Part shown: positions 1-64,000 of the stretch, piece by piece
How positions within the stretch are numbered: the first letter of the stretch is position 1
How the letters are laid out: every line of letters starts with the position of its first letter
Source of the DNA: a virus
Virus genome (UHGV): UHGV-0041314
Strand: one strand, 5' to 3'
Length of the DNA: 64,000 nt
Translations under genes and position numbers: made by a program
Notes under the pieces: model-generated
What the model was told of the DNA's origin: nothing
Databases searched by the model: none
Seen by the model: only the letters and a program-made list of their open reading frames with translations

Positions 1-684
1 GTTTCAATTCTAGCAGAAGATGGTAACAAGCTGTTTAAAGAGTTTACTAAGTCTAAGAAAAACCCAGAAGGTTGGGATAAAGTTACTACTGAAGCGGTTG
101 ATGCAGATGACTTCGAAGAGAAGTTTGGTTGCAAACCACCATTTGAAGCAGACACTTACTACATCTTGAAAGTAAGTCGTGCAGCAGCTTATAAAGATGG
201 TGCTGTGTGGACAGCTAAACAGTCATTCCCTGTAATGCTGATTGAAGAAGTAAATGGTAAGCGTGTAGCTGTTAAACAGCCGATGAAGAAAATCAAAGCT
301 CAAGCATCTGACAAACATGAAGATGACAAGAACTACGATGTAATTCATCCAGATATTGCAGTTGGTAACGGTTCTTTTGGTAGCGTGATTCTTTCTACTC
401 ACTTCTACACTTTTGAGAACAATGTTTTGACAAAACCTATTCAGGAACAGTTTATCATTGACACCCTTGTACCTTACACTGGCGGTAACGGCGCTAACGG
501 TGAACCTGAACTGGATGAAGACGAACTGGCCATGCTTGGTCTTGACGGTGTTGAAGATAACGGTGAAATCACTGAAGAAGACGCAAAAGACCACAAACCT
601 TCGAATGATTCTGATGACGGTGACGATGAAGACTTGCCAGACCCAGATGACGAAGGAGATGAAGACTTCGATACAGAAGACTAA
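1..684 (+). CDS. hypothetical protein, 5'-partial; extremely acidic C-terminal tail (possible ssDNA-binding-type protein)
   Basis: reading frame open from window start into track ORF 166..684; C-terminus DDGDDEDLPDPDDEGDEDFDTED; hairpin+T-run terminator follows. Confidence 0.5.
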   Translation, partial: VSILAEDGNKLFKEFTKSKKNPEGWDKVTTEAVDADDFEEKFGCKPPFEADTYYILKVSRAAAYKDGAVWTAKQSFPVMLIEEVNGKRVAVKQPMKKIKAQASDKHEDDKNYDVIHPDIAVGNGSFGSVILSTHFYTFENNVLTKPIQEQFIIDTLVPYTGGNGANGEPELDEDELAMLGLDGVEDNGEITEEDAKDHKPSNDSDDGDDEDLPDPDDEGDEDFDTED

Positions 685-702
685 TCTCTAAAAGTTACTT
701 TA

Positions 703-730
703 AAGCCCTGTACTTAGTATGGGGCTTTTT
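703..730 (+). terminator. rho-independent terminator
   Basis: AAGCCC...GGGGCTT hairpin followed by TTTTT. Confidence 0.5.
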
Positions 731-746
731 CATATGGAGAGTCATA

Positions 747-1787
747 ATGGAGCAGTATACGCTAACAAAACTTCCAGATTCAGTTACACATGTCTTTATT
801 GACTCTGACAGTATTGCCTATAAAGGTGCTTGTGTAGTTGAGAAAGCAAAATATAAGTATGTCAATAAACTCACAGCAGAAGAATCTGAACCATTTGATA
901 ATGCAAAAGATGCGGCAAGATGGTTAGCAGACCAGAGAATCCTTGTGGAAGAACTTGGCCTGACATTTGATGAAGATGAATGGGAAAGACAGACTTGGAA
1001 AGAAGCTAAGAGTGAAAAAGAAGCTATCATGGCTACTCAGCAGGTTCTTCAGGAATGGCTTAAAGTTGTTGGTAAAGAAAGAACTTGGGTAGGTTATCTA
1101 ACAGAGAAGGGTGTACATAAACATAAAGACATTAAAGGGCTTGAGCACCAATATCAAGGTAACCGTAAAGATGCTGTCACACCAACACACTTAGTCGCTT
1201 GTCGTGAATATCTTCTGTCAAGACCAGAGTTCAAACTCTTAAAGGGTGGCTTCGAAGCAGATTCCATCGTAATTGCTAAAGCTGAAAAGATGGGTAAGAA
1301 GGCTGCTCTTATGAGTATTGACAAAGACCTTCGACAAGCTGAAGGGACTTATTGTATTGACATGACTTATGAAAAGTCACCACTAATTTTTATTGCTGAT
1401 AATAATGTTGGTGATATCTGGGATTGCCCTATCAAATCAAAACCAAAAGCTGCAAAAACAGTTGGTGTAGGTTTTAAATTTTTGTGTTATCAGGCTGTTG
1501 CTGGAGATAATGCAGACAACTACTTCGGCCTTAAAGGTGCTGGAAAAGTAGCTGTGATGAATGCTTTAGATGGTAAAGAGACCTATAAAGAGTGTCTTGA
1601 CGCTATCTATGAACTCTATGCTAAAAAAGAGTCTTACACCTATGTGTCATGGGATGGACAGACTGTTACCAAAACACCATTAGAGTTAATGGAGCAACAT
1701 TTCTGGATAGCATATCAAGAGAGAAATCCAAAAGATAATTTCTCTTTTAAGAAATATAATTGGGAGCCGTGTATGAATGAAGATTAA
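747..1787 (+). CDS. 5'-3' exonuclease / flap endonuclease (FEN-like, RNase H-type)
   Basis: ATG with GGAGA RBS; N-terminal HVFIDSDSIAYKG resembles the FEN LxDGxxxAYR motif; GLKGAGKVA resembles the H3TH loop. Confidence 0.5.
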   Translation: MEQYTLTKLPDSVTHVFIDSDSIAYKGACVVEKAKYKYVNKLTAEESEPFDNAKDAARWLADQRILVEELGLTFDEDEWERQTWKEAKSEKEAIMATQQVLQEWLKVVGKERTWVGYLTEKGVHKHKDIKGLEHQYQGNRKDAVTPTHLVACREYLLSRPEFKLLKGGFEADSIVIAKAEKMGKKAALMSIDKDLRQAEGTYCIDMTYEKSPLIFIADNNVGDIWDCPIKSKPKAAKTVGVGFKFLCYQAVAGDNADNYFGLKGAGKVAVMNALDGKETYKECLDAIYELYAKKESYTYVSWDGQTVTKTPLELMEQHFWIAYQERNPKDNFSFKKYNWEPCMNED

Positions 1788-2274
1788 AGGATTTGGCAAT
1801 TGTCCCACCTATGGTCATTGGGTATCTTTGTGTGGGGAAGTTGACCCCACTAAACATTTTGGTTTTGTCTATTTAGTATACTGTAAGAAGACCGGACAAT
1901 ACTATATCGGAAAGAAACAGCTTAATAGTGTGACCAAAAGAAAAGTTGCTGGCAAGACTCGGAAGAAGGTAGTCACTAAGGAAAGTGATTGGATGACTTA
2001 TGAGACTTCTTCTGAGTATATCAAAAAAGATATTGAGAGCTTTGGAAAAGAATTTTTTGACTTTTACATTATTCAAACCTACTACACAAAAGGTGGTCTA
2101 GTTTATGGTGAAGCAAACCTTCAACATAAATTCGATGTAATGACAAAAAGGATTGACTCTAAGCTCAGACTCTTCTACAATGCCAATATTGCAGCAATTA
2201 AGTTTATTACTAAAGAAACTTATGAAGATGCTGAAAAAAGAATCCATAAGGTAATGAAAGCAAATTGTGCTTGA
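1777..2274 (+). CDS. GIY-YIG family nuclease (homing-endonuclease-like)
   Basis: FGFVYLVYCKKTGQYYIGKK matches the GIY-x10-YIG spacing; overlaps upstream stop. Confidence 0.55.
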   Translation: MKIKGFGNCPTYGHWVSLCGEVDPTKHFGFVYLVYCKKTGQYYIGKKQLNSVTKRKVAGKTRKKVVTKESDWMTYETSSEYIKKDIESFGKEFFDFYIIQTYYTKGGLVYGEANLQHKFDVMTKRIDSKLRLFYNANIAAIKFITKETYEDAEKRIHKVMKANCA

Positions 2275-2295
2275 TAACTATTGAGAGAGAATAAA

Positions 2296-2544
2296 ATGTT
2301 TAACAAAAGTAAAGCTGTGAGTCATGTAGCAAAAGTTGACAGCAAGATTGAAGAACTTGAGCGCATTCTTGCAAATGCCAGAGAGTCAATAATTAAAGAG
2401 GTTGAAGCTGTTGAATCTCAAATGCAGCACCTAATGCTTAAACGTCAAGAACTACGTGAGCATCTGGAATATATTGAAACACGAGAGCTAAAGGTTAACA
2501 GATATTTTAAGGAGTCCAAATGTTTAACTCAAGAGAATCAGTAA
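2296..2544 (+). CDS. hypothetical protein (coiled-coil)
   Basis: track ORF 2281..2544 starts at TTG; in-frame ATG at 2296. Confidence 0.4.
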   Translation: MFNKSKAVSHVAKVDSKIEELERILANARESIIKEVEAVESQMQHLMLKRQELREHLEYIETRELKVNRYFKESKCLTQENQ

Positions 2545-3275
2545 AAAACTGGAATCTTCGTTGTGGAAACACGCAAAAGCGACCTTACAGTGATGAGTAT
2601 TGGGAATCTTTGAAATCTCAATCTCTATGTATGCTTGAAGAAGCAAAAGAGCTTGTAAAAGCAATTGAAGAGAAAGACCCCATTGAGACACTGGATGCTC
2701 AGGCAGATTTGCAATATGTTCTTGACGGTTTGATTTATCTGTCACAACATGACCATAATGGTGCTATGGAAGCTGTTTGCCATAATAATGACCTGAAGTA
2801 CACAGACGACTATGAAGACGCTTTAAAGCGTCTTGCAGATATTGAGAAGCGTACTGGTCAAGAGTGTATCATCAGAATGTCAGTAGTTGATGGTAAAGAG
2901 TGGTATGCGATTGTTCGTGCAGCCGATGGGAAGATTATGAAGCAATCAAATCTCCCTAAAGTTCAGCTTGGTGAATACATTGTAGAACTTGAAAGCCAAG
3001 AACTTTTTGTGGTAGTATCTGACACATGCGTTATCTGCAAAGGTATTGTATGTAGCTTAAAGGATTTGGGTGTAGATGGTTTTGTAGAAGTTAATCCAAT
3101 TACCTCTAAAGCAGATAAAGATTTCTGTAAAGAGAATGGACTATGGATTGCAGATATTGTCTACTATGATGGTGAGCAGTTCCATGTAACCTCATACCCG
3201 AAACTGAATTATGATGCTAATAACCTGAAGTGCTGGTTAAAAGGGGTTGGTTATAATGGATTCACAGAACATTAA
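2520..3275 (+). CDS. hypothetical protein; weak resemblance to all-alpha NTP pyrophosphohydrolase (MazG-like)
   Basis: strong RBS AAGGAG upstream of ATG 2520; EEAKELVKAIEEKD...LDAQADLQYVLDGL pattern. Confidence 0.3.
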   Translation: MFNSRESVKNWNLRCGNTQKRPYSDEYWESLKSQSLCMLEEAKELVKAIEEKDPIETLDAQADLQYVLDGLIYLSQHDHNGAMEAVCHNNDLKYTDDYEDALKRLADIEKRTGQECIIRMSVVDGKEWYAIVRAADGKIMKQSNLPKVQLGEYIVELESQELFVVVSDTCVICKGIVCSLKDLGVDGFVEVNPITSKADKDFCKENGLWIADIVYYDGEQFHVTSYPKLNYDANNLKCWLKGVGYNGFTEH

Positions 3276-3579
3276 TAAAGAAGGTGTGGCTCAGAAGAGC
3301 CACTTCTCAAACTACAATATCTCTATGACGGTGTTTATGAATGACCCGTTACTTGAGAAGTATGGTGAGACTCCAGATACACTTCTGGATAATGAACAAG
3401 TTTTAAAAGCAGTCCTGTACAAATACGGGATTGATATTGAGAAAGAGTATTCTTTTGAAATCTGTCAACACAGGAATACTTTTGGTAAAGTTGTAATGGC
3501 TCCACTCTTCATGGGTGTAGAAAGAACTGACTATGGTTGGTTATATCTAAAAAGAAACTTGGAGAAATACCGTGTCTAA
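3256..3579 (+). CDS. hypothetical protein
   Basis: track ORF from TTG 3247; ATG at 3256. Confidence 0.4.
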   Translation: MDSQNINKEGVAQKSHFSNYNISMTVFMNDPLLEKYGETPDTLLDNEQVLKAVLYKYGIDIEKEYSFEICQHRNTFGKVVMAPLFMGVERTDYGWLYLKRNLEKYRV

Positions 3580-3904
3580 AGCAAAAAAGCTATCTTATGA
3601 TGACATTATCTCAGGTGCTAAATTAGGTGTTGATAGTATCGGGCAAGATGTTAAGCACGGGGACACAGTTATGTACTGTGACGACCGAAGAGGCAGAAGT
3701 GCAATCTTGTTTGGAAGAGTTGTTTGCAAGATGCGAGGTAACTATGTTGTTGAAGACATGAATGTGGATGTCACAAAACAGCTTGAAATAATTATGAATA
3801 GTAATATATCATGGTTCGTCAATTGTATGCACACTTCGTCAGTCACAAAGGTAAGTGATAAGTTTTACGATATGTGGCAGAATGAGCAAATTTTCAAGAT
3901 TTAA
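3572..3904 (+). CDS. hypothetical protein
   Basis: GTG start with GGAG 8 nt upstream; terminator-like hairpin after stop. Confidence 0.35.
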   Translation: MSKAKKLSYDDIISGAKLGVDSIGQDVKHGDTVMYCDDRRGRSAILFGRVVCKMRGNYVVEDMNVDVTKQLEIIMNSNISWFVNCMHTSSVTKVSDKFYDMWQNEQIFKI

Positions 3905-3908
3905 ACTA

Positions 3909-3935
3909 GGGAGCCTCTTCGGAGGCTCTTCTCAT
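3909..3935 (+). terminator. terminator-like hairpin (weak U-tract)
   Basis: GGAGCCTC-TTCG-GAGGCTC tetraloop hairpin then TTCTCATC. Confidence 0.35.
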
Positions 3936-3950
3936 CTGTAGGATTCAAAA

Positions 3951-6185
3951 ATGATTAAGACAATTAAAAAATCAAACGGCACAGTAGTAAGTTTTGACCC
4001 AGAAAGACTGAATAAGTGGGCATCATGGGCAGATAAGCGTGGAATTATCTGGTCAGAAGTCACTATGGAAGCCATGAAGCGTGTCTATGAGGGTTGCACT
4101 ACAAAAGAGATGCACCAAGCCATGATTGATGTTTGTGTTGATAAACAAACTCAAGAGTACTCAGATATGGCTGGACGGCTACTTCTGGGGATTATCTACA
4201 AAGAAGCCTTTGGAGGCTTTACTAAGGTTCCTACGCTGGTTACCTTCGTTAAAAATATGGAGAGAGCAGGACTTTGGGAGAAGATGGACTATTCTCAGGA
4301 AGAGCTTGAATATCTGCAAGGATACATTGTGCACTCAAAAGATATCTCTTACGGCTATGCAGTGTTGAAACAGTTCAGAGATAAATATGGTATCCGTGAT
4401 ATTAAAACTGGAAGACTTTTTGAGTCACCACAATTTATGTTTATGGGTATGGCTATGAAAGCCTTTGAGAAGCAACCAAAGCACCGTAGACTGCAAGATG
4501 TTATTAAGCTGTACACTTACCTATCTGACCTGAAGATTAATGCTCCTACACCTTATCTGAATGGTTTACGTGCTACTAAGTCAGGCTATGCGTCATGCTG
4601 TTTGATTAAGGCAAATGATACTGCTGAGTCACTTGGTATTGCTGCAAAGGTTGCTTATGATATGACTACGAAGCAAGCTGGTATTGGTATGCTGATGGAG
4701 ACTCGTACTATTGGTGATGGTATCCGTCAAAACACTATCGAACACATGGGTAAACTACCTTATTACAAGCTTGTACGTTCATCTGTAGAGGCAAATAAAC
4801 AGAAGAGTCGTGGTGGTTCAGCTAACAACTTCTACACCGCTCTAGACCCGCAGATTGAAGATTTACTACGTTTGAAGCACCCTACAACGGTCCCTTCTAA
4901 ACGTATTAATGAGATGGACTACTCATTTGGTACAAATGATTATTTCTGGCAGTGTGTTCAATATGATACAGATTGGTTGCTATTCTCTTACAAGGATGCA
5001 CCAAAACTTTATGATATGTTCTACACCGCATCTGCTGATGAGTTTGCTATGGCAGTTGGTCACGCAGTACATTCTGGTGTTAAACACAGACGAGTAAAGG
5101 CTCGTGAAATTGCTAAACTGTTTATTCAGCAGCGTTATGCAACAGGTCGTGTGTACCCATTCTTCACAAATAATGCAAACACTCATACACCATTTAAAGA
5201 GCCTTTGAAGATGTCAAATCTTTGCATGGAAATTGTGTTGCCAGTGTACGGCTTTGAGAAAGAGACAGACCTTTACAGAGACGATGCTGTGAAGGAGGAT
5301 GGTGAGGTAGCTCTTTGCTTCCTAGCTAGTTTGGTTGCAGGGAGAATTTCAGAAGATGAATACGCTGACGTTGCTTATTATGCTCTTGCAATGGTTGACT
5401 CCGTTATTGACCTTATGGATTATCCGTATCCGTCGATGCGTAACCATGTTCAGAAGCGTCGCTCTGTTGGCATTGGCCTTACAAATGTGGCTCATTACCT
5501 TGCGAAGAACTACGTGAACTACTCTTCAAGGGCTGGTAAGACAAAGCTTCACGAACTTGCAGAGATGCACTCTTACTATCTGCATGAAGCTTCTCTAAGA
5601 CTTGCTAAAGAGCGTGGTGTACCTGAATACATGAAGTTCACTAAGTACCCTGAAGGATGGGTTCCTCCGAAGACAGCTAACAAGAAGATTGATGAGAAGC
5701 ATGATGCAAAACTAAGATATGATTGGGATGACTTAGCACAACGTATCAAAGAAAATGGTGGCATCCGAAACTCTGTACTTGAGGCTTATATGCCTAATGA
5801 GAGTTCTTCACTGGCAACTAATACGACAAACGGCTTGTACCCAATTCGTGACTTTATTTTAACTAAAAAGTCTGCAACTGGTAACGTACTGTTTATTGTT
5901 CCAGATTATGAAGAGTTGAAGTATGTCTATGAAATTGCTTGGGATATTGACACCTTTGACCTGATTGATTGTTATGCAATTGTTCAAAAGTTCACTGGTC
6001 AAGCTATCTCTTCAGATTTCTATGTTGACTACGCAAAAGCTAAGAAGGTATCATTGGCTCAAGCTTTGAAGTATATGATTTATGCCAACTCGGTAGGTAT
6101 GAAAACCATGTACTACCTTAACAGTCGCATCGGTGTAGGTAAGTCTGCACTGCAAGATGCTTATTGCGAGGGCTGTGGTGTTTAG
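3951..6185 (+). CDS. nrdA: ribonucleoside-diphosphate reductase large subunit (class Ia)
   Basis: 744 aa; ATP-cone-like N-terminus; followed by small-subunit gene. Confidence 0.9.
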   Translation: MIKTIKKSNGTVVSFDPERLNKWASWADKRGIIWSEVTMEAMKRVYEGCTTKEMHQAMIDVCVDKQTQEYSDMAGRLLLGIIYKEAFGGFTKVPTLVTFVKNMERAGLWEKMDYSQEELEYLQGYIVHSKDISYGYAVLKQFRDKYGIRDIKTGRLFESPQFMFMGMAMKAFEKQPKHRRLQDVIKLYTYLSDLKINAPTPYLNGLRATKSGYASCCLIKANDTAESLGIAAKVAYDMTTKQAGIGMLMETRTIGDGIRQNTIEHMGKLPYYKLVRSSVEANKQKSRGGSANNFYTALDPQIEDLLRLKHPTTVPSKRINEMDYSFGTNDYFWQCVQYDTDWLLFSYKDAPKLYDMFYTASADEFAMAVGHAVHSGVKHRRVKAREIAKLFIQQRYATGRVYPFFTNNANTHTPFKEPLKMSNLCMEIVLPVYGFEKETDLYRDDAVKEDGEVALCFLASLVAGRISEDEYADVAYYALAMVDSVIDLMDYPYPSMRNHVQKRRSVGIGLTNVAHYLAKNYVNYSSRAGKTKLHELAEMHSYYLHEASLRLAKERGVPEYMKFTKYPEGWVPPKTANKKIDEKHDAKLRYDWDDLAQRIKENGGIRNSVLEAYMPNESSSLATNTTNGLYPIRDFILTKKSATGNVLFIVPDYEELKYVYEIAWDIDTFDLIDCYAIVQKFTGQAISSDFYVDYAKAKKVSLAQALKYMIYANSVGMKTMYYLNSRIGVGKSALQDAYCEGCGV

Positions 6186-6240
6186 TTTTAATAACTATGA
6201 GGGTCGTAAAAGACCCTCTAAAAATAACTTTGGAGAAACT

Positions 6241-6498
6241 ATGAAAGATTTGATAGCAAATCACGAGTGGCCTATATACTTGCTCCACAAACCTCGAAAA
6301 ACGCTGTACTATGTGAGTAGCACAGACATGATGATAAAACAAAATGATGACTCATGGGTCGATGGCGTCTCTTACATCTCTACAGCAGATGGTAAAATCT
6401 ATGCAAGACCTTATGACATGTTTAATAAAGAAAATTGGGAAGTTTTAGACAGAAAACAAGCCTTAGAGATGATAAAGAAAGGAGAAATCACATTATGA
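6241..6498 (+). CDS. hypothetical protein
   Basis: track ORF 6157 begins inside nrdA; ATG 6241 has GGAGA RBS; stop overlaps nrdB start. Confidence 0.4.
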   Translation: MKDLIANHEWPIYLLHKPRKTLYYVSSTDMMIKQNDDSWVDGVSYISTADGKIYARPYDMFNKENWEVLDRKQALEMIKKGEITL

Positions 6499-7568
6499 TT
6501 AACCAACACCCAATCTTTTTAGGTGGTGAGAGAAAGACATTTGACTCACTTAACAAGCACTACCCAAAAATCTTTGAGCTATATAAACAACAAAAAGCGC
6601 AAGACTGGTCAGAAGATGAGTTCCCTTTTGAACAATCACGTCTTGATTTTGAAAGTGTGCCAGCATCAATGTCAGGTGTAATGCTTGAGATTCTTAAGTG
6701 GCAGTGGGAAGCAGATACCCAAGTTGCTAAAAGTTTAGCGTTTGCTTTTGCACCATTCATCTCTGATGACATTTATGCAACTGCAATTATGAAGCAGTCT
6801 GAGATTGAAAACCTACACGCCCTGACTTACTCGGAGATTGTAAGGCAATGTATTAAAAATCCTGAAACAATCTTAGATGAGATTAACCAGAACATTGCTG
6901 TACAAGACCGATTAAAAACTGTGAATCGTGTTCTTGAAGAATTGCTGGATGAAGGTATAAACTATCGACTGAGTTATGTCCGTGACTCACTTCTGGACAA
7001 AGACCCTTTACACTTCCATAAAGTGATTCTGAAAGGTCTATTTGCAGTGACTGCACTGGAAGGTATATCTTTTATGGCATCCTTTGCATGTACTTTTGCA
7101 CTTGATGCTCAAGATAAATTTCAGGGTATTGCTCAAGCTGTCCAGAAAATTATGCTTGATGAAATCCTTCACACTAAAATTGATATTGAAGTTTTAAAAG
7201 AAACTTTAAGAGATGATGAGTGGCAAAAAGCTTTCCAACAAATTCTTCCAGAGATTAAAGTAATCTTAGATGAAGTAGTTGAAAGTGAAGAAAAATGGTC
7301 GTATTATATCTTCTCCGAAGGACGTGCTGTAGTTGGTTTAAATACAAAGCTTCTTCATGAGTGGGTTTACTATAATGCTGCCCCACTGTATGATATGTTT
7401 GGCATTCCCAGAGATTTTGTAGCTCCTAAAGAACCACCTTTGAAGTATATGATTAAGAAGATGGAAATTGATAAAGAGCAGAATGCTAATCAGGAGCAAC
7501 AGAACGGTGCGTACTTATTGAATACTGTTGTAGATGATTTGAATAGTGGATTTTTAGAGGTTCCTTAA
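6495..7568 (+). CDS. nrdB: ribonucleoside-diphosphate reductase small subunit
   Basis: track ORF from TTG 6435; ATG 6495 with GGAGA RBS; ferritin-like diiron protein downstream of nrdA. Confidence 0.85.
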   Translation: MINQHPIFLGGERKTFDSLNKHYPKIFELYKQQKAQDWSEDEFPFEQSRLDFESVPASMSGVMLEILKWQWEADTQVAKSLAFAFAPFISDDIYATAIMKQSEIENLHALTYSEIVRQCIKNPETILDEINQNIAVQDRLKTVNRVLEELLDEGINYRLSYVRDSLLDKDPLHFHKVILKGLFAVTALEGISFMASFACTFALDAQDKFQGIAQAVQKIMLDEILHTKIDIEVLKETLRDDEWQKAFQQILPEIKVILDEVVESEEKWSYYIFSEGRAVVGLNTKLLHEWVYYNAAPLYDMFGIPRDFVAPKEPPLKYMIKKMEIDKEQNANQEQQNGAYLLNTVVDDLNSGFLEVP

Positions 7569-7810
7569 TGACTTATGTAATTTACTCCAAAACTGGATGC
7601 CCTCAGTGTGAGACTGCAAAGAATTTTGCAAAAGCTCGTGGTATTGACCATGTTGTGAGAATGTTAGGGCAGGATTATGAACTGTCAGACCTGATGGATA
7701 TTGCACAGATGCCAGTTCGTCAGATGCCATTCATCATGAAGACTGATGGTCAAAATCTAAAACCTGTTGGGACGCTACAGAATTTTATGGCAGAGGTGAA
7801 TAATGCTTAA
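7568..7810 (+). CDS. glutaredoxin/NrdH-like redoxin
   Basis: 80 aa; CPQC active-site motif near N-terminus; sits in the nrd operon. Confidence 0.75.
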   Translation: MTYVIYSKTGCPQCETAKNFAKARGIDHVVRMLGQDYELSDLMDIAQMPVRQMPFIMKTDGQNLKPVGTLQNFMAEVNNA

Positions 7811-8009
7811 ACGCCTTTGGGAAGGTTTGGTTGTTGATGCACCAGCCATTGTGATTGGTATGCTTGTTGTTAACCTATTTACTGATTTTGAACAAGGTTC
7901 ATTGTTTGGAGCCATGCTATTATGGGTTATCTTTGAAATATTAGAGATACAGCTAGGCATCACTGAAAAACTAAGAAAACTCGTTTCAAAGTTTTCTAAA
8001 AAGATTTAA
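7803..8009 (+). CDS. small membrane protein (2 predicted TM helices, charged C-terminus)
   Basis: hydrophobic segments then KLRKLVSKFSKKI; terminator follows. Confidence 0.4.
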   Translation: MLKRLWEGLVVDAPAIVIGMLVVNLFTDFEQGSLFGAMLLWVIFEILEIQLGITEKLRKLVSKFSKKI

Positions 8010-8016
8010 AATGAAA

Positions 8017-8039
8017 GGGTCTCTTCGGAGACCTTTTTA
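8017..8039 (+). terminator. rho-independent terminator
   Basis: GGGTCTC-TTCG-GAGACC then TTTTT. Confidence 0.6.
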
Positions 8040-8057
8040 GCATGTAAAGGGGCAATA

Positions 8058-10202
8058 ATGAACAAAGTACAGATTATTAAAAAGAATGGCTCACTTGAAG
8101 AACCGGATATCAAAAAAGTTTTAGCAGCAGTAACTAAGTCAGCTAACAGGGTTGGGTATAAAGAACTCCCACCAGATGTTACCCAAGCTCTTGAGTCAGC
8201 ATTTATGAGGATTCTGGTGAAGTCCACTAAGCAGAATAATTTGCTCATCTCGGTAAATGACATTCACAGTATTGTTGAGGGTGCTTTGGCAGAAGTCAAT
8301 CACGAGATTTACGAGTCTTACTCAACATATAGAAATTACCGTAAAGAGGTTGCTCAAAATTGGGATGAGCTTTACCAAAAGACTAGAGACACACTCTTCT
8401 TAGGTGACCGTGAAAATGCCAACTTTGACAGCAGTTTAATTTCTACAAAAGGTTCAATTATTCGTGGTTATCTGACTAAAGAAATCTTTAAACAATACCA
8501 TTTAACACCAGAGGAACTCGAAGCCATTGAACAAGGGTTTATCTACATCCATGACTTAAGAGACCTAATTTTTGGTGGTATTAACTGTTGCTTGTTTGAC
8601 ATTGGTAAAGTACTGAAAGGTGGCTTTGAAATGTCTGGCATCGAATACTGTGAACCGAAGTCTGTACTGTCAGCCTTACAAGTTATCGGTGATGTAGTTC
8701 TTTCAGCAACTGCACAGCAATTTGGTGGATTTACTTTAGCAGAGATTGATAAGGTACTTGTACCGTATGCTAAGAAGTCTCTACGCTATCATGCTGAGAA
8801 AGCAGCATCTTACGGTATTCCTAAAGAGCATTACCATAACTATGTCATGGAGCAGCTACAGATTGAATTAACTCAAGGCTTCCAGTCACTAGAGATGAAA
8901 CTAAACACCGTACCTTGCAGCCGTGGTGATTTTGCATTCACAACTTTAACATTTGGGTTGCTCGACTCAGATATGTCTAATGAAGACAACAGACTGCAAT
9001 ACATGATTGCAAGTACTCTCCTAGATGTTCGTATGAATGGGCAAGGTAAGAGCAAAAAACCTGTTGTATTCCCTAAACTGGTTTATATCTACGACCAGAA
9101 GAGACATGATGAAAATATCTGTCAAGGTCACCTGTACAGTAAAGCTATCGAGTGTTGCTCTAAAGCAATGTATCCAGATTTCTTAAGTGTATCTGGTCAC
9201 GGTGCTGTAGCAGAAGCTTTTGAGCGTTCTGGTAAGGTAATTTCACCGATGGGTTGCAGAGCTTTCTTGTCTCCATATCTTAACGATGATGGGGAAGAGT
9301 TCTACGTTGGTCGTGCTAACATTGGTGCTGTGTCTTTGAACTTGCCAATGATTTACCAGTATTCTAAAGAGAATGGTTTAGATTTCTGGAAAGAGCTTGA
9401 TAAGTACCTAGAGATGATTCGCAGCTTCCACAAGAAACGCTACGAAATGATTGCTAATATGCCAGCAAGTTCTAACCCTCTTGCATTCACACAAGGTGGT
9501 CTGTACAAAGGTACTAAGAAATCTACTGACAAGGTTGGCTGGGATATCGTGAAGTCCTTCACAGCTTCTTTTGGGGTTACCGCACTGGATGAGTTATCTG
9601 TTCTTGCTGAAGGTAAACGACTTCATGAAGTTGGAAGCTATAGTTTTGCATACGATGTTCTGGCATACATCAACATGAAAACTGAAGAGTTTAAAAATGA
9701 AGATGGCTTCTTATATGCTGTCTATGGTACTCCAGCAGAATCACTTTGTGGAACTCAGCTAAAACAGTTCAGAGAAATGTTTGGTGTTATCAAAGGTGTT
9801 TCTGACAAGGAATACTTTACAAACAGTTTCCATATGAATGTTGCAGCAGATATCTCACCATTTGAGAAGCAGGACTTAGAAGAGCCATTCTTCCATATCT
9901 GTAGAGGTGGTAGAATCCAGTATGTCAGAGTAGCTAACCCAGAAAACTTAACAGCACTTAAAAGCTGTATTACAAGAGGCATGTTGAAAGGTTTTTATCA
10001 GGGACTTAACTTTGACTTAGCAATCTGTGAGCATTGTGGTAACAGACCAAAGGCTGATGTTGAAGAATGTGAGGTTTGCCATTCACATGATATCTCTGTG
10101 ATTAACAGGGTGTGTGGGTATCTTGGATGGACTAAGATTAAAGGCGAATCCCGAATGAACGATGCAAAAATTGCTGAGATTCGTGACAGAGTTTCTATGT
10201 AA
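8058..10202 (+). CDS. nrdD: anaerobic ribonucleoside-triphosphate reductase (class III)
   Basis: 714 aa; C-terminal glycyl-radical motif RVCGYLGW and Cys-rich zinc-ribbon CEHCGN...CEVCHSHD. Confidence 0.9.
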   Translation: MNKVQIIKKNGSLEEPDIKKVLAAVTKSANRVGYKELPPDVTQALESAFMRILVKSTKQNNLLISVNDIHSIVEGALAEVNHEIYESYSTYRNYRKEVAQNWDELYQKTRDTLFLGDRENANFDSSLISTKGSIIRGYLTKEIFKQYHLTPEELEAIEQGFIYIHDLRDLIFGGINCCLFDIGKVLKGGFEMSGIEYCEPKSVLSALQVIGDVVLSATAQQFGGFTLAEIDKVLVPYAKKSLRYHAEKAASYGIPKEHYHNYVMEQLQIELTQGFQSLEMKLNTVPCSRGDFAFTTLTFGLLDSDMSNEDNRLQYMIASTLLDVRMNGQGKSKKPVVFPKLVYIYDQKRHDENICQGHLYSKAIECCSKAMYPDFLSVSGHGAVAEAFERSGKVISPMGCRAFLSPYLNDDGEEFYVGRANIGAVSLNLPMIYQYSKENGLDFWKELDKYLEMIRSFHKKRYEMIANMPASSNPLAFTQGGLYKGTKKSTDKVGWDIVKSFTASFGVTALDELSVLAEGKRLHEVGSYSFAYDVLAYINMKTEEFKNEDGFLYAVYGTPAESLCGTQLKQFREMFGVIKGVSDKEYFTNSFHMNVAADISPFEKQDLEEPFFHICRGGRIQYVRVANPENLTALKSCITRGMLKGFYQGLNFDLAICEHCGNRPKADVEECEVCHSHDISVINRVCGYLGWTKIKGESRMNDAKIAEIRDRVSM

Positions 10203-10212
10203 AACTTGACAA

Positions 10213-10250
10213 GGTGATGTGGGTCTTGATAGGCTTACATCACCTTTTTT
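10213..10250 (+). terminator. rho-independent terminator after nrdD
   Basis: GGTGATGT...ACATCACC 8-bp stem then TTTTTT. Confidence 0.55.
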
Positions 10251-10356
10251 ATTGGATGTTAGACATGGCAGAGAGTATTATTGGGTTGTTCATAGGTTCT
10301 GTCTTACTAGGGTTCTTTTTAGGACTCTCTTATTGTGAATTGAGAGATAAGTTAAA

Positions 10357-10557
10357 ATGTTTAAAATACCAAAAACGTTGATATACATACTCCATATTCT
10401 AATCTTCTTCTTTGGGGTTAGTGTTATGGTATGGGGTTTTTCAGACCCACAATGGGGTTTCTCATATCATGGTCAGATGGATTTATGGTCATGCTTCAAA
10501 CCATTTTTAGGGTTAGCTATAGCATTCAGCGCATTGCCAACTAAGGTGAAATTATGA
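10357..10557 (+). CDS. small membrane protein
   Basis: 66 aa, two hydrophobic helices. Confidence 0.35.
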   Translation: MFKIPKTLIYILHILIFFFGVSVMVWGFSDPQWGFSYHGQMDLWSCFKPFLGLAIAFSALPTKVKL

Positions 10558-10949
10558 TTAAGTTGAACCAAAAACAGTTAGAGTGGATTAAAGATTACGC
10601 TTCAGAGTGTGGCTCTTGTGAAAAGAATCACGTAAGATACTCAACATTCCGCACGACCTTTACATTGTACATCAGTGACAACGTTCTAAGTGATTCCGTA
10701 GAAGATGGTGCAGCGTTGCCTAATAAGTTGCTTGACAAATTAGTTGTAGTCACTGGAACTTGGTCTGAAGAAGACGGTCACGAATTATCTAACGATGTTG
10801 TCTTCTACAGTATTGAAAACATTATGAATCCAGAGTACATTATGTTAATGACTTGTGCACAAGACTGTGTGCCATTGCAAAACTTCATTAAAGAGCACTG
10901 TGAAGAGTTTATTACTAAACTGGTTCCTTATCAGGTGGTGTTTGAATGA
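10554..10949 (+). CDS. hypothetical protein
   Basis: track ORF, ATG start overlapping upstream stop. Confidence 0.4.
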   Translation: MIKLNQKQLEWIKDYASECGSCEKNHVRYSTFRTTFTLYISDNVLSDSVEDGAALPNKLLDKLVVVTGTWSEEDGHELSNDVVFYSIENIMNPEYIMLMTCAQDCVPLQNFIKEHCEEFITKLVPYQVVFE

Positions 10950-11008
10950 GTAAAACAATTCGAAGAAAAGGTTTAAATAATATTTATATGTATTGGTGAG
11001 GTGACTAG

Positions 11009-11494
11009 ATGAATTACATGGAGATTAGACCATTTGACACAACCAATGGCGAAGGGGTTCGTGTAAGCCTCTTTGTAGCTGGTTGTAAGCATCACTGTGA
11101 AGGCTGCTTTAACAGGGAGTCTTGGAAGTTTAATGCTGGTAAAGTGTTTACTTATGCAAACCTCTACGGCATTATTAAGTTAATGGATGATGAGGCCATC
11201 AGTGGGTTGTCAATACTTGGTGGAGAACCTCTGGATGATAGAAATATTCAAGAGGTTACCAACATATGCAAACGTATTAAAACTGTTTACCCAGAAAAAT
11301 CTATCTGGCTCTGGACAGGTTTTCAGTTACACGAAAAAATCCACCTAGATGTGATGAAATATGTTGACGTGGTGGTTGATGGTAAGTATGATTCATCTAA
11401 ACCAACAGTTAAACCATATCGTGGTTCTGATAACCAAAACCTCTGGAGAAAAGAGTATGGGTGGCAAGGCGATTGTCAATGGCGAGCAGAATAA
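11009..11494 (+). CDS. nrdG: anaerobic RNR activating enzyme (radical SAM)
   Basis: CKHHCEGC (CxxxCxxC) cluster near N-terminus; follows nrdD. Confidence 0.8.
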   Translation: MNYMEIRPFDTTNGEGVRVSLFVAGCKHHCEGCFNRESWKFNAGKVFTYANLYGIIKLMDDEAISGLSILGGEPLDDRNIQEVTNICKRIKTVYPEKSIWLWTGFQLHEKIHLDVMKYVDVVVDGKYDSSKPTVKPYRGSDNQNLWRKEYGWQGDCQWRAE

Positions 11495-11531
11495 ATCTCG
11501 CCGTAAAATTGGCTACGGAAAAGGTGAGATA

Positions 11532-11831
11532 ATGATTATCTCTTTCAACAGTGCCCTATTAGGCACTTATAAGGTTAAGACCGAACTCCTTGATGAGTGG
11601 AAAAAGTATACAAACTCACTCTTCGGTAATGTTGGAATGGAAGCCTTAGCAGAGATTGAGAAGGCTGGAACATTTGAAGTGATTGGTAAAGGCCACTTTA
11701 CAATGTTCTATAGAACAAATTTAAACGTTGGTGACAGTGTTGTTGGTGTCACTGAAGAAGAGCTTAAAACATTTTGTGAAAAGATTGAGAGAGAGAGAGA
11801 GATAAGAAATGGGAATCTGGAACAGTTTTAA
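11532..11831 (+). CDS. hypothetical protein
   Basis: track ORF 11361 overlaps nrdG; ATG 11532 with AAGGTGAG RBS. Confidence 0.35.
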   Translation: MIISFNSALLGTYKVKTELLDEWKKYTNSLFGNVGMEALAEIEKAGTFEVIGKGHFTMFYRTNLNVGDSVVGVTEEELKTFCEKIEREREIRNGNLEQF

Positions 11832-12066
11832 ATCAAAAGTAAAAGCAGCACTGGCATCACTAGGTATGCTCACTGGTGTTGATGTGACTCATCTCATGCA
11901 GAACTTCAAGATGGATGAGAAGTTGGCTAATGAGATTATGAAAAGTATCTATGTAGGCCGTGGTAAAGGTGGTAAGAAACAAGCACATCGACCAACTGGT
12001 GCAGCAGCTATTAAACGGGCAGCTAAGAAAGCTCGTAACCGTAAACGTAATAAGAAGGCTAAATAA
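11809..12066 (+). CDS. hypothetical protein with basic C-terminal tail
   Basis: track ORF; C-terminus KKARNRKRNKKAK. Confidence 0.35.
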   Translation: MGIWNSFKSKVKAALASLGMLTGVDVTHLMQNFKMDEKLANEIMKSIYVGRGKGGKKQAHRPTGAAAIKRAAKKARNRKRNKKAK

Positions 12067-12068
12067 TC

Positions 12069-12389
12069 ATGAGCAAAGTTTATAACACTCGTAAATTACA
12101 AATTTTCGTACTGTGCCAGTTTATGGCTAAAGAGTATAACTACTACTACTGTGGTACAGGGTTCATTAGTGACAATGACGGCTCATATCTACCGTTCAAA
12201 GAGGCTGTAAAACTCTTCAATGAAGAAGTAAGCTCTAAGAAAGATATCGAAAAGGTTAAGCTAACCTACAGTAAGAAAGATAAGAAGATTATCTGCCTAG
12301 ATAACTTTGTAAAAGTTACTGGAGAAGCAAAAGAGTTTATGGATGAGAGTGAGATTTCATTCACAAGCATCTTGAAAGTAGCTCAGTAA
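12069..12389 (+). CDS. hypothetical protein
   Basis: track ORF; terminator follows. Confidence 0.4.
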   Translation: MSKVYNTRKLQIFVLCQFMAKEYNYYYCGTGFISDNDGSYLPFKEAVKLFNEEVSSKKDIEKVKLTYSKKDKKIICLDNFVKVTGEAKEFMDESEISFTSILKVAQ

Positions 12390-12401
12390 ACAGATACTAT
12401 A

Positions 12402-12426
12402 AGGGAACTGTAAAGGTTCCCTTTTT
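12402..12426 (+). terminator. rho-independent terminator
   Basis: GGGAAC-TGTAAAG-GTTCCC then TTTTT. Confidence 0.6.
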
Positions 12427-12440
12427 ATTTTGGAGATAAC

Positions 12441-12956
12441 ATGTATCTGTCAAATCTGAAACGTTCGGCTGCAATGTCAGTGCTAAGACTCAGCTTTGAG
12501 GAACGTCAAGAGTTCATTGACTCCCACCAATACGACCCTTCTAACTCCAATCACATGATTCTCTGGAATCGTGATAGTACTCGTGAAAGAGCACTATTCC
12601 GCTATTACCCACACTACACCATAGACAACCTGTATGAATGTTTTGTTGTGAAGAACACCATTACAGTGCTCAATAAACTTTGTAGATACACAGGTAACCA
12701 GTCCTTCACATTAGGTCACCACAAACCTGTTACAAAAGGTGGCGAACATCACTGCGCAAACTGGTTTATCCAGACTAAACTTGATAACCAGAAGCAAGGC
12801 GATAGTCTTCTAAGTACTCCTAAGATGACCTATGAAGAGCAAGAGAGATATATCAAAAATAATATGCCAGATGTGCTTGACAACAACTATACAGATTTGG
12901 CAATATCTCTCCTGTTGAAGTTCGAGACAGTTTATAGGGCAACTTACAATGGCTAA
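12441..12956 (+). CDS. HNH endonuclease-like protein
   Basis: GHHKPVTKGGEHHCANW...NQKQGD resembles the HNH core (HH-x-P-x4-GG ... N ... N-x-K). Confidence 0.5.
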   Translation: MYLSNLKRSAAMSVLRLSFEERQEFIDSHQYDPSNSNHMILWNRDSTRERALFRYYPHYTIDNLYECFVVKNTITVLNKLCRYTGNQSFTLGHHKPVTKGGEHHCANWFIQTKLDNQKQGDSLLSTPKMTYEEQERYIKNNMPDVLDNNYTDLAISLLLKFETVYRATYNG

Positions 12957-13227
12957 AGAGAAGTGGGAGATTTTACCACTAGTCAGTGAGGGTGGTAATG
13001 GTTGTGAAATGTACATGATACGTGGTCATGTCCCAGAACCAATTGCACTTGAGATGGTGAACAATTTTACAGATGGCTCTTACAAAGACTTAGGAGAACC
13101 AACTGTCAAGCAACAATGGGTTAAACCTGTACCAGACAGCACAGGTAACTGTAGTGTACTTTATCACGTTGTAGACCCTGCAAAATGCAAATCTGCAATG
13201 GCAGTAACAAACGTAACTTTTGATTGA
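12949..13227 (+). CDS. hypothetical protein
   Basis: track ORF. Confidence 0.35.
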   Translation: MAKEKWEILPLVSEGGNGCEMYMIRGHVPEPIALEMVNNFTDGSYKDLGEPTVKQQWVKPVPDSTGNCSVLYHVVDPAKCKSAMAVTNVTFD

Positions 13228-13238
13228 GAGAGAAAATT

Positions 13239-14120
13239 ATGAAAACTATTATTGAAGCCGTTGTCACCGCACAAGAGAAATTCTTCCACACAGAAAAATT
13301 TAATATCATCCAATTTCCATCTGGAGAAATTGGTGGAAACTTCTCTGAAGACTTTGTTAAGTTTACTGAGCGTAATGCTGGTAAGGTTGACAATGTTATA
13401 TTGACTGTGCAGGGATATGATAAAGATACACTGTTTGCATTAGCTTTGGCTAAGGATGCCGTTGACAGTCTTGTTCCATACAAATCAGCGATGAAAACCG
13501 TTGTTTTCGGGTTCTTACCAAATGCTCGATATGACCGACATATGTTCAAAGGTGATTCAGCAGCACTGAAAGCTTTTGCCAACCTCGTTAAGGCAATGGG
13601 CTTTGATGCAGTGTGTGCTCTTGACCCTCACAGTAATGTGGCAGAAAACTTATTCAAGTGCTTTCAGAGCATGAAGCAAAAAGATGTAGCAGCACACTTT
13701 GCAAGTGACCCACGCATTGATTTCTTGGTAGCCCCAGATGCAGGTGCAGCTAAGAAGACTGAAGAGACTGCTAAAGAGGTAGATAAGCCATACATCACAA
13801 TGTCTAAAGTACGTAACCTTAAGACTGGTGAAATTACCGGTATGCGAATCCTTGATGATGTTGATTTGACAGATAAAACCGTCATGATTCTTGATGATAT
13901 TTGCGATGGGGGCCGAACCTTCATAGAAGCAGCTAAACATCTTCGTGAAGCAGGTGCAAAACGTGTGGAACTCTATGTAACTCATGGTATTTTCTCTAAA
14001 GGTGTTGAAAACTTACTTGACAATGGTATTGACCATATCTACACTACAAACACTTTAGGTGAAGCTAAAGACCGTGGCTTAACACATTATGGTCAGGTTA
14101 CTGTAGCAACAATTGATTAA
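13239..14120 (+). CDS. ribose-phosphate pyrophosphokinase (PRPP synthetase)-like; candidate ADPR-pyrophosphate synthetase (Adps-like)
   Basis: track ORF from TTG 13224; ATG 13239; PRPP-binding-type motif VMILDDICDGGRT; immediately upstream of Nampt-like gene. Confidence 0.8.
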   Translation: MKTIIEAVVTAQEKFFHTEKFNIIQFPSGEIGGNFSEDFVKFTERNAGKVDNVILTVQGYDKDTLFALALAKDAVDSLVPYKSAMKTVVFGFLPNARYDRHMFKGDSAALKAFANLVKAMGFDAVCALDPHSNVAENLFKCFQSMKQKDVAAHFASDPRIDFLVAPDAGAAKKTEETAKEVDKPYITMSKVRNLKTGEITGMRILDDVDLTDKTVMILDDICDGGRTFIEAAKHLREAGAKRVELYVTHGIFSKGVENLLDNGIDHIYTTNTLGEAKDRGLTHYGQVTVATID

Positions 14121-14129
14121 AACTTTATA

Positions 14130-14150
14130 GGGGCTTGTAAGCCCCATTTT
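14130..14150 (+). terminator. terminator-like hairpin after PRPP-synthetase-like gene
   Basis: GGGGCT-TGTA-AGCCCC then ATTTT. Confidence 0.4.
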
Positions 14151-14165
14151 GAGAGAGATTAAAAG

Positions 14166-15947
14166 ATGACTAAATCACTTTATGCAGTACCAGCAGGTTT
14201 AAACGCAGATGCTTACAAATCTGGTCACATCTACCAGTATCCTAGCGCAACAGAGTACTTGATGTTCAACCTGACACCACGTAGTGACAAATGGTTTAAC
14301 AGCCCCTTAGCAATTGATGGTGTAGTTGCTTTCGGTATTCAACGTTTTGTTAAAGATTACCTGATAGACCACTGGAACGCCACCTTCTTCGAACGTGACA
14401 AAAAAGAAGCAATTGATGAAATCTTAGAAGTCATGAACGGTGTTCTGGGTAAAGATGCTATTGGTCGAGAACATTGGGAAGCACTCCACGACTTAGGTTA
14501 TCTACCAGTTGAAGTATACGCTGTAGAAGAAGGCACAGTTGTCCCTATGCGTGTACCAATGATTGTCTTCCAGAACACTGTTTCAGGTTTCCATTGGGTA
14601 GCGGGGTATCTGGAAGATGCTTTCTCTGCTGAGATTTGGAAGGCTTGTACCATTGCAACTATTGCATTGCACTACAAACGTATCTGTAAGAAGTGGGCTG
14701 ACCTTACTTGTGACAACGACTTGCATTTACCTTATCAGTGCCATGACTTTGCTATGCGTGGTATGTCTGGCTTTACTGATGACGCATTTAACGCTGTAGG
14801 TCACTTAACCAGCTTTAAAGGAACTGATAGCTTCCCTGCTGTATACACGGCTAAACGCATCTATGGACAGTCCTACCCAATCTCTGATATTGGTAGTTCT
14901 GTACCAGCCACTGAACATTCTGTAATGTGTGCAAACATTGCTTGGGAAGGTGGTAACGAGTTGATTGAAGAAGAAAGACGCTTTAAAGGTGAGTTACAAA
15001 CCTTCCGTCGTTTCTTAACAGAAACTTACCCAACTGGTATTGCAAGTGTTGTTTCAGATACTTATAACTTCTGGAGAACTGTATCAGTCATATTGCCAGA
15101 ACTCCGTAAAGAGATTATGGAACGTGATGGCAAACTGGTAATTCGTCCTGATTCTGGAGACCCTGTACATATTGTCACAGGATACAAAGCAATCCATTTA
15201 GAGTGTGCTAAAAAGGCTTATTACGAACACCTAAGTAAGCTGGAAGCCAGCGACACAATGCTGAATGCTGTTCTGAACATGAAGCTTGAAAACATCAATT
15301 ATGGTATTGCTGGATGGCTACTGTCAGAAGGTTACGAAATGGTTGTTGACAGAGAAGACTTTGAAGTTGCTGATACAGTGCTGTTGAAAAATGCTTATAT
15401 GGTTGGTTCTGCAAACGTTGTAACACGTCCTGTAGCGGAGATTGATGGAGCTATCAAGACACTGTATAACATCTTTGGAGGAACTATCAACTCTAAAGGT
15501 TTTAAGGTACTGGATGAGCACATTGGCCTTATCTATGGTGACTCTATCACGTTGGAACGTGCAAACGAAATCCTGAAGCGTTTGTATGAAATGGGTTTTG
15601 CAAGTTCTAACGTAGTGTTTGGTGTAGGTTCTTACACTTACCAGTACATGACTCGTGACACCTTTGCATTTGCTGTCAAAGCAACTCTTGCAAGCATTGG
15701 TGGTAAAGAGATTATGCTTGCAAAAGACCCTAAAACAGACAGTGGTATTAAGAAGTCTGCTTTTGGTGGTGTAGCCCCTATGTGGGATGGTGAGAATCTG
15801 AAAGCTGTAGATGGCTATGGATTCCAGAGTTTTGCAGATGCACTTGAGCATCCAGCTTGTGCTTTACGTCTAGTCTTTAGCGACTCTGAGCAGTTCGGTT
15901 ACACAACTCTTGGTGATATTCGAAATAATATTGACAAGCAGCTTTAA
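14166..15947 (+). CDS. nicotinamide phosphoribosyltransferase (Nampt/NadV)-like; candidate Namat
   Basis: 593 aa; N-terminal DAYKSGHIYQYP resembles the Nampt N-terminal motif; operon partner of PRPP-synthetase-like gene. Confidence 0.8.
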   Translation: MTKSLYAVPAGLNADAYKSGHIYQYPSATEYLMFNLTPRSDKWFNSPLAIDGVVAFGIQRFVKDYLIDHWNATFFERDKKEAIDEILEVMNGVLGKDAIGREHWEALHDLGYLPVEVYAVEEGTVVPMRVPMIVFQNTVSGFHWVAGYLEDAFSAEIWKACTIATIALHYKRICKKWADLTCDNDLHLPYQCHDFAMRGMSGFTDDAFNAVGHLTSFKGTDSFPAVYTAKRIYGQSYPISDIGSSVPATEHSVMCANIAWEGGNELIEEERRFKGELQTFRRFLTETYPTGIASVVSDTYNFWRTVSVILPELRKEIMERDGKLVIRPDSGDPVHIVTGYKAIHLECAKKAYYEHLSKLEASDTMLNAVLNMKLENINYGIAGWLLSEGYEMVVDREDFEVADTVLLKNAYMVGSANVVTRPVAEIDGAIKTLYNIFGGTINSKGFKVLDEHIGLIYGDSITLERANEILKRLYEMGFASSNVVFGVGSYTYQYMTRDTFAFAVKATLASIGGKEIMLAKDPKTDSGIKKSAFGGVAPMWDGENLKAVDGYGFQSFADALEHPACALRLVFSDSEQFGYTTLGDIRNNIDKQL

Positions 15948-15961
15948 AAGTATATGATAAG

Positions 15962-15984
15962 AGGCTCCTACGGGAGCCTTTTTA
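15962..15984 (+). terminator. rho-independent terminator after Nampt-like gene
   Basis: GGCTCC-TACG-GGAGCC then TTTTT. Confidence 0.6.
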
Positions 15985-16000
15985 ATTTCTGGAGAAGATT

Positions 16001-16336
16001 ATGAAAATCAAAGAGATGAACATCAACATTGTCTTAGAAGAGCGTTGGGAGAACATCAAGAAGCCTGAAAATGGTCATAAGTTCCTCAATAAAATCTTAG
16101 TAGCAGCTAAAGAAGAACTGACTGGCAAGATTGCAGCAGCAATCACAATAAAAGTTTGTGTAAAAGGTCTTCCAGACCATCACCAATTTGCACTTGACGA
16201 GTTTAAAGAGAGCTTCTACAATCCAAACAAACAGATGCTTGAAAGTAACTTTGCAGTATCTACAAGTATCGTACATGACAGAAGCTTTATCCTTTACAAG
16301 AATATGAGAGGTGAGTCATGCAAGCATATTGGATAG
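16001..16336 (+). CDS. hypothetical protein
   Basis: track ORF with GGAGA RBS. Confidence 0.4.
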   Translation: MKIKEMNINIVLEERWENIKKPENGHKFLNKILVAAKEELTGKIAAAITIKVCVKGLPDHHQFALDEFKESFYNPNKQMLESNFAVSTSIVHDRSFILYKNMRGESCKHIG

Positions 16337-16491
16337 AAATTTTACTGTCACTTGGTAGTGTAGCAGTTCTTGTTTACCTTCTTTGTAAGTACTTTGCAGA
16401 ACACAAAAAATGTGACTACTGTAATGGAGAAGGCTATACAAGAGCAGGTTGTTGCCCTATGTGTGGTGGTTCTGGTAAAATGTTTAATAAG
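16318..16491 (+). CDS. small membrane-anchored zinc-ribbon protein (57 aa), not in ORF track
   Basis: my translation: MQAYWIEILLSLGSVAVLVYLLCKYFAEHKKCDYCNGEGYTRAGCCPMCGGSGKMFNK; TM helix plus CxxC-x10-CxxC. Confidence 0.3.
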
Positions 16492-16522
16492 TAATTTAAC
16501 AGTAAACTAAGAGGAAAGTATT

Positions 16523-18889
16523 ATGCGCATGGTAAACGACCACGCAGAAGTGATTAAGAGTTCAACTTCTTTAGAGACGTCTCAGGCACAGATTACAATG
16601 ACACCTGAAATGTTCAGCCTTCTGAGTTCTGGTGTATATACCTTTAAAGAAAGGGCAGTGATTCGTGAACTGTCATGCAACGCAGTAGATGCTCAGAAAG
16701 AAGCTGGAAAAGAGAACATCCCGTTCCATGTGCATTTACCTACTCGTTTTGAGCCTTACTTTGAAGTTCGTGATTTTGGAACTGGTTTGACTCATGATAA
16801 AGTTATGAGTTTGTATCTAAACTACGGGGCTTCTACGAAGAATGACTCCAATGACTACATTGGTGCAATGGGTATCGGTTCAAAATCTCCATTTGCAATT
16901 GCTCAGTCATTCACAGTATCTAGCTATGTTGATGGTGTTGTTAATAAGTACTCTGTTTACCTTGAGAATGGTATCCCTCAAGTAACTAAGCTGACCACCA
17001 ACCCAACAAAAGAGCCTAATGGTTTAGCTGTACGTGTAGCAGTTGCTGACCATCGTATTTCAAAGTTCTTTGAAGAGGCTGGTCACGTATACTCATACTT
17101 TGCTGTAAAGCCAGAAAGTAATATTGTATATGATGACGTGTTAGCAGATATGAATGTCATTGCTCGTGAAGAAGGTGTTTATGACGCTATGATTCATAAG
17201 CAAAGCTGGCGTTCTAGTGGTAACAGGACAGAGTTTAATGTGGTGATGGGTAACATTGCCTACCCTGTTAACATGGAAGCACTGCTTGGTGATGATTTCT
17301 TCAAAGTCTTGCCAGAGTTTTTCCGTAGGAGCGTAGACCTTGTAAACATCTATATGCCTATTGGTTCAGTTGCTATTGCAGCTTCTCGTGAAGCATTGCA
17401 GATGAATGATACAACAAAAAATGTTATCATTGAGGCTACTAAAAAGATAACTGAAGCAATCACAAAGGATGTTATCAAGAAAGTTAATAGTCAACCTACA
17501 CTCATGGATGCTGCACAGGCTTATGCTGAGTTACGTTTGAACTCACGAGAGATGTTTAATGCTGTGTGTCCAAAGCTAGAGTGGGGTGGTGTTAAGCTTG
17601 ATTCTCTGGAAGAAGAATTACTAAACATTCGTCGTGGAATTATCTACGCAGAAGACGGCTCAGTCATTTACGAACGTGACGGTAAAGGTAATATTAAGGT
17701 TGATAGGAACGGGAACAATATCCCTAAAGTAGATTATCTTTATGACCCAGTTGCTTATGTCAAGTTCAACTCTTTAGAGAGTAAGATTCGTGCAACATCG
17801 CTTTCCTACACTCAAGAGGCAAGCATGTTCAATATCTTTGGCGCAATGCGTAAAAGTCAAATTGAACAGTTTTTGTTTGTTATAAATGACCGTCGAAATA
17901 AAAACGGTACTGAGAAGACTGTAGGACGCAACCAAATCTTGCGTGGTGCATGTCGAGACTATGCCAGTGAGTCAAGTCTGTTTCACAGATACAATGGTAT
18001 TGTCTTTGTATTCTCTACAGAGAAAGAGCTAGACGACTTAATCAATCTGCACAAACTTGATAAAAGCTTGTTAAAGACTGTGAAGATGTCTGATAAGGAA
18101 CATCATTATCAGCGTAAAGAAGCTGTAAGAGGTGTTGTAAAACTCTGGAAAGCTGTTCCAGCAGAAGGTGTAGCTTCCTATAAAGAGGTGTCAGAAGACT
18201 TAGATACAATTGAAGAGCCTCAGCTTTATATTAAGGCAGTAGGCGACACAGTTGATGGCGAATGTTTTTGCTCATCTCCAGAAGATGTAGCTAAGTCAGT
18301 TGCCAATGTCATTGGAAAGACAGTATATGTTTTCCGAAAAGCAAATTGGAAAAAGATACCAGAAGACTGGATTGAAGTAGATGAGAAGCTCTTGAATGAC
18401 AGCTTAACTGATGTTCACTGGATTAACCATAACAGGTATATGACACGTATCTATATGAATGGTGTCCTTGACCTTACAAGCAGTTGGATTATTGCCAGAA
18501 ACTTTACGTTCAATAACAGGAAGATTTCTCGTGGCTATTGTTATTCGCGGGATACAAACAAAACTATCTTCTTAGAAGGTAATGAAGATGCTGTAGAGGC
18601 AATGTTTGGTAAAATCCAATACGTTGCTGCACCGTTTGCATACACTTACACTATTAGCGTGTTGCAAGATTTGAAAAGTTGTCTTGATAATGATACAAAG
18701 CTTTACAAGAAAATTAAGAAAGCTGGTGACCGCATGGTCATTAAGGTGACAAACTACCTTTCAAAAAGAAAACAAGAAAACTTCTTGCTTTCTCATTTAG
18801 ATTGGAATAAAGTGTCACCCATCGAAGTGAGTAAGTTCTTAGGCTTTGATGTGAAGTGTGTTCCAGAAGGGACTACAATTTACGATTAA
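16523..18889 (+). CDS. rIIA: rIIA-like protein (GHKL ATPase fold)
   Basis: 788 aa; N-terminal RAVIRELSCNAVDA, RDFGTG and DYIGAMGIGSKSPF motifs as I recall them from T4 rIIA; followed by rIIB-like gene. Confidence 0.75.
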   Translation: MRMVNDHAEVIKSSTSLETSQAQITMTPEMFSLLSSGVYTFKERAVIRELSCNAVDAQKEAGKENIPFHVHLPTRFEPYFEVRDFGTGLTHDKVMSLYLNYGASTKNDSNDYIGAMGIGSKSPFAIAQSFTVSSYVDGVVNKYSVYLENGIPQVTKLTTNPTKEPNGLAVRVAVADHRISKFFEEAGHVYSYFAVKPESNIVYDDVLADMNVIAREEGVYDAMIHKQSWRSSGNRTEFNVVMGNIAYPVNMEALLGDDFFKVLPEFFRRSVDLVNIYMPIGSVAIAASREALQMNDTTKNVIIEATKKITEAITKDVIKKVNSQPTLMDAAQAYAELRLNSREMFNAVCPKLEWGGVKLDSLEEELLNIRRGIIYAEDGSVIYERDGKGNIKVDRNGNNIPKVDYLYDPVAYVKFNSLESKIRATSLSYTQEASMFNIFGAMRKSQIEQFLFVINDRRNKNGTEKTVGRNQILRGACRDYASESSLFHRYNGIVFVFSTEKELDDLINLHKLDKSLLKTVKMSDKEHHYQRKEAVRGVVKLWKAVPAEGVASYKEVSEDLDTIEEPQLYIKAVGDTVDGECFCSSPEDVAKSVANVIGKTVYVFRKANWKKIPEDWIEVDEKLLNDSLTDVHWINHNRYMTRIYMNGVLDLTSSWIIARNFTFNNRKISRGYCYSRDTNKTIFLEGNEDAVEAMFGKIQYVAAPFAYTYTISVLQDLKSCLDNDTKLYKKIKKAGDRMVIKVTNYLSKRKQENFLLSHLDWNKVSPIEVSKFLGFDVKCVPEGTTIYD

Positions 18890-18968
18890 AGTGTTTGACA
18901 AGGGGCTTTGAAGCCCCTTAGAATAGCCTTACAAAATGATTTATTAACTAACAAGAGAGAGTAATAAG

Positions 18969-20078
18969 ATGACTACTAAGACTAAAGCACAGATTGACGC
19001 AGAAATTTACGAACTGGTTAAAGAAGGTAAGCTGACTAAAACAGCTATTGCACAGAAGTTCAATACTTCAACCCGTTCAGTTGGTCGTGCTGTAGAGCGT
19101 CATGAAGCAACCTTAAAAGGTAAGAAGAAGGTGACTTCTACACCAGCTAAGAAGACCCTAAAGCAAGTTGCTAAGTCAGTTAAAAAGAAAGCTGGCAAAC
19201 CAGTTGAAAAGGCCGTTAAAGATGCTGTACAGAAAGCTCCAGTAAATAAACTGCATGAAGCTATGCAGAAAGATGATAAGATTGAGTACATGATTACTGG
19301 TGACTCTGTAATTATGACTTACGGTTCAGAATCTGAAATTGTTGAGTCTACTCATCCGAACTATCAAGAAATTGTAGTTCATGTTGTGAAAGGTGAGTTC
19401 AAGAAAGCATTTGAACTAATGAACATTCGTAAGTCTATCGAAAACTTCACTCAGGGTGCTATCACAATCAAAGGCGATAAGCTCTTCTACGGTGCTGTTG
19501 AGATGCGTTCTACTCTGGTTGACCGTATTCTTCATATGATGAAAACTGGTGATAAAGGTTTTGAACGACTTGTAATGTTCTTCGAAAAACTGATGGAAAA
19601 CCCATCTAAAGATTCTGTAGAACAACTTTGGGGATTTGTATCACACCTTGATGTTGAAATTGATGAAGAAGGCTACATCATTGGTTGGAAGAAAGTCTCT
19701 ACTCGTGAAGGCAAGCTGGTTGACTCTCACACCTACAAAGTGCCTAATGATTTGGGTAACATTGTAGAGATGCCACGTTGGATGGTTGATAACAACCGTA
19801 ACGTAACTTGCTCTCAAGGTCTTCATGTTGGTGCTTGGGATTATGTTCGTTGCTTCTCAGGTGATACCATCCTGAAGGTTCGTGTCCATCCACGAGATGT
19901 TGTATCTGTTCCAACTGATTACAACGATATGAAGATGCGTTCCTCTCGTTATGAAGTTGCAGCAATCGTTGATAATCAACGTAAAGTGCTGAAAGCATGG
20001 GATGGTAAGACTGAAGCTTTGCATGTCATCGTTGGTACTGCTGGTGAACTTATCTCTCAACGTAAACGTGAAATCTAA
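18969..20078 (+). CDS. rIIB: rIIB-like protein
   Basis: 369 aa; C-terminal RVHPRDVVSVPTDYNDMKMR resembles the T4 rIIB segment as I recall it; adjacent to rIIA. Confidence 0.75.
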   Translation: MTTKTKAQIDAEIYELVKEGKLTKTAIAQKFNTSTRSVGRAVERHEATLKGKKKVTSTPAKKTLKQVAKSVKKKAGKPVEKAVKDAVQKAPVNKLHEAMQKDDKIEYMITGDSVIMTYGSESEIVESTHPNYQEIVVHVVKGEFKKAFELMNIRKSIENFTQGAITIKGDKLFYGAVEMRSTLVDRILHMMKTGDKGFERLVMFFEKLMENPSKDSVEQLWGFVSHLDVEIDEEGYIIGWKKVSTREGKLVDSHTYKVPNDLGNIVEMPRWMVDNNRNVTCSQGLHVGAWDYVRCFSGDTILKVRVHPRDVVSVPTDYNDMKMRSSRYEVAAIVDNQRKVLKAWDGKTEALHVIVGTAGELISQRKREI

Positions 20079-20095
20079 TAAGTAATTTCTTAAAA

Positions 20096-20117
20096 GGCTG
20101 CTTCGGCGGCCTTTTTT
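20096..20117 (+). terminator. rho-independent terminator after rIIB
   Basis: GGCTGC-TTCG-GCGGCC then TTTTTT. Confidence 0.6.
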
Positions 20118-20178
20118 ATGTGTATTTTGTGCAGAGTGCTGTATAATTGTTGTCACGATAAACTAAACAGGAGAACCA

Positions 20179-20727
20179 ATGAAGAAATTGATTCTAGGAT
20201 TGTGCTTAATGTTTACAGCACATTTATCTTATGCAGTTGACTGCCCAGAGCTATCAATTAGCCAAAAAGTTAACATGTTAAAAGCTTACCAGTATGGTGA
20301 GAACAACATGGGGAAAGGCTGGGGTATTACTCTAGCAGCTATAGCCTTACAAGAGTCAGAGTTAGGTCTGAAGGTAGAGAATAAAAAGACCCATGACTAT
20401 GGTATTTTCCAGAATCACTTGAAGACTGTTGTAAAGCGTAACAAAATTAGTCCTAATGTGGCTAAAAAGAAACTCTTAAAAGATTTTGACTATGCAGCAA
20501 AAGAGACACATAAAGAGCTTGAGTTTTGGACTAAGGTACATGGTCACCCGAAGTCAAAGAAGACTTTACAAAAAGTTTTAGCATCATATAATGCTGGGTA
20601 TTCGTACAAAATCCCTAAAGCTAAGAAATACTCTCAAGATGTCTATAACAATATGAAAGTTATTGCTCAATGTGAATTTGCAACAAACATTTCTAAGGTA
20701 AATCATGAAAAAATTAAGAAAGTCTGA
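20179..20727 (+). CDS. secreted protein with SLT-like (lytic transglycosylase) motif
   Basis: N-terminal signal peptide; AIALQESELG...YGIFQ resembles the SLT ES/GLMQ motifs. Confidence 0.4.
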   Translation: MKKLILGLCLMFTAHLSYAVDCPELSISQKVNMLKAYQYGENNMGKGWGITLAAIALQESELGLKVENKKTHDYGIFQNHLKTVVKRNKISPNVAKKKLLKDFDYAAKETHKELEFWTKVHGHPKSKKTLQKVLASYNAGYSYKIPKAKKYSQDVYNNMKVIAQCEFATNISKVNHEKIKKV

Positions 20728-21400
20728 TGAAGTCCTGTGCCACGCTTATGACTTGCATCCTCATGAGTTAGGTCTTGATTCCTGTGTATGGACTCCAGAA
20801 CAGTGCAGGGATTTTGAAGACACTGCAAGAGAAGTTGTATGTTCACTTGAAGAGTTCCACACATCAGAACCAATTGTAAACGTTGTGGATAAAGAAACTG
20901 GACAAGCTATAGGTGTAAGTCGTGATAGTTTAGTCATAGTCAATAAAGACCTTGTAGAAAAAGGCAACCTCATCTTAGCAGATATTGATGGTGTTCTTAC
21001 AAATTTTAATCACGAAGATTGCTCAACGGAATTGACTGATGGGTCATTCTCACAATACACTAATCTTCTTGACTCTGTAAGAGCAAAACCAACATATGTT
21101 TTTAGTATTATTGATGCAATTGCTAATCATGCTGCCATTGGACTCTTGACAGCGAGAGGTGAATCTCAGAGAATACCTACTGAGATGTTCTTAAGGCATA
21201 ACATAGAGCATGACTACATGCTTTTTATGCGTGGTTTTGGAACTAACTCTATAAGTGCAGAAAGTTTGAAAGTGAGGATGATTCAGTCTTGCATTCTTCC
21301 TTATTTTAATATAGTATGCTTTATAGAAGATACAGAGAAGAATGTTCAGAAGGTTAACAGAATCCTTCCACACATTAAAACCATGTTAGTTAAACATTGA
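20705..21400 (+). CDS. HAD-superfamily phosphatase-like protein (possible nucleotidase)
   Basis: C-terminal half contains ILADIDGVLTN (HAD motif I, DxDG[TV]). Confidence 0.4.
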   Translation: MKKLRKSDEVLCHAYDLHPHELGLDSCVWTPEQCRDFEDTAREVVCSLEEFHTSEPIVNVVDKETGQAIGVSRDSLVIVNKDLVEKGNLILADIDGVLTNFNHEDCSTELTDGSFSQYTNLLDSVRAKPTYVFSIIDAIANHAAIGLLTARGESQRIPTEMFLRHNIEHDYMLFMRGFGTNSISAESLKVRMIQSCILPYFNIVCFIEDTEKNVQKVNRILPHIKTMLVKH

Positions 21401-21411
21401 GAGAAAAACTT

Positions 21412-21876
21412 ATGAACAATATCATTACGGTAGCACTGGACGATACGGCAAACAAATCTGAAGTAGTTCGTAAAATGATTCAAGGTAACTTTGAAGGTAA
21501 AATTTTCCGTGCTGTTAATGTAAAAGCTGATGGCAGTATTCGTGAATACCGTGCATTGTTGAATGTTAAAAAGCACGTAAAAGGTGCTGGTTCAACGACT
21601 GCACACAAAGAAAACCTGATGACTATCTACGATATGGGTAAGGCTTCAGAGTTAGGTGCTGAAGGTATCGTTAAAGAAGGTGCTCCGTATCGCTCTTTCA
21701 ATCTGGAAACTACTCTTATGCTTTCCTTTACAAGTGGTTCTAAAACAATCACTTATCTCTTTACTGATGCTGCAACGGTATCTGCTATTAAGGATAGCAC
21801 TGTCAAAGCTGGCGTAGTTGCTGCTGCAAAAGCTTCTTCGATGGCTGCGAATATCCTTGCTAAAGTCCTCGGTTAA
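21412..21876 (+). CDS. hypothetical protein
   Basis: track ORF from TTG 21397; ATG 21412; terminator follows. Confidence 0.4.
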   Translation: MNNIITVALDDTANKSEVVRKMIQGNFEGKIFRAVNVKADGSIREYRALLNVKKHVKGAGSTTAHKENLMTIYDMGKASELGAEGIVKEGAPYRSFNLETTLMLSFTSGSKTITYLFTDAATVSAIKDSTVKAGVVAAAKASSMAANILAKVLG

Positions 21877-21888
21877 GGTTAAGATACA

Positions 21889-21909
21889 GGCTCCTTCGGG
21901 AGCCTTTTT
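21889..21909 (+). terminator. rho-independent terminator
   Basis: GGCTCC-TTCG-GGAGCC then TTTTT. Confidence 0.6.
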
Positions 21910-21928
21910 CATTTCAGGAGATTGTTAA

Positions 21929-22276
21929 ATGACATTTAAAGAGTTCTGTCAAGCTACTTTCATAATTGTTTTCTTAGTTGGGGCAGGTGTCTGGGGAGGA
22001 TACTCTTACAGAGACTACCAAGTTGCTGAAGCTGAGTTAAGCAATGAGAAACTAATAAGTGTTGCTAAAGATGCTTATCAGGAAGGTTTAGCCACACTCA
22101 GCACCAATTACAAAAATGATTTGAAAGATGTGCTTGCTAAGAATAAGCATACAAAAGAGGTACTAACATATGAAAAGACTAAGCCAGAGTTTTATAATGT
22201 TTGTGTTACTGATAATTATGTCAGGGTGTTCAACGAACAAAGCGAACAGTACATTCAAAAACTACCAAGTAAGTGA
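21929..22276 (+). CDS. i-spanin-like protein (N-terminal TM + coiled coil)
   Basis: AGGAGA RBS; N-terminal TM helix FIIVFLVGAGVWGGY; next gene starts inside it in another frame. Confidence 0.35.
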   Translation: MTFKEFCQATFIIVFLVGAGVWGGYSYRDYQVAEAELSNEKLISVAKDAYQEGLATLSTNYKNDLKDVLAKNKHTKEVLTYEKTKPEFYNVCVTDNYVRVFNEQSEQYIQKLPSK

Positions 22277-22439
22277 GAGTGACAAGTACACTCAAGAAGA
22301 ATCAAGATTCACTGTCAAAGGTAATACTGGTAGTGATGTGGCAGCAGCCCTTGAATTTTATCGTGATGGTTTTTACCAGTGCACAATAAAAGCTAATAAC
22401 CTTATTGATATGATTTTATTAGGGAACAAACAGCAATGA
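22170..22439 (+). CDS. lipoprotein, o-spanin-like, overlapping the i-spanin-like gene
   Basis: AAGAGG RBS; signal peptide ending in lipobox-like IIMSGC; 107-nt out-of-frame overlap with 21929..22276. Confidence 0.3.
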   Translation: MKRLSQSFIMFVLLIIMSGCSTNKANSTFKNYQVSESDKYTQEESRFTVKGNTGSDVAAALEFYRDGFYQCTIKANNLIDMILLGNKQQ

Positions 22440-22705
22440 CAGAGAATGAAGATACTTTCTATGTAGAAGGGTACTTACTGCTACCACGACCAAAAGAAAC
22501 TTATATGCGGGTTGATTTCTCACCAACCATTATGGATAACGTGATGTGTCATATCTTTATGCAAGGTGTCACAGCACAGCTTAAGCATGTTGGTAAAGAG
22601 TGCAAAATAAAGGTTGACACTCATCCAGAAATCAAAGAGAATCACTACACATGGTTCTTACCAGACTCTAAAGAAATCTTAGCAGTTCTTAAAACGAGGA
22701 AATGA
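22436..22705 (+). CDS. hypothetical protein
   Basis: track ORF. Confidence 0.4.
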   Translation: MTENEDTFYVEGYLLLPRPKETYMRVDFSPTIMDNVMCHIFMQGVTAQLKHVGKECKIKVDTHPEIKENHYTWFLPDSKEILAVLKTRK

Positions 22706-23016
22706 TTATGCAATTCCAGCCAACCAATCGTGGATTTTCTTATGCAGAATTTAAAGATGCTAAAGGGGAAATTTGTACTTTACAAGATAGTTCATCATAT
22801 GAACCATGTATCTGGTTAGGTGCTAAAGAGGTCTCTGTTCAGTATCTAGATGGTGGCTGGAAAACACTTGATATCCCAGCATTAGTAGGCAAAGATTTTG
22901 TAGGTAACCAAAGAATGAAACTCAACCGAGAACAGGTGAAAGAGTTATTGCCATACCTTCAGTACTTTGCTGAAAATGGTGAATTACCAACAGAGGAACT
23001 TACAAATGCAGATTAA
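22702..23016 (+). CDS. hypothetical protein
   Basis: track ORF. Confidence 0.4.
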   Translation: MIMQFQPTNRGFSYAEFKDAKGEICTLQDSSSYEPCIWLGAKEVSVQYLDGGWKTLDIPALVGKDFVGNQRMKLNREQVKELLPYLQYFAENGELPTEELTNAD

Positions 23017-23332
23017 TGGAAGAGACTTTGTAGCCGTTTACTACGAGAAAGATAAAGAAGTTGGCGTAGCACAAGTATCTTATGGTAATGGTAAGTGGTT
23101 ATATGGCACAATCGCAGTAGTAGGAACAAGAAGTGATACAAAAACTTTTAAAGACTGTGTTGACCTTCTTGAAGAATCCATCCACAATCATTGGTGTCTG
23201 ATATGGATGACTGACAACGAAGTGATAGAACGCTTCAAAAAGATTGGTATCAACATTGATAGCATTGAGCATGTTGACTTGTATGAGCTAACTGAGAAGG
23301 TAAATTATGAAAGTAATACTAGCCAGAGATAA
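23006..23332 (+). CDS. hypothetical protein
   Basis: track ORF from TTG 22967; ATG 23006 with GAGGA RBS. Confidence 0.4.
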   Translation: MQINGRDFVAVYYEKDKEVGVAQVSYGNGKWLYGTIAVVGTRSDTKTFKDCVDLLEESIHNHWCLIWMTDNEVIERFKKIGINIDSIEHVDLYELTEKVNYESNTSQR

Positions 23333-23534
23333 AAAGACACGGAAAATTACCCGGTCAGCAGTATTCATTGGAAGAAATAGAGTGATTCCATTTACAGCAA
23401 ATGATGTGATAGCCTACAGGGAAAAATTAGCATTTAGTTATTGCTTGCGTGGCTTCATCTCACAACCATTGGAAGACTTCAAAAGTCGTTGTGGCAAAGG
23501 TATCATCATTCAAGAGGCAATTATTCATGGCTGA
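23307..23534 (+). CDS. hypothetical protein
   Basis: track ORF. Confidence 0.3.
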   Translation: MKVILARDKKTRKITRSAVFIGRNRVIPFTANDVIAYREKLAFSYCLRGFISQPLEDFKSRCGKGIIIQEAIIHG

Positions 23535-23727
23535 CTTCTGCAAAGATTGTGCTATCGAAATGTTCGGGCGTGATACAGGAGACTTAAAAGGTCTTATCAC
23601 TGAAGATGACTTTAAAGCTGGCTATGCAATGCCAGTAATCTGTGAAGGTTGTGGATGTATCTGGGTAGACCACGAAGGACAACGTGTAAAACCTTCAGAA
23701 GATAAAGAATCTTGGGAGAGATGTTAA
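23527..23727 (+). CDS. small zinc-ribbon protein
   Basis: track ORF 23449 trimmed to ATG 23527; CKDC...CEGCGC motifs. Confidence 0.35.
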   Translation: MADFCKDCAIEMFGRDTGDLKGLITEDDFKAGYAMPVICEGCGCIWVDHEGQRVKPSEDKESWERC

Positions 23728-24513
23728 ATGGGTATTGTAAAAATCATCAATGGCGATATCTTTGCAGCATTTGATAAAGGTAAGTTTGACGTCATCGGTC
23801 ACGGTTGCAACTGTATGAACTTAATGGGTGCAGGTATCGCTGACAAGATTTCTAAACTTTACCCAAAAGCATATGAGACTGATACAGAAGTTTATCTGTA
23901 TGCAGGTGGAATAGGCCACAAGCCCTGTGAGAATTTACTAGGCAATTTCTCTGTAGCACGTTTAAAACAAGGCCGTATAGCTAACCTTTACACTCAGCTT
24001 AAGACTGGTAAAGATGCCCGATACAGTGCTTTAGAGTCATCTTTGAAACAGCTTAACAGATACTGTGAAGTCAATCAGTTGAAGAAAGTCGGGTTACCTA
24101 TGATTGGTGCAGGTATCGGTGGGCTAGACCCTCAAGCCGTCACAGTTATCATTAATCAGGTGATGAAGAGTGTAGATGTTTATCTGTATGTCTACGAAGG
24201 AGAGATGTACCACAAGTTACGCTCAGGTTGGAAGAACTACTGTGAGCCAGAATACTTTGCAGGTGTAGTAACGTTCACAGATGATGCAGTTACCCTCTTC
24301 AGACGAAGAAAAGGTAAGATACATCAAAGTAACCCTCCGGTTGAGAAGATGTCTCTAAGTAACGCTCTAGTTACCCACCTGTCGAAGGGCAATCACAGGA
24401 TAGCCGTAACATTTGGCAGTGATGCAGATACATATATCTATGCAAGAACTGATGAGGATATCGAGACGGTCTTCTCTTCATCGGAAGTTACCTTCTTAGA
24501 CGCAAAGAACTAA
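23728..24513 (+). CDS. macro-domain (ADP-ribose binding/processing) protein
   Basis: GDIF...DVIGHGCNCMNLMGAGIADKI and LPMIGAGIGGL resemble the macro-domain Gly-rich motifs. Confidence 0.5.
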   Translation: MGIVKIINGDIFAAFDKGKFDVIGHGCNCMNLMGAGIADKISKLYPKAYETDTEVYLYAGGIGHKPCENLLGNFSVARLKQGRIANLYTQLKTGKDARYSALESSLKQLNRYCEVNQLKKVGLPMIGAGIGGLDPQAVTVIINQVMKSVDVYLYVYEGEMYHKLRSGWKNYCEPEYFAGVVTFTDDAVTLFRRRKGKIHQSNPPVEKMSLSNALVTHLSKGNHRIAVTFGSDADTYIYARTDEDIETVFSSSEVTFLDAKN

Positions 24514-24590
24514 GAAACTCTGTATAATATTCACAATATACTAAGCCTTTCTTATCTGGTAAATTTTTCAGGTAAGGAGGGCTTTTTTAT

Positions 24591-24780
24591 TTCAGGATTG
24601 TGCAGGTAGAGTTCCGGACAGAAATCTGTAGAGAAAATTTTGAACTCCAAAGAGAAAATTCATTTTCAAACTGTGCAGGTAATCTCCAAAGAGCTTTTTC
24701 ATTTTCAAAACGTGCAGACCCCGCTCAGGTCGGGCAAGAAAAATCATTTTAGAATTGTGCAGGTAGGTGGGTGCAGGTGG
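24591..24780 (+). repeat. direct-repeat cluster (TGTGCAGGT core with CATTTTCAAA companion), iteron-like
   Basis: GTGCAGGT-type core at ~24599, 24672, 24712 (CGTGCAGAC variant), 24756 and 24770; CATTTTCAAA-like at ~24661, 24699, 24745. Confidence 0.45.
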
Positions 24781-24941
24781 GGATGTCGCCATTTCTCACA
24801 AGGCTACCACATCTGGAAATAAAAGTCAACAGAAAAATTTGTAGCGGATTGAAAAATAATTCTTGATTGTAGTTCTGTTTTGTGGTAGTCGCGTGCGCCC
24901 GTTTCATTACAGTTTTTGCAAAAATATTTTTAAAATTCCTA

Positions 24942-24970
24942 TTGACTCCTCGGCTATGGTTATTTAATAT
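24942..24970 (+). promoter_or_regulatory. sigma70-like promoter for the small-gene array
   Basis: TTGACT - 17 bp - TAATAT, about 50 bp upstream of ATG 25021. Confidence 0.5.
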
Positions 24971-25020
24971 TTGCATCAGACGGGCAAGCCAGCCCACTTC
25001 CTAAACTGGAGAACTGAAAA

Positions 25021-25227
25021 ATGACTTACTACCGTGAATTAATGGTTACAACTAACGTTAACACAAAGGTAAAACGTTTTTACATGAAAATCTGTGGCGT
25101 ATGGTCCAGAATATCAGAAGCCGACTATTGCAACTATGTAGAAACGGCTATTAATTCTAATTGCTACCTTACAAGAAACACTAAGAAATTTACAAGGCAG
25201 ACAGCGATTTACTACTACGACAAATAA
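25021..25227 (+). CDS. small hypothetical protein (68 aa), cassette-flanked array gene 1
   Basis: ATG directly after conserved leader CCTAAACTGGAGAACTGAAAA; sigma70-like promoter upstream. Confidence 0.5.
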   Translation: MTYYRELMVTTNVNTKVKRFYMKICGVWSRISEADYCNYVETAINSNCYLTRNTKKFTRQTAIYYYDK

Positions 25228-25315
25228 AGTACTTTACAGGGGGCTTAAAAGCTGATATCTTAAGCCCCAGATAAAGAGCTTTACTAAATTAACCCTTAAA
25301 CTAGGAGATTCAAAA
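25228..25315 (+). repeat. type-A intergenic cassette (PeSL-like)
   Basis: AGTACTTTACA-GGGGCTTA...TAAGCCCC-AGATAAAGAGCTTTAC...CTTAAACTAGGAGATTCAAAA-ATG; TTTACA - 17 bp - TAAAGT spans the stem-loop. Confidence 0.6.
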
Positions 25316-25696
25316 ATGGCTTATCGTGCACCGAAATTCATCAACAAAGACAACTTCCGCAACGCACTGGAGAAGTCACTTGATGAAAAATTTAACGGCA
25401 AATTGATTGTTGTTCACGCATTCAATTTTAAGTATGATATTAACGGGAATAAAATCAACCATTACACGGCAACCATGTTAGATGGTACGCTATCAAGTGA
25501 AAAAGCCGTACTGAATGCACTTGCAGGACGTGGTAAAAACCTGATAAGATGCGATAAGAGACGTTATCAGGGTGGCGCATATGGTTACGACGATGCTGTT
25601 TACCATCTTGAAAATATGGGCTATCATGTAGAAAAAGCTGGAGTGTCTCAAATAATCGGTAGTGATGGTTATGTGACAATCTTCAAAATTAAATAA
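25316..25696 (+). CDS. small hypothetical protein (126 aa), array gene 2
   Basis: type-A cassette and leader CTTAAACTAGGAGATTCAAAA before ATG. Confidence 0.5.
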   Translation: MAYRAPKFINKDNFRNALEKSLDEKFNGKLIVVHAFNFKYDINGNKINHYTATMLDGTLSSEKAVLNALAGRGKNLIRCDKRRYQGGAYGYDDAVYHLENMGYHVEKAGVSQIIGSDGYVTIFKIK

Positions 25697-25781
25697 AGTA
25701 CTTTACAAGGGGCTTATAGTTCGATAGAGTAAGCCCCAGATAAAGAGCTTTACCACTCAATCCTAAATTGGAGATTCTAAA
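25697..25781 (+). repeat. type-A intergenic cassette
   Basis: near-identical copy with loop variant. Confidence 0.6.
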
Positions 25782-26072
25782 ATGGCTATTATCAAAAACG
25801 TTGTAATTCCTGCAAAAACTCGTGATGACGCTCGCATCATGGCGAAAAAGTTAGGCGGGAAAGTTGTTGACAACGGAAAACAATCTACTGTAAGATGGGG
25901 CGTGAAGACTGATAGACAGTTGAAGTTAAAAAATTCACCAATAAACCTTTTTACATGTGTAAACACTATTGGGAAGACAAATGTATACACGAAAAAGGCA
26001 TATATTAGACGCGTAGCCTTAACATCCCCCATTCGTACAATGAGAGGTTATGCAAAACTGAAAATTAACTGA
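25782..26072 (+). CDS. small basic hypothetical protein (96 aa), array gene 3
   Basis: type-A cassette upstream. Confidence 0.5.
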   Translation: MAIIKNVVIPAKTRDDARIMAKKLGGKVVDNGKQSTVRWGVKTDRQLKLKNSPINLFTCVNTIGKTNVYTKKAYIRRVALTSPIRTMRGYAKLKIN

Positions 26073-26160
26073 TAAAGTACTTTACAGGGGGCTTAAAAGC
26101 TGATATCTTAAGCCCCAGATAAAGAGCTTTACCACTAAATCCTAAACTGGAGATTCAAAA
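26073..26160 (+). repeat. type-A intergenic cassette
   Basis: near-identical copy of 25228 cassette. Confidence 0.6.
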
Positions 26161-26673
26161 ATGAAAACTGTAGACGCTACCTTTGAAGTTGTAAAAGAAA
26201 AATTCACCATTATCTATGAAGCTGTTAATTGCTTTGAAGCAAGCCATAATCTTGATAATTGGGAATTTACAGATGACCATCAAGGCGGTGTGACTGTTAA
26301 AAATCCTAACTGCCAGCATAATGGATTTAAATATGCAATCCCTTTACATTACAGCCTTAAACAGCTTTCAAGTGACTATGCAAAACAAGGACGGGAAAAT
26401 CCATCAAAAGAGGCTTACACTAGCTTACAGAAAGAACTAGAAAGAGATTTAGAGGCTTCAGAGTATAACATTGCCGCGAAAGTTGTAGATGCAAATGGCA
26501 ACACGGTTTTAGATAGCTTTTATATTGGTTATGCTTTCGACTGGTGCTATAGTGACGTCGACGATTTAGATGACAGACTTAAAGAGGAAGTGAACAACGC
26601 AGACGCAGAATCTGAAGTATTAGAACGCTTGGAATCATTAAAAGATTCAGTGATGAATATCTTTAAGGACTAA
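26161..26673 (+). CDS. hypothetical protein (170 aa), array gene 4
   Basis: type-A cassette upstream. Confidence 0.5.
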   Translation: MKTVDATFEVVKEKFTIIYEAVNCFEASHNLDNWEFTDDHQGGVTVKNPNCQHNGFKYAIPLHYSLKQLSSDYAKQGRENPSKEAYTSLQKELERDLEASEYNIAAKVVDANGNTVLDSFYIGYAFDWCYSDVDDLDDRLKEEVNNADAESEVLERLESLKDSVMNIFKD

Positions 26674-26760
26674 ATAGACCTCTTTACACGGGGCTATCAA
26701 GCTGATAAGATAGCCCCAGATAAAGAGATTTATCAACTATCCTAAACTGGAGATTCAAAA
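26674..26760 (+). repeat. type-A intergenic cassette (variant stem GGGGCTATC/GATAGCCCC)
   Basis: same architecture, compensatory stem changes. Confidence 0.55.
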
Positions 26761-27057
26761 ATGAAATTATCAAATAAAGTCCGTGAAAATCTAAGCAAGT
26801 TACTTAATAAAATTGATTTCATTGAAACATCAAGGAATAGTCATGATGTTATGGAATGGTTACACGGAAAAATCAAAGGCCGTCGTGTAGTGATTTGCTT
26901 ATGGAATAGTTGCAGGGAATATAAAAAACCTGTATTACAAGTCAATATCTATGATGATACTTTCAAAAGCCCTGTAAAGTCTAAAAGCGATTTATTAGAA
27001 TCCTATGAGATAACTGTAAATGGCAAAGTATCACGTAAAGAGGAAACACCATGTTAA
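26761..27057 (+). CDS. small hypothetical protein (98 aa), array gene 5
   Basis: type-A cassette variant upstream. Confidence 0.5.
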   Translation: MKLSNKVRENLSKLLNKIDFIETSRNSHDVMEWLHGKIKGRRVVICLWNSCREYKKPVLQVNIYDDTFKSPVKSKSDLLESYEITVNGKVSRKEETPC

Positions 27058-27383
27058 TGACTGGTATCACTGCAATCATTGCCATTTTAGCGCTATATAA
27101 GGCATATAAAGCCTATAATCTAGCAAATAAGGCAATCACACAGCAGGTTAGCAATAACCTTGTAGAGAGCTTTCTAGGGCGTCTCAGTGATGAGCAAATA
27201 AAGCGGCTAGAGATGAGCTTCAGATTCAAAGCGAAAACCTATCAGATAAGTGACATCTTCAAGGATGATTTCCAGTTAGTCGATGATTATAATTCTCTGA
27301 TAAATGCTTTAAATATCAGTGACTTAAAAGACTACTACGCTGTAATTGTTCAAGAATTGAGCAAACGAAAACAAAACTGTTGA
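27051..27383 (+). CDS. small membrane protein (110 aa, N-terminal TM), array gene 6
   Basis: no cassette; start overlaps upstream stop; AAAGAGG RBS. Confidence 0.45.
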   Translation: MLMTGITAIIAILALYKAYKAYNLANKAITQQVSNNLVESFLGRLSDEQIKRLEMSFRFKAKTYQISDIFKDDFQLVDDYNSLINALNISDLKDYYAVIVQELSKRKQNC

Positions 27384-27473
27384 CACTGGTTTTTAGATAG
27401 ACTAAATTACACATCAACGGGGAGGGAATAACCTTCCCCACTAAGTAAAGTCCTTAAACTAGGAGATTCAAAA
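27384..27473 (+). repeat. type-B intergenic cassette (PeSL-like)
   Basis: TTGACA - 17 bp - TAAATT, then ACATCAACGGGGAGGGAATAACCTTCCCCACTAAGTAAAGTCCTTAAACTAGGAGATTCAAAA-ATG. Confidence 0.6.
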
Positions 27474-27632
27474 ATGTTTTGTGCAGGTGATAAAGTTGTC
27501 TGGAATGATATAGATGACGGTTTATGTACGAAAGTTGTTGTTATCTTAGAAATTGATTATATCACTGGTGTTGCAACTGTAGCAGATAATGATATAATCT
27601 TTGATGTCTTAATTAGTGAACTGTCAAAATAA
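27474..27632 (+). CDS. small hypothetical protein (52 aa), array gene 7, not in ORF track
   Basis: type-B cassette and leader precede ATG; my translation MFCAGDKVVWNDIDDGLCTKVVVILEIDYITGVATVADNDIIFDVLISELSK. Confidence 0.4.
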   Translation: MFCAGDKVVWNDIDDGLCTKVVVILEIDYITGVATVADNDIIFDVLISELSK

Positions 27633-27657
27633 AATCCTTAAACTAGGAGCTTTTAAA

Positions 27658-27930
27658 ATGTACACTACTAACAACGGTCGCAATCTAAACGTAACCCTAC
27701 GCCACTATGTGAACGGTGTAATGCACTTCGAGGATTTACAGGCTGAACAACACATCTTAGATTGGCAAGTAGCAGGACTCCAAAAAACTGCCACAGGATA
27801 CGGGAAAAAGATTCCAACTAGCTGGAAAGTATACTACGAAGGACGTTTGCGCAGAATTTATCAGGATGTATGTAGCAATAGCGCAACAAGTTACATCATG
27901 GTAAAAGGTAAAAAATTGCACTTAGTATAA
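27658..27930 (+). CDS. small hypothetical protein (90 aa), array gene 8
   Basis: track ORF 27616 starts at GTG inside upstream ORF; ATG 27658 follows conserved leader. Confidence 0.5.
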   Translation: MYTTNNGRNLNVTLRHYVNGVMHFEDLQAEQHILDWQVAGLQKTATGYGKKIPTSWKVYYEGRLRRIYQDVCSNSATSYIMVKGKKLHLV

Positions 27931-28015
27931 AGTACTTTACAAGGGGCTTATAGTTCGATAAAGTAAGCCCCAGATAAAGAGCTTTACCACTAAATCCTAA
28001 ATTGGAGATTCAAAA
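27931..28015 (+). repeat. type-A intergenic cassette
   Basis: near-identical copy. Confidence 0.6.
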
Positions 28016-28420
28016 ATGGCTATTAATAATCGTGAGTTGTCAATCTTAAAAGCACGTTTGACCGTTAACCGGATTAATGTTATTACATCATCAGCACCTG
28101 ATGAGACATTGCACAATATTATCGGGAAGATTCAAAGTGTTATCTTAGACGTTGAAAGCGTAAAAAACTCACTAGCTGACGTTGCAGCAGGTATCACGCT
28201 AGACGGTGCACAATATGAAATGGCTGACATGTTAGGCAAATCAAAGGTAATGAATAAAGAGCTTGATTTAAAAATGTTTCGTTTTGCCGTGAAAGTGTGG
28301 CTATCTGTCGAGTATGACGCAAATTTTGCAATCGCTGATTTTTTTGCAACATGGTTGCAACGTAATTTAACAAATCATGATTTTCGTGATATCTGTGACG
28401 CAATTTACGCAGAACTATAA
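28016..28420 (+). CDS. hypothetical protein (134 aa), array gene 9
   Basis: type-A cassette upstream. Confidence 0.5.
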   Translation: MAINNRELSILKARLTVNRINVITSSAPDETLHNIIGKIQSVILDVESVKNSLADVAAGITLDGAQYEMADMLGKSKVMNKELDLKMFRFAVKVWLSVEYDANFAIADFFATWLQRNLTNHDFRDICDAIYAEL

Positions 28421-28523
28421 AAATTCCTCTTGATTTTGGTTTTTAAAACAAGTAAATTACTAATCAACGGGGAGGGAATGACCTTCCCCACTAAGTAAAG
28501 TCCTTAAACTAGGAGATTCTAGA
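28421..28523 (+). repeat. type-B intergenic cassette
   Basis: TTGATT - 17 bp - TAAATT then GGGGAGGGAATGACCTTCCCC hairpin and conserved leader. Confidence 0.6.
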
Positions 28524-28727
28524 ATGGCTATCATTAACGGCTTAAACATTGAAACTACTCACATCAAAGATATTAAAGTTGGGGATACAGTTCTTTTCCA
28601 CGGCGTAGAGAAAACTGTTACTGCAAAGGATATTAAAGAGGATTCTTTCATGGGTAGAACTCTCTTCGGCGATTCTTATTGCTTAGGTTATCTTGCAGTT
28701 TTAAAAGTTGTCAAAAATAATCGTTAA
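28524..28727 (+). CDS. small hypothetical protein (67 aa), array gene 10
   Basis: type-B cassette upstream. Confidence 0.5.
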   Translation: MAIINGLNIETTHIKDIKVGDTVLFHGVEKTVTAKDIKEDSFMGRTLFGDSYCLGYLAVLKVVKNNR

Positions 28728-28812
28728 AGTACTTTACAAGGGGCTTATAGTTCGATAAAGTAAGCCCCAGATAAAGAGCTTTACCACTAAATCCTAAACT
28801 GGAGATTCAAAA
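28728..28812 (+). repeat. type-A intergenic cassette
   Basis: near-identical copy. Confidence 0.6.
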
Positions 28813-29376
28813 ATGAAATGCTATCACGGAACTACCCTCAAAAACTTTGTAAACCTGCTGAATGGTGGCGACAAGCCGGAAGGAATCTGGAACTGCTCCT
28901 ACATGGACGATTGTTTCTACGTTTACCCAATGAACAAGGTTATCAAAACGGAATGTCTGGAAGATGAGGAAGATTCTTATATCCGTGAACGCTGCATTCA
29001 AAACGCTTTAGAGTCTGGACTTATTACGGCAGCTTTCCAAATGGAAACGCAGGACGTGATTGTCATTGAAATGGATATCCCAGAGGAAGAGCTAGAGGAC
29101 GATTATTCTTGTGACAATATGAGCGATATCGCCAGTTTTACCGGATACTTTGATAAGGATTGGATTGTTGGCCTTCACTCGACGAAATTTAGTGCAATAT
29201 ATGCGCCTTTCTTTGTACCTGATACAACTAACCGTAATTTAGGAGATATTGACGAAGATTTGTTAAGTATGGCGAAAATTGTGCAGAATAGCGGGGATTG
29301 CTCTGTGTATTGTGACCTACTGGATAAAATCACGGCAAACCTCACAGAACGCAATTTAAAAGACTTTTTAGGTTAA
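28813..29376 (+). CDS. hypothetical protein (187 aa) with ADP-ribosyltransferase-like N-terminal HGT motif, array gene 11
   Basis: type-A cassette upstream; MKCYHGTTLKNFVNLLNGG resembles the YHGT motif of diphtheria-toxin-class ARTs as I recall it; FYVY about 30 aa downstream; acidic IEMDIPEEE further on. Confidence 0.35.
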   Translation: MKCYHGTTLKNFVNLLNGGDKPEGIWNCSYMDDCFYVYPMNKVIKTECLEDEEDSYIRERCIQNALESGLITAAFQMETQDVIVIEMDIPEEELEDDYSCDNMSDIASFTGYFDKDWIVGLHSTKFSAIYAPFFVPDTTNRNLGDIDEDLLSMAKIVQNSGDCSVYCDLLDKITANLTERNLKDFLG

Positions 29377-29439
29377 TCAGTACAAAGACACCAACTTCCA
29401 ACTTAAGGCCCGTACAGGGCCATTTAGAGGGCTTAAACC

Positions 29440-29673
29440 ATGTTGACAACCATTTATCTCATCCTTTCTATTTGTAACGGTCATTCATGCGATTTTAAAG
29501 GGCTTGAGGAGTTTACAGGGAGTAAAGAAAATGCTATTCAAGTTTGCCAGATAGCAAGACAAGACTATCCCGCCAGTGATGACATTCAATGCTACTTTAA
29601 GACAGAAGATGAAGACGGTATCTATTTTGACAGTGTCGATGGTCAATATGAAATAATTATAGAAAAAGACTAG
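29440..29673 (+). CDS. small Cys-containing hypothetical protein (77 aa), array gene 12
   Basis: own short leader with hairpin GGCCCGTACAGGGCC and AGAGGG RBS. Confidence 0.45.
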   Translation: MLTTIYLILSICNGHSCDFKGLEEFTGSKENAIQVCQIARQDYPASDDIQCYFKTEDEDGIYFDSVDGQYEIIIEKD

Positions 29674-29764
29674 ACAAGCCTGATAAAAGTCTGTAAATTG
29701 TCAATCAACGGGGAGGGAATGACCTTCCCCACTAAGTAAAGTCCTTAAACTAGGAGATTCTAAA
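29674..29764 (+). repeat. type-B intergenic cassette
   Basis: TAAATTGTCAATCAACGGGGAGGGAATGACCTTCCCC hairpin and conserved leader. Confidence 0.55.
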
Positions 29765-30106
29765 ATGGCTTATGTAACTGTAATTACCGATAAAGAGAAT
29801 TCATCTTGGTCAACTCAGGTTAGTGATAAGATGTCACCTATGCAGTGCCTAAAATACTTTGAGCAGTGGAACAAAGGTGAGGATGTAAGCCCCTTTCAGG
29901 TAATGCAAATCATCCATACAGATAACGAAGGGAATAAAACGACACTGAATAGTGAGTACTACGCAAGCCGTTTTGAAACGAGAAGTAAAACAATGAAGAT
30001 TTTACGTGAATCCGGCTATTCTCATATTGCCGCGCTAATCTGGGATGACCTGCTAAAAAGCCAGCGTATCAGCTATGTAAAACCTGAAAAAATATTCATC
30101 AGTTAA
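29765..30106 (+). CDS. hypothetical protein (113 aa), array gene 13
   Basis: type-B cassette upstream. Confidence 0.5.
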   Translation: MAYVTVITDKENSSWSTQVSDKMSPMQCLKYFEQWNKGEDVSPFQVMQIIHTDNEGNKTTLNSEYYASRFETRSKTMKILRESGYSHIAALIWDDLLKSQRISYVKPEKIFIS

Positions 30107-30328
30107 TCAACAACTTACAAAAAACTTTTAAAAAGATGTTGACAATCCCTCTTGACATTGGTAACTTTGTTCGAGGGGGTTTATCTAAAAGGGATTAACT
30201 TAAAAGATTCTTTATAGATAAACTTAAAAAATTGCTTGCAATCAGATATCAAAACAAGTAAATTACTCATCAACGGGGAGGCAATAACCTCCCTACTAAA
30301 TAAAGTCCTTAAACTAGGAGATTCAAAA
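30107..30328 (+). repeat. type-B intergenic cassette with extended upstream region
   Basis: two TTGACA hexamers near 30136-30160; TTGCAA - 17 bp - TAAATT; hairpin GGGGAGGCAATAACCTCCC. Confidence 0.5.
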
Positions 30329-30859
30329 ATGAACAAGTTCAAAGCTATCAACTACATTCGCTCAAATAGTGTCATGTCTAAGCCTGTTAAGGATACCTAC
30401 GAATTTCGTTGCAATGGTGAACACTTTGCTACCATCACCAAATCAAACAACGGGGCTTATTATATCCATCGTCGTAATGTTTCTACGGTTGTAGTTTCTA
30501 ACTTTATGCAAGCTGTAGCGGAACTCCTCCCGCTCTTCTTAGAAAAGTATGCCGTACAGTGTGAAAGTGTTCGTGAATGCACTAAAACAGTGTTAAACGG
30601 TTATCGTATGGCTTATGAGCGCTCTTTAAAGAATCTCAATAAATACTACAAAGCGCCGGAAGGCACTTCATCCACAGCCTACGGGGTAGGGGGCTTCAAT
30701 GTCAGCCTTTACGAAGTGGAAGAAATCGAGCTTTATGACCATCGCCCAAATGGTTACGCTAAGACACTGGGAGAGGGGTTAATGCTGAATATCAAGAACT
30801 TAGAAAAAACTTTAAGAGAAATTGAAAAAGATATTGACGAGACAATCAAAAGTCTGTAA
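30329..30859 (+). CDS. hypothetical protein (176 aa), array gene 14
   Basis: track ORF 30236 begins inside the cassette; ATG 30329 follows conserved leader. Confidence 0.5.
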   Translation: MNKFKAINYIRSNSVMSKPVKDTYEFRCNGEHFATITKSNNGAYYIHRRNVSTVVVSNFMQAVAELLPLFLEKYAVQCESVRECTKTVLNGYRMAYERSLKNLNKYYKAPEGTSSTAYGVGGFNVSLYEVEEIELYDHRPNGYAKTLGEGLMLNIKNLEKTLREIEKDIDETIKSL

Positions 30860-30924
30860 ATTGTCAATCAACGGGGAGGGAATGACCTTCCCCACTAAGT
30901 AAAGTCCTAAACTGGAGATTCAAA
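30860..30924 (+). repeat. type-B intergenic cassette
   Basis: same hairpin and leader. Confidence 0.55.
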
Positions 30925-31188
30925 ATGGAACACGTAGAACTGACCACACTCTTACAAATCGCAACCGACAAGGAAGACGTAGCATTATTTCACCGTATCG
31001 AAAGTGATTTGTTCAATGGTGAAATCATCAAAGAATCTTACGAAGTTGTCGGATTCAAAGATGGTAAAGCATTTGGCTTTTTTGACCTCGACAAAAGCAA
31101 AGCGGTTACAAAGTACGATGTTCTATCTTGTGAGATTCTTACAAAATACAACGAAAAAAGGCTTGCAACATACGCCAACATGCAGTAA
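30925..31188 (+). CDS. small hypothetical protein (87 aa), array gene 15
   Basis: type-B cassette upstream. Confidence 0.5.
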   Translation: MEHVELTTLLQIATDKEDVALFHRIESDLFNGEIIKESYEVVGFKDGKAFGFFDLDKSKAVTKYDVLSCEILTKYNEKRLATYANMQ

Positions 31189-31253
31189 ATTACTAATCAA
31201 CGGGGAGGGATGACCTCCCTACTAAATAAAACCTTAAACTAGGAGATTCTAAA
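31189..31253 (+). repeat. type-B intergenic cassette
   Basis: hairpin GGGGAGGGATGACCTCCC and conserved leader. Confidence 0.55.
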
Positions 31254-31502
31254 ATGGCTACTATCCGCGCAACTGTTAACGAATTCGGCTTTTGCTCTCT
31301 GGATGTTAAATTTGACCTTGTAGGTACTGATAACGCCTTTGAGATGGTGAAAGGTCTTATCAGTCAGACCATCAAAGACTATAACCCTTCTGATGAGTTC
31401 TGGAAAGAAACAAAACAGGAAGTTCTCAAAGATGGTTATTCTTATCACTATTGGGGTGAAAAAATTGTCTCCCTGTACTACGACAAAGAAGGCACTAACT
31501 AA
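31254..31502 (+). CDS. small hypothetical protein (82 aa), array gene 16
   Basis: type-B cassette upstream; two hairpins then T-run downstream. Confidence 0.5.
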   Translation: MATIRATVNEFGFCSLDVKFDLVGTDNAFEMVKGLISQTIKDYNPSDEFWKETKQEVLKDGYSYHYWGEKIVSLYYDKEGTN

Positions 31503-31540
31503 ACGCCGCAACGGGGCTAAATAGCCCCAGATACCTTTAC

Positions 31541-31562
31541 AGCCCCTTAAATGGGGCTTTTT
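31541..31562 (+). terminator. rho-independent terminator ending the small-gene array
   Basis: AGCCCC-TTAAAT-GGGGCT then TTTTT; preceded by second hairpin GGGGCTAAATAGCCCC. Confidence 0.6.
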
Positions 31563-31929
31563 ACGTCTTATCAAATCTCTATACAATCCCTTTCCTTCCC
31601 TTTCCAGAATCTATCCCACTGATTCGATAGAATCTATCTCGTACCTTAAAAGCAATAACTCTATAGTCTACTCTATAACCTCTTATCAAATCAACTTAAA
31701 TAAAAGCCAATAACCCCAGAAAGGGGATGGCCCATTTAAACGCTCTATAAAGCCCTATAACAGCCTTATCAACCTAACTTAAGGGATTGCATTAACCCAC
31801 TCTAAAAAGCCCTTTATAAAGCTTCCTATAGCCTCAAAAGAATCTTATAAGGGTGTAAGCTTTATCATCTCGTTAGTTATCTTGTGAATAACTCAATAGC
31901 CCTTGATAGTCTCTAAAAAGTATGTTATA

Positions 31930-33070
31930 GGGGCTGTTAAGTTACTTTGAAGTTACGTAAAAGAGGCTATAAAGTTACGTAAATGCTAGCCCCCTTAACA
32001 TTTTCTTAACAATTTCTTAACAATCCCTACATAGTTATGCTTTTAAGGCACTTGTTAGCAACTTGTTAGCCCCTTGTTAAATCTCTGTTAAGACCACGTA
32101 AAAGCCTTGTAAGAGTCTTTAGCATAGCCTTTAAAGCCTCTGTAAAGCCCTATAAATAGGTGTCTGTATAGCTGGGGTGTAATTACTAGGAAGAGACTTA
32201 AAAGAGCTTATAAGGAGCTATAGAGAGCTTTTAAGAGGGCTATTTAGAGAATCACTAAGAGAGAGAGGGAACGATAAGAAAAGAGATAGTGACCATGTTA
32301 ATAGCTTGTTAAAAAGATTAAACACTTGTTAGGAACTTGTTAATTATCTTAACAAAATAACTCTTAAAAATTAACTTGTTAGCTCTTGTTAGTCATCTGT
32401 TAAGACTCTGTAAAGCCTATGTATCAACTGTTAAGAACTTGTTACACCCTTGTTAGTTCTGTTAAGAATCTGTTAAGACCTCTGAAGAGATGTTAAGAGG
32501 ATGTAGTAGCTGTTAAGAGATTGTTAAGGATATTTTAAAATTCTGCAAAGGGATGGTAAGGGAGCTGTTAAGGGCTACCAAGCAGATATACATCTTCTAC
32601 AGATATTTTTCAGTTCCTTCAAAGACCCTAAAAAATGACTTGATAGTCCTATTTTATAAAAATTTTAAAATTCTGAATAATTACCTAGACAGTCTTTTAA
32701 AAATACAGGCATAAACAGGCTTATAAGATACCTTGTTAGTACCGTGTTAGACCTTGTGAGATAAGGTCTGTAAAGATATTCCTGTTAAGTTTGTTAAAAC
32801 AGTCTATATAGAGGCTTAGTATTTCCTAGTGAACACCTATAGATGGTATCATAGCTGACATAGAGATTAAGAGGTGTATAGGAGCTTCTAAGAGGGTATA
32901 GAGAGATGGTTAATGTGATTGTATAGGTTGTTAAGAAGGCTTGTTAGAAGAGTGTTTAGAAGGGCTATACAGAGGGGCTATTAAGACCACTAGATAGATA
33001 CTAAGATACTATATAGTACTATATAACTATATATAGAGAGTAAGCTTAAGAAGGTTGTTAAGAAGGGTAG
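31930..33070 (+). repeat. dense array of degenerate short direct repeats (core TGTTA[AG]G / CTTGTTAG) in a non-coding region
   Basis: about 28 forward-orientation copies counted by eye across ~1.1 kb; no ORF of 60 aa or more in the surrounding ~1.6 kb except a shadow ORF. Confidence 0.6.
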
Positions 33071-33169
33071 ATATTTTATTCACATATGATGGTGACCCAG
33101 AGGTTGGGACAACCGATAAAATTTTATAAAAATTAAAAAGCCCCCAATTAAGGAGGCTCTTAAGATATT

Positions 33170-33763
33170 TTAAATCAGTGTTTCCAGAACTGTTTTTAAT
33201 GATGACTTGGTTGTCTGATAAAAATGAGTAAATCCATTGTTGTTATCAAATACCTGCATCATGATATCATCTCCCTTGATTGGGTAAACTCGGATATCGT
33301 AGTGAAAACCATTAAAGACACAAGAACCATTACAGAATAAACTAAAGTCATCCACTGAGATATACTCTTCATGACCTGTGATTTTTATACAAACACCTTT
33401 ACTCGGTCTCTTAGGGTTGATATCTTCCATCACAGACATACTCTGTCCACCAAGAGAGACCATAGTGACTACTTTACGGTTCTTCTGCCTAAAGTACATC
33501 TTAACTTTCTGCAAAGTGTCTTCATAGAACGGATAAGACCTTTCTACAAAGATTCCTTCAAGTGGCTCTTTACCATTTTCAACTTCTCTATTATGCCGTA
33601 CTGCAAAGATAATTTGTTCGAACCAGTCAAGATTTTCTTCGGAGAGTGCTTCCCGAATATCACCCCAATCAAGGACTAGGTAGTTGCCTTCAACATCTTT
33701 TAAGTTATCTTTTTCCATATCTATTATACCATTATCGTAAAACTTGGTAATCTGGGACTGCAA
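33170..33763 (-). CDS. hypothetical protein
   Basis: track ORF starts at TTG; alternative in-frame ATG at 33718; no clear RBS for either. Confidence 0.3.
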   Translation of the reverse strand: MQSQITKFYDNGIIDMEKDNLKDVEGNYLVLDWGDIREALSEENLDWFEQIIFAVRHNREVENGKEPLEGIFVERSYPFYEDTLQKVKMYFRQKNRKVVTMVSLGGQSMSVMEDINPKRPSKGVCIKITGHEEYISVDDFSLFCNGSCVFNGFHYDIRVYPIKGDDIMMQVFDNNNGFTHFYQTTKSSLKTVLETLI

Positions 33764-34196
33764 ACTTGTTGTCTTTGTTTTTAATGAGGTCTTCTTTTGT
33801 TACAAAGAATGTAAGCCCACATAAGTGTGTATAGTGGCTATCATACTCAAATACTTTAAGTAAGTATTCACCATCATCATAAACATGCTCTACTACACCT
33901 TTTGCAACAATCTTTCCAGTCTTGAAATCTTTAAGAGGGTATACATTACCAACTTTAGGAACTGTTTTCATCTCAGGTTCTTTTAGCTTCTCACTAACTT
34001 CTACATCACCTAGTAAGTGAGAACTCTCAAACGCTACGTACTGCATATAAGCTTCTGAGCATTCCCAGATAAAACAATGTACAAGAACCTTAGCAGCATG
34101 TCTTGAGCAATTCAACTTATCACAAATTTCTTTGTACATTTCATCTTTAGTTGAGTTGTCAAGCATTGCTTTTCGAACTATTTCTTTAACTTTCAT
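33732..34196 (-). CDS. hypothetical protein
   Basis: track ORF, ATG start. Confidence 0.4.
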   Translation of the reverse strand: MKVKEIVRKAMLDNSTKDEMYKEICDKLNCSRHAAKVLVHCFIWECSEAYMQYVAFESSHLLGDVEVSEKLKEPEMKTVPKVGNVYPLKDFKTGKIVAKGVVEHVYDDGEYLLKVFEYDSHYTHLCGLTFFVTKEDLIKNKDNKFAVPDYQVLR

Positions 34197-34608
34197 AAGC
34201 TCTCCGAATAACCCTATTAAGCATCTCTAAAGTCAGCTTTCCAGATTCTAAATGTGGCATAATGAGCTTTAAAGCTTCTTCAACATCATGCACAACATCT
34301 ATTATACCTTCTTCATAGGCTTCTACAAGGATATCTTTTACACCGATATAGCCTTCATTGATAAGTATTTGCATATCAAAATCTTTTGATTGCTTATTTA
34401 ACTTACCTCTCCAATACCCATCAGCATTAAAAGATATCACTTCACATTCTTTAAAATCCATATCATCTGCGTTGAATGGAGTAATTATTGTGCATTGGAT
34501 TGGATACTCTACACCAGTGTCATCAACATCAAAGACCTTCACAGAAGTGAGTGGTGTCTTTGTTTTAGAGCAGTAAACTGTCAATCTTTTACCAATAAGC
34601 TCTTTCAT
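34186..34608 (-). CDS. hypothetical protein
   Basis: track ORF; AGAGGG RBS. Confidence 0.4.
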   Translation of the reverse strand: MKELIGKRLTVYCSKTKTPLTSVKVFDVDDTGVEYPIQCTIITPFNADDMDFKECEVISFNADGYWRGKLNKQSKDFDMQILINEGYIGVKDILVEAYEEGIIDVVHDVEEALKLIMPHLESGKLTLEMLNRVIRRAYES

Positions 34609-34661
34609 TTCGCTACCCTCTAAGTTTCTACAAAGGGGCTATCAAGTAACCCCTCAAGTTA

Positions 34662-34886
34662 CTACTCAGACTTTTCAGTCTTCTTATCGGATTTCTTACT
34701 AGTCTTCTTCTCAGCTTTCTGCTCAGGTTCCTTCTCAGAAGTTGCCTTGATAACCATATCAAGAAGCTCTGATAAGTCACTCTTCAGCAAAGTAACAGGC
34801 TGCTCATTGTAGAAGTTTTTGTCAAGATAAACTTTGAACTCTTCTATAGAAGGAAATCCAAAAATTGGTACAGGTGTCTTAATCAT
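34662..34886 (-). CDS. hypothetical protein with Lys/Glu-rich C-terminal tail
   Basis: track ORF; GGAGAG RBS. Confidence 0.4.
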   Translation of the reverse strand: MIKTPVPIFGFPSIEEFKVYLDKNFYNEQPVTLLKSDLSELLDMVIKATSEKEPEQKAEKKTSKKSDKKTEKSE

Positions 34887-34962
34887 TACTTAGTCTCTCC
34901 ATAGGCATCTTTCAAGATTGCCTTGTTAATCATTTCAGCGATTGCAAAACGAACACATACAG

Positions 34963-35466
34963 CTATAATTGTAGGTTGCATTCTTTACTTACCTCTTCAA
35001 GTTTAACCTCAGAATCCTTAAGTCGTTTCTTATGAACTCTGAATCTTATTAGTGAGATGATGATACCAACTAAAGGAGCAGCATACAAGTACCAAACATC
35101 ATATACCTTTGCAGTAATCTGTGTAATGGTCAAGTCTTGAGCTATGTAGCTGATTGCTGAGACGGCTAGTAATGTTGCTAAGAAGAAAACCAGTATCATA
35201 ACAATATTCAGACAACCTCTGGCATGGTATTCATGCTTAATGCACTTATTCTTCTCTTCAACAACCCTGTTGTAGTCATTTGTAAAGTCTCTGTAGAAAG
35301 CTTTCAAGTATTCTTGACTGTAGCCTTCAAAGCAACCTGTACCGTACCAATAATCACCACCGAAATGTGCTATGATACCAGTATCTCCATTTGGTTTGGT
35401 TACTTTCAAAGAAGTATGATGGCGAGTGTCCTGATAATCTATCTTATATCTTTCTTCGTAAATCAT
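34963..35466 (-). CDS. membrane protein (two TM helices in C-terminal half)
   Basis: track ORF; GAGAGGG RBS; hydrophobic segments LNIVMILVFFLATLLAVSAI and LYAAPLVGIIISLI. Confidence 0.4.
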   Translation of the reverse strand: MIYEERYKIDYQDTRHHTSLKVTKPNGDTGIIAHFGGDYWYGTGCFEGYSQEYLKAFYRDFTNDYNRVVEEKNKCIKHEYHARGCLNIVMILVFFLATLLAVSAISYIAQDLTITQITAKVYDVWYLYAAPLVGIIISLIRFRVHKKRLKDSEVKLEEVSKECNLQL

Positions 35467-35681
35467 TTTTCAATCCCTCTCAATCGTTTGTTCCACTCAA
35501 GGTCAACAAGTCTTTGCAGGACTTTCCCTCTAGGTGTTACACCTTTTAAATCTGCATCATAGCAATGGTAAAAGTCACCTTCAGCGTGTTTACCGTAGCA
35601 TTTTCTGATGTTCTGACTCCTACGATACTGCTCTAATAGGGACAGTTTGTAGTAATCTTCAACTGTAGTTAGTTTTTTCAT
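35463..35681 (-). CDS. hypothetical protein
   Basis: track ORF. Confidence 0.35.
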   Translation of the reverse strand: MKKLTTVEDYYKLSLLEQYRRSQNIRKCYGKHAEGDFYHCYDADLKGVTPRGKVLQRLVDLEWNKRLRGIEK

Positions 35682-35764
35682 TCTTTCACCACGTATCTTC
35701 TCAAGAAACTAAAAAGGGAACTACCTCTCGATAGCTCCCATCATAGTTAATGTTGTATATTCGG

Positions 35765-36346
35765 TCAAGAGTATTTTTTAGGCAGTAATGCACTGCGCTT
35801 GTTGCTCTCTTCACTCAATAGTGCGATAAACTCATCACCTTTCCCTTTCCACGGGCTGAATGTAGGGATGTGCTCCCTGATAGCATCAATCACTGTTTTC
35901 AGGGCGTTGTTCTTTAACCACCAATCAGACACTGCCGAAGCTACAATGTAATAAGCACCATCATCTGTGAAGATTGGCTCGGAGATACATGGTGAAATCA
36001 TGGTAGTAATGATAGAACCATTATTCATGTAGTATGTTCTTTTTTCAACCTTGTCAAGAAGCTTATGAAGGTCTGCAAAGAGACTCACCACCTCTTTATG
36101 GTCAATATCTTTTTCAAGATTTGCTCTGTATTTTAATAGTGCAGCATCAACCTCTTTATCATTGAATTTGAAGTATTGGACTTCTTCATTCACACATACG
36201 CTGATGTTGTTGGTGTTTATCGTCAATTTGCACAGTTTGACTGGAGAGTTGATGTTGGTCTGAAAAAGTGCTACACAGCCTTCTACATTCCCGAAATGCT
36301 TGACTAATGTAACTTCTGGTTGAATGTGTTCATGCTCTTCTGACAT
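35765..36346 (-). CDS. hypothetical protein
   Basis: track ORF; GAGGA RBS. Confidence 0.4.
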   Translation of the reverse strand: MSEEHEHIQPEVTLVKHFGNVEGCVALFQTNINSPVKLCKLTINTNNISVCVNEEVQYFKFNDKEVDAALLKYRANLEKDIDHKEVVSLFADLHKLLDKVEKRTYYMNNGSIITTMISPCISEPIFTDDGAYYIVASAVSDWWLKNNALKTVIDAIREHIPTFSPWKGKGDEFIALLSEESNKRSALLPKKYS

Positions 36347-36690
36347 TATAGTTTCCTCATTAAATACTTTTTAAGTTGTGTGTTAGGTTTCTCAAAAACT
36401 TCTATAGAAGATATCTTGACAGACTCACCACGCATACCTGTATGTTTGAATATATAGTACTCTAACATCCCTATATACTTTGCTGGTAAGTCATGTTTGA
36501 CATACACCGTTACAGAATCTTCAAATTCAACAACCTTTGTACCATCCTTGTAGTTAAACTCTCTAGGGTGGTTGTAGTTATCAATGTCATACATTAAAAA
36601 GAGTCTTTTCCGTTGCATGTCAAGCTTATTGGTTAAAGACTCTTTGATATCTGAGAAGTTTTTGTACACTGTGACATGGAGCTTATTCAT
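36346..36690 (-). CDS. hypothetical protein
   Basis: track ORF. Confidence 0.4.
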   Translation of the reverse strand: MNKLHVTVYKNFSDIKESLTNKLDMQRKRLFLMYDIDNYNHPREFNYKDGTKVVEFEDSVTVYVKHDLPAKYIGMLEYYIFKHTGMRGESVKISSIEVFEKPNTQLKKYLMRKL

Positions 36691-36976
36691 CGTTAAACTC
36701 TCTGACGAAGAAATAGTTGACTTTATTATTACCTACCATAAGGTCAAAGCAGGTATTCTCAAAAGGTTTGTTGTAGGCATCGTATGAAGTGTACGTATCA
36801 GCTACTTGTTTAGTATTGAGCTTTTTACTTGATGGGTTTAAGAGGCCACCATATAGTTTCTTGATAGCCTCTTCTACAACAGACCAGATGATTTCGTCAG
36901 TAATTTCTTCGTACAGGTCAAGTTCACGCTCTAGTGAGAAGTCACAAATAGGGAAGATAACCTGTACTTTGCTCAT
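36683..36976 (-). CDS. hypothetical protein
   Basis: track ORF. Confidence 0.4.
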   Translation of the reverse strand: MSKVQVIFPICDFSLERELDLYEEITDEIIWSVVEEAIKKLYGGLLNPSSKKLNTKQVADTYTSYDAYNKPFENTCFDLMVGNNKVNYFFVREFNDE

Positions 36977-37374
36977 TAACGAATAACCTGTGAGACTTGT
37001 ATTGCTTCAGTTACAGACAAATCACCAACTTTCTCTTCTTTGATGAAAGTAAAGGTGAGTTCAACAGGTTCTTGCTCTTCTTGCTCAACTGGAATACCGT
37101 TAAGCTCATCAAAGATTGATTGGGTAGTCCAGTCTTCTCCACCATCTGGATAGTGGATGGCATAAAGAGGGAACTCTTTATCAAACCAACCAAATACAGG
37201 GCATCCATCTTCATCATCTCGCACTCGATGAAGGGTGCTTCCAGACCCTGTAAAACGAAGGAATAAATCTCCGTTGCACTTGAATATTACTGCGTCGGCA
37301 AAACCAATGTCTTCTCGACAATCATGACCAAATGTGTCCACCTTTACTTGAATATCTCGAACATCTTTATTCAT
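36976..37374 (-). CDS. hypothetical protein
   Basis: track ORF; GAGAGAGG RBS. Confidence 0.4.
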   Translation of the reverse strand: MNKDVRDIQVKVDTFGHDCREDIGFADAVIFKCNGDLFLRFTGSGSTLHRVRDDEDGCPVFGWFDKEFPLYAIHYPDGGEDWTTQSIFDELNGIPVEQEEQEPVELTFTFIKEEKVGDLSVTEAIQVSQVIR

Positions 37375-37765
37375 AAAAACCTCTCTCTGCTTGTTCGATT
37401 TTTGCTCTTAAAGTTTCGCAATGCTGTAAATGGTAGTTAGCTTCTTGTTCATGTGTTGCTAACTGCCTTTCCAGAACAGTTTTATAGTAACCTGCAAGTT
37501 GCTCTTTTGTCAATGGGTGCTCTGAAATAATATCAAGTCCACTTTCACCAAGAGGATTGAATTGTCCATGCTCATTGACATTGTAAGTCTCAAACTTGAA
37601 CATACCATTGTTCACAGACTCAATAGGTGACAGTTCAACAAGCTCTACAGTAAACCGTGTATACACCTTGTCGCCTCTTGAAACTACATTGTTTCCAATG
37701 ATGCGTACAAGTGAACCGTTACGAGTGTACTTAAAAGTCCCAAAGTCACTAGCCCAAAGTTTCAT
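37367..37765 (-). CDS. hypothetical protein
   Basis: track ORF; strong TAAGGAG RBS. Confidence 0.4.
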   Translation of the reverse strand: MKLWASDFGTFKYTRNGSLVRIIGNNVVSRGDKVYTRFTVELVELSPIESVNNGMFKFETYNVNEHGQFNPLGESGLDIISEHPLTKEQLAGYYKTVLERQLATHEQEANYHLQHCETLRAKIEQAERGFYE

Positions 37766-37783
37766 AGTTTTCTCCTTAGAAAA

Positions 37784-37806
37784 TAAAAAGGCTCCCGAAG
37801 GAGCCT
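37784..37806 (-). terminator. rho-independent terminator (minus strand) downstream of lysozyme gene
   Basis: minus-strand GGCTCC-TTCG-GGAGCC then TTTTT; same hairpin sequence as 21889. Confidence 0.55.
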
Positions 37807-37815
37807 ATGAAGATA

Positions 37816-38280
37816 TTACTTTGGATATACACTGTCAAGATAAATGTCAGCTTCCATTCTACGTCTGTTTTTCAAGCCGTTTGAAGTGACCTTCTTACCT
37901 TTGACTGTAATCTTGTTCCACCACTGCATAGCTTCTGCACAACCTACCTTATTACCAGCATTGTGGCGCTTGATAAATGTAGAATCCTGCATAGCTGTGA
38001 TACCGATGTTGTATGTTTCACTTACAAGTGCATCGAACTCATTCTGAGAAGTTGGAACCTTGATAGCTTTGTTCACTGCTGCAACAAACTTTTCAACATC
38101 TGCGAGAAGATACTGTTCGGCTTGTTCAGCAGTAATTTTCATACCCATCTTAACAGGTTTACCAGAAATACTGGTTGTCCCATACCCAATTGTAGGGATT
38201 CCAGCAGAGTCTTCGTAAGCCTCTAACTTCAGACCTTCAAAGAACTTAATAGCTTCTAAACCTTTTCTTGAGAGTTGCAT
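37816..38280 (-). CDS. lysozyme / endolysin (glycoside hydrolase family 24, T4-lysozyme type)
   Basis: N-terminal FFEGLKLEAYEDSAGIPTIGYGTT matches the GH24 catalytic-region pattern; strong AGGAGG RBS. Confidence 0.8.
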   Translation of the reverse strand: MQLSRKGLEAIKFFEGLKLEAYEDSAGIPTIGYGTTSISGKPVKMGMKITAEQAEQYLLADVEKFVAAVNKAIKVPTSQNEFDALVSETYNIGITAMQDSTFIKRHNAGNKVGCAEAMQWWNKITVKGKKVTSNGLKNRRRMEADIYLDSVYPK

Positions 38281-39665
38281 TATTCCCCTCCTGCTGGGTT
38301 AACTGTAACTGTTGCTGCATTAGATGTTACAGAACCACCTGCACCAGTTACTACGCAAGTGTAGCTTCCTGCATCAGCAGTAGTTGCACCTTCTTTGGTG
38401 TAAGTTGCAGTCGTTGCGTCTGGGATGTCTTCCTCACCCTTCTTCCACTGATAACCTGTTGCACCTGTTGCTACAACGTTGAGTGTCAATGTCTCACCTT
38501 CGGTGATTTCCTGATTGGTTGGCTGTTGAGTGATTACCGGAAGTGCTTTAACAGTAACTGTTGCAGCATTAGACGTGACTGTTGTACCACCTGCGCCAGT
38601 AACTACACAGGTATATGCACCAGCGTCAGCAGGGGCTGCTTTAGCTTTCGTGTAAGTTGCACCAGTTGCGCTAGGGATGTTCACATTGTCTTTCTTCCAC
38701 TGGTAACCTGTTGCACCTGTAGCCTCAACACTCAGCGTCAAACTACTACCTTCATTGACTGCTTGGTTGGTTGGCTGCTTGGTAATCACTGGTAGAGAGT
38801 TTACTACAACAGTCGCAGGGCTAGAAGTAACAGAACCACCTGCACCAGTTACTACGCAAGTGTATGAGCCTGCATCTGTTGGCAGTGCGCCAGACTTGCT
38901 ATAGGTGGCTTCTGTAGCTGAAGGGATGTCAGAACCATCTTTCTTCCACTGGTAACCTGTTGCACCTGTTGCAGTTACTTCCAAGTTGATGTTTCCACCC
39001 TCATTAATGGTCTGGCTAGAAGGTTGCTTGGTAATCACTGGTAGTGCATTAACAGTAACTGTTGCCGCATCTGAAGTAACACTTGTTCCAGCCTCTCCAG
39101 ACACAACACAAGTGTATGAACCAGCATCAGAAGGTGCTACGGATTGTTTTGTGTAAGTTGCAGAGGTAGCACTGGAGATGTCCTCACCACCCTTCTTCCA
39201 CTGATATCCAGTGGCGTTAGTTGCAATAACACTTAGGGTAAGTGTTCCACCCTCATTGACCGTTTGGTTTGTTGGTTGTTGAGTAATTGCTGGTGGCTTA
39301 ATAGCATCCTTCAGCTTAGCATTCAACATTGAGAAAGGTTTAACTCTTGCCAGCCATTCACAGTAAATTGTGTCAACATCTTTACCGTTGATGATTGCAT
39401 ACTGTAAATCCATGAAGAAATCAGCAGTCCTCATCTGTGCACCAACACTGTAAAGGAGTTCATCACTAAAAGGGACTTTGTAGTCTGGTTTGTAGTCAAA
39501 CTTCTCAACCTCTGCAATATCAGCTTCAGGCCAATATGAGCTATAGGTGAGTGGTAAAATAGCTTCTTGATATGTTCTAAAATCATATCTCTTACCAGCC
39601 TTTACATTTGCGATGAAGCCCTTCACAAATTCTTTGAAGTCTGGGTAAGTCTTTGCTTTAATCAT
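38280..39665 (-). CDS. protein with conserved N-terminal domain plus four tandem Ig-like repeats
   Basis: four ~85-aa repeats, each with PxITxQPTNQ...ATGATGYQWKK...DAGSYTCVVTGAGG...ATVTV; N-terminal ~125 aa paralogous to next gene. Confidence 0.6.
   Translation of the reverse strand: MIKAKTYPDFKEFVKGFIANVKAGKRYDFRTYQEAILPLTYSSYWPEADIAEVEKFDYKPDYKVPFSDELLYSVGAQMRTADFFMDLQYAIINGKDVDTIYCEWLARVKPFSMLNAKLKDAIKPPAITQQPTNQTVNEGGTLTLSVIATNATGYQWKKGGEDISSATSATYTKQSVAPSDAGSYTCVVSGEAGTSVTSDAATVTVNALPVITKQPSSQTINEGGNINLEVTATGATGYQWKKDGSDIPSATEATYSKSGALPTDAGSYTCVVTGAGGSVTSSPATVVVNSLPVITKQPTNQAVNEGSSLTLSVEATGATGYQWKKDNVNIPSATGATYTKAKAAPADAGAYTCVVTGAGGTTVTSNAATVTVKALPVITQQPTNQEITEGETLTLNVVATGATGYQWKKGEEDIPDATTATYTKEGATTADAGSYTCVVTGAGGSVTSNAATVTVNPAGGE
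38290..39300 (-). repeat. four tandem ~255-bp DNA repeats encoding Ig-like domains
   Basis: repeating nucleotide blocks matching the four protein-level repeats of 38280..39665. Confidence 0.55.
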
Positions 39666-40033
39666 TTCTTTTTAGCCTCTAAACGTGCGTTTAATCTGAA
39701 ATAGCCTTTGTGTTGTGGAGACACATCACTAACAACAATACCTTCAACTTTATAACCCTTACCAATTACATACTGGATATCCATAAGAAACGTACCAAGC
39801 CCAACAATGTGGAACATTGGGTATAGTAACTTATCTGAATCTGGAAGTTTGATGTCTGGGTTATAGGTAGGTTGCTCGGCAGTTGGTGTAATATCCTCTT
39901 CAGGCCATCTACTCATTCTCCATGTTAAAGGTGATGAAATAACATCGTTAAGATTGTATTTTTCACCATTCTCCACGGAGCGGATATAGGATTGTAGGAA
40001 GCAATAAAAGTCTTTTGCACTCTTAGCCTTCAT
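39662..40033 (-). CDS. paralog of the N-terminal domain of the Ig-like repeat protein
   Basis: shared pattern MxKAK...WPExDI...YxPDxKxPxSDxLLY...FxMDxQYxIxxGK with 38280..39665. Confidence 0.45.
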   Translation of the reverse strand: MKAKSAKDFYCFLQSYIRSVENGEKYNLNDVISSPLTWRMSRWPEEDITPTAEQPTYNPDIKLPDSDKLLYPMFHIVGLGTFLMDIQYVIGKGYKVEGIVVSDVSPQHKGYFRLNARLEAKKK

Positions 40034-40080
40034 TAAATATCCTTATAAATAGATAAAGGGGCGTTAGCCCCTGTTTATAC

Positions 40081-40671
40081 TTAAGCTTTGGTCTTAAGTA
40101 GGTTCTTAAGCTTTTTGAGATTCATGCTCTCGTCAAACTTAAAACCAAATCCATTGACATAATCAATGAACTCGGATTTCTTACTAAGTGATAGTGCGTA
40201 ACTCATATCAAAGTTATTACTTGTTTCTGCGTCTGGACTAGAGTTCACATCAAATGAAATTTCTGTAGGTTCTTGTTTGCTGCTTCTCATATTATCAATC
40301 AATAGACAGGTATAGTTTGCTGGATAGAAGTTAACACTCCCGTCAACATACCCATACTTATTATTGTGAATGAGGCTGGAAAATACCTTAAGAAATGTTT
40401 CTGCGTCGTGGCATACAAGTTTGAATTGACTACATTCACCAAGAGCCACTAAAGAGTAAGGACTTTCACTATCAATGTCATAATTCGGATTTGATGTTGT
40501 AACCGTCACACGCATCAGGTTATTGGCGATAGTCTTCTGCTTAAAAGAATTTGGAACATAGTGAAGACCTCTGTCACATTGATTAACTAACTCTTTCAAT
40601 AGGTCGTTTGCATATGGTGAATTAATTGATACAGAGCCATCACTATTGTAATTAAAACTTACTGTTAACAT
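40081..40671 (-). CDS. hypothetical protein
   Basis: track ORF; AGGAGA RBS. Confidence 0.4.
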   Translation of the reverse strand: MLTVSFNYNSDGSVSINSPYANDLLKELVNQCDRGLHYVPNSFKQKTIANNLMRVTVTTSNPNYDIDSESPYSLVALGECSQFKLVCHDAETFLKVFSSLIHNNKYGYVDGSVNFYPANYTCLLIDNMRSSKQEPTEISFDVNSSPDAETSNNFDMSYALSLSKKSEFIDYVNGFGFKFDESMNLKKLKNLLKTKA

Positions 40672-40898
40672 TTTTCAGTTCTCCTGCGATTTATAATTTT
40701 GCTGCAATAGAGAAACGAAGTAAACTCACTGGAAGAAACCATTAAGTGTTGTTCACTAGATTGAGCCATTGCCCTGAAATACATTCCAGTCAAAGCATCA
40801 TAGTGACTATTCTTTCCAATTGAGGTTATATAGCCATGACTCTTTGCAGTTTGATATAAATCTATAATATCTGCGATTTCTAATTGGGAACTACACAT
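40665..40898 (-). CDS. hypothetical protein
   Basis: track ORF; AAGAGGA RBS. Confidence 0.4.
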   Translation of the reverse strand: MCSSQLEIADIIDLYQTAKSHGYITSIGKNSHYDALTGMYFRAMAQSSEQHLMVSSSEFTSFLYCSKIINRRRTEKC

Positions 40899-41041
40899 AG
40901 ATAATCCTCTTGTCTTCTGTAATTTTGAAAGAACAGGTACAGACCAATTTCAGAGGATGAATAGTAGAGTAACTCTACCCTTTTTGATTCCTTACAGTGA
41001 TTGGTATTTTTACCTTTCTTCGGGTTATTTGATTTTCTCAT
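40880..41041 (-). CDS. small basic hypothetical protein (53 aa)
   Basis: track ORF 40880..41062 starts at TTG; ATG 41041 with AAGGAGA RBS; first gene of minus-strand block. Confidence 0.35.
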   Translation of the reverse strand: MRKSNNPKKGKNTNHCKESKRVELLYYSSSEIGLYLFFQNYRRQEDYLCVVPN

Positions 41042-41062
41042 TAAGTCTCCTTTGTAGAACAA

Positions 41063-41290
41063 GGCAGACCTACAGCTTTAAGTAAGATGGTACAGTAATC
41101 CATACAACAAGTCAAGAACTATTGCAAGTTAAAAAAGTTGTTGACAAAGTACTTGACAAGGTGTAGGCTTATAAATACTTAGAAGATAACTTAAAAGGTT
41201 CCTCTAAAAAGGCTATTTAAACAGATATCTTTCTGGATATCTATCTTTTATCTTAAAAGCCTTTTAAGAGGTCTTATAAGAGGCATACCA
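41063..41290. promoter_or_regulatory. divergent promoter region between minus- and plus-strand blocks
   Basis: 228-bp gap between divergent genes; two TTGACA hexamers (41141-41146, 41153-41158); TTAAGAG/CTTATAAG motifs shared with the 31.6-33.2 kb repeat region. Confidence 0.45.
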
Positions 41291-41662
41291 ATGAAAAACA
41301 GAACAAACAAAGGCCAGTTTAAAAAAGGCCAATCTGGAAACCCATCTGGAAGACCAAAAGGCTCTCGTAACAAAAGCTCACTTGTAAAAGCTCAACTGAC
41401 CATTGATAATTCTGCTGAGTTCGCTGCAAAGCTGTTTGAGGCGATTGTTACAAGGGACGCTGCTAAGCTTGCAGAGTTCGGGTTAAACACAGACGATGTA
41501 ACCATCAAGAGCATGATTGAGGTCGGTAAAACCATCTTTACTCACTCAGCAGGTGAGATGAAAGCACTTGCAGCAGACACTAAGAAAACCCCTGATAATG
41601 GCGGTCAGCCACAGACAGATAACAAACCAACGTTCTCTGCTGTAGCGACTCTCAAAAAATAA
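41291..41662 (+). CDS. hypothetical protein with N-terminal GNPSGRPKG motif
   Basis: FKKGQSGNPSGRPKGSRNK; AAGAGG RBS; first plus-strand gene after divergent region. Confidence 0.35.
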   Translation: MKNRTNKGQFKKGQSGNPSGRPKGSRNKSSLVKAQLTIDNSAEFAAKLFEAIVTRDAAKLAEFGLNTDDVTIKSMIEVGKTIFTHSAGEMKALAADTKKTPDNGGQPQTDNKPTFSAVATLKK

Positions 41663-41743
41663 TTTTAAAAGGTGTTGACAGACTCTACAGAGTTGCTCTA
41701 AAGTCTGTCACATCAAACAACAAATGAGAGAAGAGAGTAAAAT

Positions 41744-43159
41744 ATGAGCGAATTATTTAAACATGCGCACCTTCATGCAGGTCGAACTGAAAATGGTGCT
41801 GTAAACCATACTTCATCAATGTCTGCTCTTGTGGACTTTTACAAAGCTGCTGGTTCCAGCCGTAGCAATGTAGAAATCTTACCAGACTTGTTCTACAAAG
41901 CTTTGCGTGAGGATGTTGATGTTGCAGTTCGTATTTTGCTTCACATGCGAGATGTACGAGAAGGTATGGGCGAGCGTAAAGCCTTCAGAACTGTTTTACT
42001 TCAAGCAATCGAAGATAAAGTTTTAGAGCCTACGCAGGTTCTTCGTATTATGGATAAGATTGCAGAACTTGGTCGTTTTGATGACTTCAAAATCTTCGTA
42101 GGTACTCGTTTTGAGACAGATGCCTTCAAACATTTAGAAGCAGCATTACTAGACCCTGCAACAGCAGGTTTAGCAGCCAAGTGGTTACCACGAGTAAAAC
42201 CACGACACAAACAGTTTGTAAAACGTTTCTGCAAGTTTGCTAACTTAAGTGAGAAAGAGTACCGCACACTGTTGTCTGCACTGTCTGATACGGTTGAGCA
42301 AAAAATCTCTGCTAATGAGTTTGGTAAGATTGACTACAGCAAGATTCCTTCACTCGCTGCTGCACGTTACCAAAAACTCTTTAACCGTAAAGATGGGGAA
42401 CGTTACAAAGCTTACATTGAGTCACTCTCAAAGGGTGAGGCTAAGATTAACGCTGGTGCTGTTTACCCATATGATGTGATTAAATCTATTAAGTATGGTA
42501 ATGCAGATGTTGCGAATGAGCAGTGGAAAGCACTGCCAAACTGGATGGCAGAGGGTGAAAACATCTTGTGTATGACTGATGTTTCATGTTCAATGTCTTG
42601 GGTGAATCTTGGCTCAATCACTGCCCTTGATATTGGTGTATCCCTTGCCTTGTATGTAGCAGAACGCAATACGGGTTGCTTTAAGAATGAGTTAATGGTT
42701 TATTCAACAAACCCTCATTTTATCGAACTGAGTGGTGATTTACGAAACCGTCATCGTCAGGTAATGCGTCATGTTGAATATGGCTCAACTAACTTACAAG
42801 CAGCTTTTGACCGCATTCTTGAGGTAGGTAAGCGAAACAACTTGACTCAGAAAGATATGCCAAGTAAGCTTATTATCTTCTCTGATATGGAGTTCAATCA
42901 GGTTGATGGAGCTAACGGTCGTACAAACTTTGAAGCAATTCAGAGTAAGTACAAAAAAGCTGGATACGAAATGCCACAACTAGTATTCTGGTACTTAGCA
43001 AACCGTAATGGTACTTGCGAAGTATCTGTTAAGGATAATGGTGTAGCAATGGTATCAGGGTTCTCTCCAGCCACTTTAAAAGCTCTGCTTGGTGGTGAGA
43101 AGTTTGACCCAATCAGCGTAATGCTCAAAGCAGTAATGATTGACCGTTACATCTGGTAA
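41744..43159 (+). CDS. vWA-domain protein with MIDAS motif; possible Ro60/Rsr (TROVE+vWA)-like RNA-binding protein
   Basis: 471 aa; MIDAS-like TDVSCSMS near residue 280 after ~270-aa N-terminal region; immediately upstream of the tRNA/structured-RNA cluster. Confidence 0.3.
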   Translation: MSELFKHAHLHAGRTENGAVNHTSSMSALVDFYKAAGSSRSNVEILPDLFYKALREDVDVAVRILLHMRDVREGMGERKAFRTVLLQAIEDKVLEPTQVLRIMDKIAELGRFDDFKIFVGTRFETDAFKHLEAALLDPATAGLAAKWLPRVKPRHKQFVKRFCKFANLSEKEYRTLLSALSDTVEQKISANEFGKIDYSKIPSLAAARYQKLFNRKDGERYKAYIESLSKGEAKINAGAVYPYDVIKSIKYGNADVANEQWKALPNWMAEGENILCMTDVSCSMSWVNLGSITALDIGVSLALYVAERNTGCFKNELMVYSTNPHFIELSGDLRNRHRQVMRHVEYGSTNLQAAFDRILEVGKRNNLTQKDMPSKLIIFSDMEFNQVDGANGRTNFEAIQSKYKKAGYEMPQLVFWYLANRNGTCEVSVKDNGVAMVSGFSPATLKALLGGEKFDPISVMLKAVMIDRYIW

Positions 43160-43177
43160 AAAGTTTTAAAAAGGGTA

Positions 43178-43206
43178 TTGACAATGTGTTTGATACCCTT
43201 TAATAT
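43178..43206 (+). promoter_or_regulatory. sigma70-like promoter at the head of the tRNA cluster
   Basis: TTGACA - 17 bp - TAATAT. Confidence 0.55.
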
Positions 43207-43429
43207 GTTCTACATAGAAACGAAATGAGAGCTTTTCTAAGATACTGAAAAATATTTTAAAAAAGTTCTTGACAACCACTAAAAAATAATGTTAAAGTGG
43301 TTACATAGAGTTTGAAAATGACAGTACTGACCGGAACATCGAAAGATGGGTACTGCGCCGGGGTTTTACACCCTCCCAGCCTGAGAGCGGGATAACCAAA
43401 GGAAAGACCGAATTTATTAAGAAGTTTAT

Positions 43430-43506
43430 CTCTGTTTAGCTCAGCTTGGTAGAGCGTTCCGTTTGGGGCGGTAAGGCCGGAGGTTCAAGTCCTCCAACAG
43501 AGACCA
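43430..43506 (+). tRNA. tRNA-Pro (anticodon UGG)
   Basis: cloverleaf by eye: acceptor CTCTGTT/AACAGAG, anticodon loop TTTGGGG, T-arm GGAGG-TTCAAGT-CCTCC, CCA encoded. Confidence 0.65.
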
Positions 43507-43513
43507 AATTAAT

Positions 43514-43591
43514 GTTCCAGTAGACAAAATGGTAAAGTCACCACTCTTTCAAAGTGGATATTTGAGGGTTCAAATCCCTTCTGGAACGCCA
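43514..43591 (+). tRNA. tRNA-Glu (anticodon UUC)
   Basis: acceptor GTTCCAG/CTGGAAC, anticodon arm CCACT-CTTTCAA-AGTGG, CCA encoded. Confidence 0.7.
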
Positions 43592-43596
43592 GTTTT

Positions 43597-43672
43597 GACA
43601 GAAGACCAATTGCAGCAAACTTAATCTTATTCATCTGAAGGTAAATCGGACAAAGAAGAGATTTGGTCTGGT
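43597..43672 (+). ncRNA. structured RNA element, bulged-helix family member 1
   Basis: CAGAAGACCAA...TTGGTCTGG long-range pairing with 2-nt bulge enclosing ~55 nt A/U-rich sequence containing CAGCAA. Confidence 0.3.
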
Positions 43673-43682
43673 CATTAAGAAT

Positions 43683-43759
43683 TGCGGGTATAGAGAAAGG
43701 GCGTCTCACATGTCTCATTAGCATGGTATCGGCAGGTTCGACTCCTGCACCCGCCTCCA
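43683..43759 (+). tRNA. tRNA with CAU anticodon (Met or Ile2), irregular 5' half
   Basis: T-arm GCAGG-TTCGACT-CCTGC and CCA clear; anticodon arm CATGT-CTCATTA-GCATG; 1-72 mismatch; extra nt before D-stem. Confidence 0.45.
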
Positions 43760-43763
43760 AATT

Positions 43764-43832
43764 TACAGAAGACCGTTTACAGCAATATTTATTAAATTTT
43801 TAGCGGAAAAATTGAAAGATACGGTCTGGTAA
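43764..43832 (+). ncRNA. structured RNA element, bulged-helix family member 2
   Basis: CAGAAGACCGT...ACGGTCTGG pairing; conserved TTTACAGCAA after 5' strand. Confidence 0.3.
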
Positions 43833-43842
43833 TACTAAACAT

Positions 43843-43919
43843 GGTTAGGAAGCACATAAGGTATGTGCGGTCGCCTGTTAAGCGAATGGCACAGGGTTCG
43901 AATCCCTGACTAACCGCCA
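43843..43919 (+). tRNA. tRNA-Asn (anticodon GUU)
   Basis: acceptor GGTTAGG/ACTAACC, anticodon loop CTGTTAA, T-arm CAGGG-TTCGAAT-CCCTG, CCA. Confidence 0.7.
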
Positions 43920-43988
43920 AATTTAGGAGAGAAGCGATTGCTCACCGATTTGTAAGGTGCAAGTCCTTAGCCTGAATAGAAATTAAAT

Positions 43989-44076
43989 GTGTCGTTATCC
44001 CGTAGATGGTAGCGGTGGGGACTGTAAATCCCTTGTCATTGAGACTCGGTAGGTTCGACTCCTACACGGCACACCA
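43989..44076 (+). tRNA. tRNA-Tyr (anticodon GUA), long variable arm
   Basis: 88 nt; anticodon arm GGGGA-CTGTAAA-TCCCT; variable arm GTC/GAC; T-arm GTAGG-TTCGACT-CCTAC; CCA. Confidence 0.65.
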
Positions 44077-44082
44077 AATAAA

Positions 44083-44160
44083 GGTTATGTAGTTTAATCT
44101 GGTTAAAATACTCCCCTGTCACGGGAGATGATGAGGGTTCGAATCCCTTCGTAACCGCCA
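44083..44160 (+). tRNA. tRNA-Asp (anticodon GUC)
   Basis: acceptor GGTTATG/CGTAACC, anticodon arm CTCCC-CTGTCAC-GGGAG, CCA. Confidence 0.75.
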
Positions 44161-44245
44161 AATTATAATAAGTATTTCAAAATGATGTTTTGAGAGGGCT
44201 ATTTAGCCCCTCCCTTAAAGAGTTCTTACGAGTATTCTTTAAAGG

Positions 44246-44322
44246 AGCAGAAGACCAAATTCAGCAAGTTACTTAAAATTTCAAGCCAATTTAATTTTGA
44301 AAAATTTAAAACTTGGTCTGGC
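44246..44322 (+). ncRNA. structured RNA element, bulged-helix family member 3
   Basis: CAGAAGACCAA...TTGGTCTGG pairing; AATTCAGCAA after 5' strand. Confidence 0.3.
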
Positions 44323-44332
44323 TCAACAAATT

Positions 44333-44468
44333 TACAGAAGACCGTTTACAGCAAACTTTAAACAATCTATTTCTCCGGTAAAGAAAAGGCGAAGGTTCGA
44401 TTCCTTCACTCGGCAGATGTCGAGTTGGTGTAATGGTAGCACTTAAGATGATAAACAACGGTCTGGTA
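44333..44468 (+). ncRNA. structured RNA with circularly permuted tRNA-like module inside a long bulged helix (Y-RNA/YrlA-like candidate)
   Basis: outer helix CAGAAGACCG (44335-44344) / CGGTCTGG (44459-44466); inside, T-arm GAAGG-TTCGATT-CCTTC then acceptor 3' strand ACTCGGC, 4-nt turn, acceptor 5' strand GTCGAGT and D-arm-like TGGTGTAATGGTAGCAC. Confidence 0.4.
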
Positions 44469-44475
44469 ATTATCT

Positions 44476-44604
44476 TTGTAGATAAGTTATTAAGCTTACC
44501 TGTGAGTATGCGACCACAAAGGGTGAAAGGGTAAATTCTAGATTTAAACCCAACAAGGCACATCGCTACAGACCTTAAGCAAGTCTGGGTAGCTTATCTA
44601 CAAA
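44476..44604 (+). ncRNA. structured RNA candidate enclosed by a 10-bp long-range helix
   Basis: TGTAGATAAG (44477-44486) pairs with CTTATCTACA (44595-44604); internal CAGACC...GTCTGG hairpin. Confidence 0.25.
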
Positions 44605-44615
44605 GATGATTTAAT

Positions 44616-44691
44616 GGAAGTGTAGCAGAATGGTGATGCGGCAGACTTTTAATCTGACAGGCGATGGGTTCGAATCCCTCCACTTCTACCA
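44616..44691 (+). tRNA. tRNA-Lys (anticodon UUU)
   Basis: acceptor GGAAGTG/CACTTCT, anticodon loop CTTTTAA; weak T-stem; CCA. Confidence 0.55.
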
Positions 44692-44695
44692 ATAT

Positions 44696-44772
44696 GGTTC
44701 AGTCGCAGATAAGGTAATGCAGGGGTTTCATAAGCCCTATGAATGTGGGTTCGATTCCCATCTGAACCTCCA
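44696..44772 (+). tRNA. tRNA with CAU anticodon (Met/fMet/Ile2)
   Basis: acceptor GGTTCAG/CTGAACC perfect; anticodon arm GGGGT-TTCATAA-GCCCT (G-C rich); T-arm GTGGG-TTCGATT-CCCAT; CCA. Confidence 0.65.
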
Positions 44773-44773
44773 A

Positions 44774-44849
44774 GCTGGTATAGTTAAGAAGGTTATAACA
44801 CTCCCCTGATAAGGGAACATCGGTGGTTCGATTCCACCTACCAGTACCA
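44774..44849 (+). tRNA. tRNA-Ile (anticodon GAU)
   Basis: anticodon loop CTGATAA; T-arm GGTGG-TTCGATT-CCACC; CCA. Confidence 0.7.
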
Positions 44850-44864
44850 ATTTCAATAAAGTTG

Positions 44865-44893
44865 TTGACATTGAGATGTGACGACTTTATAGT
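44865..44893 (+). promoter_or_regulatory. sigma70-like promoter inside the tRNA cluster
   Basis: TTGACA - 17 bp - TATAGT. Confidence 0.55.
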
Positions 44894-45187
44894 AACTGAA
44901 AATGATTCAGTATATGTATAATTCAAACACCAATACATGAGCGTTAGACGTAACACAATGTGGGGAAATTTGTTGTACATATTCTGAATAGTTTTCGTTG
45001 CGTAGCGTCTATTTTGCAAATTTAAAATAAATGCAAACGACAATGTTTTTCTGGCAGTAGCTTGATAGGCTAAACACCAGTGAGGTCTTCCAATCCCTCA
45101 TCAAAGAATTTGGCGTACTAGCCCACGGTATGATTAATAAGGTGGGCATCTTTAAGGGCTTTCTAAGAGAGTCTTTAAAGATAATTA

Positions 45188-45269
45188 CGGGGCGTATCTC
45201 AGCGGTCTTCTAAACCGCCGTTAACCGAGTAAGTGGAGTATGCGGGTTCGAGTCCTGCCGCCTCGACCA
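45188..45269 (+). tRNA. tRNA-like gene with irregular 5' half; anticodon undetermined (possibly UCU)
   Basis: canonical T-arm GCGGG-TTCGAGT-CCTGC, acceptor 3' strand and CCA; D/anticodon region does not fold as a standard cloverleaf by eye. Confidence 0.35.
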
Positions 45270-45412
45270 ATTTAGTTAGCAGATTGCTTAGACGACCTTA
45301 TCGGGTCTCCGTGTAAGGAGGTGGTCTGTATCTCATGTTTTCCAGAACATGTAAATAATCTGAGAAGGGGCTTTACAGTGTTGCGAAAATACGGTAAGCT
45401 TCGAATTACAGT

Positions 45413-45495
45413 ATGGGACGATGTTAAGACTCTAAGGCATGAGCAACGGCCTCCAAAACCGTTTCAAAGGGGTTCAACTCCTCCGTCCCATGCCA
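45413..45495 (+). tRNA. tRNA-Trp-like (anticodon CCA) with ~7 extra nt between acceptor and D-arm
   Basis: 3' two-thirds canonical (ACGGC-CTCCAAA-ACCGT, T-arm, GTCCCAT, CCA); 5' acceptor strand ATGGGAC displaced upstream. Confidence 0.4.
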
Positions 45496-45508
45496 AAGTC
45501 TTATTAGG

Positions 45509-45596
45509 GGTAGGTAGCGGCTAATGGTAGCCAAACTGTCTTGAAAACAGTTGCCACTGTAGAGATACGGTGAGGGTTCGACTCCTTTACTTACCG
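45509..45596 (+). tRNA. tRNA-Ser (anticodon UGA), long variable arm
   Basis: anticodon arm ACTGT-CTTGAAA-ACAGT; T-arm GAGGG-TTCGACT-CCTTT; 3' end encodes CC only. Confidence 0.6.
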
Positions 45597-45754
45597 CCTA
45601 ATAAGATTTACACCGTCCATGCTTGCTCGCATTTTCGGTTTATCCCTCGTGTATTGGTTGTACACACTGATAAAGCACCTAGTAGGTGTCACGGAGAAGA
45701 GATAATATCAAGCTCTCCAAAGGTTCTAGTCACCGGATTAAACAAGACTATGCA

Positions 45755-45776
45755 AAGACCTAAATAGGTCTTTTTA
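45755..45776 (+). terminator. rho-independent terminator inside tRNA cluster
   Basis: AAGACC-TAAATA-GGTCTT then TTTT. Confidence 0.5.
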
Positions 45777-45854
45777 GAGGGCTTCTAAGGTTATTACAGC
45801 TTGTTGTGGAACCTTGTTGCTTAGGTTCTTAGAAGTTCTCTAAAAAGATTTAAT

Positions 45855-45932
45855 GGGAGATTGACGGTAATTGGTAAACCTACCATCCTTAGAAGTTGGT
45901 GTTTGAGGGTTCGAATCCCTTGTCTCCTACCA
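45855..45932 (+). tRNA. tRNA-Leu-like (anticodon UAG), short variable loop
   Basis: acceptor GGGAGAT/GTCTCCT, anticodon loop CTTAGAA, T-arm GAGGG-TTCGAAT-CCCTT, CCA; D region irregular. Confidence 0.45.
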
Positions 45933-45939
45933 AATTAAT

Positions 45940-46015
45940 GCAGGTGTAGCAAAATGGTTATGCGGCTGACTCTTAATCAGTAAGACGATGGGTTCAATTC
46001 CCTCCACCTGTACCA
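45940..46015 (+). tRNA. tRNA-Lys (anticodon CUU)
   Basis: acceptor GCAGGTG/CACCTGT, anticodon arm GCTGA-CTCTTAA-TCAGT, CCA. Confidence 0.55.
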
Positions 46016-46021
46016 AACATT

Positions 46022-46097
46022 GGGGTCATAGTTTATATGGTTAAAATTCGAGTTTTGCAAACTTGGGAACTGAGTTCAACTCTCAGTGACTCCACCA
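46022..46097 (+). tRNA. tRNA-Ala (anticodon UGC)
   Basis: acceptor GGGGTCA/TGACTCC, anticodon loop TTTGCAA, T-arm CTGAG-TTCAACT-CTCAG, CCA. Confidence 0.7.
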
Positions 46098-46103
46098 ATT
46101 AGT

Positions 46104-46178
46104 GCATCCATAGTTTAAACGGGAAAATTACAGTCTTCCAAACTGAGGTTGAGGGTTCGATTCCCTCTGGATGCTCCA
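46104..46178 (+). tRNA. tRNA-Gly (anticodon UCC)
   Basis: acceptor GCATCCA/TGGATGC perfect, anticodon loop CTTCCAA, T-arm GAGGG-TTCGATT-CCCTC, CCA. Confidence 0.75.
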
Positions 46179-46185
46179 AATTAAT

Positions 46186-46262
46186 GCTGCTTTCGTATAA
46201 TTGGCTATTACACATCCCTTGTAAGGATGGAAATGCAGGTTCGAGTCCTGTGAGCAGCACCA
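46186..46262 (+). tRNA. tRNA-Thr (anticodon UGU)
   Basis: anticodon arm CATCC-CTTGTAA-GGATG, T-arm GCAGG-TTCGAGT-CCTGT, CCA. Confidence 0.75.
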
Positions 46263-46263
46263 A

Positions 46264-46356
46264 TTCAGAGGTCAAGTGAAAGACCGCTTTGAGTCAACTG
46301 AAGACCGTAACAAATCCCACGGAGTTGAGTTAGCGGCACAACTTCAGACCTCTTTC
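46264..46356 (+). ncRNA. structured non-tRNA RNA between tRNA-Thr and tRNA-Val
   Basis: nested helices AGAGGTC/GACCTCT, CTGAAG/CTTCAG, TCAACT/AGTTGA; contains CTGAAGACCGTAACAA resembling the CAGAAGACC motif. Confidence 0.3.
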
Positions 46357-46358
46357 AT

Positions 46359-46433
46359 GCTCGCTTAGTTTATATGGTAAAACATCACCCTTACAAGATG
46401 AAGAAAAAGGTTCAAGTCCTTTAGTGAGTACCA
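46359..46433 (+). tRNA. tRNA-Val (anticodon UAC)
   Basis: acceptor GCTCGCT/AGTGAGT, anticodon loop CTTACAA, T-arm AAAGG-TTCAAGT-CCTTT, CCA. Confidence 0.65.
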
Positions 46434-46434
46434 T

Positions 46435-46512
46435 GTTCCAGTATCCCAATTGGCAGAGGATGCAAGCTCAAACCTTGTATTAGTGACGGTTCGAATCCGT
46501 CTTGGAACACCA
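46435..46512 (+). tRNA. tRNA-Leu-like (anticodon CAA), short variable loop
   Basis: anticodon arm GCAAG-CTCAAAC-CTTGT, T-arm GACGG-TTCGAAT-CCGTC, CCA; weak D-stem. Confidence 0.5.
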
Positions 46513-46626
46513 ATTTTAGGAGAACACTATGAGTAATAAATCAATTGCAAAAAAGTTTATAGCGTCATTCAAAAACAGGCGTAAAAACAACTCTTGTGAA
46601 AAACTGTATGGTGTTCTTGTAGGTAA

Positions 46627-46702
46627 GCAGGATTAGTTCAAATGGATAGAGCAACAGTCTACGAAGCTGTTAATAGGGGTTCGAATCCCTTATCCTGCAC
46701 CA
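46627..46702 (+). tRNA. tRNA-Arg (anticodon ACG)
   Basis: acceptor GCAGGAT/ATCCTGC perfect, D-arm GTTC/GAGC, anticodon arm ACAGT-CTACGAA-GCTGT, CCA. Confidence 0.75.
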
Positions 46703-46721
46703 ATTTAAAGAGGCTATTTAG

Positions 46722-47279
46722 ATGAGATATTTGAAGTATGCTTCATGGATTGTCTTAGCTTTGTTAGAGCCATTTGCAGCAATCTTAGCAGTTATCTTAG
46801 CACCTTTCGTAGTCCCATTCTACAGTGAGAAGAAAGGACACTTACCTTTCGGCTTCAGATGGATGGAGACATATGACAACCCAATTGATGGTGATAAAGG
46901 GCATGTCGAACGATGGGCTAAGATTAGAAAGATTGGCAAGCTTGGTGTCTATATGCAGAGAGTCGGTTGGCTCTGGAGAAACAAAGCTTATAACTTCTCT
47001 TACCATGTATTAGGAAGAGATGTAAAAGATGTTACTAAGTGGAAAGGTAATATCAACGTAAGTTCTAACCCTGAAGATAATCAGACAGGTTATCTCCTAA
47101 TGTGGAACAGTAATGCTTGGGGATTATTCGCTTTTATCCCATCAATTAAAGTCTTTGGTAAACAATTCTACTGGAGAATTTATGTTGGATGGAAGCTAAA
47201 AAGTGTTGTCCCAGAAGAAAGAGCATTCTCAAGGGAAAGAGTTATGTTGGCATTCTTTATTCATCCACTAAGAAAGTAA
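46722..47279 (+). CDS. hypothetical membrane protein embedded in tRNA cluster
   Basis: AAAGAGG RBS; N-terminal hydrophobic segment; between tRNA-Arg and tRNA-Gln. Confidence 0.45.
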   Translation: MRYLKYASWIVLALLEPFAAILAVILAPFVVPFYSEKKGHLPFGFRWMETYDNPIDGDKGHVERWAKIRKIGKLGVYMQRVGWLWRNKAYNFSYHVLGRDVKDVTKWKGNINVSSNPEDNQTGYLLMWNSNAWGLFAFIPSIKVFGKQFYWRIYVGWKLKSVVPEERAFSRERVMLAFFIHPLRK

Positions 47280-47287
47280 AGATTTAA

Positions 47288-47363
47288 AGGGGATTAGTTT
47301 ACAAGGTTAAAACCTCGGTCTTTGAAATCGAAGAAGTTGGTTCAATTCCAACATCCCCCGCCA
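47288..47363 (+). tRNA. tRNA-Gln (anticodon UUG)
   Basis: anticodon arm TCGGT-CTTTGAA-ATCGA, T-arm GTTGG-TTCAATT-CCAAC, CCA; A1-C72 mismatch. Confidence 0.65.
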
Positions 47364-47365
47364 AT

Positions 47366-47444
47366 GCTCCATTACTCCAATTGGTAGAGAGGCCAGACTT
47401 AAAATCTGTGTTATGTATCGGTTCGAATCCGATATGGAGTACCA
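47366..47444 (+). tRNA. tRNA-Leu-like (anticodon UAA), short variable loop
   Basis: anticodon loop CTTAAAA, T-arm ATCGG-TTCGAAT-CCGAT, CCA. Confidence 0.5.
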
Positions 47445-47449
47445 AATTT

Positions 47450-47525
47450 AGCGGTATAGCATAACTGGCAATGCAGCAGTCTCTGAAGCTGTCTTATTAA
47501 GGTTCAAATCCTTATGCCGCTGCCA
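47450..47525 (+). tRNA. tRNA-Gln (anticodon CUG)
   Basis: standard numbering fits: D-arm GCAT/ATGC, anticodon arm GCAGT-CTCTGAA-GCTGT, T-arm TAAGG-TTCAAAT-CCTTA, CCA. Confidence 0.7.
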
Positions 47526-47556
47526 CTTCTAAGGGTTCTTACGAGAGTCCTTAAAT

Positions 47557-47632
47557 GTGGCCTTATCATAAATGGTAATGACCCATGCTGTGAACATGGT
47601 CTATACGGGTTCAAATCCCGTAGGTCACCCCA
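47557..47632 (+). tRNA. tRNA-His (anticodon GUG)
   Basis: D-arm TCAT/ATGA, anticodon arm CCATG-CTGTGAA-CATGG, T-arm ACGGG-TTCAAAT-CCCGT, CCA. Confidence 0.75.
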
Positions 47633-47638
47633 ATTTAT

Positions 47639-47714
47639 AGTCCAAGTAGCTTATATGGTTAAAGCGCGTGTCTGAAAAACATGAGAAGAGGGTTCAAATC
47701 CCACTGGACTACCA
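47639..47714 (+). tRNA. tRNA-Phe (anticodon GAA)
   Basis: anticodon arm CGTGT-CTGAAAA-ACATG, D-arm GCTT/AAGC, CCA; acceptor/T-stem register ambiguous by 1 nt. Confidence 0.6.
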
Positions 47715-47730
47715 ATTCCAAAGGTGCTTA

Positions 47731-48465
47731 ATGAAAGAGATGACAGAACAAGGTAAGGAGATTTTTAATCTCTTAAAAACCGGTAGAGGGTTTTCTAATC
47801 CCCTTATTACTGGTGCAGCAGTTCTCGGTGGAACCGTAGCTGCCTCTACATCACTTGTAAGCTCTATTAGCTCTGTAACAGACCCTACAATAAAAGATAA
47901 ACTTGTTGCTGCTGGACTTACAACAGTTCTGCTTAACAGCTTTACAACGAGCCTGACAAGCACTACATCAACTACTAAGACACTGACAGATTACGGTCAA
48001 AAGTCCATTGATGAGTTTTCCTCACGTATGCAGGTAGCAAAAGGCTATTCTAATGTTATGGGTGCAGCAGGTGAACAAGTTGGCTGTACACCATTTAGTG
48101 GTATTATGGGTGTTGCTACAGAGTATGGTCAAAAAGCTATGGATACGATTAACAGTGCACTAGACGGTGTTAATGATGTATTAAGTGACTTACAGGATGC
48201 TATTGATAAAGGTCTTGATACTATTTCTGATTTAGCTAACCAAGCTGTTAGTAAGATTAATGAAGGTATCTCGAAGATTACAGCTTATGCAGATGAAGTT
48301 GTGCAGATGATTGAAGAAGAAGCTGCCCTTATTGCAGAGTACCTTAAAACGAATATCAATGGGTTCTTAGCAGGTATCTTACCAGACTGGTTCGACGATG
48401 CTTGTAAAACTGGTGTAATTGACACTATTGCAACACCAGAAATGAAGAACGCATTACAGAAATAA
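47731..48465 (+). CDS. hypothetical Ser/Thr-rich protein embedded in tRNA cluster
   Basis: track ORF 47668 starts at GTG inside tRNA-Phe; ATG 47731 with AAGGTG RBS lies after the tRNA. Confidence 0.4.
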   Translation: MKEMTEQGKEIFNLLKTGRGFSNPLITGAAVLGGTVAASTSLVSSISSVTDPTIKDKLVAAGLTTVLLNSFTTSLTSTTSTTKTLTDYGQKSIDEFSSRMQVAKGYSNVMGAAGEQVGCTPFSGIMGVATEYGQKAMDTINSALDGVNDVLSDLQDAIDKGLDTISDLANQAVSKINEGISKITAYADEVVQMIEEEAALIAEYLKTNINGFLAGILPDWFDDACKTGVIDTIATPEMKNALQK

Positions 48466-48467
48466 AT

Positions 48468-48560
48468 GGAAGATTAACCCTAAAAGGTAAGGGAGCAGTT
48501 TGCTAAACTGCCAGTAGCTGAGAAATCGGTGTACCAGTTCAAGTCTGGTATCTTCCTCCA
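48468..48560 (+). tRNA. tRNA-Ser (anticodon GCU), long variable arm
   Basis: 93 nt; acceptor GGAAGAT/ATCTTCC perfect, anticodon arm GCAGT-TTGCTAA-ACTGC, T-arm ACCAG-TTCAAGT-CTGGT, CCA. Confidence 0.7.
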
Positions 48561-48564
48561 ATTT

Positions 48565-48640
48565 GAATCCGTGACAGAAATGGCTATGTGCCTGTCTGCA
48601 AAACAGGTTTATAAGGGTTCGAGTCCCTTCGGATTCTCCA
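48565..48640 (+). tRNA. tRNA-Cys (anticodon GCA)
   Basis: standard numbering fits: acceptor GAATCCG/CGGATTC, anticodon arm CCTGT-CTGCAAA-ACAGG, T-arm AAGGG-TTCGAGT-CCCTT, CCA. Confidence 0.8.
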
Positions 48641-48675
48641 AGTTAATTTACTCTCTCTCAATTAAAATAATAATA

Positions 48676-48738
48676 ACGCCCTGCTATAAGTATTCTTCCT
48701 TTCGCTACCGAAGAGTATTTTTAGACAGGGCTTTTTTA
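48676..48738 (+). terminator. terminator-like long hairpin after tRNA-Cys
   Basis: GCCCTG ... CAGGGC then TTTTTT. Confidence 0.4.
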
Positions 48739-48802
48739 CAGAGTTATACTTTATAAGAAGCCTTATACAGTATGTCTCTGACGTACATTGTGGTTTCTCC
48801 TT

Positions 48803-48826
48803 GACGGTCTCTGTACCGTCTTTTTT
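48803..48826 (+). terminator. rho-independent terminator before structural module
   Basis: GACGGT-CTCTGT-ACCGTC then TTTTTT. Confidence 0.6.
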
Positions 48827-48862
48827 AAGGGGAAACATGGTTAACTATTTGGAGAAAACATA

Positions 48863-49063
48863 ATGAGCGAGACCGTTTATAAAGAACTTTACGAAGCTAA
48901 CAAGAAGCTAGAATTTATGCAGAATACTATCATGGCAATTGCAGACAGATTATCTGTAGCAACAGGTATTGATATTAAAGAAGCATCTATGGATGCACTT
49001 CTTGATGCTGTTGATGCAAAGTTCGAAGTTAAGAAAGAAGAGACTGCTACAGACTCTGAATAA
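48863..49063 (+). CDS. small hypothetical protein upstream of large terminase
   Basis: GGAGAAAACA RBS; first gene after two terminators. Confidence 0.4.
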   Translation: MSETVYKELYEANKKLEFMQNTIMAIADRLSVATGIDIKEASMDALLDAVDAKFEVKKEETATDSE

Positions 49064-49084
49064 TTCTATTTGCGGAGGTGCTTA

Positions 49085-50686
49085 ATGGACTTAAATGCTG
49101 TTAAGCAGAAGCGAGTGGAAGATGTTAGGAAAGTCCTAGCTGGAGAGTTGGGGCTTTCTGATGAAGTAAAAGAAATTATCAAATCATTCGGTAAAGACCC
49201 CTCTAAATTCCTTCCAACTCAAATTCTGACTTTATTAAGATACACCCCAGACCAAGTTAGACTTATCTTCAAATTAATGACTGATAAGAACTATGTAGCC
49301 CCTCAGCCGGGTTCTCAAGAGGTCTTTTTAAATACTAATGCTGACTTGGTTCTCTATGGTGGTGCTGCTGGTGCTGGTAAGACTGCTGCATTATTAATGG
49401 ACTCTTTAAGGTTTATTGATGACCCTAATTATAATGCTGTATATTTCCGTCGAAACACAACACAGTTACAAGGTGGTTTGTGGCCTGCTGCAAAGAAACT
49501 ATTTGGTAAGTTTGGTGGGGTTCCTCACGAGCAGAAGATGACTATCACATTCCCTTCTGGGGCAACTATCAAGTTTACCTACCTAGAACTTGAAAAGCAC
49601 GCTGAAGGTCATCAGGGTATTGAGTATTCAGCTATTTACTTTGACGAAGGTACTCACTTCTCTGCTTCACAGATTTCATACCTACAGACTCGTCTACGTT
49701 CTGGGGCTGAAGGTGATTCATACATGAAGATTTCTATGAACCCAGACAGAGACCACTTTATTTACGATTGGGTAGAACCATTCTTAGATGAAGAAGGTTA
49801 CCCAGACCCTGAAAAGTGTGGTCGTATTCGTTGGTATGTAATGAATGATGGTGTTATGGTTTCTGATTGGGAGAGAGACAAGATTCTTGAAATGTTTCCT
49901 CTTGAGATTCCTCAAACATATACATTCATCTCTGGTACGATTGATGATAACCCAATTCTTGACTTCCTAGAACCTAAATATCGTGGTAAGTTGGAAAACA
50001 ACACCCCTGTAAACGTTGCAAGACTTCGTTTCGGTAACTGGAAGGCTCGTGCAGAAGGTTCAAACTATTGGCAAAGACAATGGTGTGAAATTGTTGATTC
50101 ACTCCCAGAAGATGTATTCGATGTCAGAGCATGGGACTTAGCAGCAACTTTACCATCTGAGATTAACCCTAATCCAGACTGGACAGCAGGTGTTAAGATG
50201 GGTAAATCTAAAAAAGACGGTTGCTATTATATCATTGATGTAGTAAGATTTAGAGATAGACCCTCTGGAGTCGAAACACAAATTAATTTGACTGCTGAAA
50301 GTGACGGTAAGCGAACTGGTATTTTTATCCCTCAAGACCCAGGCGCTGCTGGTAAATCCTACGCAACATCCCTCATCAGGAAACTTGCCGAGAAAGGTTA
50401 TCGAGCAAGGGCTAAACCAACAAATAAAGATAAAGTTACCCGATTTGCGGGGTTTTCTGCTGCTTCTGAAGCTGGACTTGTAAAAGTCTTGAGAGGTAGT
50501 TGGAACGAAGCTTACTTCCAAGAACTTGAAGGTTTTTGTGGTGATGGTAAAACTAAAGATGACCAAGTGGATGCTACCAGTGATGCTTTCAACAGTCTTA
50601 ATGAAGTTAAATTATTCAAGCCACCATCAATGGGTGCTCACACAGACTTAGTGAGAGGAAACCCATATGAGGGGCTTAGACGTTGA
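49085..50686 (+). CDS. terminase large subunit
   Basis: track ORF from TTG 49070; ATG 49085 with GGAGG RBS; Walker A LYGGAAGAGKTAALL. Confidence 0.8.
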   Translation: MDLNAVKQKRVEDVRKVLAGELGLSDEVKEIIKSFGKDPSKFLPTQILTLLRYTPDQVRLIFKLMTDKNYVAPQPGSQEVFLNTNADLVLYGGAAGAGKTAALLMDSLRFIDDPNYNAVYFRRNTTQLQGGLWPAAKKLFGKFGGVPHEQKMTITFPSGATIKFTYLELEKHAEGHQGIEYSAIYFDEGTHFSASQISYLQTRLRSGAEGDSYMKISMNPDRDHFIYDWVEPFLDEEGYPDPEKCGRIRWYVMNDGVMVSDWERDKILEMFPLEIPQTYTFISGTIDDNPILDFLEPKYRGKLENNTPVNVARLRFGNWKARAEGSNYWQRQWCEIVDSLPEDVFDVRAWDLAATLPSEINPNPDWTAGVKMGKSKKDGCYYIIDVVRFRDRPSGVETQINLTAESDGKRTGIFIPQDPGAAGKSYATSLIRKLAEKGYRARAKPTNKDKVTRFAGFSAASEAGLVKVLRGSWNEAYFQELEGFCGDGKTKDDQVDATSDAFNSLNEVKLFKPPSMGAHTDLVRGNPYEGLRR

Positions 50687-50702
50687 TAGCTAGGTGAGAA
50701 GA

Positions 50703-52169
50703 ATGGCAGATATTACAGAAACACAAGAAAGCTTACCACCATTTAGAATGGGTGAAGTAGGTTCTTTGGGTCTGAAGGTTAAGAATGGAAGAATCTATGA
50801 AGAACCTCGTCAGGCACTAAGGTTCCCTGAAAGTATTAAAACTTTCCAATTAATGATGCGTGACCCTGCTGTAGCAGCATCTGTAAATATTATTAAGATG
50901 TTTGTCAGAAAAGTCAACTGGAGATTCGTACCTCCAAAGGGAAAAGAGCAAGACCCTAAAATGCTTGAAAGAGCAGACTTCTTTAATTCTTTAATGGATG
51001 ACATGGAGCATGATTGGGCAGATTTTATTAACTCTGTAATGTCATTCTGCACTTATGGGTTCTGTGTTAACGAAAAGGTTTATAAGAAACGTCAGGGTAA
51101 AAAAGGAAAGTACCAGTCGAAATTTGATGATGGTCTAATTGGGTGGGCTAAATTACCAATCAGAAACCAGTCAACACTTGATAAGTGGTATTTTGACGAA
51201 GATTTTAGAAAAGTTACTGGTGTTAGACAGAATCTGAGAAATGTTTCACATATTGCTGGAGCAATTAATCTTGGAGAAAGACCTCTAACAAGAAAACTTC
51301 CACGAGCTAAATTCATGCTATTTAAGTATGATGATGAGTATGGTAACCCAGAAGGTCGTTCACCATTACTTAACGCTTATGTACCGTGGAAATATAAAGT
51401 ACAGATTGAAGAGTATGAAGCTGTTGGTGTTTCAAGAGACTTAGTAGGTATGCCAAAGATTGGTTTACCACCAGACTATCTGGATGAAAATGCAGAACCT
51501 GAAAAGAAAGCTTTCGTGCAATACTGCAAAACTGTTGTTAATGACATGATTGCTAATGACAGAGCAGGTTTAATCTGGCCTAGATATATCGACCCAGATA
51601 CTAAAGAGGATATCTTCGAGTTCTCATTAGTTTCTAGACAGGGTGCTAAAGCATACGATACAGGTTCTATCATTGACAGATATTCCAAGCAAATTATGAT
51701 GGCATTTATGTCAGATGTTCTTGCTATGGGTCAGTCAAAATATGGTTCATTCTCTCTTGCAGATTCTAAGACAAGCCTATTAGCAATGTCAGTAGATATT
51801 CTGCTGAAGCAAATTAAGAACGTAATTAACCGTGATTTAGTTGCACAAACTTATGCTCTTAATATGTGGGATGATGAAGAACATGTACAAATCACATATG
51901 ATGATATCGAAACTCCAGACCTTGAAGCAATTGGTTCTTATATTCAGAAGACTGTTGCAGTAGGTGCTTTGGAAGTTGACAAAGAGCTATCTAACAAACT
52001 TAGAGAGCATATTGGTCTTCCTCCTGCTGATGAGTCTCAGCCAGTATCTGAAAAACTTTCTCCAAATAGCCAAAGCCGTTCAGGAGATGGTTATAAGACC
52101 GCTGGAGAAGGTACTGCAAAGACACCTTCAGCGAAAGACCCAAGCACAGCAAATAAGGCAAATAAATAA
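50703..52169 (+). CDS. portal protein
   Basis: track ORF from GTG 50694; ATG 50703; ~490 aa directly after terminase. Confidence 0.65.
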   Translation: MADITETQESLPPFRMGEVGSLGLKVKNGRIYEEPRQALRFPESIKTFQLMMRDPAVAASVNIIKMFVRKVNWRFVPPKGKEQDPKMLERADFFNSLMDDMEHDWADFINSVMSFCTYGFCVNEKVYKKRQGKKGKYQSKFDDGLIGWAKLPIRNQSTLDKWYFDEDFRKVTGVRQNLRNVSHIAGAINLGERPLTRKLPRAKFMLFKYDDEYGNPEGRSPLLNAYVPWKYKVQIEEYEAVGVSRDLVGMPKIGLPPDYLDENAEPEKKAFVQYCKTVVNDMIANDRAGLIWPRYIDPDTKEDIFEFSLVSRQGAKAYDTGSIIDRYSKQIMMAFMSDVLAMGQSKYGSFSLADSKTSLLAMSVDILLKQIKNVINRDLVAQTYALNMWDDEEHVQITYDDIETPDLEAIGSYIQKTVAVGALEVDKELSNKLREHIGLPPADESQPVSEKLSPNSQSRSGDGYKTAGEGTAKTPSAKDPSTANKANK

Positions 52170-52669
52170 TGGCTGAAGTTATCTCTATTTCAAATGCTAC
52201 ACGAGTGCATTCGTATAGGGGTGTCCTTATCATTACTGATAAGCTATCTGTAGAGGCTGGCTCAAGGGTCAGCCTTTCAGGTTATGTTAGTGATGGTGGA
52301 GTCTCTGACGTTTTCACTATTTGCAGGTTACTTGATGCACCAATGAGTGGTAAACCGTTTATTTCAGGAAATTGTAGTGAAATTGTTAAAATTCCATTTG
52401 ACAGTTCATGCCTTTTGGGTGTAAAGTTATATAACTGCGAGAATAAACGTATCAATGTTAATAGCATTGAAGCCGCTTTCATTACCCTCGATACTGCATT
52501 TCAATCCCCAATGACAGTTAACAAAGAAACAAACAGACTTGAATACATTTTTTCACAAAATGATTACAAAGTACTTGTCAAAGGTAAAGTATATGATATG
52601 ATTGTAAATGTGGTAGATGAATCTGGTAACCATTCAACAGTCCTTAAACAAAAAGTAAGGTTTAATTAA
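52169..52669 (+). CDS. hypothetical structural-module protein
   Basis: track ORF. Confidence 0.4.
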   Translation: MAEVISISNATRVHSYRGVLIITDKLSVEAGSRVSLSGYVSDGGVSDVFTICRLLDAPMSGKPFISGNCSEIVKIPFDSSCLLGVKLYNCENKRINVNSIEAAFITLDTAFQSPMTVNKETNRLEYIFSQNDYKVLVKGKVYDMIVNVVDESGNHSTVLKQKVRFN

Positions 52670-53001
52670 TGGGAACATTAACTATTGATGGTAAGAATAA
52701 AATCCTCGCCACGCTAACCCCAACGACTATTATTTTACACAATGTAGACCCAACGGCAGACCCTACAGCAAATAAGGTTACTCAGCCAGTGGCTATTTAT
52801 TTTTCTGAACCGGATAATGGCTTAATTGCCTCAGAAGACACAGTTAATATTACTGTTCCAGCTTCTGCAACGGTCTCACACTATAGCTTGTGGGATGCTA
52901 ACGATAAATGCGTGGCAACTGGTGCTCTTAGCAAACCTCAATTCTTTGCTGAAGAAGGTATCTATGTTATCTCTTCAGTCTCTGTAGATTTAAACAAATA
53001 G
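52669..53001 (+). CDS. hypothetical structural-module protein
   Basis: track ORF. Confidence 0.4.
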   Translation: MGTLTIDGKNKILATLTPTTIILHNVDPTADPTANKVTQPVAIYFSEPDNGLIASEDTVNITVPASATVSHYSLWDANDKCVATGALSKPQFFAEEGIYVISSVSVDLNK

Positions 53002-53012
53002 GGTGAGTAAAA

Positions 53013-54359
53013 ATGAGTTCGAATATCTTCAGACTTGCTGATAGATTATTCAACCAACCTTTACTAGCCACTGAATCATTAGCTCACTCAGCAGCAACTT
53101 ATGTGAATAACAGATTGCTGGGTGATGTCCAAGCAGCAGTAAACTTTGATAACCCAAAAGGTGATGCAAGAAGTCTTTTAAAAGTAAAAGATGATATTGC
53201 TATTATCCCTATTATGGGTGGCTTAACCCATCGTATGACATTCATTGATGCAATGTGCACAGGTGGTTTAAGTTCTTATGAAGGTTTACGCAGAGGCTTT
53301 GACGAAGCTTTAGCAGATGAGTCAATTAAGACTATTGTTCTGCACATTGATTCTGGTGGTGGTGAAGCTTCAGGTTGCTTTGAATTAGCACGTCACATTA
53401 TGGCTTCAAGAGGCCAAAAGAAAATTATTGCTTATGTAGATGAGTTCGCTTGTTCCGCTGCATATGCTCTTGCATCTTCTGCTGAAGAAATTATTGCATC
53501 ACCAGATGCAGATGTTGGTTCTATCGGTGTAATCATGGTTCATCAGGAATTAACTAAGGCATTTGAAAAGAATGGCGTAACAATTAACGTCATCAAAGCT
53601 GGTGAGTTTAAAGGTATGGGTTCACCATTCCAAGCACTTTCAGAAGAAAGCAAAGAAAGACTTCAAAAGAGAATTAATGATACCTACGCAACCTTCACAG
53701 GTTTTGTAGCTGAATCACGTAATATCTCTGAAGAAGCTGTAAAGAATACTGAGGCGAATGTTTATTCTGCTCAGGAAGCTCTTGAACTTGGTTTAATTAA
53801 CTCAATCATGTCTCAAGATGATTTCTTAAATTACTTACAAGGTTCTGAAGAGGCTCCTGTAAGTTTAAACGTTAACAATTCAGGTGAAGAAATGACTGAA
53901 CAAGAAAAGCAAGAACTAGAAGCTTTGCGTCTTCAGGTTGCTCAAATGAAAGCTAAAGAACAGGAAGCTGCTTTGTCAGATTTGACTAATAAGATTTCTG
54001 CTTCTGCTGAAGCTTTTGGATTTGATGCAAAAGAAGCTGCAACGACTATTTTAGGTGCTGGTCTTGATAACCCTCTGAGTGTTCTGTTTATGAATGCTAT
54101 GGAAGGTGCTAACCAGAAACTTAATGAAACTATCGCGTCCCATGCTTCTGCAATGGAAGAAAAAGAATCAGAAATTACCAAGCTGAAAGAAACTGCTGGT
54201 GCTGTTCTTGAACATTCCAACGCTATGGAAGAAGTGGGTAATGACGGCGAAGCTGATTTAGTTGAAGAAGAAAAAGAACCAGCTAAGAATGCTTCCGAAG
54301 ACACCGCTGAACAACGCAAACTGGCTCTCCAGAATGCTCTAAAATCTCTTATCAAATAA
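53013..54359 (+). CDS. prohead protease (S49/ClpP-like) with C-terminal scaffold-like coiled-coil region
   Basis: IPIMGGLTH...IVLHIDSGGGEASG...IGVIMVHQE resembles S49 peptidase motifs; C-terminal third Glu/Ala/Lys-rich. Confidence 0.65.
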   Translation: MSSNIFRLADRLFNQPLLATESLAHSAATYVNNRLLGDVQAAVNFDNPKGDARSLLKVKDDIAIIPIMGGLTHRMTFIDAMCTGGLSSYEGLRRGFDEALADESIKTIVLHIDSGGGEASGCFELARHIMASRGQKKIIAYVDEFACSAAYALASSAEEIIASPDADVGSIGVIMVHQELTKAFEKNGVTINVIKAGEFKGMGSPFQALSEESKERLQKRINDTYATFTGFVAESRNISEEAVKNTEANVYSAQEALELGLINSIMSQDDFLNYLQGSEEAPVSLNVNNSGEEMTEQEKQELEALRLQVAQMKAKEQEAALSDLTNKISASAEAFGFDAKEAATTILGAGLDNPLSVLFMNAMEGANQKLNETIASHASAMEEKESEITKLKETAGAVLEHSNAMEEVGNDGEADLVEEEKEPAKNASEDTAEQRKLALQNALKSLIK

Positions 54360-54370
54360 GGAACACAATA

Positions 54371-54748
54371 ATGGCATATCAAGGTTTTACTAAGTTAGGT
54401 AAAAGAGAACCTCTGAATGATATCATTCTTTGGGAACAGGTTACCCCAACAGGCCACTCTCGTAAAGAGTACACCCCACAGGCATCTACAGAATATCGTG
54501 TAGGTGAAGTTCTGAAAGCAGATGGTACTAAAGTTGCAGCAGGGGAAGAAGCTCAGGCTGATTCTGTATGTATCGTTAACTTTTATGCAGACCTGCAACT
54601 GTCTTACCACGGTCAGTTGAAAGTTGTTGGTATTTACCGTGACGCAGAACTGAAAGACATGCTGACTCTTGAGTCTGGTGTTAATGCCGAGAGCGTCAAG
54701 ACAGCTCTGGCTGCTAAAGGTATCGATTTCGTACCAACTGGCCTGTAA
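54371..54748 (+). CDS. head decoration-like protein
   Basis: 125 aa between protease and major capsid genes (lambda D-like position); AAGGA RBS. Confidence 0.4.
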   Translation: MAYQGFTKLGKREPLNDIILWEQVTPTGHSRKEYTPQASTEYRVGEVLKADGTKVAAGEEAQADSVCIVNFYADLQLSYHGQLKVVGIYRDAELKDMLTLESGVNAESVKTALAAKGIDFVPTGL

Positions 54749-54781
54749 TAACAATAATAAGACATTCTGGAGAATTTTACA

Positions 54782-55888
54782 ATGTTGACTAATTCTGAAA
54801 AAAGCAGATTTTTCCTTGCTGACCTGACTGGTGAAGTCCAGTCTATCCCAAATACTTATGGGTATATTTCCAACTTAGGTCTGTTCCGTTCAGCACCAAT
54901 CACCCAAACTACTTTCCTTATGGACTTGACTGATTGGGATGTTAGCTTGCTTGATGCGGTAGACCGTGATAGCCGTAAAGCAGAGACTAGCGCACCTGAG
55001 CGTGTTCGTCAAATCAGCTTCCCAATGATGTACTTCAAAGAAGTTGAAAGCATTACTCCTGATGAAATTCAGGGTGTACGTCAGCCAGGCACTGCAAACG
55101 AACTGACTACTGAAGCTGTAGTACGTGCTAAGAAGCTGATGAAGATTCGTACCAAGTTCGATATTACTCGTGAGTTCCTGTTTATGCAAGCTCTGAAGGG
55201 TAAAGTTGTTGATGCTCGTGGTACTCTGTATGCTGACCTGTACAAGCAGTTCGACGTTGAGAAGAAGACTGTTTACTTCGACCTTGACAACCCTAATGCT
55301 GACATCGACGCTTCTATTGAAGAACTGCGTATGCACATGGAAGACGAAGCTAAGACTGGCACTGTAATCAACGGTGAAGAAATTCACGTAGTTGTTGACC
55401 GTGTATTCTTCAGCAAGCTGACTAAACACCCTAAGATTCGTGATGCCTATCTTGCACAGCAGACCCCACTGGCTTGGCAACAGATTACTGGTTCTCTGAG
55501 AACTGGTGGTACTGACGGCGTTCAGGCTCACATGAACACCTTCTACTACGGTGGTGTTAAGTTTGTCCAGTACAACGGTAAGTTCAAAGACAAGCGTGGT
55601 AAGGTTCATACTCTGGTGAGCATTGATGGTGCTGGTGCAGAGGTTGGTGTAGGACACGCTTTCCCTAACGTTTCTATGCTTGGTGAAGCAAACAACATCT
55701 TCGAAGTGGCTTATGGCCCATGTCCTAAGATGGGTTACGCAAATACACTTGGTCAGGAACTGTACGTATTCGAATACGAAAAAGACCGTGACGAAGGTAT
55801 TGACTTTGAAGCTCACTCTTACATGCTGCCATACTGTACTCGTCCTCAGTTGCTGGTAGACGTTCGTTCTGACGCTAAAGACGAATAA
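54782..55888 (+). CDS. major capsid protein
   Basis: 368 aa after protease/decoration genes; GGAG RBS. Confidence 0.65.
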   Translation: MLTNSEKSRFFLADLTGEVQSIPNTYGYISNLGLFRSAPITQTTFLMDLTDWDVSLLDAVDRDSRKAETSAPERVRQISFPMMYFKEVESITPDEIQGVRQPGTANELTTEAVVRAKKLMKIRTKFDITREFLFMQALKGKVVDARGTLYADLYKQFDVEKKTVYFDLDNPNADIDASIEELRMHMEDEAKTGTVINGEEIHVVVDRVFFSKLTKHPKIRDAYLAQQTPLAWQQITGSLRTGGTDGVQAHMNTFYYGGVKFVQYNGKFKDKRGKVHTLVSIDGAGAEVGVGHAFPNVSMLGEANNIFEVAYGPCPKMGYANTLGQELYVFEYEKDRDEGIDFEAHSYMLPYCTRPQLLVDVRSDAKDE

Positions 55889-55909
55889 TATTCTTAAGGA
55901 GGGTTATGA

Positions 55910-56359
55910 ATGTGTTATACAGGCGACCCAGCCAATAACCCTCTTGATAGAGTAAGAATCCTCTGCACAGACACCAATAATGATGAAATTCTTATTGAAC
56001 AGTCTGTGCTAGAGTGGTTCTATCTAGAATCTGGAAAGGATGAAAAGAAAGCAGCCATCAAAGCTCTTAAATATTTACTCTTTCAAGTAGCCAAGATGGG
56101 AGATGAGAAGGTTGGTGGTGTTTATTTACGTAACTCTTCCAGATTCAAATCTCTGAAAGCTGTTTATGATGACCTTGTTAAAAGCTCTGTTTCAGGACTA
56201 CCCTATGCAGGTGGTATTAACCAGTGCGATATTGATATGCGTCGTCAGAATCCTTGCTCTGTCAAGAAATACACAGAATATGGTGATGCTGCCAGATACG
56301 AAGGCAGAGATTACTGCAACCGTGTTAATGGCGTATTTATTATCGAGCGAGATGAATAA
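55910..56359 (+). CDS. hypothetical head-completion/connector protein
   Basis: AAGGAGGG RBS; ATG 55910. Confidence 0.4.
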   Translation: MCYTGDPANNPLDRVRILCTDTNNDEILIEQSVLEWFYLESGKDEKKAAIKALKYLLFQVAKMGDEKVGGVYLRNSSRFKSLKAVYDDLVKSSVSGLPYAGGINQCDIDMRRQNPCSVKKYTEYGDAARYEGRDYCNRVNGVFIIERDE

Positions 56360-56841
56360 TGGTTAAAAGGGTTATTCACCCCGCTAGAGCAAAATTAGTC
56401 GGGGCTATGAAGAACTTGCAAACGGCTAATGCTCAAGTTGGGTATTTTCAAGAACAAGGTCAACATAGCTCTGGTTTTTCTTATCCTGCTTTAATGTATT
56501 TGCAAGAAGTTATTGGGGTTCCCTCAGCTTCTGGTAAAGTATATCGTAGGTTGTTTGAAATCACTATGATGCTAAACAAACAGACCTTGTTAGAGCAGAC
56601 TAAGAAGAATCTATATAAGCAACTTAGCAGTCTCAACACAGACCCTTCAAATACCTTAGAAGCATTTGCAAAGAATGCTCAAAAGGCAATTAAAAGAGGT
56701 TTTGGTAATTCTGCTATCCTCCCTCCTAACGCACCTTCCACAGTCAAGAAAAAAGGCTTTAATGCACCTCTTGTTGAGACAGGTGACTTAAGGGATAACC
56801 TTGCTTATAAAATTTCTACTAAGAAGGGTATTAAAAAATGA
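56359..56841 (+). CDS. hypothetical head-tail joining protein
   Basis: track ORF, translationally coupled. Confidence 0.35.
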   Translation: MVKRVIHPARAKLVGAMKNLQTANAQVGYFQEQGQHSSGFSYPALMYLQEVIGVPSASGKVYRRLFEITMMLNKQTLLEQTKKNLYKQLSSLNTDPSNTLEAFAKNAQKAIKRGFGNSAILPPNAPSTVKKKGFNAPLVETGDLRDNLAYKISTKKGIKK

Positions 56842-57239
56842 GACTCTTAAACAGACACAGCTTTGTAGTAAAGCGCAAAGCCTCTGAAGATGGTTATTAC
56901 AATGATGATGGTGATTGGGTAGCTTCACAAGATATTGTAGAGGTTAACTGTAAAGGTAATATCCAGCCATATATCAAAGGTTCTGTAAAGAATGGTACAC
57001 AGATTGCTTTACCGGAAGGTATCAGACTTACCGATACAAGAATCCTGTATACCACATATAAACTTAGAACTTCAGATGATGTAGAGTGGAATGAGTCTGA
57101 CATTGTTATGCTTGATGGTCATGAGTATGAAGTATTTATGACTATGGATTGGTCACAGCAATTAGCCCATACATCCCATTATGAATATATCATTATTAGA
57201 AGGGATAAAATGAATGCAGTTAGAAACAGCAGAACTTGA
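56838..57239 (+). CDS. hypothetical head-tail joining protein
   Basis: track ORF. Confidence 0.35.
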   Translation: MRLLNRHSFVVKRKASEDGYYNDDGDWVASQDIVEVNCKGNIQPYIKGSVKNGTQIALPEGIRLTDTRILYTTYKLRTSDDVEWNESDIVMLDGHEYEVFMTMDWSQQLAHTSHYEYIIIRRDKMNAVRNSRT

Positions 57240-57813
57240 AAAAGGTCTAGTTAGAACCTTAGTGGATGTTATTGGTCACAGACTAGCTCGTGATAAAAAT
57301 AATAGACCAAATGTAATTAGAGCTTACCCTTCTGATAACTCAAATGACAAAGGTTTAAAACCTGACCAGCCATTTATTACCGTATATTGTCAAGATGCTG
57401 CAACACCTTATGGTTGGGTTCTTGATAAGTTTGTTGAGGATGATGTAGTTTGCTACAGAATTGCTTTTCAGATTCCAGTATTAATTACGGTAAATGGTAA
57501 AGGTGCTCACAGTATTATGCTTGAGCTTAAACAACGATTAGAGATGAGTTCAGTCAGAGATTTAATTCTTGAAGAGACAGGAGCTACAGTTTTAGACACT
57601 GGAGCTATCCCAAATGACTACACTTATCTTAATACAGATTTCGAAAATTCTGCACCTCTTGTTGTAACTCTTGTAAAAAATTCAGTCCTGAAAGATGAAC
57701 GTGGAAGTATTATTGAGCGTGTCATTGTTGATGGTGAATTAGTTTACGAAGAAGGACAAGAGCCACCAGAATATACTATCCATCTAGATGTAGACTCCAA
57801 AGGGGTAAAATAA
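57214..57813 (+). CDS. hypothetical tail-completion protein
   Basis: track ORF. Confidence 0.35.
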   Translation: MQLETAELEKGLVRTLVDVIGHRLARDKNNRPNVIRAYPSDNSNDKGLKPDQPFITVYCQDAATPYGWVLDKFVEDDVVCYRIAFQIPVLITVNGKGAHSIMLELKQRLEMSSVRDLILEETGATVLDTGAIPNDYTYLNTDFENSAPLVVTLVKNSVLKDERGSIIERVIVDGELVYEEGQEPPEYTIHLDVDSKGVK

Positions 57814-59166
57814 ATGTGGAATCCAATTGTTAATGTAGATATTACATTGAACACCGCAGGAACTACAAGAGAAGGTTTTGGGCTGCCACTATTTTTAGCT
57901 TCAACAGATAACTTTGAAGAAAGAGTCCGTGGTTACACTTCCTTAACTGAAGTTGCTGAAGATTTCGATGAAAATTCTGCTGCATATAAGGCTGCTAAAC
58001 AACTTTGGAGTCAGACTCCTAAAGTAACTCAGCTTTATATTGGTAGACGTGCTATGCAGTACACTGTATCAATTCCTGATGAGGTTACTGAGAGCACCGA
58101 CTATTCTTTAACTGTAGCTGTGAGCGGTGGAGTTTCTCAGCCATTCCAGTACACTTCACAGTCAGAAGATACTGCTGAGAAGGTGCTACAGCAGCTTAAA
58201 ACACAAATTGAAGCAGAACCTTCTGTAAAAGACCTTGTTACTGTCAATGTAACTGGTGCTGGCGGTTCAGCAACAATGGTAATCACCAAAGCTGGCGACA
58301 ATGACTTCGTGAAGGTTACTACTACAGCACAAACAGTGTCAATTGCAAGCACAACTGCTGACACAGCATCGACTGCTCTGGCAGCTATTGAAGCGTATTC
58401 AACTGACTGGTATTTCATTGCAGCAGAAGACAGAACTCAACAGTTTGTCTTAGCAATGGCTTCTGAGATTCAAGCTCGTAAGAAGATTTTCTTTACAGCT
58501 AACTCTGATGTAGCAGCACTGCAAGGTACAGAATTAGCCAGTGCAAATGACGTTCCAGCACAACTTGCTAAGAATAAGTACACTCGTACAGTTTGCTTGT
58601 GGCATCACACAGCAGCAGAAGATTATCCAGAAATGGCATACATTGCTTATGGTGCTCCATATGATGCAGGTTCAATTGCTTGGGGTAACGCACAGTTAAC
58701 TGGTGTAGCTGCTTCTCTACAGCCATCTAATCAGAGACCTCTGACAAGTATTCAGAAGTCAGCTTTAGATGCACGTCACTGTAACTTTATTGACCTTGAT
58801 GGTGGTGTTCCAGTGGTTCGTAGAGGGATTACTTCTGGTGGGGAATGGATTGATATCATCCGTGGTGTTGACTGGTTAGAATCAGACCTGAAAACTTCTC
58901 TGAGAGACTTGCTAATTAACCAGAAGGGTGGTAAGATTACTTATGATGATACTGGTATTACCCGTATTCGTCAAGTCATTGAAACCTCTCTGCAAAGAGC
59001 AGTCAACAGAAACTTCCTGTCATCTTACACAGTTAATGTTCCTAAAGCCTCTCAAGTTGCTTTGGCAGACAAGAAAGCTCGTATCCTGAAAGATGTTACC
59101 TTCTCAGGTATCTTAGCAGGGGCTATCTTGGATGTTGACTTGAAAGGTACAGTGGCTTACGAATAA
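57814..59166 (+). CDS. major tail (tube) protein candidate
   Basis: 450 aa, upstream of chaperone-like pair and tape measure; AAAGGGG RBS. Confidence 0.45.
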   Translation: MWNPIVNVDITLNTAGTTREGFGLPLFLASTDNFEERVRGYTSLTEVAEDFDENSAAYKAAKQLWSQTPKVTQLYIGRRAMQYTVSIPDEVTESTDYSLTVAVSGGVSQPFQYTSQSEDTAEKVLQQLKTQIEAEPSVKDLVTVNVTGAGGSATMVITKAGDNDFVKVTTTAQTVSIASTTADTASTALAAIEAYSTDWYFIAAEDRTQQFVLAMASEIQARKKIFFTANSDVAALQGTELASANDVPAQLAKNKYTRTVCLWHHTAAEDYPEMAYIAYGAPYDAGSIAWGNAQLTGVAASLQPSNQRPLTSIQKSALDARHCNFIDLDGGVPVVRRGITSGGEWIDIIRGVDWLESDLKTSLRDLLINQKGGKITYDDTGITRIRQVIETSLQRAVNRNFLSSYTVNVPKASQVALADKKARILKDVTFSGILAGAILDVDLKGTVAYE

Positions 59167-59181
59167 TAGAGGTAAATTGGA

Positions 59182-59628
59182 ATGGCTATGTATCAGCAAT
59201 ATTCCCCTAAAGACGTTGTGTGTAGCTGGAATGGTATTGCCATTGAAGGCTTTGCCCCAGATTCATTCTTACGTCTACAGAGAACATCACCACTTGTGAC
59301 ACCAGTTGTAGGTGCAGGTGGTCAGGTTGCTCTGACAAGAAATGCAGATAAGACAGGTACTATTGAGATTGAGTTAATGCAGACTTCTCTCTCTAATCAG
59401 ATGCTTTCTGCAATTCAAGCTAAACAAGACAATATGGAACTTGAAGAAGATATCTCTTCTAACTTCGTAATCTACGACCCATCAGGCTCTGTTCTGGCAA
59501 CTGGTATTAATGCTTGGTTGCAGGAACTACCACAGATTGAACTTGGTCGTGACCAGAACTCTAAAACTTGGATTTTTGGTTGTGAGAAGCTAGACTACAC
59601 TTCTACAATTCCAGCGTCAAGTGTTTAA
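59182..59628 (+). CDS. hypothetical tail protein
   Basis: track ORF; AGAGG RBS. Confidence 0.35.
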   Translation: MAMYQQYSPKDVVCSWNGIAIEGFAPDSFLRLQRTSPLVTPVVGAGGQVALTRNADKTGTIEIELMQTSLSNQMLSAIQAKQDNMELEEDISSNFVIYDPSGSVLATGINAWLQELPQIELGRDQNSKTWIFGCEKLDYTSTIPASSV

Positions 59629-59701
59629 TAAATCCTATAAGGGGGAGACTTTAAAAGGTCTTCCCCTTTTTTGTTTCTTTTAAAAGTATTAAGGAATCAC
59701 A

Positions 59702-60100
59702 ATGAAAACAGAATCTAGAGTAATTAATGGTAAGAAAGTAAATATCGTTCTGCTTGGGGCAAGAGATGGTATTAAGATGTCTATGAAGTTGGGTAAAATT
59801 GTTGTTCCAACATTTGCACAGATGCTGTCAAGCCTGACTGATAAAGATAAGAAAGAAGCTCCAATGGTTCCATTTAAAGAACTTGTTGAAGCTTGTTTTG
59901 ACAGAATTGAGGAAATTAACCTTGAAGAAATGGCTACCCTGTTATTTCAAGGGGCAACTGTTGATGACTTCCCACTTAATATTGATACATACTTCCAAGC
60001 AAACTATGGTGAATTTATTGATTACTTAGCATTTGCGCTGGAGGCAAACTTCGGAAGTTTTTTCGAAGCAAGCATTTTCAAAAGCCTAACTTCTCAGTAA
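59702..60100 (+). CDS. tail assembly chaperone candidate
   Basis: 132 aa directly upstream of tape measure; AAGGA RBS. Confidence 0.4.
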   Translation: MKTESRVINGKKVNIVLLGARDGIKMSMKLGKIVVPTFAQMLSSLTDKDKKEAPMVPFKELVEACFDRIEEINLEEMATLLFQGATVDDFPLNIDTYFQANYGEFIDYLAFALEANFGSFFEASIFKSLTSQ

Positions 60101-60102
60101 AC

Positions 60103-60341
60103 ATGGGTAACACTCTACAGACACCACTAACTGATGCTGCTGTAGAGGCAACCTATGAAGAAGCAGACGAGATGAAATTTGTGCTTGCTATTTATGGTAT
60201 GGAAGGGTGTAAAGAAACACTTGACCAACTCTTTGCTATGACATTCTCTGATTTATTATCATTGAGACAATTTCTTGAAATTCAGAGGTCGTATAAAGAG
60301 GAAATTGCTTACAACGAACTTAGAAGAGCAGGAAAAATGTA

Positions 60342-60342
<1 letters not shown>
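60103..60342 (+). CDS. tail assembly chaperone candidate (second small ORF)
   Basis: 79 aa, overlaps tape measure start. Confidence 0.35.

Positions 60343-64000
<3,658 letters not shown>

Follow-up and report, generated by a model that had tools for sequence, protein, structure and literature searches.

A Ro60-type ring protein and four candidate partner RNAs within the tRNA array of a phage genome

A gene in the window (the whole 64,000-nt stretch of viral DNA analyzed here, from a Felix-O1-type phage) encodes a protein of the Ro60 fold. Downstream of it lie four structured RNA modules, which probably are small non-coding RNAs cognate to this protein and correspond in function to Y RNAs. The gene (41744..43159, plus strand, ATG start, 471 aa) ends 270 nt before the first of 25 tRNAs on the same strand, in line with its earlier placement directly upstream of the tRNA cluster, and all four modules of the 64-kb window sit between tRNAs on that strand. 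A consensus scan found a putative σ70-like promoter 5' of the gene (41675..41704, plus strand, TTGACA-18-TAAAGT, a 10/12 pattern match) and two further putative ones before the array of tRNAs and Y-like RNAs (43178-43206 and 43269-43298, plus strand, 10/12 each).

In the protein, helical repeats form a TROVE-like ring (residues ~1-265), and a vWA domain carrying a MIDAS closes it at the C-terminal end (residues ~270-471). The vWA MIDAS-like sequence TDVSCSMS, noted in the preliminary description, was found at residues 278-285 of the 471-aa ORF (nt 42575-42598, with DVSCS at nt 42578-42592). The MIDAS (DxSxS...T...D) is complete, as D279, S281, S283, T349, and D381 are unchanged across 45 homologues. 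The protein is a Ro60-type toroid with a vWA/MIDAS domain, and it belongs to the divergent DUF2828/DUF7788 family, the only Pfam entries it matched. Identity to Ro60 is ~13%; sequence and profile searches against PDB chains returned only noise and no Ro60 chain, and PADLOC gave no defence-system match. The profile comparison to TROVE that had been suggested earlier came out negative: none of the 45 family members matched Pfam TROVE (PF05731), even at E ≤ 10, and nine of the 45 relatives weakly matched Pfam vWA_Ro60. Judged by these profiles, the protein is not a formal Pfam TROVE member. To our knowledge, Ro60/Y-RNA particles are found in animals, some bacteria, and a few phages, and always consist of a TROVE protein and a CGAA-type RNA. 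A profile search for relatives of the protein returned 8,843 clusters at 50% identity, the best 150 matches listed being all phage-like, and the relatives are annotated as DUF2828 or plainly as 'hypothetical'. This apparent sister system would be far larger than the TROVE/CGAA particles and has gone unrecognized.

Three of the modules are of a short type, all on the plus strand. Module 1 (43596..43674), between tRNA-Glu and tRNA-Met, consists of an outer UGAC/GUCA helix, an AGA/G internal loop, the stem AGACCAA/UUGGUCU, UUG-CAGCAA (43613-18), and a variable hairpin predicted by folding; it scored 34.7 bits (E 2e-5) with our model R1 and is kept in Felix-like loci. Module 2 (43763..43832), between tRNA-Met and tRNA-Asn, has outer UUAC/GUAA, the stem AGACCGU/ACGGUCU, and UUA-CAGCAA (43780-85), with 42.9 bits (E 1e-7) and a folding z of -2.1. 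Module 3 (44245..44324) has outer GAGC/GCUC, the stem AGACCAA/UUGGUCU, and AUU-CAGCAA (44262-67), with 35.6 bits (E 1e-5) and a folding z of -1.9. The fourth module, of a tRNA-like (YrlA-like) type, lies at 44332..44469 on the plus strand and begins 1.17 kb 3' of the gene. One architecture is common to these four paralogous modules, and the outer stem covaries among them (UGAC/GUCA, UUAC/GUAA, GAGC/GCUC). The protein-proximal RNA motif is UUNCAGCAA, located 3' of the stem strand; the canonical Y RNA motif GNCGAA/CGAA is absent from the modules. The 64 kb contain exactly four copies of CAGAAGACC, all of them inside the same 740 nt, and AGAAGACC-N30-60-GGTCTGG was found three times, compared to none in 100 shuffles. 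Single-sequence folding energies were weakly better than those of shuffled sequences (z -0.4 to -2.1), and because these values are weak, support for the modules rests on comparison, not thermodynamics. Rfam searches over 43100-49000 and 44300-44500 gave no family above threshold on the modules; the weak matches there (sraL, tmRNA, miRNA, and plastid families) were judged to be chance or tRNA-derived. We also considered -35-like hexamers (TTGACA/TTTACA) over the 5' ends of modules 1, 2, and 4 as promoters and rejected them, because they are part of the outer helix and have no good -10 partners.

In most loci, the association of the gene with the RNA motif persists down to ~40% protein identity. 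Model R1 was run on 944 kb from 76 loci and the window and gave 76 matches at E ≤ 1. Sixty-one of these lie within 500 nt of the gene, a distance that covers only 8% of the searched sequence; all 76 are on the gene strand, a bias inflated by the largely co-oriented genes of these phages, which leaves the positional clustering unaffected. A loose stem-plus-motif regular expression was uninformative by strand (725 vs. 704), and a stricter version gave 141 vs. 22. Altogether, a module is present in 66 of 80 loci, and R1 also finds modules outside its training set (L085, L087, Mordin), in the case of L087 in a locus with no tRNAs at all. In the seed alignment A3 (27 phage modules), changes on both sides were seen at six of seven stem pairs, whereas the G-C pair (G5-C55), the CAGCAA core, and the 3' G (G57) are invariant; the 100% pairing found there is in part a circular result, because the stem seeds were chosen for pairing. 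Aligning the tRNA-like RNAs at full length with MAFFT (A2) misplaced their 3' halves, and this alignment was set aside. For this reason, the model seeds were cut to equal length in the variable middle and are artificial there, while the matches themselves are real sequence.

Could the modules be cis-acting punctuation of tRNA precursors (processing guides, RNase E/III sites, or attenuators), unrelated to the protein and near it only because both belong to an 'early/tRNA' region? This would fit the position of all four window modules between same-strand tRNAs and the tRNA clusters that adjoin the gene in about half of the related loci. We consider it unlikely, as modules occur directly beside the gene in loci without a tRNA within 6-7 kb (e.g., L009, L013, L026, L087, and many more), and on either side of it (31 R1 matches upstream, 45 downstream). 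In addition, the invariant single-stranded CAGCAA, together with the G-C pair and the 3' G, resembles a protein-binding signature, and Dictyostelium contains RNAs of the same signature that are stable and abundant by themselves (PMC7919456).

The orthologous gene of phage Bas63 (JohannRWettstein), gp130, is ~96% identical at the DNA level and has the same place before the tRNA array. It was described as structurally similar to Ro60 and as counteracting the Ppl defence, which Bas63 needs the protein to overcome (PhageMaP preprint, PMC11482910). The same preprint raises the possibility that Y RNAs are among the 'tRNA genes' but locates no RNA; it credits the anti-Ppl effect to the protein, and the RNAs were outside its tests (PMC11482910). 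The protein might inhibit Ppl alone, through protein-protein contacts of its vWA/MIDAS domain, and the RNAs, if real, might serve separately, for example as decoys for tRNA-targeting nucleases. The gene alone complemented the plaque defect as described in that study (PMC11482910), and MIDAS domains are classical protein-binding modules. Nevertheless, we regard this explanation as improbable: the joint retention of gene and RNA motif over such protein divergence is hard to explain without direct partnership, and all characterized Ro60 rings are RNA-binding architectures. With the modules as cognate RNAs, the anti-defence phenotype of gp130 would gain RNA candidates and a testable mechanism, namely an RNA particle with a tRNA mimic. 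In Bas63, the modules lie between the annotated tRNAs and partly under the minus-strand hypothetical CDSs bas63_0137/0138, which are probably spurious.

Module 4 contains, in this order, the closing stem, CAGCAA (44349-54), an anticodon-arm-like hairpin (UUUCU-CCGGUAA-AGAAA, 44370-86), a T-arm (GAAGG-UUCGAUU-CCUUC, 44391-44407), a tetraloop-capped acceptor-like stem of 7 bp, one G.U included (44408-25; ACUCGGC 44408-14, AGAU 44415-18, GUCGAGU 44419-25), and a D-arm (GGUG-UAAUGGUAG-CACU, 44427-43). All the parts named in the preliminary description (T-arm, acceptor 3' strand, 4-nt turn, acceptor 5' strand, and D-arm) are present within 44332-44469, while two details had to be revised. The closing helix, given there as CAGAAGACCG/CGGTCTGG paired end to end, is AGACCGUU/AACGGUCU (44339-46 with 44457-64) plus an outer UUAC/GUAA helix of 4 bp (44332-35 with 44466-69), the two being split by an AGA/G internal loop. 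Moreover, the anticodon stem is not replaced by a long helix; since the anticodon-arm-like hairpin precedes the T-arm, the domain corresponds to a complete tRNA in permuted order, with the break lying between D-arm and anticodon arm. The Rfam tRNA model aligned 44351-44415 as a permuted tRNA with 24.7 bits (gathering score 29). Module 4 is kept in 248 phage records, and its acceptor-like stem shows compensatory changes across Ounavirinae genera. At least 12 distant viral loci show the order T-arm, capped acceptor stem, U/UA, and D-arm next to homologues of the gene, with differing sequences and heavy covariation. Conservation and compensatory changes indicate that module 4 is more than chance. 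It is hardly a decayed or rearranged tRNA pseudogene with the short modules as local duplication remnants: the tRNA-model score is just below threshold and one GenBank record annotates a tRNA-Thr there, but no tRNA can come from the permuted order, ARAGORN calls none at module 4, ~205 records retain the module at 95-100% identity, other genera retain it with compensatory stem changes, and the same permutation recurs in unrelated sequences at the distant loci.

The arrangement resembles that of bacterial Rsr with YrlA/YrlB in Salmonella Typhimurium and Mycobacterium smegmatis, where a ring and vWA protein likewise adjoins several small RNAs (Chen et al. 2014, PMC4201824). As in YrlA, the terminal helix of module 4 encloses a T-arm, a closed acceptor-like stem-loop, and a D-arm in the same order, and both systems have a second RNA type without the full tRNA-like domain. 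Like YrlA, which is encoded next to the Ro60 gene, the modules of the relatives are usually located within 500 nt of the gene. YrlA is additionally characterized by tRNA-type modifications and by recognition through tRNA enzymes, and the Ro60/Rsr family by binding of Y RNA and misfolded RNA. The Ro60-binding module of YrlA, however, has the motif GNCGAA(N0-1)G in its 5' strand (PMC4201824), whereas UUNCAGCAA of the phage RNAs lies above the stem and not, as GNCGAA(N)G does, within the 5' strand. The phage system also differs in its DUF2828/DUF7788 protein with no Pfam TROVE match, and in its four RNAs being embedded in a tRNA array with no rtcBA context. The covariance-model search proposed earlier gave no match of Rfam YrlA (RF02553) on 44300-44500, even at E ≤ 10, and none in the window. 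On distant relatives, it reached 39.2, 36.7, 26.7, and 24.7 bits, all below the gathering score of 69, with E-values of 3.7e-5 and 1.9e-4 on tRNA-like ones. According to this model, module 4 is not a formal Rfam YrlA member. The proposal of an Rsr-YrlA-type module in the preliminary description hence holds at the level of type, as at least 12 loci show the parts arranged as in YrlA, but not with regard to formal Pfam TROVE and Rfam YrlA membership or the CGAA motif. In phages, the TROVE-type Ro60 of Thermus phage phiLo has as binding partners the host PNPase and two Yrl RNAs encoded next to its gene (PMC12135203), and those of mycobacteriophages, CcrColossus, and phage G are grouped with it. 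In contrast to the window system, phiLo has a recognized TROVE protein and a CGAA motif in Yrl1/Yrl2, and RNA binding and PNPase recruitment were demonstrated there (PMC12135203).

For the system in the window, we infer protein-RNA binding, RNA processing, accumulation of stable RNAs, and a biological role. The modules would most likely be co-transcribed with the tRNAs from strong early-type promoters, and RNase P and 3'-processing of the neighboring tRNAs would set them free. We propose that the protein recognizes the invariant part, which consists of the single-stranded UUNCAGCAA immediately above the 5' strand, the 3' G, which is unpaired, and the base of the terminal helix, where an N-N' pair flanks the invariant G-C pair on the outside. 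The variable remainder might be the effector or decoy end; three modules present only a small hairpin there, and the closed permuted tRNA body of module 4 could interact with nucleases or with host factors that bind tRNA. Judging from the analogous Rsr/YrlA/PNPase and phiLo Ro60/Yrl/PNPase, the particle may gate or tether RNA-handling enzymes during infection. The partner RNA would be predictable from sequence, and hundreds of well-studied Felix-O1-type therapeutic phages contain it without annotation.

The modules also share a signature with the dictyostelid Class I RNAs (Rfam RF01414; Aspegren 2004, Avesson 2011, Kjellin 2021), which are stable and abundant in Dictyostelium (PMC7919456). It comprises an (A)AG start, a 6-7-bp terminal stem of variable yet paired sequence, an invariant 5' G paired with the C of a 3' CUG(U), a single-stranded (C)UUACAGCAA beside the 5' strand, and a variable remainder, in ~50-70 nt. 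This signature suggests what the amoeba RNAs may bind. It is quite possible, and we propose it tentatively, that the phage modules and Class I RNAs form one RNA family, the ligands of DUF2828/DUF7788 proteins, which would make up a second, very large Ro60-fold lineage in phages, giant viruses, plants, and possibly amoebae. If so, a DUF2828 ribonucleoprotein would have Class I RNAs as its 'Y RNAs', and the tRNA-like and short phage forms (YrlA-like, YrlB-like) would have Class I counterparts. RNAs that are abundant, developmentally regulated, and functionally a puzzle since 2004 would thereby gain a specific, checkable hypothesis on where they come from and which protein they partner. Class I RNAs differ in having eukaryotic genes with their own DUSE promoters, in being described as unique to Dictyostelia, and in having one proven binder, the RRM protein Rnp1A/CIBP; the literature reports no link between them and Ro60-like proteins. 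As the window is a phage genome, its modules are therefore at most homologues or analogues of Class I RNAs, not members of the family as now defined.

The ~11-nt Class I motif CCUUACAGCAA adjoining the 5' stem strand has its equivalents in the window in GUUUACAGCAA, UUGCAGCAA, and AUUCAGCAA, and exact copies of CCUUACAGCAA are found in several relatives (e.g., L016, L020). Rfam Dicty_Class_I_RNA (RF01414) gave 20.1 bits (43771-43828, module 2) and 14.7 bits in the window, and 26.4 (L037) and 23.4 bits (L047) on relatives; every match falls on a phage module, all below the gathering score of 41.5. We also built a covariance model from 34 dictyostelid sequences only (R2). Against the phage loci, 41 of 42 R2 matches were on the gene strand (best E 8e-5). 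On the window module at 43771-43828, R2 gave 14.3 bits (E 0.85), and on relatives nine matches (E 8e-5 to 0.004), all adjoining the gene. The preliminary description had missed this link to Class I RNAs, as well as the three shorter modules.

The 471-aa ORF proposed in the preliminary description is present at 41744-43159 (+). Its product matches the Pfam families DUF7788 (residues 275-455, E 2e-43) and DUF2828 (E 3e-29), is assigned to PHROGs family 850 ('RNA-binding protein'), and has no sequence-level match among PDB chains. The vWA MIDAS motif noted earlier was borne out, with D279, S281, S283, T349 and D381 invariant among relatives. None of 45 relatives matched Pfam TROVE, nine weakly matched vWA_Ro60, and the family comprises 8,843 clusters at 50% identity (E<=1e-3). 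On this evidence the product has a Ro60 architecture, yet in a separate sequence family. DUF2828 proteins are also found in plants and mimivirus-like sequences. The fold is already anticipated in a preprint (PMC11482910), where the orthologous gp130 of phage Bas63 (JohannRWettstein) is called Ro60-like and the RNAs are left unidentified. Some phages are known to encode a TROVE-type Ro60 beside Y-like RNAs, and for that of phiLo, binding to the adjacent Y-like RNAs and recruitment of PNPase were demonstrated (PMC12135203).

Downstream of the gene lie four Y-like RNA modules, each with a terminal helix and motif: modules 1 (43596-43674), 2 (43763-43832), 3 (44245-44324) and 4 (44332-44469). As predicted by RNAfold, all four share a two-tier helix identical in plan, and the outer 4-bp helix varies between modules with pairing kept (UGAC/GUCA, UUAC/GUAA, GAGC/GCUC). 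The sequence CAGAAGACC has exactly four copies in 64 kb, every one inside the module region, and a gapped pattern occurred three times, compared with none in 100 shuffles. Module 4 contains the T-arm, the capped acceptor-like stem and the D-arm-like hairpin that had been described for 44333-44468. A terminal helix also exists, but it is formed by AGACCGUU/AACGGUCU with an outer UUAC/GUAA beyond an AGA/G internal loop rather than by the strands first proposed. It does not replace the anticodon stem, as had been thought: an anticodon-arm-like hairpin (44370-86) stands 5' of the T-arm, and the domain is therefore a complete tRNA body, permuted between D-arm and anticodon arm. An alignment of module 4 with the Rfam tRNA model (24.7 bits) shows the same permuted body.

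For comparison, 80 viral loci with homologues of the protein were collected, five of them Felix-like and the others 39-47% identical. On inspection, orphan T-arms adjoin the gene on its own strand in many loci, with the plan of module 4. Among 14 tabulated tRNA-like RNAs there are 11 distinct T-stems; their acceptor-like stems are 7-8 bp long, unrelated in sequence, mostly closed by a tetraloop and joined to the T-arm with no spacer, and the gap to the D-arm is one or two nt (U or UA), like tRNA positions 8-9. Within the Ounavirinae, the acceptor-like stem shows compensatory changes (ACUCGGC/GUCGAGU, ACACG/CGUGU, ACCCUUC/GAAGGGU). The module consensus reads N-G-stem, about 3 nt, CAGCAA, a variable part and stem-C-N'-G, with a near-constant distance from the G to CAGCAA. 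In a 27-sequence seed, G5, C55, G57, C14, G16, C17 and A18 are invariant, the last four being the C-GCA of CAGCAA, and six of seven stem pairs vary on both sides, the pairing percentage being partly circular as seeds were picked for pairing. With a stricter descriptor, which asks for a stem of 7 bp or more, 1-4 nt, C[ACU]GCA[AU], the 3' strand and a G after it, the gene strand had 141 matches and the opposite strand 22. At least three kinds of variable part can be told apart: short hairpins, tRNA-like domains, and larger domains (140-185 nt).

Several further forms were seen. A larger class in L007, L008, L012, L015 and L024 (loci of the comparison set; e.g. L008:3133-3233) carries CCUUUCUGGAGGGGAAAG..AAAACUCGCC within the same closing stem, and another of 140-177 nt terminates in GGGUU(U)AGA(A/G)GUAAAUGCCCC. 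A whole, normally ordered tRNA, identified by ARAGORN as tRNA-Thr (5753-5824), is enclosed at L040:5734-5834 by a closing stem of the Y type with CAGCAA (AGGUUAG..CAGCAA...CUAACCUG), and the DUF2828 gene begins shortly after this element.

A covariance model of the phage modules (R1), built from the 27-sequence seed, was run on both strands of 944 kb (76 loci and the window). At E<=1 it gave 76 matches, all on the gene strand and none inside the gene; 61 lay 500 nt or less from an end of the gene, a zone holding 8% of the sequence. With filters off over 41000-49000, its top four matches were modules 1 to 3, the short ones, and the 5' portion of module 4. Combining R1 and the descriptor, a module is present in 66 of the 80 loci. 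Two later-fetched loci outside the seed, L085 and L087, also have one just downstream of the gene; 19 tRNAs come after it in the former, and the latter locus has no tRNA anywhere. tRNA arrays accompany the gene in about half of the related loci, and tmRNA genes in some; in L025, L031, L033, L035 and L052 these lie about 6 kb or less from the DUF2828 gene on the same strand. Over the 7 kb beyond the gene and module of L087 (9243-15401) there are genes for Metallophos, HAD, AAA_33 (kinase-like) and T4 Rnl1-type RNA ligase proteins, a group that resembles an RNA-repair set. Such neighbours, together with the tRNA and tmRNA genes, hint anecdotally at a role in surveillance of tRNA or translation-related RNA.

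The YrlA model RF02553 was unmatched in the window, even with a search space of 201 nt. Among the predicted tRNA-like RNAs of distant loci it gave matches below its gathering score of 69, those of L019 (39.2 bits, E 3.7e-5), L079 (at full length, 36.7 bits), L063 (26.7 bits) and L012 (24.7 bits). The Ro60-binding strand of YrlA is defined by GNCGAA(N)G (PMC4201824), whereas the phage modules carry UUNCAGCAA in its stead. Given these distant sub-threshold matches and the replaced motif, the module 4 RNA is YrlA-like in design and outside the YrlA family as currently modelled. The original observation is confirmed, and an Rsr-YrlA-type reading is supported as a type but not as family membership.

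The only other Rfam family repeatedly found on modules was RF01414, the Dictyostelium Class I RNAs, at 43771-43828 (20.1 bits) and 44340-44465 (14.7 bits) in the window, L037 7689-7748 (26.4 bits) and L047 3960-4017 (23.4 bits); away from modules, about 128 kb gave no match. In the description by Kjellin et al. (PMC7919456), Class I RNAs are 42-65 nt long and start with AAG; their 6-bp terminal stem covaries, an invariant 5' G pairs with the C in a 3' CUGU, and 11 nt beside the 5' strand form an unpaired motif. Dictyostelid examples read GUUGAC-CUUACAGCAA...GUCAAC-UG and GGUCUC-AUCACAGCAA...GAGACC-UG, and the window counterpart (A)GACCGU-UUACAGCAA...ACGGUC-UG. A model trained on 34 dictyostelid sequences alone (R2) gave 42 matches in the phage loci at E<=10, 41 on the gene strand; all nine with E<0.01 (best 8e-5) adjoin the DUF2828 gene. 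In the available literature we found no paper linking Class I RNAs with Ro60-like proteins, nor the RNA family, its breadth or its signature identity with Class I RNAs. Pull-downs with DdR-21 recovered GuaB, NdkC, Rnp1A/CIBP and the uncharacterised DDB_G0281243. Two published Class I RNAs, asu_can_20 and ppa_can_99 (PMC7919456, supplement 48), hold T-arm-like hairpins (CUAGG-UUCGAUC-CCUAG and UUGG-UUCGAAU-CCGA), followed in asu_can_20 by an 8-bp GCAA-capped stem; this is unremarked in that paper.

The Ro60 fold, conserved MIDAS, conserved covarying RNA family and tight same-strand gene-RNA linkage over deep divergence are established. We propose that the modules would be co-transcribed with the tRNAs from putative TTGACA promoters at 43178 and 43269 and released by tRNA end-processing. 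The ring protein would bind the unvarying base of the helix together with the 3' G and the unpaired CAGCAA. RNA-handling proteins could be recruited or distracted by the variable end, which in module 4 is a closed tRNA mimic. The particle may aid the phage against host defence.

By megablast, 303 phage records match 41700-44900, the best (96-98% identity) coming from the genus Felixounavirus, Felix-O1-type myoviruses that infect Escherichia and Salmonella. Bas63 has the window's order: a DUF5681 ORF, the 471-aa ORF (bas63_0130) and the tRNA array, which here comprises 25 tRNAs from 43430 to 48640 (+; ARAGORN). The DUF5681 ORF (41291-41662, +), with a basic N-terminus, lies immediately 5' of the Ro60-like gene in the window, Bas63 and Mordin. 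Module 4 is mostly unannotated across 248 records, and the Bas63 modules lie between tRNAs, partly beneath small minus-strand 'hypothetical protein' CDSs. The GenBank records concerned are MZ501086.1, OQ174505.1 and GU169904.1: apart from the Bas63 overlays, phage REP6 labels the region 'tRNA-Thr', and a 97%-identical copy in a record named Staphylococcus phage SA1 suggests that this record is mislabelled or mixed. Immediately 3' of module 4, a 147-nt element (44466-44612, +) with a closing helix of about 24 bp (MFE -48.4 kcal/mol; z -5.96 versus shuffles) has no Rfam match and may be a further structured RNA of the array. The stretch 45188-45269 (+) resembles a tRNA, having an anticodon-type loop (CUUCUAA) and an orphan T-arm (GCGGG-UUCGAGU-CCUGC). 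It is uncalled by ARAGORN, weakly matches a tmRNA model, and has a counterpart annotated as tRNA-Arg in Bas63 and Mordin. The 96-nt tRNA-Thr/tRNA-Val spacer (46263-46358, +) has a good predicted fold (MFE -30, z -3.8) and includes CUGAAGACC, the module repeat with one mismatch.

Follow-up and report, generated by a model that had tools for sequence, protein, structure and literature searches.

Candidate Y-RNA-like RNAs in the tRNA array of a Felix O1-like phage belong to an RNA family found beside Ro60-like protein genes

The stretch of DNA analysed here (the window, 64,000 nt) comes from a Felix O1-like phage and carries on its + strand four elements that are rightly regarded as RNA-level helices and not as chance repeats. 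They are members of a widespread, unannotated phage RNA family that adjoins the gene of a Ro60-like protein, as judged from their structure and its covariation, their strand, their matches to family models and the tight linkage of gene and RNA across phages. We infer that the four elements are probably small non-coding RNA genes, whose expressed and matured products would be bound by the Ro60-like protein encoded upstream and function as its Y-RNA-like partners.

Layout, folding and covariation of the four elements

All four copies have a common layout, in which a 4-bp outer helix, an internal loop of AGA opposite G and a 7-bp inner helix (AGACCNN/NNGGUCU) are followed, 3 nt past the 5' strand of the inner helix, by an invariant single-stranded CAGCAA. 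Copy 1 (43596..43674, +) fills the spacer between tRNA-Glu and tRNA-Met, with the outer helix UGAC/GUCA (43596-43599 with 43671-43674), AGA at 43600-43602 opposite G43670, the inner helix AGACCAA/UUGGUCU (43603-43609 with 43663-43669) and then CAGCAA (43613-43618) and a variable body. Copy 2 (43763..43832, +) fills the spacer between tRNA-Met and tRNA-Asn and combines the outer helix UUAC/GUAA (UUGC/GCAA in relatives), the AGA/G loop and the inner helix AGACCGU/ACGGUCU with the motif UUA-CAGCAA at 43777-43785; both copies occupy their tRNA-tRNA spacers exactly. Copy 3 (44245..44324, +) has the outer helix GAGC/GCUC (GGGC/GCUC or GAGC/GUUC in relatives), the AGA/G loop, the inner helix AGACCAA/UUGGUCU and CAGCAA at 44262-44267, and copy 4 (44332..44469, +), with the same outer helix, loop and inner helix and with CAGCAA at 44349-44354, encloses a permuted tRNA-like domain. 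The distance from GACC to CAGCAA is exactly 5 nt in 4/4 copies. At the motif, copies 2 and 4 have GU-UUACAGCAA, copy 1 has AAUUGCAGCAA and copy 3 has AAAUUCAGCAA, and the 3' strands of the copies run into GGUCAUUA, GGUAAUAC and similar sequences. Counting from the conserved G up to and including CUG, lengths are 58 nt for copy 2, 67-68 nt for copies 1 and 3 and 126 nt for copy 4.

The original prediction, made from the sequence of the window, had described a four-fold recurrence of a motif with downstream pairing partners, and this is borne out by the motif positions, by their counts against expectation and by four equal folds. On the + strand, AGAAGACC starts at 43600, 43767, 44249 and 44336 (nine occurrences in the whole window against 2.2 expected, a number reached in 0/100 shuffles) and GGTCTGG at 43665, 43823, 44315 and 44460 (11 in the window against 4.1 expected). 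RNA folding, which had been suggested as a check, predicted the same minimum-free-energy architecture in 4/4 copies, CAGCAA being unpaired in each. Several details had to be corrected: in place of the supposed conserved 2-nt bulge there is an asymmetric internal loop, in which AGA of the 5' strand faces G of the 3' strand, between the 4-bp NNNC/GNNN and 7-bp helices; the spacer ahead of CAGCAA is R-WWW-N rather than W3-N2; and the two bases ahead of GGTCTGG are TT or AC rather than (T/C)(T/G). The structured element at 46264-46356, put forward as a relative, has only GAAGACCG in common with the copies; it has no CAGCAA, no GGUCUGG partner and no match to either of the family models described below, and is therefore not a family member.

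The four copies are kept in place across 15 genomes (Felixounavirus, Suspvirus and Mooglevirus), with CAGCAA invariant and always 5 nt past GACC in 60 copies from these genomes. Aligning the loci with those of homologous phages, proposed at the outset as a check for compensatory changes, did reveal covariation: 93% of the cells of the stem alignment were paired, against 22-46% when the partners were slid, changes on both sides were found in 6/12 stem pairs tested, and the covariation score was matched by 0/500 shuffles. Both helices, outer and inner, covary across paralogues and orthologues. In the inner helix, (A)GACCNN/NNGGUC(U), the first G is invariant and the distal pairs vary between A-U, G-C and U-A. 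Single-base changes (AGGCC, GACU, GAGC/GUUC) lead to G-U pairs on the + strand only.

These changes bear on the idea that the copies are repeats acting at the DNA level, as protein sites, recombination sites or targets or scars of homing endonucleases, their RNA structure being incidental. HNH endonuclease genes are inserted in the tRNA region of several relatives, and inverted repeats could form in DNA too, but on the opposite strand the G-U pairs would turn into A-C mismatches, the helix sequence varies from copy to copy with pairing retained, CAGCAA has no inverted partner, and the family matches counted below are biased to the gene strand in each of three data sets; we consider a DNA-level role very improbable. 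The G-U pairs, together with the same strand bias, also led us to reject a reading of the elements from the minus strand.

A tRNA-like module had been predicted in copy 4 only, in agreement with the Rfam tRNA alignment and the consensus fold obtained here. The domain (44370..44443, +) consists of a V hairpin (44370-44386), a T arm (44391-44407, GAAGG-UUCGAUU-CCUUC), a closed acceptor-like hairpin (44408-44425) and a D arm (44427-44443). Using RNAalifold on 12 orthologues, we found the T and D stems to be invariant and three pairs of the acceptor-like stem to be changed on both sides. The module lacks the cloverleaf with free acceptor ends of a tRNA and has a permuted order; it scores 24.7 bits with the Rfam tRNA model, below the cut-off of 29, and aligns in the V, T and 3' acceptor part only. 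ARAGORN made no tRNA call on this domain in the window, and in Moogle and HP1 it reported a permuted 'tmRNA*' whose start lies shortly upstream of the orthologue of copy 4. A permuted true tRNA gene was rejected for copy 4, with its acceptor closed by only 4 nt and without CCA; the genuine tRNAs examined in the same part of the array have CCA encoded.

The copies share the strand of the protein gene and sit 437-1310 nt 3' of its stop (43159). Copy 1 is separated from the protein gene by two tRNA genes and by two sigma-70-like promoter matches (43178-43206 and 43269-43298, +, each 10/12 in a consensus scan), and copies 3 and 4 are more than 1 kb from the protein gene, behind six tRNAs. A transcript with the tRNAs and the four elements could start at the promoter matches in 43178..43298, which are consensus matches only, and the scan found no + strand terminator-like site from these promoters to the next promoter-like site at 44865; the tRNAs and the four elements are presumably co-transcribed. 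The promoter and terminator scan also led us to reject the copies themselves as promoters, and as intrinsic terminators (a G+C-rich hairpin with a U tract), there being no + strand terminator-like site at any copy.

The Ro60-like protein gene and the phage-wide RNA family

The gene upstream of the elements (41744..43159, +) encodes a protein of 471 aa with the Pfam domains DUF2828 and DUF7788 and is assigned to PHROG 850 ('RNA-binding protein'). Its structure model matches Ro60 structures over the full length in Foldseek, the best match being the Ro60 of phage phiLo, with ~15% sequence identity. Across 40 homologues of the protein, five residues (D279, S281, S283, T349 and D381) do not vary and can be read as those of a vWA MIDAS motif; going by the model match, the protein has the helical-repeat domain and the C-terminal vWA domain with MIDAS that define Ro60. 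A Pfam search of the protein returned only DUF2828 and DUF7788 and no TROVE domain, and a phmmer search of PDB sequences found no Ro60 chain. Judged by its model, it is thus Ro60-like by fold only and not a TROVE member detectable by sequence, and because TROVE is undetectable in this way the Ro60 analogy rests on fold and gene neighbourhood.

Ro60-like proteins of this kind are present in 710 phage records. In Bas63, a phage of the same genus Felixounavirus, the ortholog gp130 was reported to have a Ro60-like structure and to counter the Ppl defence system, and the authors suggested that some of the downstream 'tRNA genes' might be Y RNAs (10.1101/2024.10.10.617714). The preprint identified no RNA and mentions neither a family-wide motif nor a link to amoebae; it pointed at annotated tRNA genes, whereas the candidates described here lie between such genes, not among them.

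A module of AA-G, a stem of 6-7 bp, WWW-CAGCAA, a variable body and CUG recurs beside DUF2828 genes of very diverse phages. Family members were counted with two covariance models, R1, built from 40 amoeba RNAs alone, and R2, built from phage hits, the E-values of both being rough. In 862 kb of phage loci, R2 yielded 83 matches with E<=1, of which 82 were on the strand of the DUF2828 gene and most were 30-420 nt from it. In seven annotated phages (of Staphylococcus, Listeria, Campylobacter, Enterococcus, Vibrio, Bacillus and Mycobacterium), 15/16 matches were on the gene strand and most abutted the gene, the Bacillus phage having one marginal match (E 0.49) ~1.6 kb from its DUF2828 gene. An independent genome collection gave 30/31 matches on the gene strand, mostly 100-450 nt upstream; many Clostridia-type DUF2828 loci of this collection had no family match. 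In the 64-kb window the four copies were the sole R2 matches, and they score weakly with the family models, at 17.5-29.2 bits by R2: 19.9 bits for copy 1 (E 0.058), 29.2 for copy 2 (E 1e-4), 23.9 for copy 3 (E 0.0036) and 17.5 for a partial match to copy 4. Across 51 hits, in alignments that were fitted to the model, the family-wide stem was 100% paired, all 5 modelled pairs were changed on both sides and the first pair was G-C in 48/51.

Searched for in 75 distant DUF2828 loci, the exact sequence GAAGACC...GGTCT was encountered only as chance matches within coding sequence. In its literal Felix O1 form the motif is therefore specific to its clade, and the part shared by the family is the AG-stem with CAGCAA and CUG. 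A generic helix descriptor and a loose stem + CAGCA(A/G) regular expression had a heavy background in coding regions and were used as leads only. At curated cut-offs, Rfam returned only tRNAs from the whole window, and we found neither a record nor an Rfam family that describes the four elements; a full-text literature search with the motif and the Pfam/InterPro ids gave nothing relevant. In the fetched records, family members either lack annotation or coincide with short 'hypothetical protein' calls of doubtful value. In Listeria phage WIL-1, an RtcB-type ligase is encoded 1.3 kb downstream of the DUF2828 gene, a setting of RNA repair that favours the reading as a Ro-like particle.

The original prediction had left room for a processing signal, or for spacers of tRNA precursors, whereby the helices would guide nucleases on a polycistronic transcript and the excised pieces would be functionless. 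All four copies do lie within the tRNA array, seemingly in one transcription unit, copies 1 and 2 span their tRNA-tRNA gaps exactly, and many DUF2828 genes adjoin tRNA arrays. However, the module is present at DUF2828 loci that have no tRNAs (for example L009, L011, L015 and L016). It is absent from the tRNA arrays of three phages (T5-like, rV5 and T4-like) whose fetched stretches contain no DUF2828 gene, the 46.6 kb searched there having a single weak match, on the minus strand, and only 4 of the ~25 spacers of the array in the window bear it. The same architecture is moreover that of abundant, stable RNAs in amoebae (PMC7919456). A spacer or processing role is accordingly disfavoured, and we regard it as unlikely.

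We also think it improbable that the elements are cis-acting or autoregulatory UTR structures of the DUF2828 transcript, bound by the protein to control expression or mRNA stability. At most distant loci they lie 30-450 nt from the gene on the same strand, past its stop or before its start, as such structures might. Yet in the window the two promoter-like sites and two tRNAs intervene, with copies 3 and 4 farther off behind the six tRNAs; elsewhere 2-5 elements follow one another in tandem, their bodies being unrelated and in some cases containing a complete tRNA-like domain, and the placement of the elements relative to the gene varies (upstream, downstream or within tRNA arrays). The reading as RNA partners of the protein accords with the link to the upstream 'vWA' protein made in the original prediction, which gains from the full-length model match to Ro60 and from an RNA module that tracks homologues of the gene through very different phages.

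Resemblance to Y RNAs and to dictyostelid Class I RNAs

In bacterial Y RNAs of the YrlA type, at least one RNA per genome has a tRNA-like domain, its parts following the order V, T, closed acceptor stem, D (PMC4201824). The domain of copy 4 has this same V-T-AS-D order as YrlA (RF02553), supported by the consensus fold and the compensatory acceptor changes, with T and D near-invariant and an acceptor stem of variable sequence. YrlA genes, of which a genome often has several, share their strand with a Ro60-fold gene no more than a few kb away, and the same is seen in the window, where the elements are <4 kb from the gene on the same strand, the encoded protein being Ro60-like by fold only. In YrlA the two ends pair into a terminal stem and a conserved motif lies close to the 5' end, as is the case in the window elements; the motif itself differs, being WWW-CAGCAA with an A-G/C-U stem base in the window and GNCGAAN0-1G in YrlA, and so does the partner, a DUF2828 protein by sequence in the window and a TROVE Ro60/Rsr for YrlA. 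Without a tRNA-like part, 3/4 copies are more YrlB-like.

None of the published Ro60-binding motifs (vertebrate GGUCCGA; bacterial and phiLo GNCGAAN0-1G or CGAA) is present in the window helices; the 5' strand NNNC-AGAAGACC resembles C-(C)GAAG and matches no published Y RNA motif. The protein-binding helix of the original prediction therefore holds in part: a conserved helix with a variable interior points to a protein-recognition module, but not one with a published Ro60 motif. No copy was matched at E<=10 by the Rfam models Y_RNA (RF00019) and YrlA (cut-off 69 bits), and CAGCAA elements with tRNA-like domains at other loci gave sub-threshold YrlA matches (39.1 bits, E 5e-5; 29.6 and 26.7 bits). 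For the Thermus phage phiLo, binding of Yrl1 and Yrl2 by Ro60 and a complex with PNPase were demonstrated experimentally (PMC12135203; PDB 9kop, 9l5y), after its Ro60 had been found as a homologue in a database search and its RNAs picked by the CGAA motif (PMC12135203). There too a phage Ro60-fold gene has small stem-bulge-stem RNAs encoded beside it, two in number; the phiLo RNAs carry CGAA, which is missing from the window RNAs at the equivalent position.

Class I RNAs (RF01414) are reported to be unique to Dictyostelia, where they are abundant and stable and bind the RRM protein Rnp1A (PMC7919456); they have previously been tied to the multicellularity of social amoebae. As in the phage family, their terminal stem joins both ends, has 6-7 bp and keeps its pairing around an invariant first G, and the window copies share both the invariant 5'-most G and the compensatory pairing. 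An 11-nt motif, CCUUACAGCAA, directly follows the 5' stem strand of Class I RNAs, where phage members have NN-UUA-CAGCAA; its near-invariant, unpaired positions U3, C6, C9, A10 and A11 are found in the window copies, the one exception being an A at position 3 of copy 3. There is agreement at the flanks too, with AAG at the start and CUGU at the end: Class I RNAs start with AAG and phage members with AAAG, or AGAAG in the window, and Class I RNAs end in CUG(U), most other phage members having AAAG...CUG(U/A/G) and the window copies AGA-AG...CU-G-G, with G instead of U as fourth 3' base. Compared with Class I RNAs, Felix O1-type copies carry an extra outer helix, and the conserved AGA and G therefore become an internal loop in them. 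Both groups have a variable, A/U-rich body and clustered genes. Class I RNAs are 42-65 nt long (median ~60 nt), and the window copies would measure 58, 67-68 and 126 nt from G to CUG, copy 4 being twice as long; some amoeba members (asu_can_20 and ppa_can_99) have a T arm. To our knowledge, no function has been found for Class I RNAs in the two decades since 2004.

With the amoeba-only model R1, the 862 kb of phage loci yielded 29 matches with E<=1, all on the strand of the DUF2828 gene and mostly adjacent to it, including 15 with at least 25 bits (best 36.6 bits, E 8e-6); tRNA arrays from phages that lack a nearby DUF2828 gene yielded none. In the window, R1 gave 16.1 bits for copy 2 (the best), 13.1 for copy 1 (second-best) and 12.8 for copy 3, all below the authors' own search bar of at least 25 bits plus the stem; orthologues and other phage members reached 24-37 bits, among them the copy 2 orthologues of SUSP2 (29.0 bits) and Moogle (24.4 bits). 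The Rfam model Dicty_Class_I_RNA scored 20.1 bits on copy 2 and 14.7 bits on copy 4 (alignment 44340-44465); its cut-off of 41.5 bits was reached by no phage element, the window copies scoring 15-20 bits. The DUSE promoter, ~60 nt upstream of the amoeba genes, is absent, the phage context being a tRNA array with sigma-70-like promoter matches. Class I RNAs are hosted by amoebae, to which their published family definition is confined, and the elements described here by phages and bacteria. DUF2828 proteins have been reported in plants, and one Arabidopsis candidate in the outgroup table of the amoeba paper (PMC7919456) has the full architecture. The original prediction contained neither the likeness to Class I RNAs nor the recognition that CAGCAA, invariant and single-stranded, is the family core.

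We tentatively raise the possibility, with somewhat less than even confidence, that the phage RNAs and the Class I RNAs form one family, in which DUF2828-type Ro60-like proteins would recognise the stem base together with CAGCAA. Class I RNAs would then be the 'Y RNAs' of a second Ro-like RNP system shared by phages and eukaryotes, and amoebae may have exchanged it with phages that infect the bacteria they feed on.

A candidate Ro-like particle in phages

The family signature proposed here is an end-to-end terminal stem whose base reads A-A/G-A followed by AG... on the 5' side and ...CU followed by G on the 3' side, with WWW-CAGCAA and a freely varying body. On this definition, with the conserved G and CUG as end points, the RNAs of the window would be ~58-68 nt (copies 1-3) and ~126 nt (copy 4) long. 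They probably arise as part of the transcript of the tRNA array, from which tRNA-processing nucleases would free them. Most likely they are the RNA subunits of a ribonucleoprotein with the upstream Ro60-like ring protein, as Y RNAs are for Ro60. The stem base and CAGCAA would form the protein-binding module, and the variable body may recruit or imitate other partners, the body of copy 4 being a putative YrlA-type tRNA mimic. The particle might serve to survey or repair RNA, or to overcome defences of the host.

Now that the candidate RNAs for this widespread phage Ro60-like protein have coordinates, a phage Ro-like particle becomes testable. The RNA family is defined across phages of Proteobacteria, Firmicutes, Actinobacteria and Campylobacter and is covered by no Rfam family, and the link of the amoeba Class I RNAs to this phage family names a candidate partner to seek in amoebae, a DUF2828/vWA protein. 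In parallel with TROVE Ro60 and Y RNA, though with a different recognition motif, this would be a second case of a Ro-fold protein that is combined with RNAs made of a stem and a motif, some of them with a tRNA mimic. If phage and amoeba RNAs are indeed one family, the Class I RNAs, with no function on record since 2004, would become the Y RNAs of a Ro-like RNP.

The repeated structure and its conservation in Felix O1-like phages

Four structured elements (copies 1-4) lie on the + strand at 43596-43674, 43763-43832, 44245-44324 and 44332-44469, in the first part of an array of 25 tRNA genes (+ strand, 43430-48640, ARAGORN) and just 3' of a 471-aa ORF (41744-43159) encoding a Ro60-fold protein (DUF2828+DUF7788; hereafter the DUF2828 gene). 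They are best read as small-RNA genes of a family genetically tied to this protein. The surrounding 3.7 kb matches Felix O1-like phages, e.g. KEP1, SP22 and Felix O1, at 93-98% identity. On the + strand, AGAAGACC occurs at 43600, 43767, 44249 and 44336 and GGTCTGG at 43665, 43823, 44315 and 44460, both being over-represented in the window compared with dinucleotide shuffles. The minimum-free-energy (MFE) folds of all four stretches share a single architecture: an outer helix of 4 bp (UGAC/GUCA, UUAC/GUAA, GAGC/GCUC and UUAC/GUAA in copies 1-4), an internal loop in which AGA (5' side) faces a single G (3' side), an inner helix of 7 bp (AGACCNN/NNGGUCU), then three bases, an unpaired CAGCAA and a variable body. 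The original prediction of four repeats with pairing partners holds in general, and folding, one of the checks it proposed, gave the same architecture four times, but what it described as a 2-nt bulge is an internal loop of 3/1, and it slightly misread some of the degenerate motif positions.

All four copies are kept in place in 15 genomes of Felixounavirus, Suspvirus and Mooglevirus. In a stem-half alignment of 37 distinct copies, standard pairs fill 93% of cells, versus 22-46% with the 3' partners slid by 1-3 columns, and the compensatory changes that the prediction had proposed to look for are present: 6 of the 12 tested pairs changed on both sides (e.g. UUAC/GUAA to UUGC/GCAA in copy 2 orthologues), with a covariation score reached by none of 500 shuffles. 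Single changes (AGGCC in two different copies, GACU, GGGC/GCUC and GAGC/GUUC) give G-U pairs, which they do only if the RNA is the + strand. Invariant bases are C, AGA, AG-C, CAGCAA and GGUCU-G-G. The GenBank records fetched carry no RNA annotation at the copies, listing there nothing at all or short "hypothetical protein" calls. Such calls overlap RNA elements in phage HP1 (L090 1611-1739, HP1_22), in locus L094 (4471-4560 and 4690-4818, CoNPh9_CDS0136 and 0135) and in Listeria phage WIL-1 (L092 2645-2917, PI27_gp032-034), and are probably spurious.

Another structured element (46264-46356, +, between tRNA-Thr and tRNA-Val; MFE -30 kcal/mol, z -3.5) had been proposed as related. It contains AAGACCGC and GAAGACCG but lacks CAGCAA, and neither family model described below matches it; at 96-98% conservation in relatives it is too similar for a covariation test.

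Similar RNAs beside DUF2828 genes and in amoebae

We fetched 80 viral contigs with homologues of the DUF2828 protein, most at 39-47% identity. In the distant homologue contigs the Felix O1 motif was not found in its literal form. T-loop-like sequences outside called tRNAs cluster beside the DUF2828 gene, where folds comprise a terminal stem, UUU/UUA/AUA, CAGCAA, a T arm, a closed acceptor hairpin, a D arm and the 3' stem strand; many shorter elements (49-65 nt) have the same ends without the tRNA-like part. The family consensus, (A/U)AA-AGRNNNN-WWW-CAGCAA-variable-NNNNYCU-G, is the inner helix, AGA and G of the Felix O1 copies, the outer helix being an addition also seen in some other loci (e.g. 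L057 and L010).

Class I RNAs of Dictyostelia are about 60 nt long, start with AAG and end with CUGU, and have a terminal stem of 6 bp, in which changes are compensatory and the first G is invariant, an 11-nt motif (CCUUACAGCAA) adjoining the 5' stem strand and a variable remainder; they were described as a Dictyostelia-only class without a known function (Kjellin et al., PMC7919456). The Rfam Dicty_Class_I_RNA consensus is GaUcuC-CUUACAGCAA...GagAuC-UG. The sequence and structure features among these are all common to the phage elements, which differ in host, promoter and score; counted from the G to CUG, copy 2 has 58 nt, copies 1 and 3 have 67-68 nt and copy 4 has 126 nt. A covariance model (R1) was built from 40 amoeba sequences alone (supplement of PMC7919456) and searched against the window and 79 loci (862 kb, both strands). 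It gave 29 matches with E<=1, all on the DUF2828 gene strand and mostly 30-420 nt from the gene, including 16 with E<0.01 and 15 at 25 bits or more (best 36.6 bits, E 8e-6). In the 64-kb window with filters off, copies 2, 1 and 3 were three of the four best matches at 16.1, 13.1 and 12.8 bits, which are weak alone; copy 2 orthologues scored 29.0 bits in SUSP2 and 24.4 bits in Moogle.

A second model (R2), built from 25 phage matches of R1, gave 83 matches with E<=1, of which 82 were on the DUF2828 gene strand, with a match below E 0.01 in 44 of the 80 sources; in the window it matched only copies 2, 3, 1 and 4 (29.2, 23.9, 19.9 and 17.5 bits). Seven annotated phages of Staphylococcus, Listeria, Campylobacter, Enterococcus, Vibrio, Bacillus and Mycobacterium yielded 16 R2 matches (15 on the gene strand), most of them in tandem sets that abut the DUF2828 gene; the single match in the Bacillus phage was marginal (E 0.49) and lay about 1.6 kb away from its DUF2828 gene. 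An independent genome collection (80 loci) gave 31 matches with E<=0.1, of which 30 share the strand of the gene; they lie mostly 100-450 nt upstream. The RNA is present also in DUF2828 loci without any tRNA, and 46.6 kb of tRNA arrays in DUF2828-free stretches (T5-like, rV5 and T4-like), used as a negative control, gave one weak minus-strand match only. Across 51 matches, in an alignment fitted to the model, the terminal stem is 100% paired, 5 of 5 modelled pairs changed on both sides and the covariation score is 0.67 versus 0.24 in shuffles. Lachnospiraceae and Clostridia DUF2828 loci (L129-L180) have almost no RNA-model match, this branch having either a diverged RNA partner or none.

Many distant loci (L019, L021, L024, L027, L028, L029, L031, L034, L035, L052, L053, L068 and L073) carry, within a few bases 3' of a short CAGCAA RNA, a long form that measures about 230-240 nt, or about 170-180 nt in the case of L029, L052 and L073; an example is L028 6463-6698. 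Its ends, GGAUCG-GUA-CAGCAA...CGAUCC, are those of the short form, with a large body between, and short-form models miss it. The amoeba Class I RNAs asu_can_20 and ppa_can_99 have a T-arm-like GGUUCGAUCC/GGUUCGAAUCC hairpin, and the stem-AUUACAGCAA-...-CUG layout is complete in ath_can_1 (CM score 40), an outgroup candidate from Arabidopsis (PMC7919456 supplement); DUF2828 proteins are reported in plants.

The tRNA-like domain of copy 4 and curated RNA families

From 12 orthologues of copy 4, RNAalifold predicts four + strand elements enclosed by the outer and inner helices: a small hairpin at 44370-44386, a T arm (GAAGG-UUCGAUU-CCUUC) at 44391-44407, a hairpin of 7 bp with a closing loop of 4-10 nt at 44408-44425, and a D arm at 44427-44443. 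The T and D stems are invariant; in the intervening hairpin, three pairs changed on both sides. In bacterial YrlA Y RNAs, the tRNA-like domain is ordered V-T-closed acceptor stem-D, with T and D invariant and the acceptor variable (Chen et al., PMC4201824); copy 4 has this same order, invariance and variability. The Rfam YrlA model gave sub-threshold but non-trivial scores on other CAGCAA elements with tRNA-like domains (39.1 bits, E 5e-5, and 29.6 bits in L010; 26.7 bits in L079). We rejected copy 4 as a tRNA gene: ARAGORN made no call, and Rfam tRNA scored 24.7 bits over part only. ARAGORN permuted tmRNA (tmRNA*) calls start near copies 3-4 in Moogle (L082 8382) and HP1 (L090 1631); judging from these start positions only, they may be triggered by the permuted T/acceptor/D arrangement of copy 4.

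Copies 1-4 do not reach the cut-offs that Rfam sets for Y_RNA, YrlA or Dicty_Class_I_RNA (which aligned weakly to copy 4 at 14.7 bits in a narrow scan and scored 20.1 bits on copy 2) and lack the published Ro60-binding motifs, so we did not file them in these curated families; their likeness to Y RNAs is one of layout and neighbourhood.

Directly 3' of copy 4 lies a very stable element (44468-44614, +, z-score -5.35) in which a long-range helix of about 24 bp (44468-44491 with 44588-44611) surrounds several hairpins, one of them (CAGAC-CUUAAGCAA-GUCUG-G) echoing the family motif in miniature. Its coverage is lost in most Suspvirus and Mooglevirus records; Sf14 matches at 81%. Further on is a tmRNA-like stretch (44997-45269, +) with sub-threshold Rfam tmRNA matches (44997-45186 and 45188-45269), a permuted-tmRNA match (44791-45065) and no ARAGORN tmRNA call. 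A reading frame at 45033 (GCAAACGAC...) encodes ANDNVFLAVA followed by two stops, close to the E. coli tag ANDENYALAA; five Felix O1-like contigs and Moogle have the identical frame.

Proposed expression and role

The presence of promoter-like sites at 43178-43206 and 43269-43298, with no + strand terminator up to 44865, suggests that the copies are co-transcribed with the tRNAs. From the second site to tRNA-Pro runs a leader of about 125 nt (43300-43426, +), whose only Rfam match, to sraL, is weak (27 bits). Copies 1 and 2 each take up the exact spacer between two tRNAs and could be released through tRNA end-processing. In WIL-1 an annotated RtcB-type "tRNA splicing ligase" (L092 5808-7019) is encoded 1.3 kb 3' of the DUF2828 gene, an arrangement comparable to rsr-yrlBA-rtcBA in Salmonella. 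This ligase and the Ppl-counter phenotype of Bas63 gp130 point to a role in RNA repair or anti-defence, which, like co-transcription and processing, we infer. By analogy with Ro60 and Y RNA, the conserved stem base with CAGCAA is likely a protein-binding site and the variable body, which in copy 4 mimics a tRNA, likely an adaptor or decoy. Binding was shown for the Ro60-RNA pair of phage phiLo (PMC12135203). A Ro-fold protein with a partner RNA is a known kind of system; the resemblance of the phage RNAs to Class I RNAs adds an unexpected bridge to an orphan eukaryotic RNA class.

Follow-up and report, generated by a model that had tools for sequence, protein, structure and literature searches.

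Introduction

A model of "structural compensation" has been put forward for mitochondrial tRNAs lacking the D arm, in which connector bases would prolong the anticodon stem, and in the red alga Cyanidioschyzon merolae circularly permuted tRNA genes are found. tRNAs devoid of a D arm are documented (PMC7609411, PMC9427863). Allo-tRNAs and tRNA-Sec feature 8/5, 8/4 or 9/3 layouts, one type of allo-tRNA harbouring an extra acceptor-D arm loop (PMC7609411). In addition, phage mini-tmRNAs of about 65 nt as well as permuted two-piece tmRNA genes have been described (PMC11915505). With respect to bacteria, a 2024 paper holds that all known tRNAs are canonical, and E. coli has had to be evolved by engineers to accept non-canonical ones (PMC11551756).

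Here, we describe two tRNA-like genes, designated element 1 and element 2, within a stretch of 64,000 nucleotides of viral DNA (UHGV-0041314), referred to as the window, which comprises the tRNA cluster of a Felixounavirus (Felix O1-like phage). A sequence-only reading of the window had noticed both genes by their acceptor strands, T arms and encoded CCA ends, and each of these parts is confirmed base by base (Table 1). It had left the choice between functional non-canonical tRNAs, insertion-bearing pseudogenes and tRNA-derived regulatory RNAs. The comparative evidence given below speaks for functional tRNAs and rules out pseudogenes, while regulatory RNAs persist as a rather unlikely rival. 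We estimate at about 0.65 the probability that the two genes, as part of a phage tRNA cluster, encode functional elongator tRNAs whose cores are non-canonical. This reading is favoured by the covariation of all helices, by the conservation of the anticodons, by the decoding gaps of the phage which would be filled, and by the alternation of the elements with ordinary tRNA genes in related phages.

Table 1. Positions within the window of the two elements, their parts and the upstream promoter.
Feature	Position	Strand	Remarks
Predicted sigma-70 promoter, near-consensus, TTGACA-17-TATAGT	44865..44893	+	11/12 hexamer positions
Element 1, putative non-canonical tRNA-Arg(UCU)	45188..45269	+	82 nt including encoded CCA; 102.9 bits with family covariance model R1
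Element 1 acceptor 5' strand CGGGGCG	45188..45194	+	pairs with 45259-45265 (CGCCTCG); 7 bp including one G-U
Element 1 connector UAU	45195..45197	+	invariant in alignment A2
Element 1 D' helix 5' strand CUC	45198..45200	+	pairs with GAG 45227-45229, enclosing the anticodon arm
Element 1 anticodon arm GCGGU-CUUCUAA-ACCGC	45202..45218	+	anticodon UCU at 45209-45211; 5/5 stem pairs covary
Element 1 internal loop CGUUAACC	45219..45226	+	conserved; family consensus C-R-U-Y-A-A-N-N
Element 1 D' helix 3' strand GAG	45227..45229	+	pairs with CUC 45198-45200
Element 1 D-loop-like segment UAAGUGGAGUAU	45230..45241	+	nearly invariant as UAAYUGGAGUAU
Element 1 T arm GCGGG-UUCGAGU-CCUGC	45242..45258	+	5-bp stem
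Element 1 acceptor 3' strand CGCCUCG, discriminator A, CCA	45259..45269	+	checked base by base
Element 2, putative non-canonical tRNA-Trp(CCA)	45413..45495	+	83 nt including encoded CCA; ten distinct Ounavirinae homologues
Element 2 acceptor 5' strand AUGGGAC + G8	45413..45420	+	pairs with GUCCCAU; G8 can pair with C 45484
Element 2 linker AUGUUAAGA	45421..45429	+	invariant in 10/10, from Felixounavirus to Pectobacterium and Yersinia phages
Element 2 D arm CUC-UAAGGCAU-GAG	45430..45443	+	3-bp stem; middle pair U-A in 5, A-U in 5
Element 2 anticodon arm AACGG-CCUCCAAAA-CCGUU	45445..45463	+	anticodon CCA at 45453-45455; 4/5 stem pairs compensatory
Element 2 T arm GGGG-UUCAACU-CCUC	45469..45483	+	outer pair switches G-C to U-A
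Element 2 acceptor 3' strand GUCCCAU, discriminator G, CCA	45485..45495	+	checked base by base

Results and discussion

Standard tools and the tRNA set of the window

Both genes had been suspected to deviate from an ordinary cloverleaf, with standard tools named as a check. ARAGORN, which finds 25 tRNAs covering 19 amino acids in the window, indeed misses both, and Rfam folds neither as an ordinary cloverleaf. With 31.7 bits element 1 barely exceeds the gathering score of the Rfam tRNA model RF00005 (29), which is reached only with an alignment that omits the D arm and has 20 extra nt in the variable region. Element 2 stays below every Rfam gathering score, its top match being tRNA-Sec (23 bits vs a gathering score of 47). 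Single-sequence folding yields energy z-scores of 0.04 and -1.39, which are uninformative, as is usual for tRNAs. The homologues of both elements are missed by ARAGORN as well, the one exception being locus L189, for which a 94-nt Arg(tct) overlapping the element 1 homologue is predicted. The rejection of both elements by ARAGORN, the bare acceptance of a single one by Rfam and a mismatch at position 31-39 of element 2 (see below) count against a functional role.

Among the 25 tRNAs predicted by ARAGORN, tryptophan is the only amino acid left without a tRNA and ACG is the sole arginine anticodon; AGA makes up 38% of the arginine codons in 56 ORFs of the window (15.1 per 1000 codons). Judged by their anticodons, the two elements would supply the two specificities (Trp; UCU Arg) which alone are lacking from the phage set. 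For Sf14, a relative, 26 tRNAs for 19 amino acids have been reported (PMC12482277), and an element 2 homologue is present at its locus but unannotated. In GenBank, some homologues are labelled "tRNA-Pseudo", "tRNA-OTHER" or "Undet", and that of the Streptomyces phage Yaboi is mislabelled tRNA-Val(aac). With such elements mislabelled or missed in the records, phage tRNA inventories, e.g. the 19 amino acids of Sf14, would be undercounted and studies of why phages carry tRNAs would be biased.

Fold and covariation of element 1

Element 1 consists of a 7-bp acceptor, a 3-bp helix around the anticodon arm, a D-loop-like segment, a T arm and the terminal ACCA, which are arranged in a three-way junction. 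It is devoid of a local D hairpin; a CNC:GNG helix, designated D', encloses the entire anticodon arm. The sequence-only reading had assigned no anticodon to this element and had located its irregularity in the 5' half, where the stretch from acceptor to anticodon arm was thought to be too long. All three statements have to be revised: an anticodon arm with the anticodon TCT is present (GCGGT-CTTCTAA-ACCGC at the DNA level), the stretch in question is too short as it amounts to 7 nt, the surplus of 23 nt being located 3' of the anticodon arm, and the irregularity rather consists in the strands of the D stem flanking this arm. An assignment of element 1 to the class II tRNAs, which possess a long variable arm, was also considered and rejected, as the GNG within the 23 nt on the 3' side shows covariation with the CNC on the 5' side and forms no local hairpin.

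A total of 68 distinct homologues from unrelated phage groups were aligned. Within this family 98.4% of the alignment cells are paired, and compensatory changes occur at 18 of 20 pairs, among them all seven of the acceptor (99.6% of cells paired). In the D' helix covariation is observed at all three pairs (99.5% paired), pair 12:42 being UA in 42, AU in 13, GC in 12 and CG in one member, and pair 13:41 being CG in 55, GC in 7 and UA in 5. Upon sliding of the partner strands pairing in the element 1 family drops to 34-47%. For both families none of 500 shuffles matches the covariation statistics, and all slid-partner controls are beaten.

These data bear directly on whether the elements are tRNA genes which suffered insertions or rearrangement and are now decaying as pseudogenes. 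The GenBank labels quoted above point in this direction, as do two pseudo tRNA genes listed in the announcement of phage Mushroom (PMC4392139). Yet near-perfect pairing has been kept through hundreds of compensatory substitutions (68 + 10 sequences), core motifs and anticodons are conserved, and the element 1 family extends over phages of Enterobacteria, Vibrio and Streptomyces. On account of the covariation data we reject decay as an explanation, which we consider very improbable.

All anticodons found in the 68 members of the element 1 family are arginine anticodons, UCU being present in 65 and CCU, UCG and ACG in one each. The anticodon loop reads CTTCTAA in 55 of them; the other 13 loops contain UCU (10), CCU, UCG or ACG. 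The identity set of E. coli tRNA-Arg comprises C35, U36 or G36, A20 in the D loop and A or G at position 73. C35 occurs in 68/68 members, as does U or G at position 36, A/G73 is present in 63/68, and the GGA of the D-loop-like segment is invariant. The CCA end is encoded in 48/68. With regard to the three-dimensional structure, the connector UAU may take the place of U8/A9, the internal loop may play a role similar to that of a variable loop, and the UAAGUGGAGUAU segment probably corresponds to D-loop positions 14-21. This mapping to canonical tertiary pairs rests on invariant bases, for which covariation is impossible.

Distribution of element 1

Outside the window element 1 homologues reside within tRNA arrays, a few bases away from the adjacent tRNAs, and usually represent the only UCU gene. 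Arrays of 22-24 tRNAs which harbour a homologue contain Arg(acg) while canonical Arg(tct) is absent. Element 1 is not always the sole UCU decoder, however, since at loci L032 and L040 a second UCU tRNA adjoins the homologue. About 117 of about 266 Felixounavirus records contain element 1. A scan of genome contigs from 185,579 species with a narrow pattern for the CUC/GAG subfamily detected a single MAG contig, which suggests that the family is essentially viral. We propose that it constitutes a widespread, phage-specific and arginine-only structural class in which the strands of the D stem flank the anticodon arm.

Comparison of element 1 with known systems

Canonical tRNA-Arg(UCU), as represented by E. 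coli argU and by the allele of phage Bas63 which occupies the same slot, shares with element 1 the anticodon loop CUUCUAA, the 7-bp acceptor, the 5-bp T arm with UUCGA, A/G73 and the encoded CCA. Furthermore, the GGA motif of element 1, i.e. GG plus the following A, resembles G18-G19-A20 of tRNA-Arg D loops. In contrast to the canonical tRNA, element 1 has no local D hairpin, a three-way instead of a four-way junction, a conserved internal loop of 8 nt, and a D-loop-like segment directly 5' of the T arm.

The three-way junction is also found in D-armless mitochondrial tRNAs such as mammalian mt tRNA-Ser(AGY) and nematode mt tRNA-Ser. As in these, pairs between connector and variable region lengthen the arm on the anticodon side so that arm length is kept. 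With respect to secondary structure element 1 may hence be classed with the D-armless mitochondrial type, in the sense of an architectural resemblance which does not imply descent. Unlike these tRNAs it occurs in phages of bacteria, is arginine-specific and possesses a full-size T arm as well as a conserved D-loop-like GG, and its sequence is strongly conserved while mitochondrial tRNAs are eroded.

A reordering of tRNA segments links element 1 to permuted genes, conceptually as regards its core and literally as regards a circularly permuted tRNA-like element at 44370-44442 of the window. In permuted tRNA and tmRNA genes, however, the whole gene is permuted at its termini and the mature molecule is canonical or two-piece, whereas element 1 has normal termini and its internal rearrangement would persist in the mature RNA.

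Like the tRNA-like domain of tmRNA and CDS-less mini-tmRNAs (phage DS6A), element 1 combines an acceptor with a T arm and ACCA. It could represent the tRNA-like domain of a tmRNA-type system whose tag RNA is encoded upstream (44895-45187). A match to the Rfam tmRNA model is obtained with the ends of element 1 (E = 9e-7) and a weak one with the upstream tag region, the window copy exhibits G3-U70 and A73, and the announcements of Felix O1 and Moogle list an ARAGORN "ssrA". Element 1, however, contains a complete arginine anticodon arm, and the tag-like ORF is located in a separate upstream segment. Pair 3-70 is GC in 29, CG in 15, AU in 10, UA in 7 and GU in only 6 of the 68 homologues. Moreover, homologues are found in tRNA arrays without any tag RNA upstream, and Bas63 retains the tag RNA while its slot holds an ordinary tRNA-Arg. 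As G3-U70 is not conserved and element and tag RNA are distributed independently, we rejected the tmRNA assignment, to which we attribute hardly any probability.

Fold and family of element 2

Element 2 retains the normal order of strands. It deviates by an invariant 7-nt insertion between the acceptor and the D stem, which comprises 3 bp, and by a wider anticodon loop. The distance between acceptor and D stem is 9-10 nt compared to 2 nt in a normal tRNA, which agrees with the earlier estimate of 6-7 surplus nucleotides. The linker exceeds the normal two-base connector by about 7 nt and has the sequence GUUAA in common with the internal loop of element 1. The earlier assignment as tRNA-Trp(CCA) with an insertion also holds, the loop C-CTCCAAA-A containing the anticodon CCA.

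The anticodon arm is composed of a 5-bp stem and a 9-nt loop or, alternatively, of a C31-A39 mismatch closing a 7-nt loop. Position 31-39 is C-A or C-C within the family, and the inner seven nucleotides, CUCCAAA in the window copy, are canonical, featuring U33 and a purine at position 37 like the CUUCUAA loop of element 1. In every member the loop conforms to C-YUCCAAM-M, CCA always being kept. The variable region measures 4-5 nt. Both T arms had been described as textbook examples and can be counted as canonical (5-bp stem, UUCRANY loop). In element 1 the stem has 5 bp; in element 2 it comprises 4 bp and an A-C mismatch (7/5 layout), or 4 bp next to an 8-bp acceptor in which G8 pairs with C 45484 (8/4 layout). 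As G8 and C72 are invariant, these two layouts are indistinguishable.

An 8-bp acceptor plus 4-bp T stem, together with extra bases preceding the D arm, is reminiscent of tRNA-Sec and allo-tRNAs, although the extra pair of the 8/4 layout never varies. In contrast to tRNA-Sec, element 2 lacks a long variable arm, its D stem comprises 3 bp instead of 6, and it carries the anticodon CCA, G73 and A1-U72.

Throughout the ten sequences of the family pairing amounts to 100%, and compensatory changes are seen at 8 of 20 pairs. Its two most distant members contain a bulge in the acceptor stem, which likewise counts against a functional role. Anticodon CCA, G73 and A1-U72 constitute the identity set of E. 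coli tRNA-Trp; CCA and G73 are present in 10/10 members, and pair 1-72 is A-U in six, G-U in two and G-C in two. A scan with a loose pattern (GATGTTAAGAN{18,30}TCCAA) returned about 120 chance matches and, after filtering, no new homologue. The family appears to be confined to Ounavirinae.

Allelic tRNA genes in sister phages and neighbouring HNH genes

Comparison with orthologous loci, as the sequence-only reading had proposed, reveals not only conserved and covarying pairing but also ordinary alleles at the same slots. Phage Bas63 (JohannRWettstein) carries a canonical tRNA-Arg(UCU) exactly at the slot of element 1, and D1-2 a different tRNA-Trp(CCA) at that of element 2. Canonical and non-canonical alleles alternate inside one genus, Felixounavirus.

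This alternation would be expected if the elements were working tRNAs whose oddness stems from homing endonucleases, i.e. cleavage-immune alleles travelling with free-standing HNH genes whose products would cut the ordinary tRNA-Arg and tRNA-Trp genes of competing phages. Such an origin is compatible with our preferred reading. HNH-type ORFs, which belong to at least two unrelated families, start within about 10 nt downstream of element 1 homologues in Felix O1-type phages, Klebsiella T5-like phages and Serratia phage Kamaji, and at a distance of 115 nt in a jumbo phage; a further HNH ORF is located behind the alternative Trp gene of D1-2. As far as detectable with four queries, however, an HNH ORF accompanies element 1 homologues in only about 8 of 58 distinct contexts, and in the window none is found next to either element. 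Homing endonuclease genes are, moreover, common across phage tRNA clusters anyway. Finally, the stems of the element 1 family are fully diverged while the core is fixed, which suggests that the RNA has long been under functional constraint and has not merely spread of late. We therefore regard an origin by homing as possible but doubtful. The recurrent HNH neighbours make the locus a candidate for investigating the influence of selfish endonucleases on essential RNA genes.

The one-for-one replacement of ordinary tRNA-Arg and tRNA-Trp genes in sister phages is at the same time difficult to reconcile with tRNA mimics acting outside translation, be it as decoys or sponges for either tRNA-targeting defence nucleases of the host or modification enzymes, as processing punctuation of the polycistronic cluster transcript or as regulators. 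A single-nuclease decoy, in addition, needs no four arginine anticodons combined with an ArgRS-style GGA motif in the D loop, no other tRNA of the phage set provides Trp or UCU decoding, and the intact acceptor/T domain with its encoded CCA corresponds to what charging requires. Mimicry, on the other hand, would conform to the non-canonical cores and to the anticodon-loop flanks of element 2, which vary (CUCCAAA vs UUCCAAC) while CCA is kept. The same cluster also contains the permuted piece at 44370-44442, which is impossible as an ordinary tRNA, and an interaction of phage tRNAs with host anticodon nucleases is known (PMC10264068). Taken together, we consider mimicry unlikely.

Proposed function of the two elements

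If the elements are functional elongator tRNAs, they would be transcribed together with the cluster and excised by RNase P and 3' exonucleases, their CCA being encoded. Charging would be accomplished by the host ArgRS in the case of element 1 and by TrpRS in the case of element 2, enabling the decoding of AGA/AGG and UGG, respectively. In the folded element 1 the short helix and the anticodon stem may combine into a single long arm of about 10 layers, in which the internal loop separates 3-4 bp from 5 bp, matching the 4+1+5 D/anticodon stack of a normal tRNA. The D-loop-like stretch (A-A-Y-U-G-G-A...A-U) could then provide the elbow contacts, GG interacting with the T loop, as well as A20 for recognition by ArgRS. 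Formally, element 1 can be conceived as a normal tRNA whose segment 10-21 has been shifted 3' of segment 22-48.

Going beyond mere function, we find the odds slightly in favour of element 1 being an ancient, phage-specific class of arginine tRNA with a rearranged core, charged by the host ArgRS and used by the ribosome, and of element 2 being a second, independent exception. If true, they would represent a natural exception to the rule that the tRNAs of bacterial translation are canonical cloverleaves, and charging and use of these RNAs would mean that bacterial translation tolerates a tRNA core wired unlike a cloverleaf. We found no prior description of the arginine fold of element 1 in the literature searched, which included few papers of subscription journals, and the same searches brought up no RNA-seq of these phages. 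The element 1 family might serve as a natural scaffold for the design of orthogonal tRNAs, and allow testing which of the tertiary contacts are indispensable to ArgRS, EF-Tu, RNase P and the ribosome.

Neighbouring features

A tmRNA-like tag RNA is located between the predicted promoter and element 1. For its counterparts in HK633 and Kuttervirus phage 38 we searched for a tRNA-like partner by means of ARAGORN, Rfam and strand complementarity; apart from a T-arm/GCUCCA-like 3' piece located downstream in phage 38 nothing was found. RNAduplex calculations of the permuted element region against the tag RNA gave output which is meaningless at such sequence lengths. Between 44600 and 45900 no terminator-like site was found. 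The promoter, which lies in a block conserved in Felix O1, Bas63 and D1-2, represents the nearest predicted upstream start from which a transcript containing element 1 could originate.

The two elements and their setting

The window derives from a Felix O1-like phage (Felixounavirus), and its stretch 44850-45860 has counterparts in 266 phage records, with identities of 80-99%. The tRNA cluster occupies 43430-48640 (+ strand) and comprises, as counted by ARAGORN, 25 tRNAs covering 19 amino acids; the sole gap concerns tryptophan, and the sole arginine tRNA bears the anticodon ACG. At 45188-45269 (element 1) and 45413-45495 (element 2) the sequence-only reading had placed two tRNA-like genes with regular 3' halves and irregular 5' halves; both are confirmed there, and each possesses a canonical T arm, complementary acceptor strands of 7 nt and a discriminator base followed by a CCA that the gene itself encodes. 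Standard tools, proposed there as a check, fold neither of them as an ordinary cloverleaf. ARAGORN calls no tRNA at either position within the cluster and also misses the homologues, except for a 94-nt Arg(tct) overlapping the element 1 homologue in one of the compared phage loci (L189). The Rfam tRNA model detects element 1 with 31.7 bits (gathering score 29), the D arm being deleted and 20 nt being inserted 3' of the anticodon arm, and element 2 stays below every Rfam gathering score.

The simplest explanation fitting all results is that both elements are working tRNAs with non-canonical cores, to which we assign, judging from sequence, a probability of roughly 0.65. The pseudogene origin which had been offered as an option is contradicted by the covariation present in both families.

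Features of the tRNA cluster and of compared phage loci
Feature	Coordinates	Strand	Sequence or remark
Element 1	45188-45269	+
Element 1, acceptor 5' strand			CGGGGCG
Element 1, connector after acceptor 5' strand			UAU
Element 1, short helix 5' strand			CUC, then single base A
Element 1, anticodon arm			GCGGU-CUUCUAA-ACCGC, anticodon UCU
Element 1, internal loop 3' of anticodon arm			CGUUAACC
Element 1, short helix 3' strand			GAG
Element 1, D-loop-like segment			UAAGUGGAGUAU
Element 1, T arm			GCGGG-UUCGAGU-CCUGC
Element 1, acceptor 3' strand			CGCCUCG, then discriminator A, tail CCA
Element 2	45413-45495	+
Element 2, acceptor 5' strand			AUGGGAC, then base 8 = G
Element 2, linker			AUGUUAAGA, invariant in ten distinct sequences
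Element 2, D arm			CUC-UAAGGCAU-GAG, then single base C
Element 2, anticodon arm			AACGG-C[CUCCAAA]A-CCGUU
Element 2, variable region			UCAAA
Element 2, T arm			GGGG-UUCAACU-CCUC, then single base C
Element 2, acceptor 3' strand			GUCCCAU, then discriminator G, tail CCA
Permuted tRNA-like element	44370-44442	+	gap between tRNA-Asp and tRNA-Lys
Permuted element, 5' part			hairpin UUUCU-CCGGUAA-AGAAA (anticodon-like, GGU), AGGC, T arm GAAGG-UUCGAUU-CCUUC
Permuted element, 3' part			acceptor 3' strand ACUCGGC, short loop A-GAU, acceptor 5' strand GUCGAGU, UG
Permuted element, last part			D arm GUGU-AAUGGUA-GCAC
Near-consensus promoter	44865-44893	+	directly upstream of tag RNA
Tag RNA	44895-45187	+
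Tag ORF	45033-45065	+	GCA AAC GAC AAT GTT TTT CTG GCA GTA GCT TGA = ANDNVFLAVA*
HNH-type endonuclease ORF, L001 (Felix O1)	1919-2311		ORF100
HNH-type endonuclease ORF, phage locus L004	691-1200
HNH-type endonuclease ORF, phage locus L009	684-1247
HNH-type endonuclease ORF, phage locus L002	1565-1969

Architecture and distribution of element 1

The element 1 alignment comprises 68 distinct sequences obtained from homologues, from pattern scans of viral contigs and with a covariance model of the family. Standard pairs are present in 98.4% of its cells and both-sided changes occur at 18 of the 20 pairs; none of 500 shuffles reached the observed values, and slid partners pair in 34-47%. Pairing reaches 99.5% in the CNC:GNG helix that brackets the anticodon arm; the middle pair of this helix is U-A (42), A-U (13), G-C (12) or C-G (1) and its inner pair C-G (55), G-C (7) or U-A (5), and a fourth pair is often possible. 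Because this helix covaries across the anticodon arm, the predicted RNA is a three-way junction whose D stem surrounds the anticodon arm rather than a D loop.

The almost invariant segment 3' of the GAG strand (UAAYUGGAGUAU) reads like the D loop of a tRNA-Arg (A14, R15, Y16, U17, G18, G19, A20, ..., A21), and the U following A21 could stand for position 48, which pairs with position 15. As U8 and A9 are conserved as well, we infer from their retention and from the D-loop-like segment that element 1 is able to adopt the usual L-shape, segment 10-21 having been moved 3' of segment 22-48; in that case the interrupted arm, made up of 3-4 bp, a loop and 5 bp, would equal the stacked D and anticodon stems in length. 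Among known architectures, D-armless mitochondrial tRNAs whose anticodon-side arm is extended come closest. A literature search of incomplete coverage, which does not prove priority, returned no prior description of the Arg architecture of element 1. Phages go unmentioned in a review of non-canonical tRNAs (PMC7609411), and the opening statement of a 2024 paper describes all known bacterial tRNAs as canonical (PMC11551756).

Rfam additionally yields a tmRNA match for element 1, from which the idea of a tmRNA domain arose. The G3-U70 pair is present in the window copy and is found in only 6 of the 68 homologues; the idea was dropped since this pair is not conserved in the family.

All anticodons of the family specify arginine, with UCU in 65 of 68 sequences and CCU, UCG and ACG in one each. 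AGA, a rare codon in E. coli, makes up 38% of the arginine codons in the ORFs of the window. Homologues of 81-90% identity occur in unrelated phages, namely Kolesnikvirus, Asteriusvirus jumbo phages, Justusliebigvirus, Mydovirus, T5-like Demerecviridae of Klebsiella and Serratia, a Vibrio phage and Streptomyces Karimacvirus. They lie inside tRNA arrays, a few bases from their neighbours, and usually represent the sole UCU gene of the array (exceptions are the loci L032 and L040); arrays of 22-24 tRNAs which harbour a homologue contain Arg(acg) and lack a canonical Arg(tct). Within Felixounavirus, about 117 of about 266 records carry element 1. When bacteria and archaea, represented by one genome per species, were scanned for the pattern of the CUC/GAG subfamily, a single MAG contig was returned.

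GenBank labels of the homologues are inconsistent (mostly none, tRNA-OTHER, tRNA-Undet or pseudo), that of Streptomyces phage Yaboi (L011 595-673) being annotated as tRNA-Val(aac), and ARAGORN reports "tRNA-???" genes with 2-nt anticodons in several Vequintavirinae-type loci. Phage arrays may therefore hold further odd tRNAs.

Element 2 and the alternative alleles

Homologues of element 2 are confined to Ounavirinae (Felixounavirus, Mooglevirus, Suspvirus, Yersinia phage P778 and Pectobacterium phage Arno18). Its ten distinct sequences are 100% paired, with compensatory changes at 8 of 20 pairs, among them the middle pair of the D stem (U-A to A-U), four pairs of the anticodon stem and one of the T stem. 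Position 31-39 is mismatched in every sequence, so the loop effectively comprises 9 nt. G8 is able to pair with the C 3' of the T stem in an 8/4 layout, both bases being invariant. With the anticodon CCA, G73 and a paired 1-72 (A-U in 6 of 10 sequences), the family would, by its sequence, fit tryptophan identity. The module GUUAA-NN-(3-nt D-stem strand)-UAA...GG is common to elements 1 and 2. The locus of Sf14, whose published analysis lists 26 tRNAs for 19 amino acids (PMC12482277), contains an unannotated element 2 homologue.

In sister phages, ordinary alleles occupy these slots: Bas63 carries, between the same flanks, an ordinary 77-nt tRNA-Arg(UCU) instead of element 1, and in D1-2 a different tRNA-Trp(CCA) takes the place of element 2. 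That the elements are tRNA mimics with a non-translational role appears improbable to us, as it is hard to reconcile with this one-for-one exchange and with the four arginine anticodons of the element 1 family.

The variant alleles may owe their rise or spread to homing endonucleases, which would be an origin compatible with function as tRNAs. This is proposed since an HNH ORF starts at most about 10 nt past the 3' terminus of the element 1 homologue in three unrelated lineages (phages of the Felix O1 type, T5-like phages of Klebsiella, and Serratia phages) and another follows the alternative Trp gene of D1-2. With four queries, such an ORF was detected in no more than about 8 of 58 contexts. 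The tRNA-adjoining HNH ORFs belong to at least two unrelated protein families, and in the window itself none adjoins element 1 or element 2.

A tmRNA-like tag RNA

Upstream of element 1, the tag RNA resembles, by its sequence features, a tmRNA-like mRNA domain. Its tag ORF is followed by an H-type pseudoknot and by a hairpin whose loop, GGURUGAUUAAUAA, is conserved. In-frame tag homologues are found in lambdoid HK633 (ANEEMYLAVA*), where the RNA has PR' on one side and the holin gene on the other, and in Kuttervirus phage 38 (ANDNTFLAVA*); in both, tag, pseudoknot and hairpin are kept with compensatory changes, the pseudoknot series being CCAAU/AUUUGG, CCAGU/AUCUGG and CCGAU/AUUCGG. Further matches of the tag region lie in G7C-like, Klebsiella and Erwinia phages. 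The search for a tRNA-like domain belonging to the tag RNA was negative; Rfam tmRNA matches on the tag region are weak and ARAGORN returns nothing. Some 200 nt further downstream than its tag-like RNA, phage 38 carries a T arm with ACGGCUCCA behind it (L187 ~937-965), similar to the 3' end of a tmRNA; the sole matching 5' strand detected is located about 870 nt upstream.

The permuted element and other gaps with possible structure

Rotation of the circularly permuted element yields a perfect 71-nt tRNA-Thr(GGU) which is broken between positions 26 and 27. Three lineages show covariation of its two acceptor strands (ACUCGGC/GUCGAGU, ACACGUU/GGCGUGU and, in Moogle, ACCCUUC-GCCA-AACA-GAAGGGU); the Moogle element encodes GCCA in the loop and does not keep the anticodon-like hairpin. 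Cleavage by RNase P could convert the transcript into a two-piece tRNA-like RNA. At this site the REP6 GenBank record lists a 131-nt "tRNA-Thr", and the element may be the source of the ARAGORN-called "ssrA" in published announcements of Felix O1 and Moogle.

Between the permuted element and tRNA-Lys, a 22-nt inverted repeat (44468-44489 with 44590-44611, 91% complementary, enclosing 100 nt) suggests a larger structured RNA. The block 44270-44350 does not vary among Felixounavirus, Mooglevirus and Suspvirus. The 143-nt spacer between elements 1 and 2 (45270-45412, +) is conserved like the tRNAs (Felix O1, Bas63, D1-2) and contains a hairpin at ~45290-45335 (...GGGUCUCCGUGUAAGGAGGUGGUC...) whose pairing is kept despite changes in Bas63 and Felix O1; it could represent a further small stable RNA or a processing signal. 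Long near-perfect hairpins with the common motif AGGGCUU(U)CUAAG are located directly upstream of element 1 (45148-45182, +) and of tRNA-Leu at 45855 (45769-45848, +; spurious Rfam match to a plant miRNA), and are possibly processing or RNase III sites.
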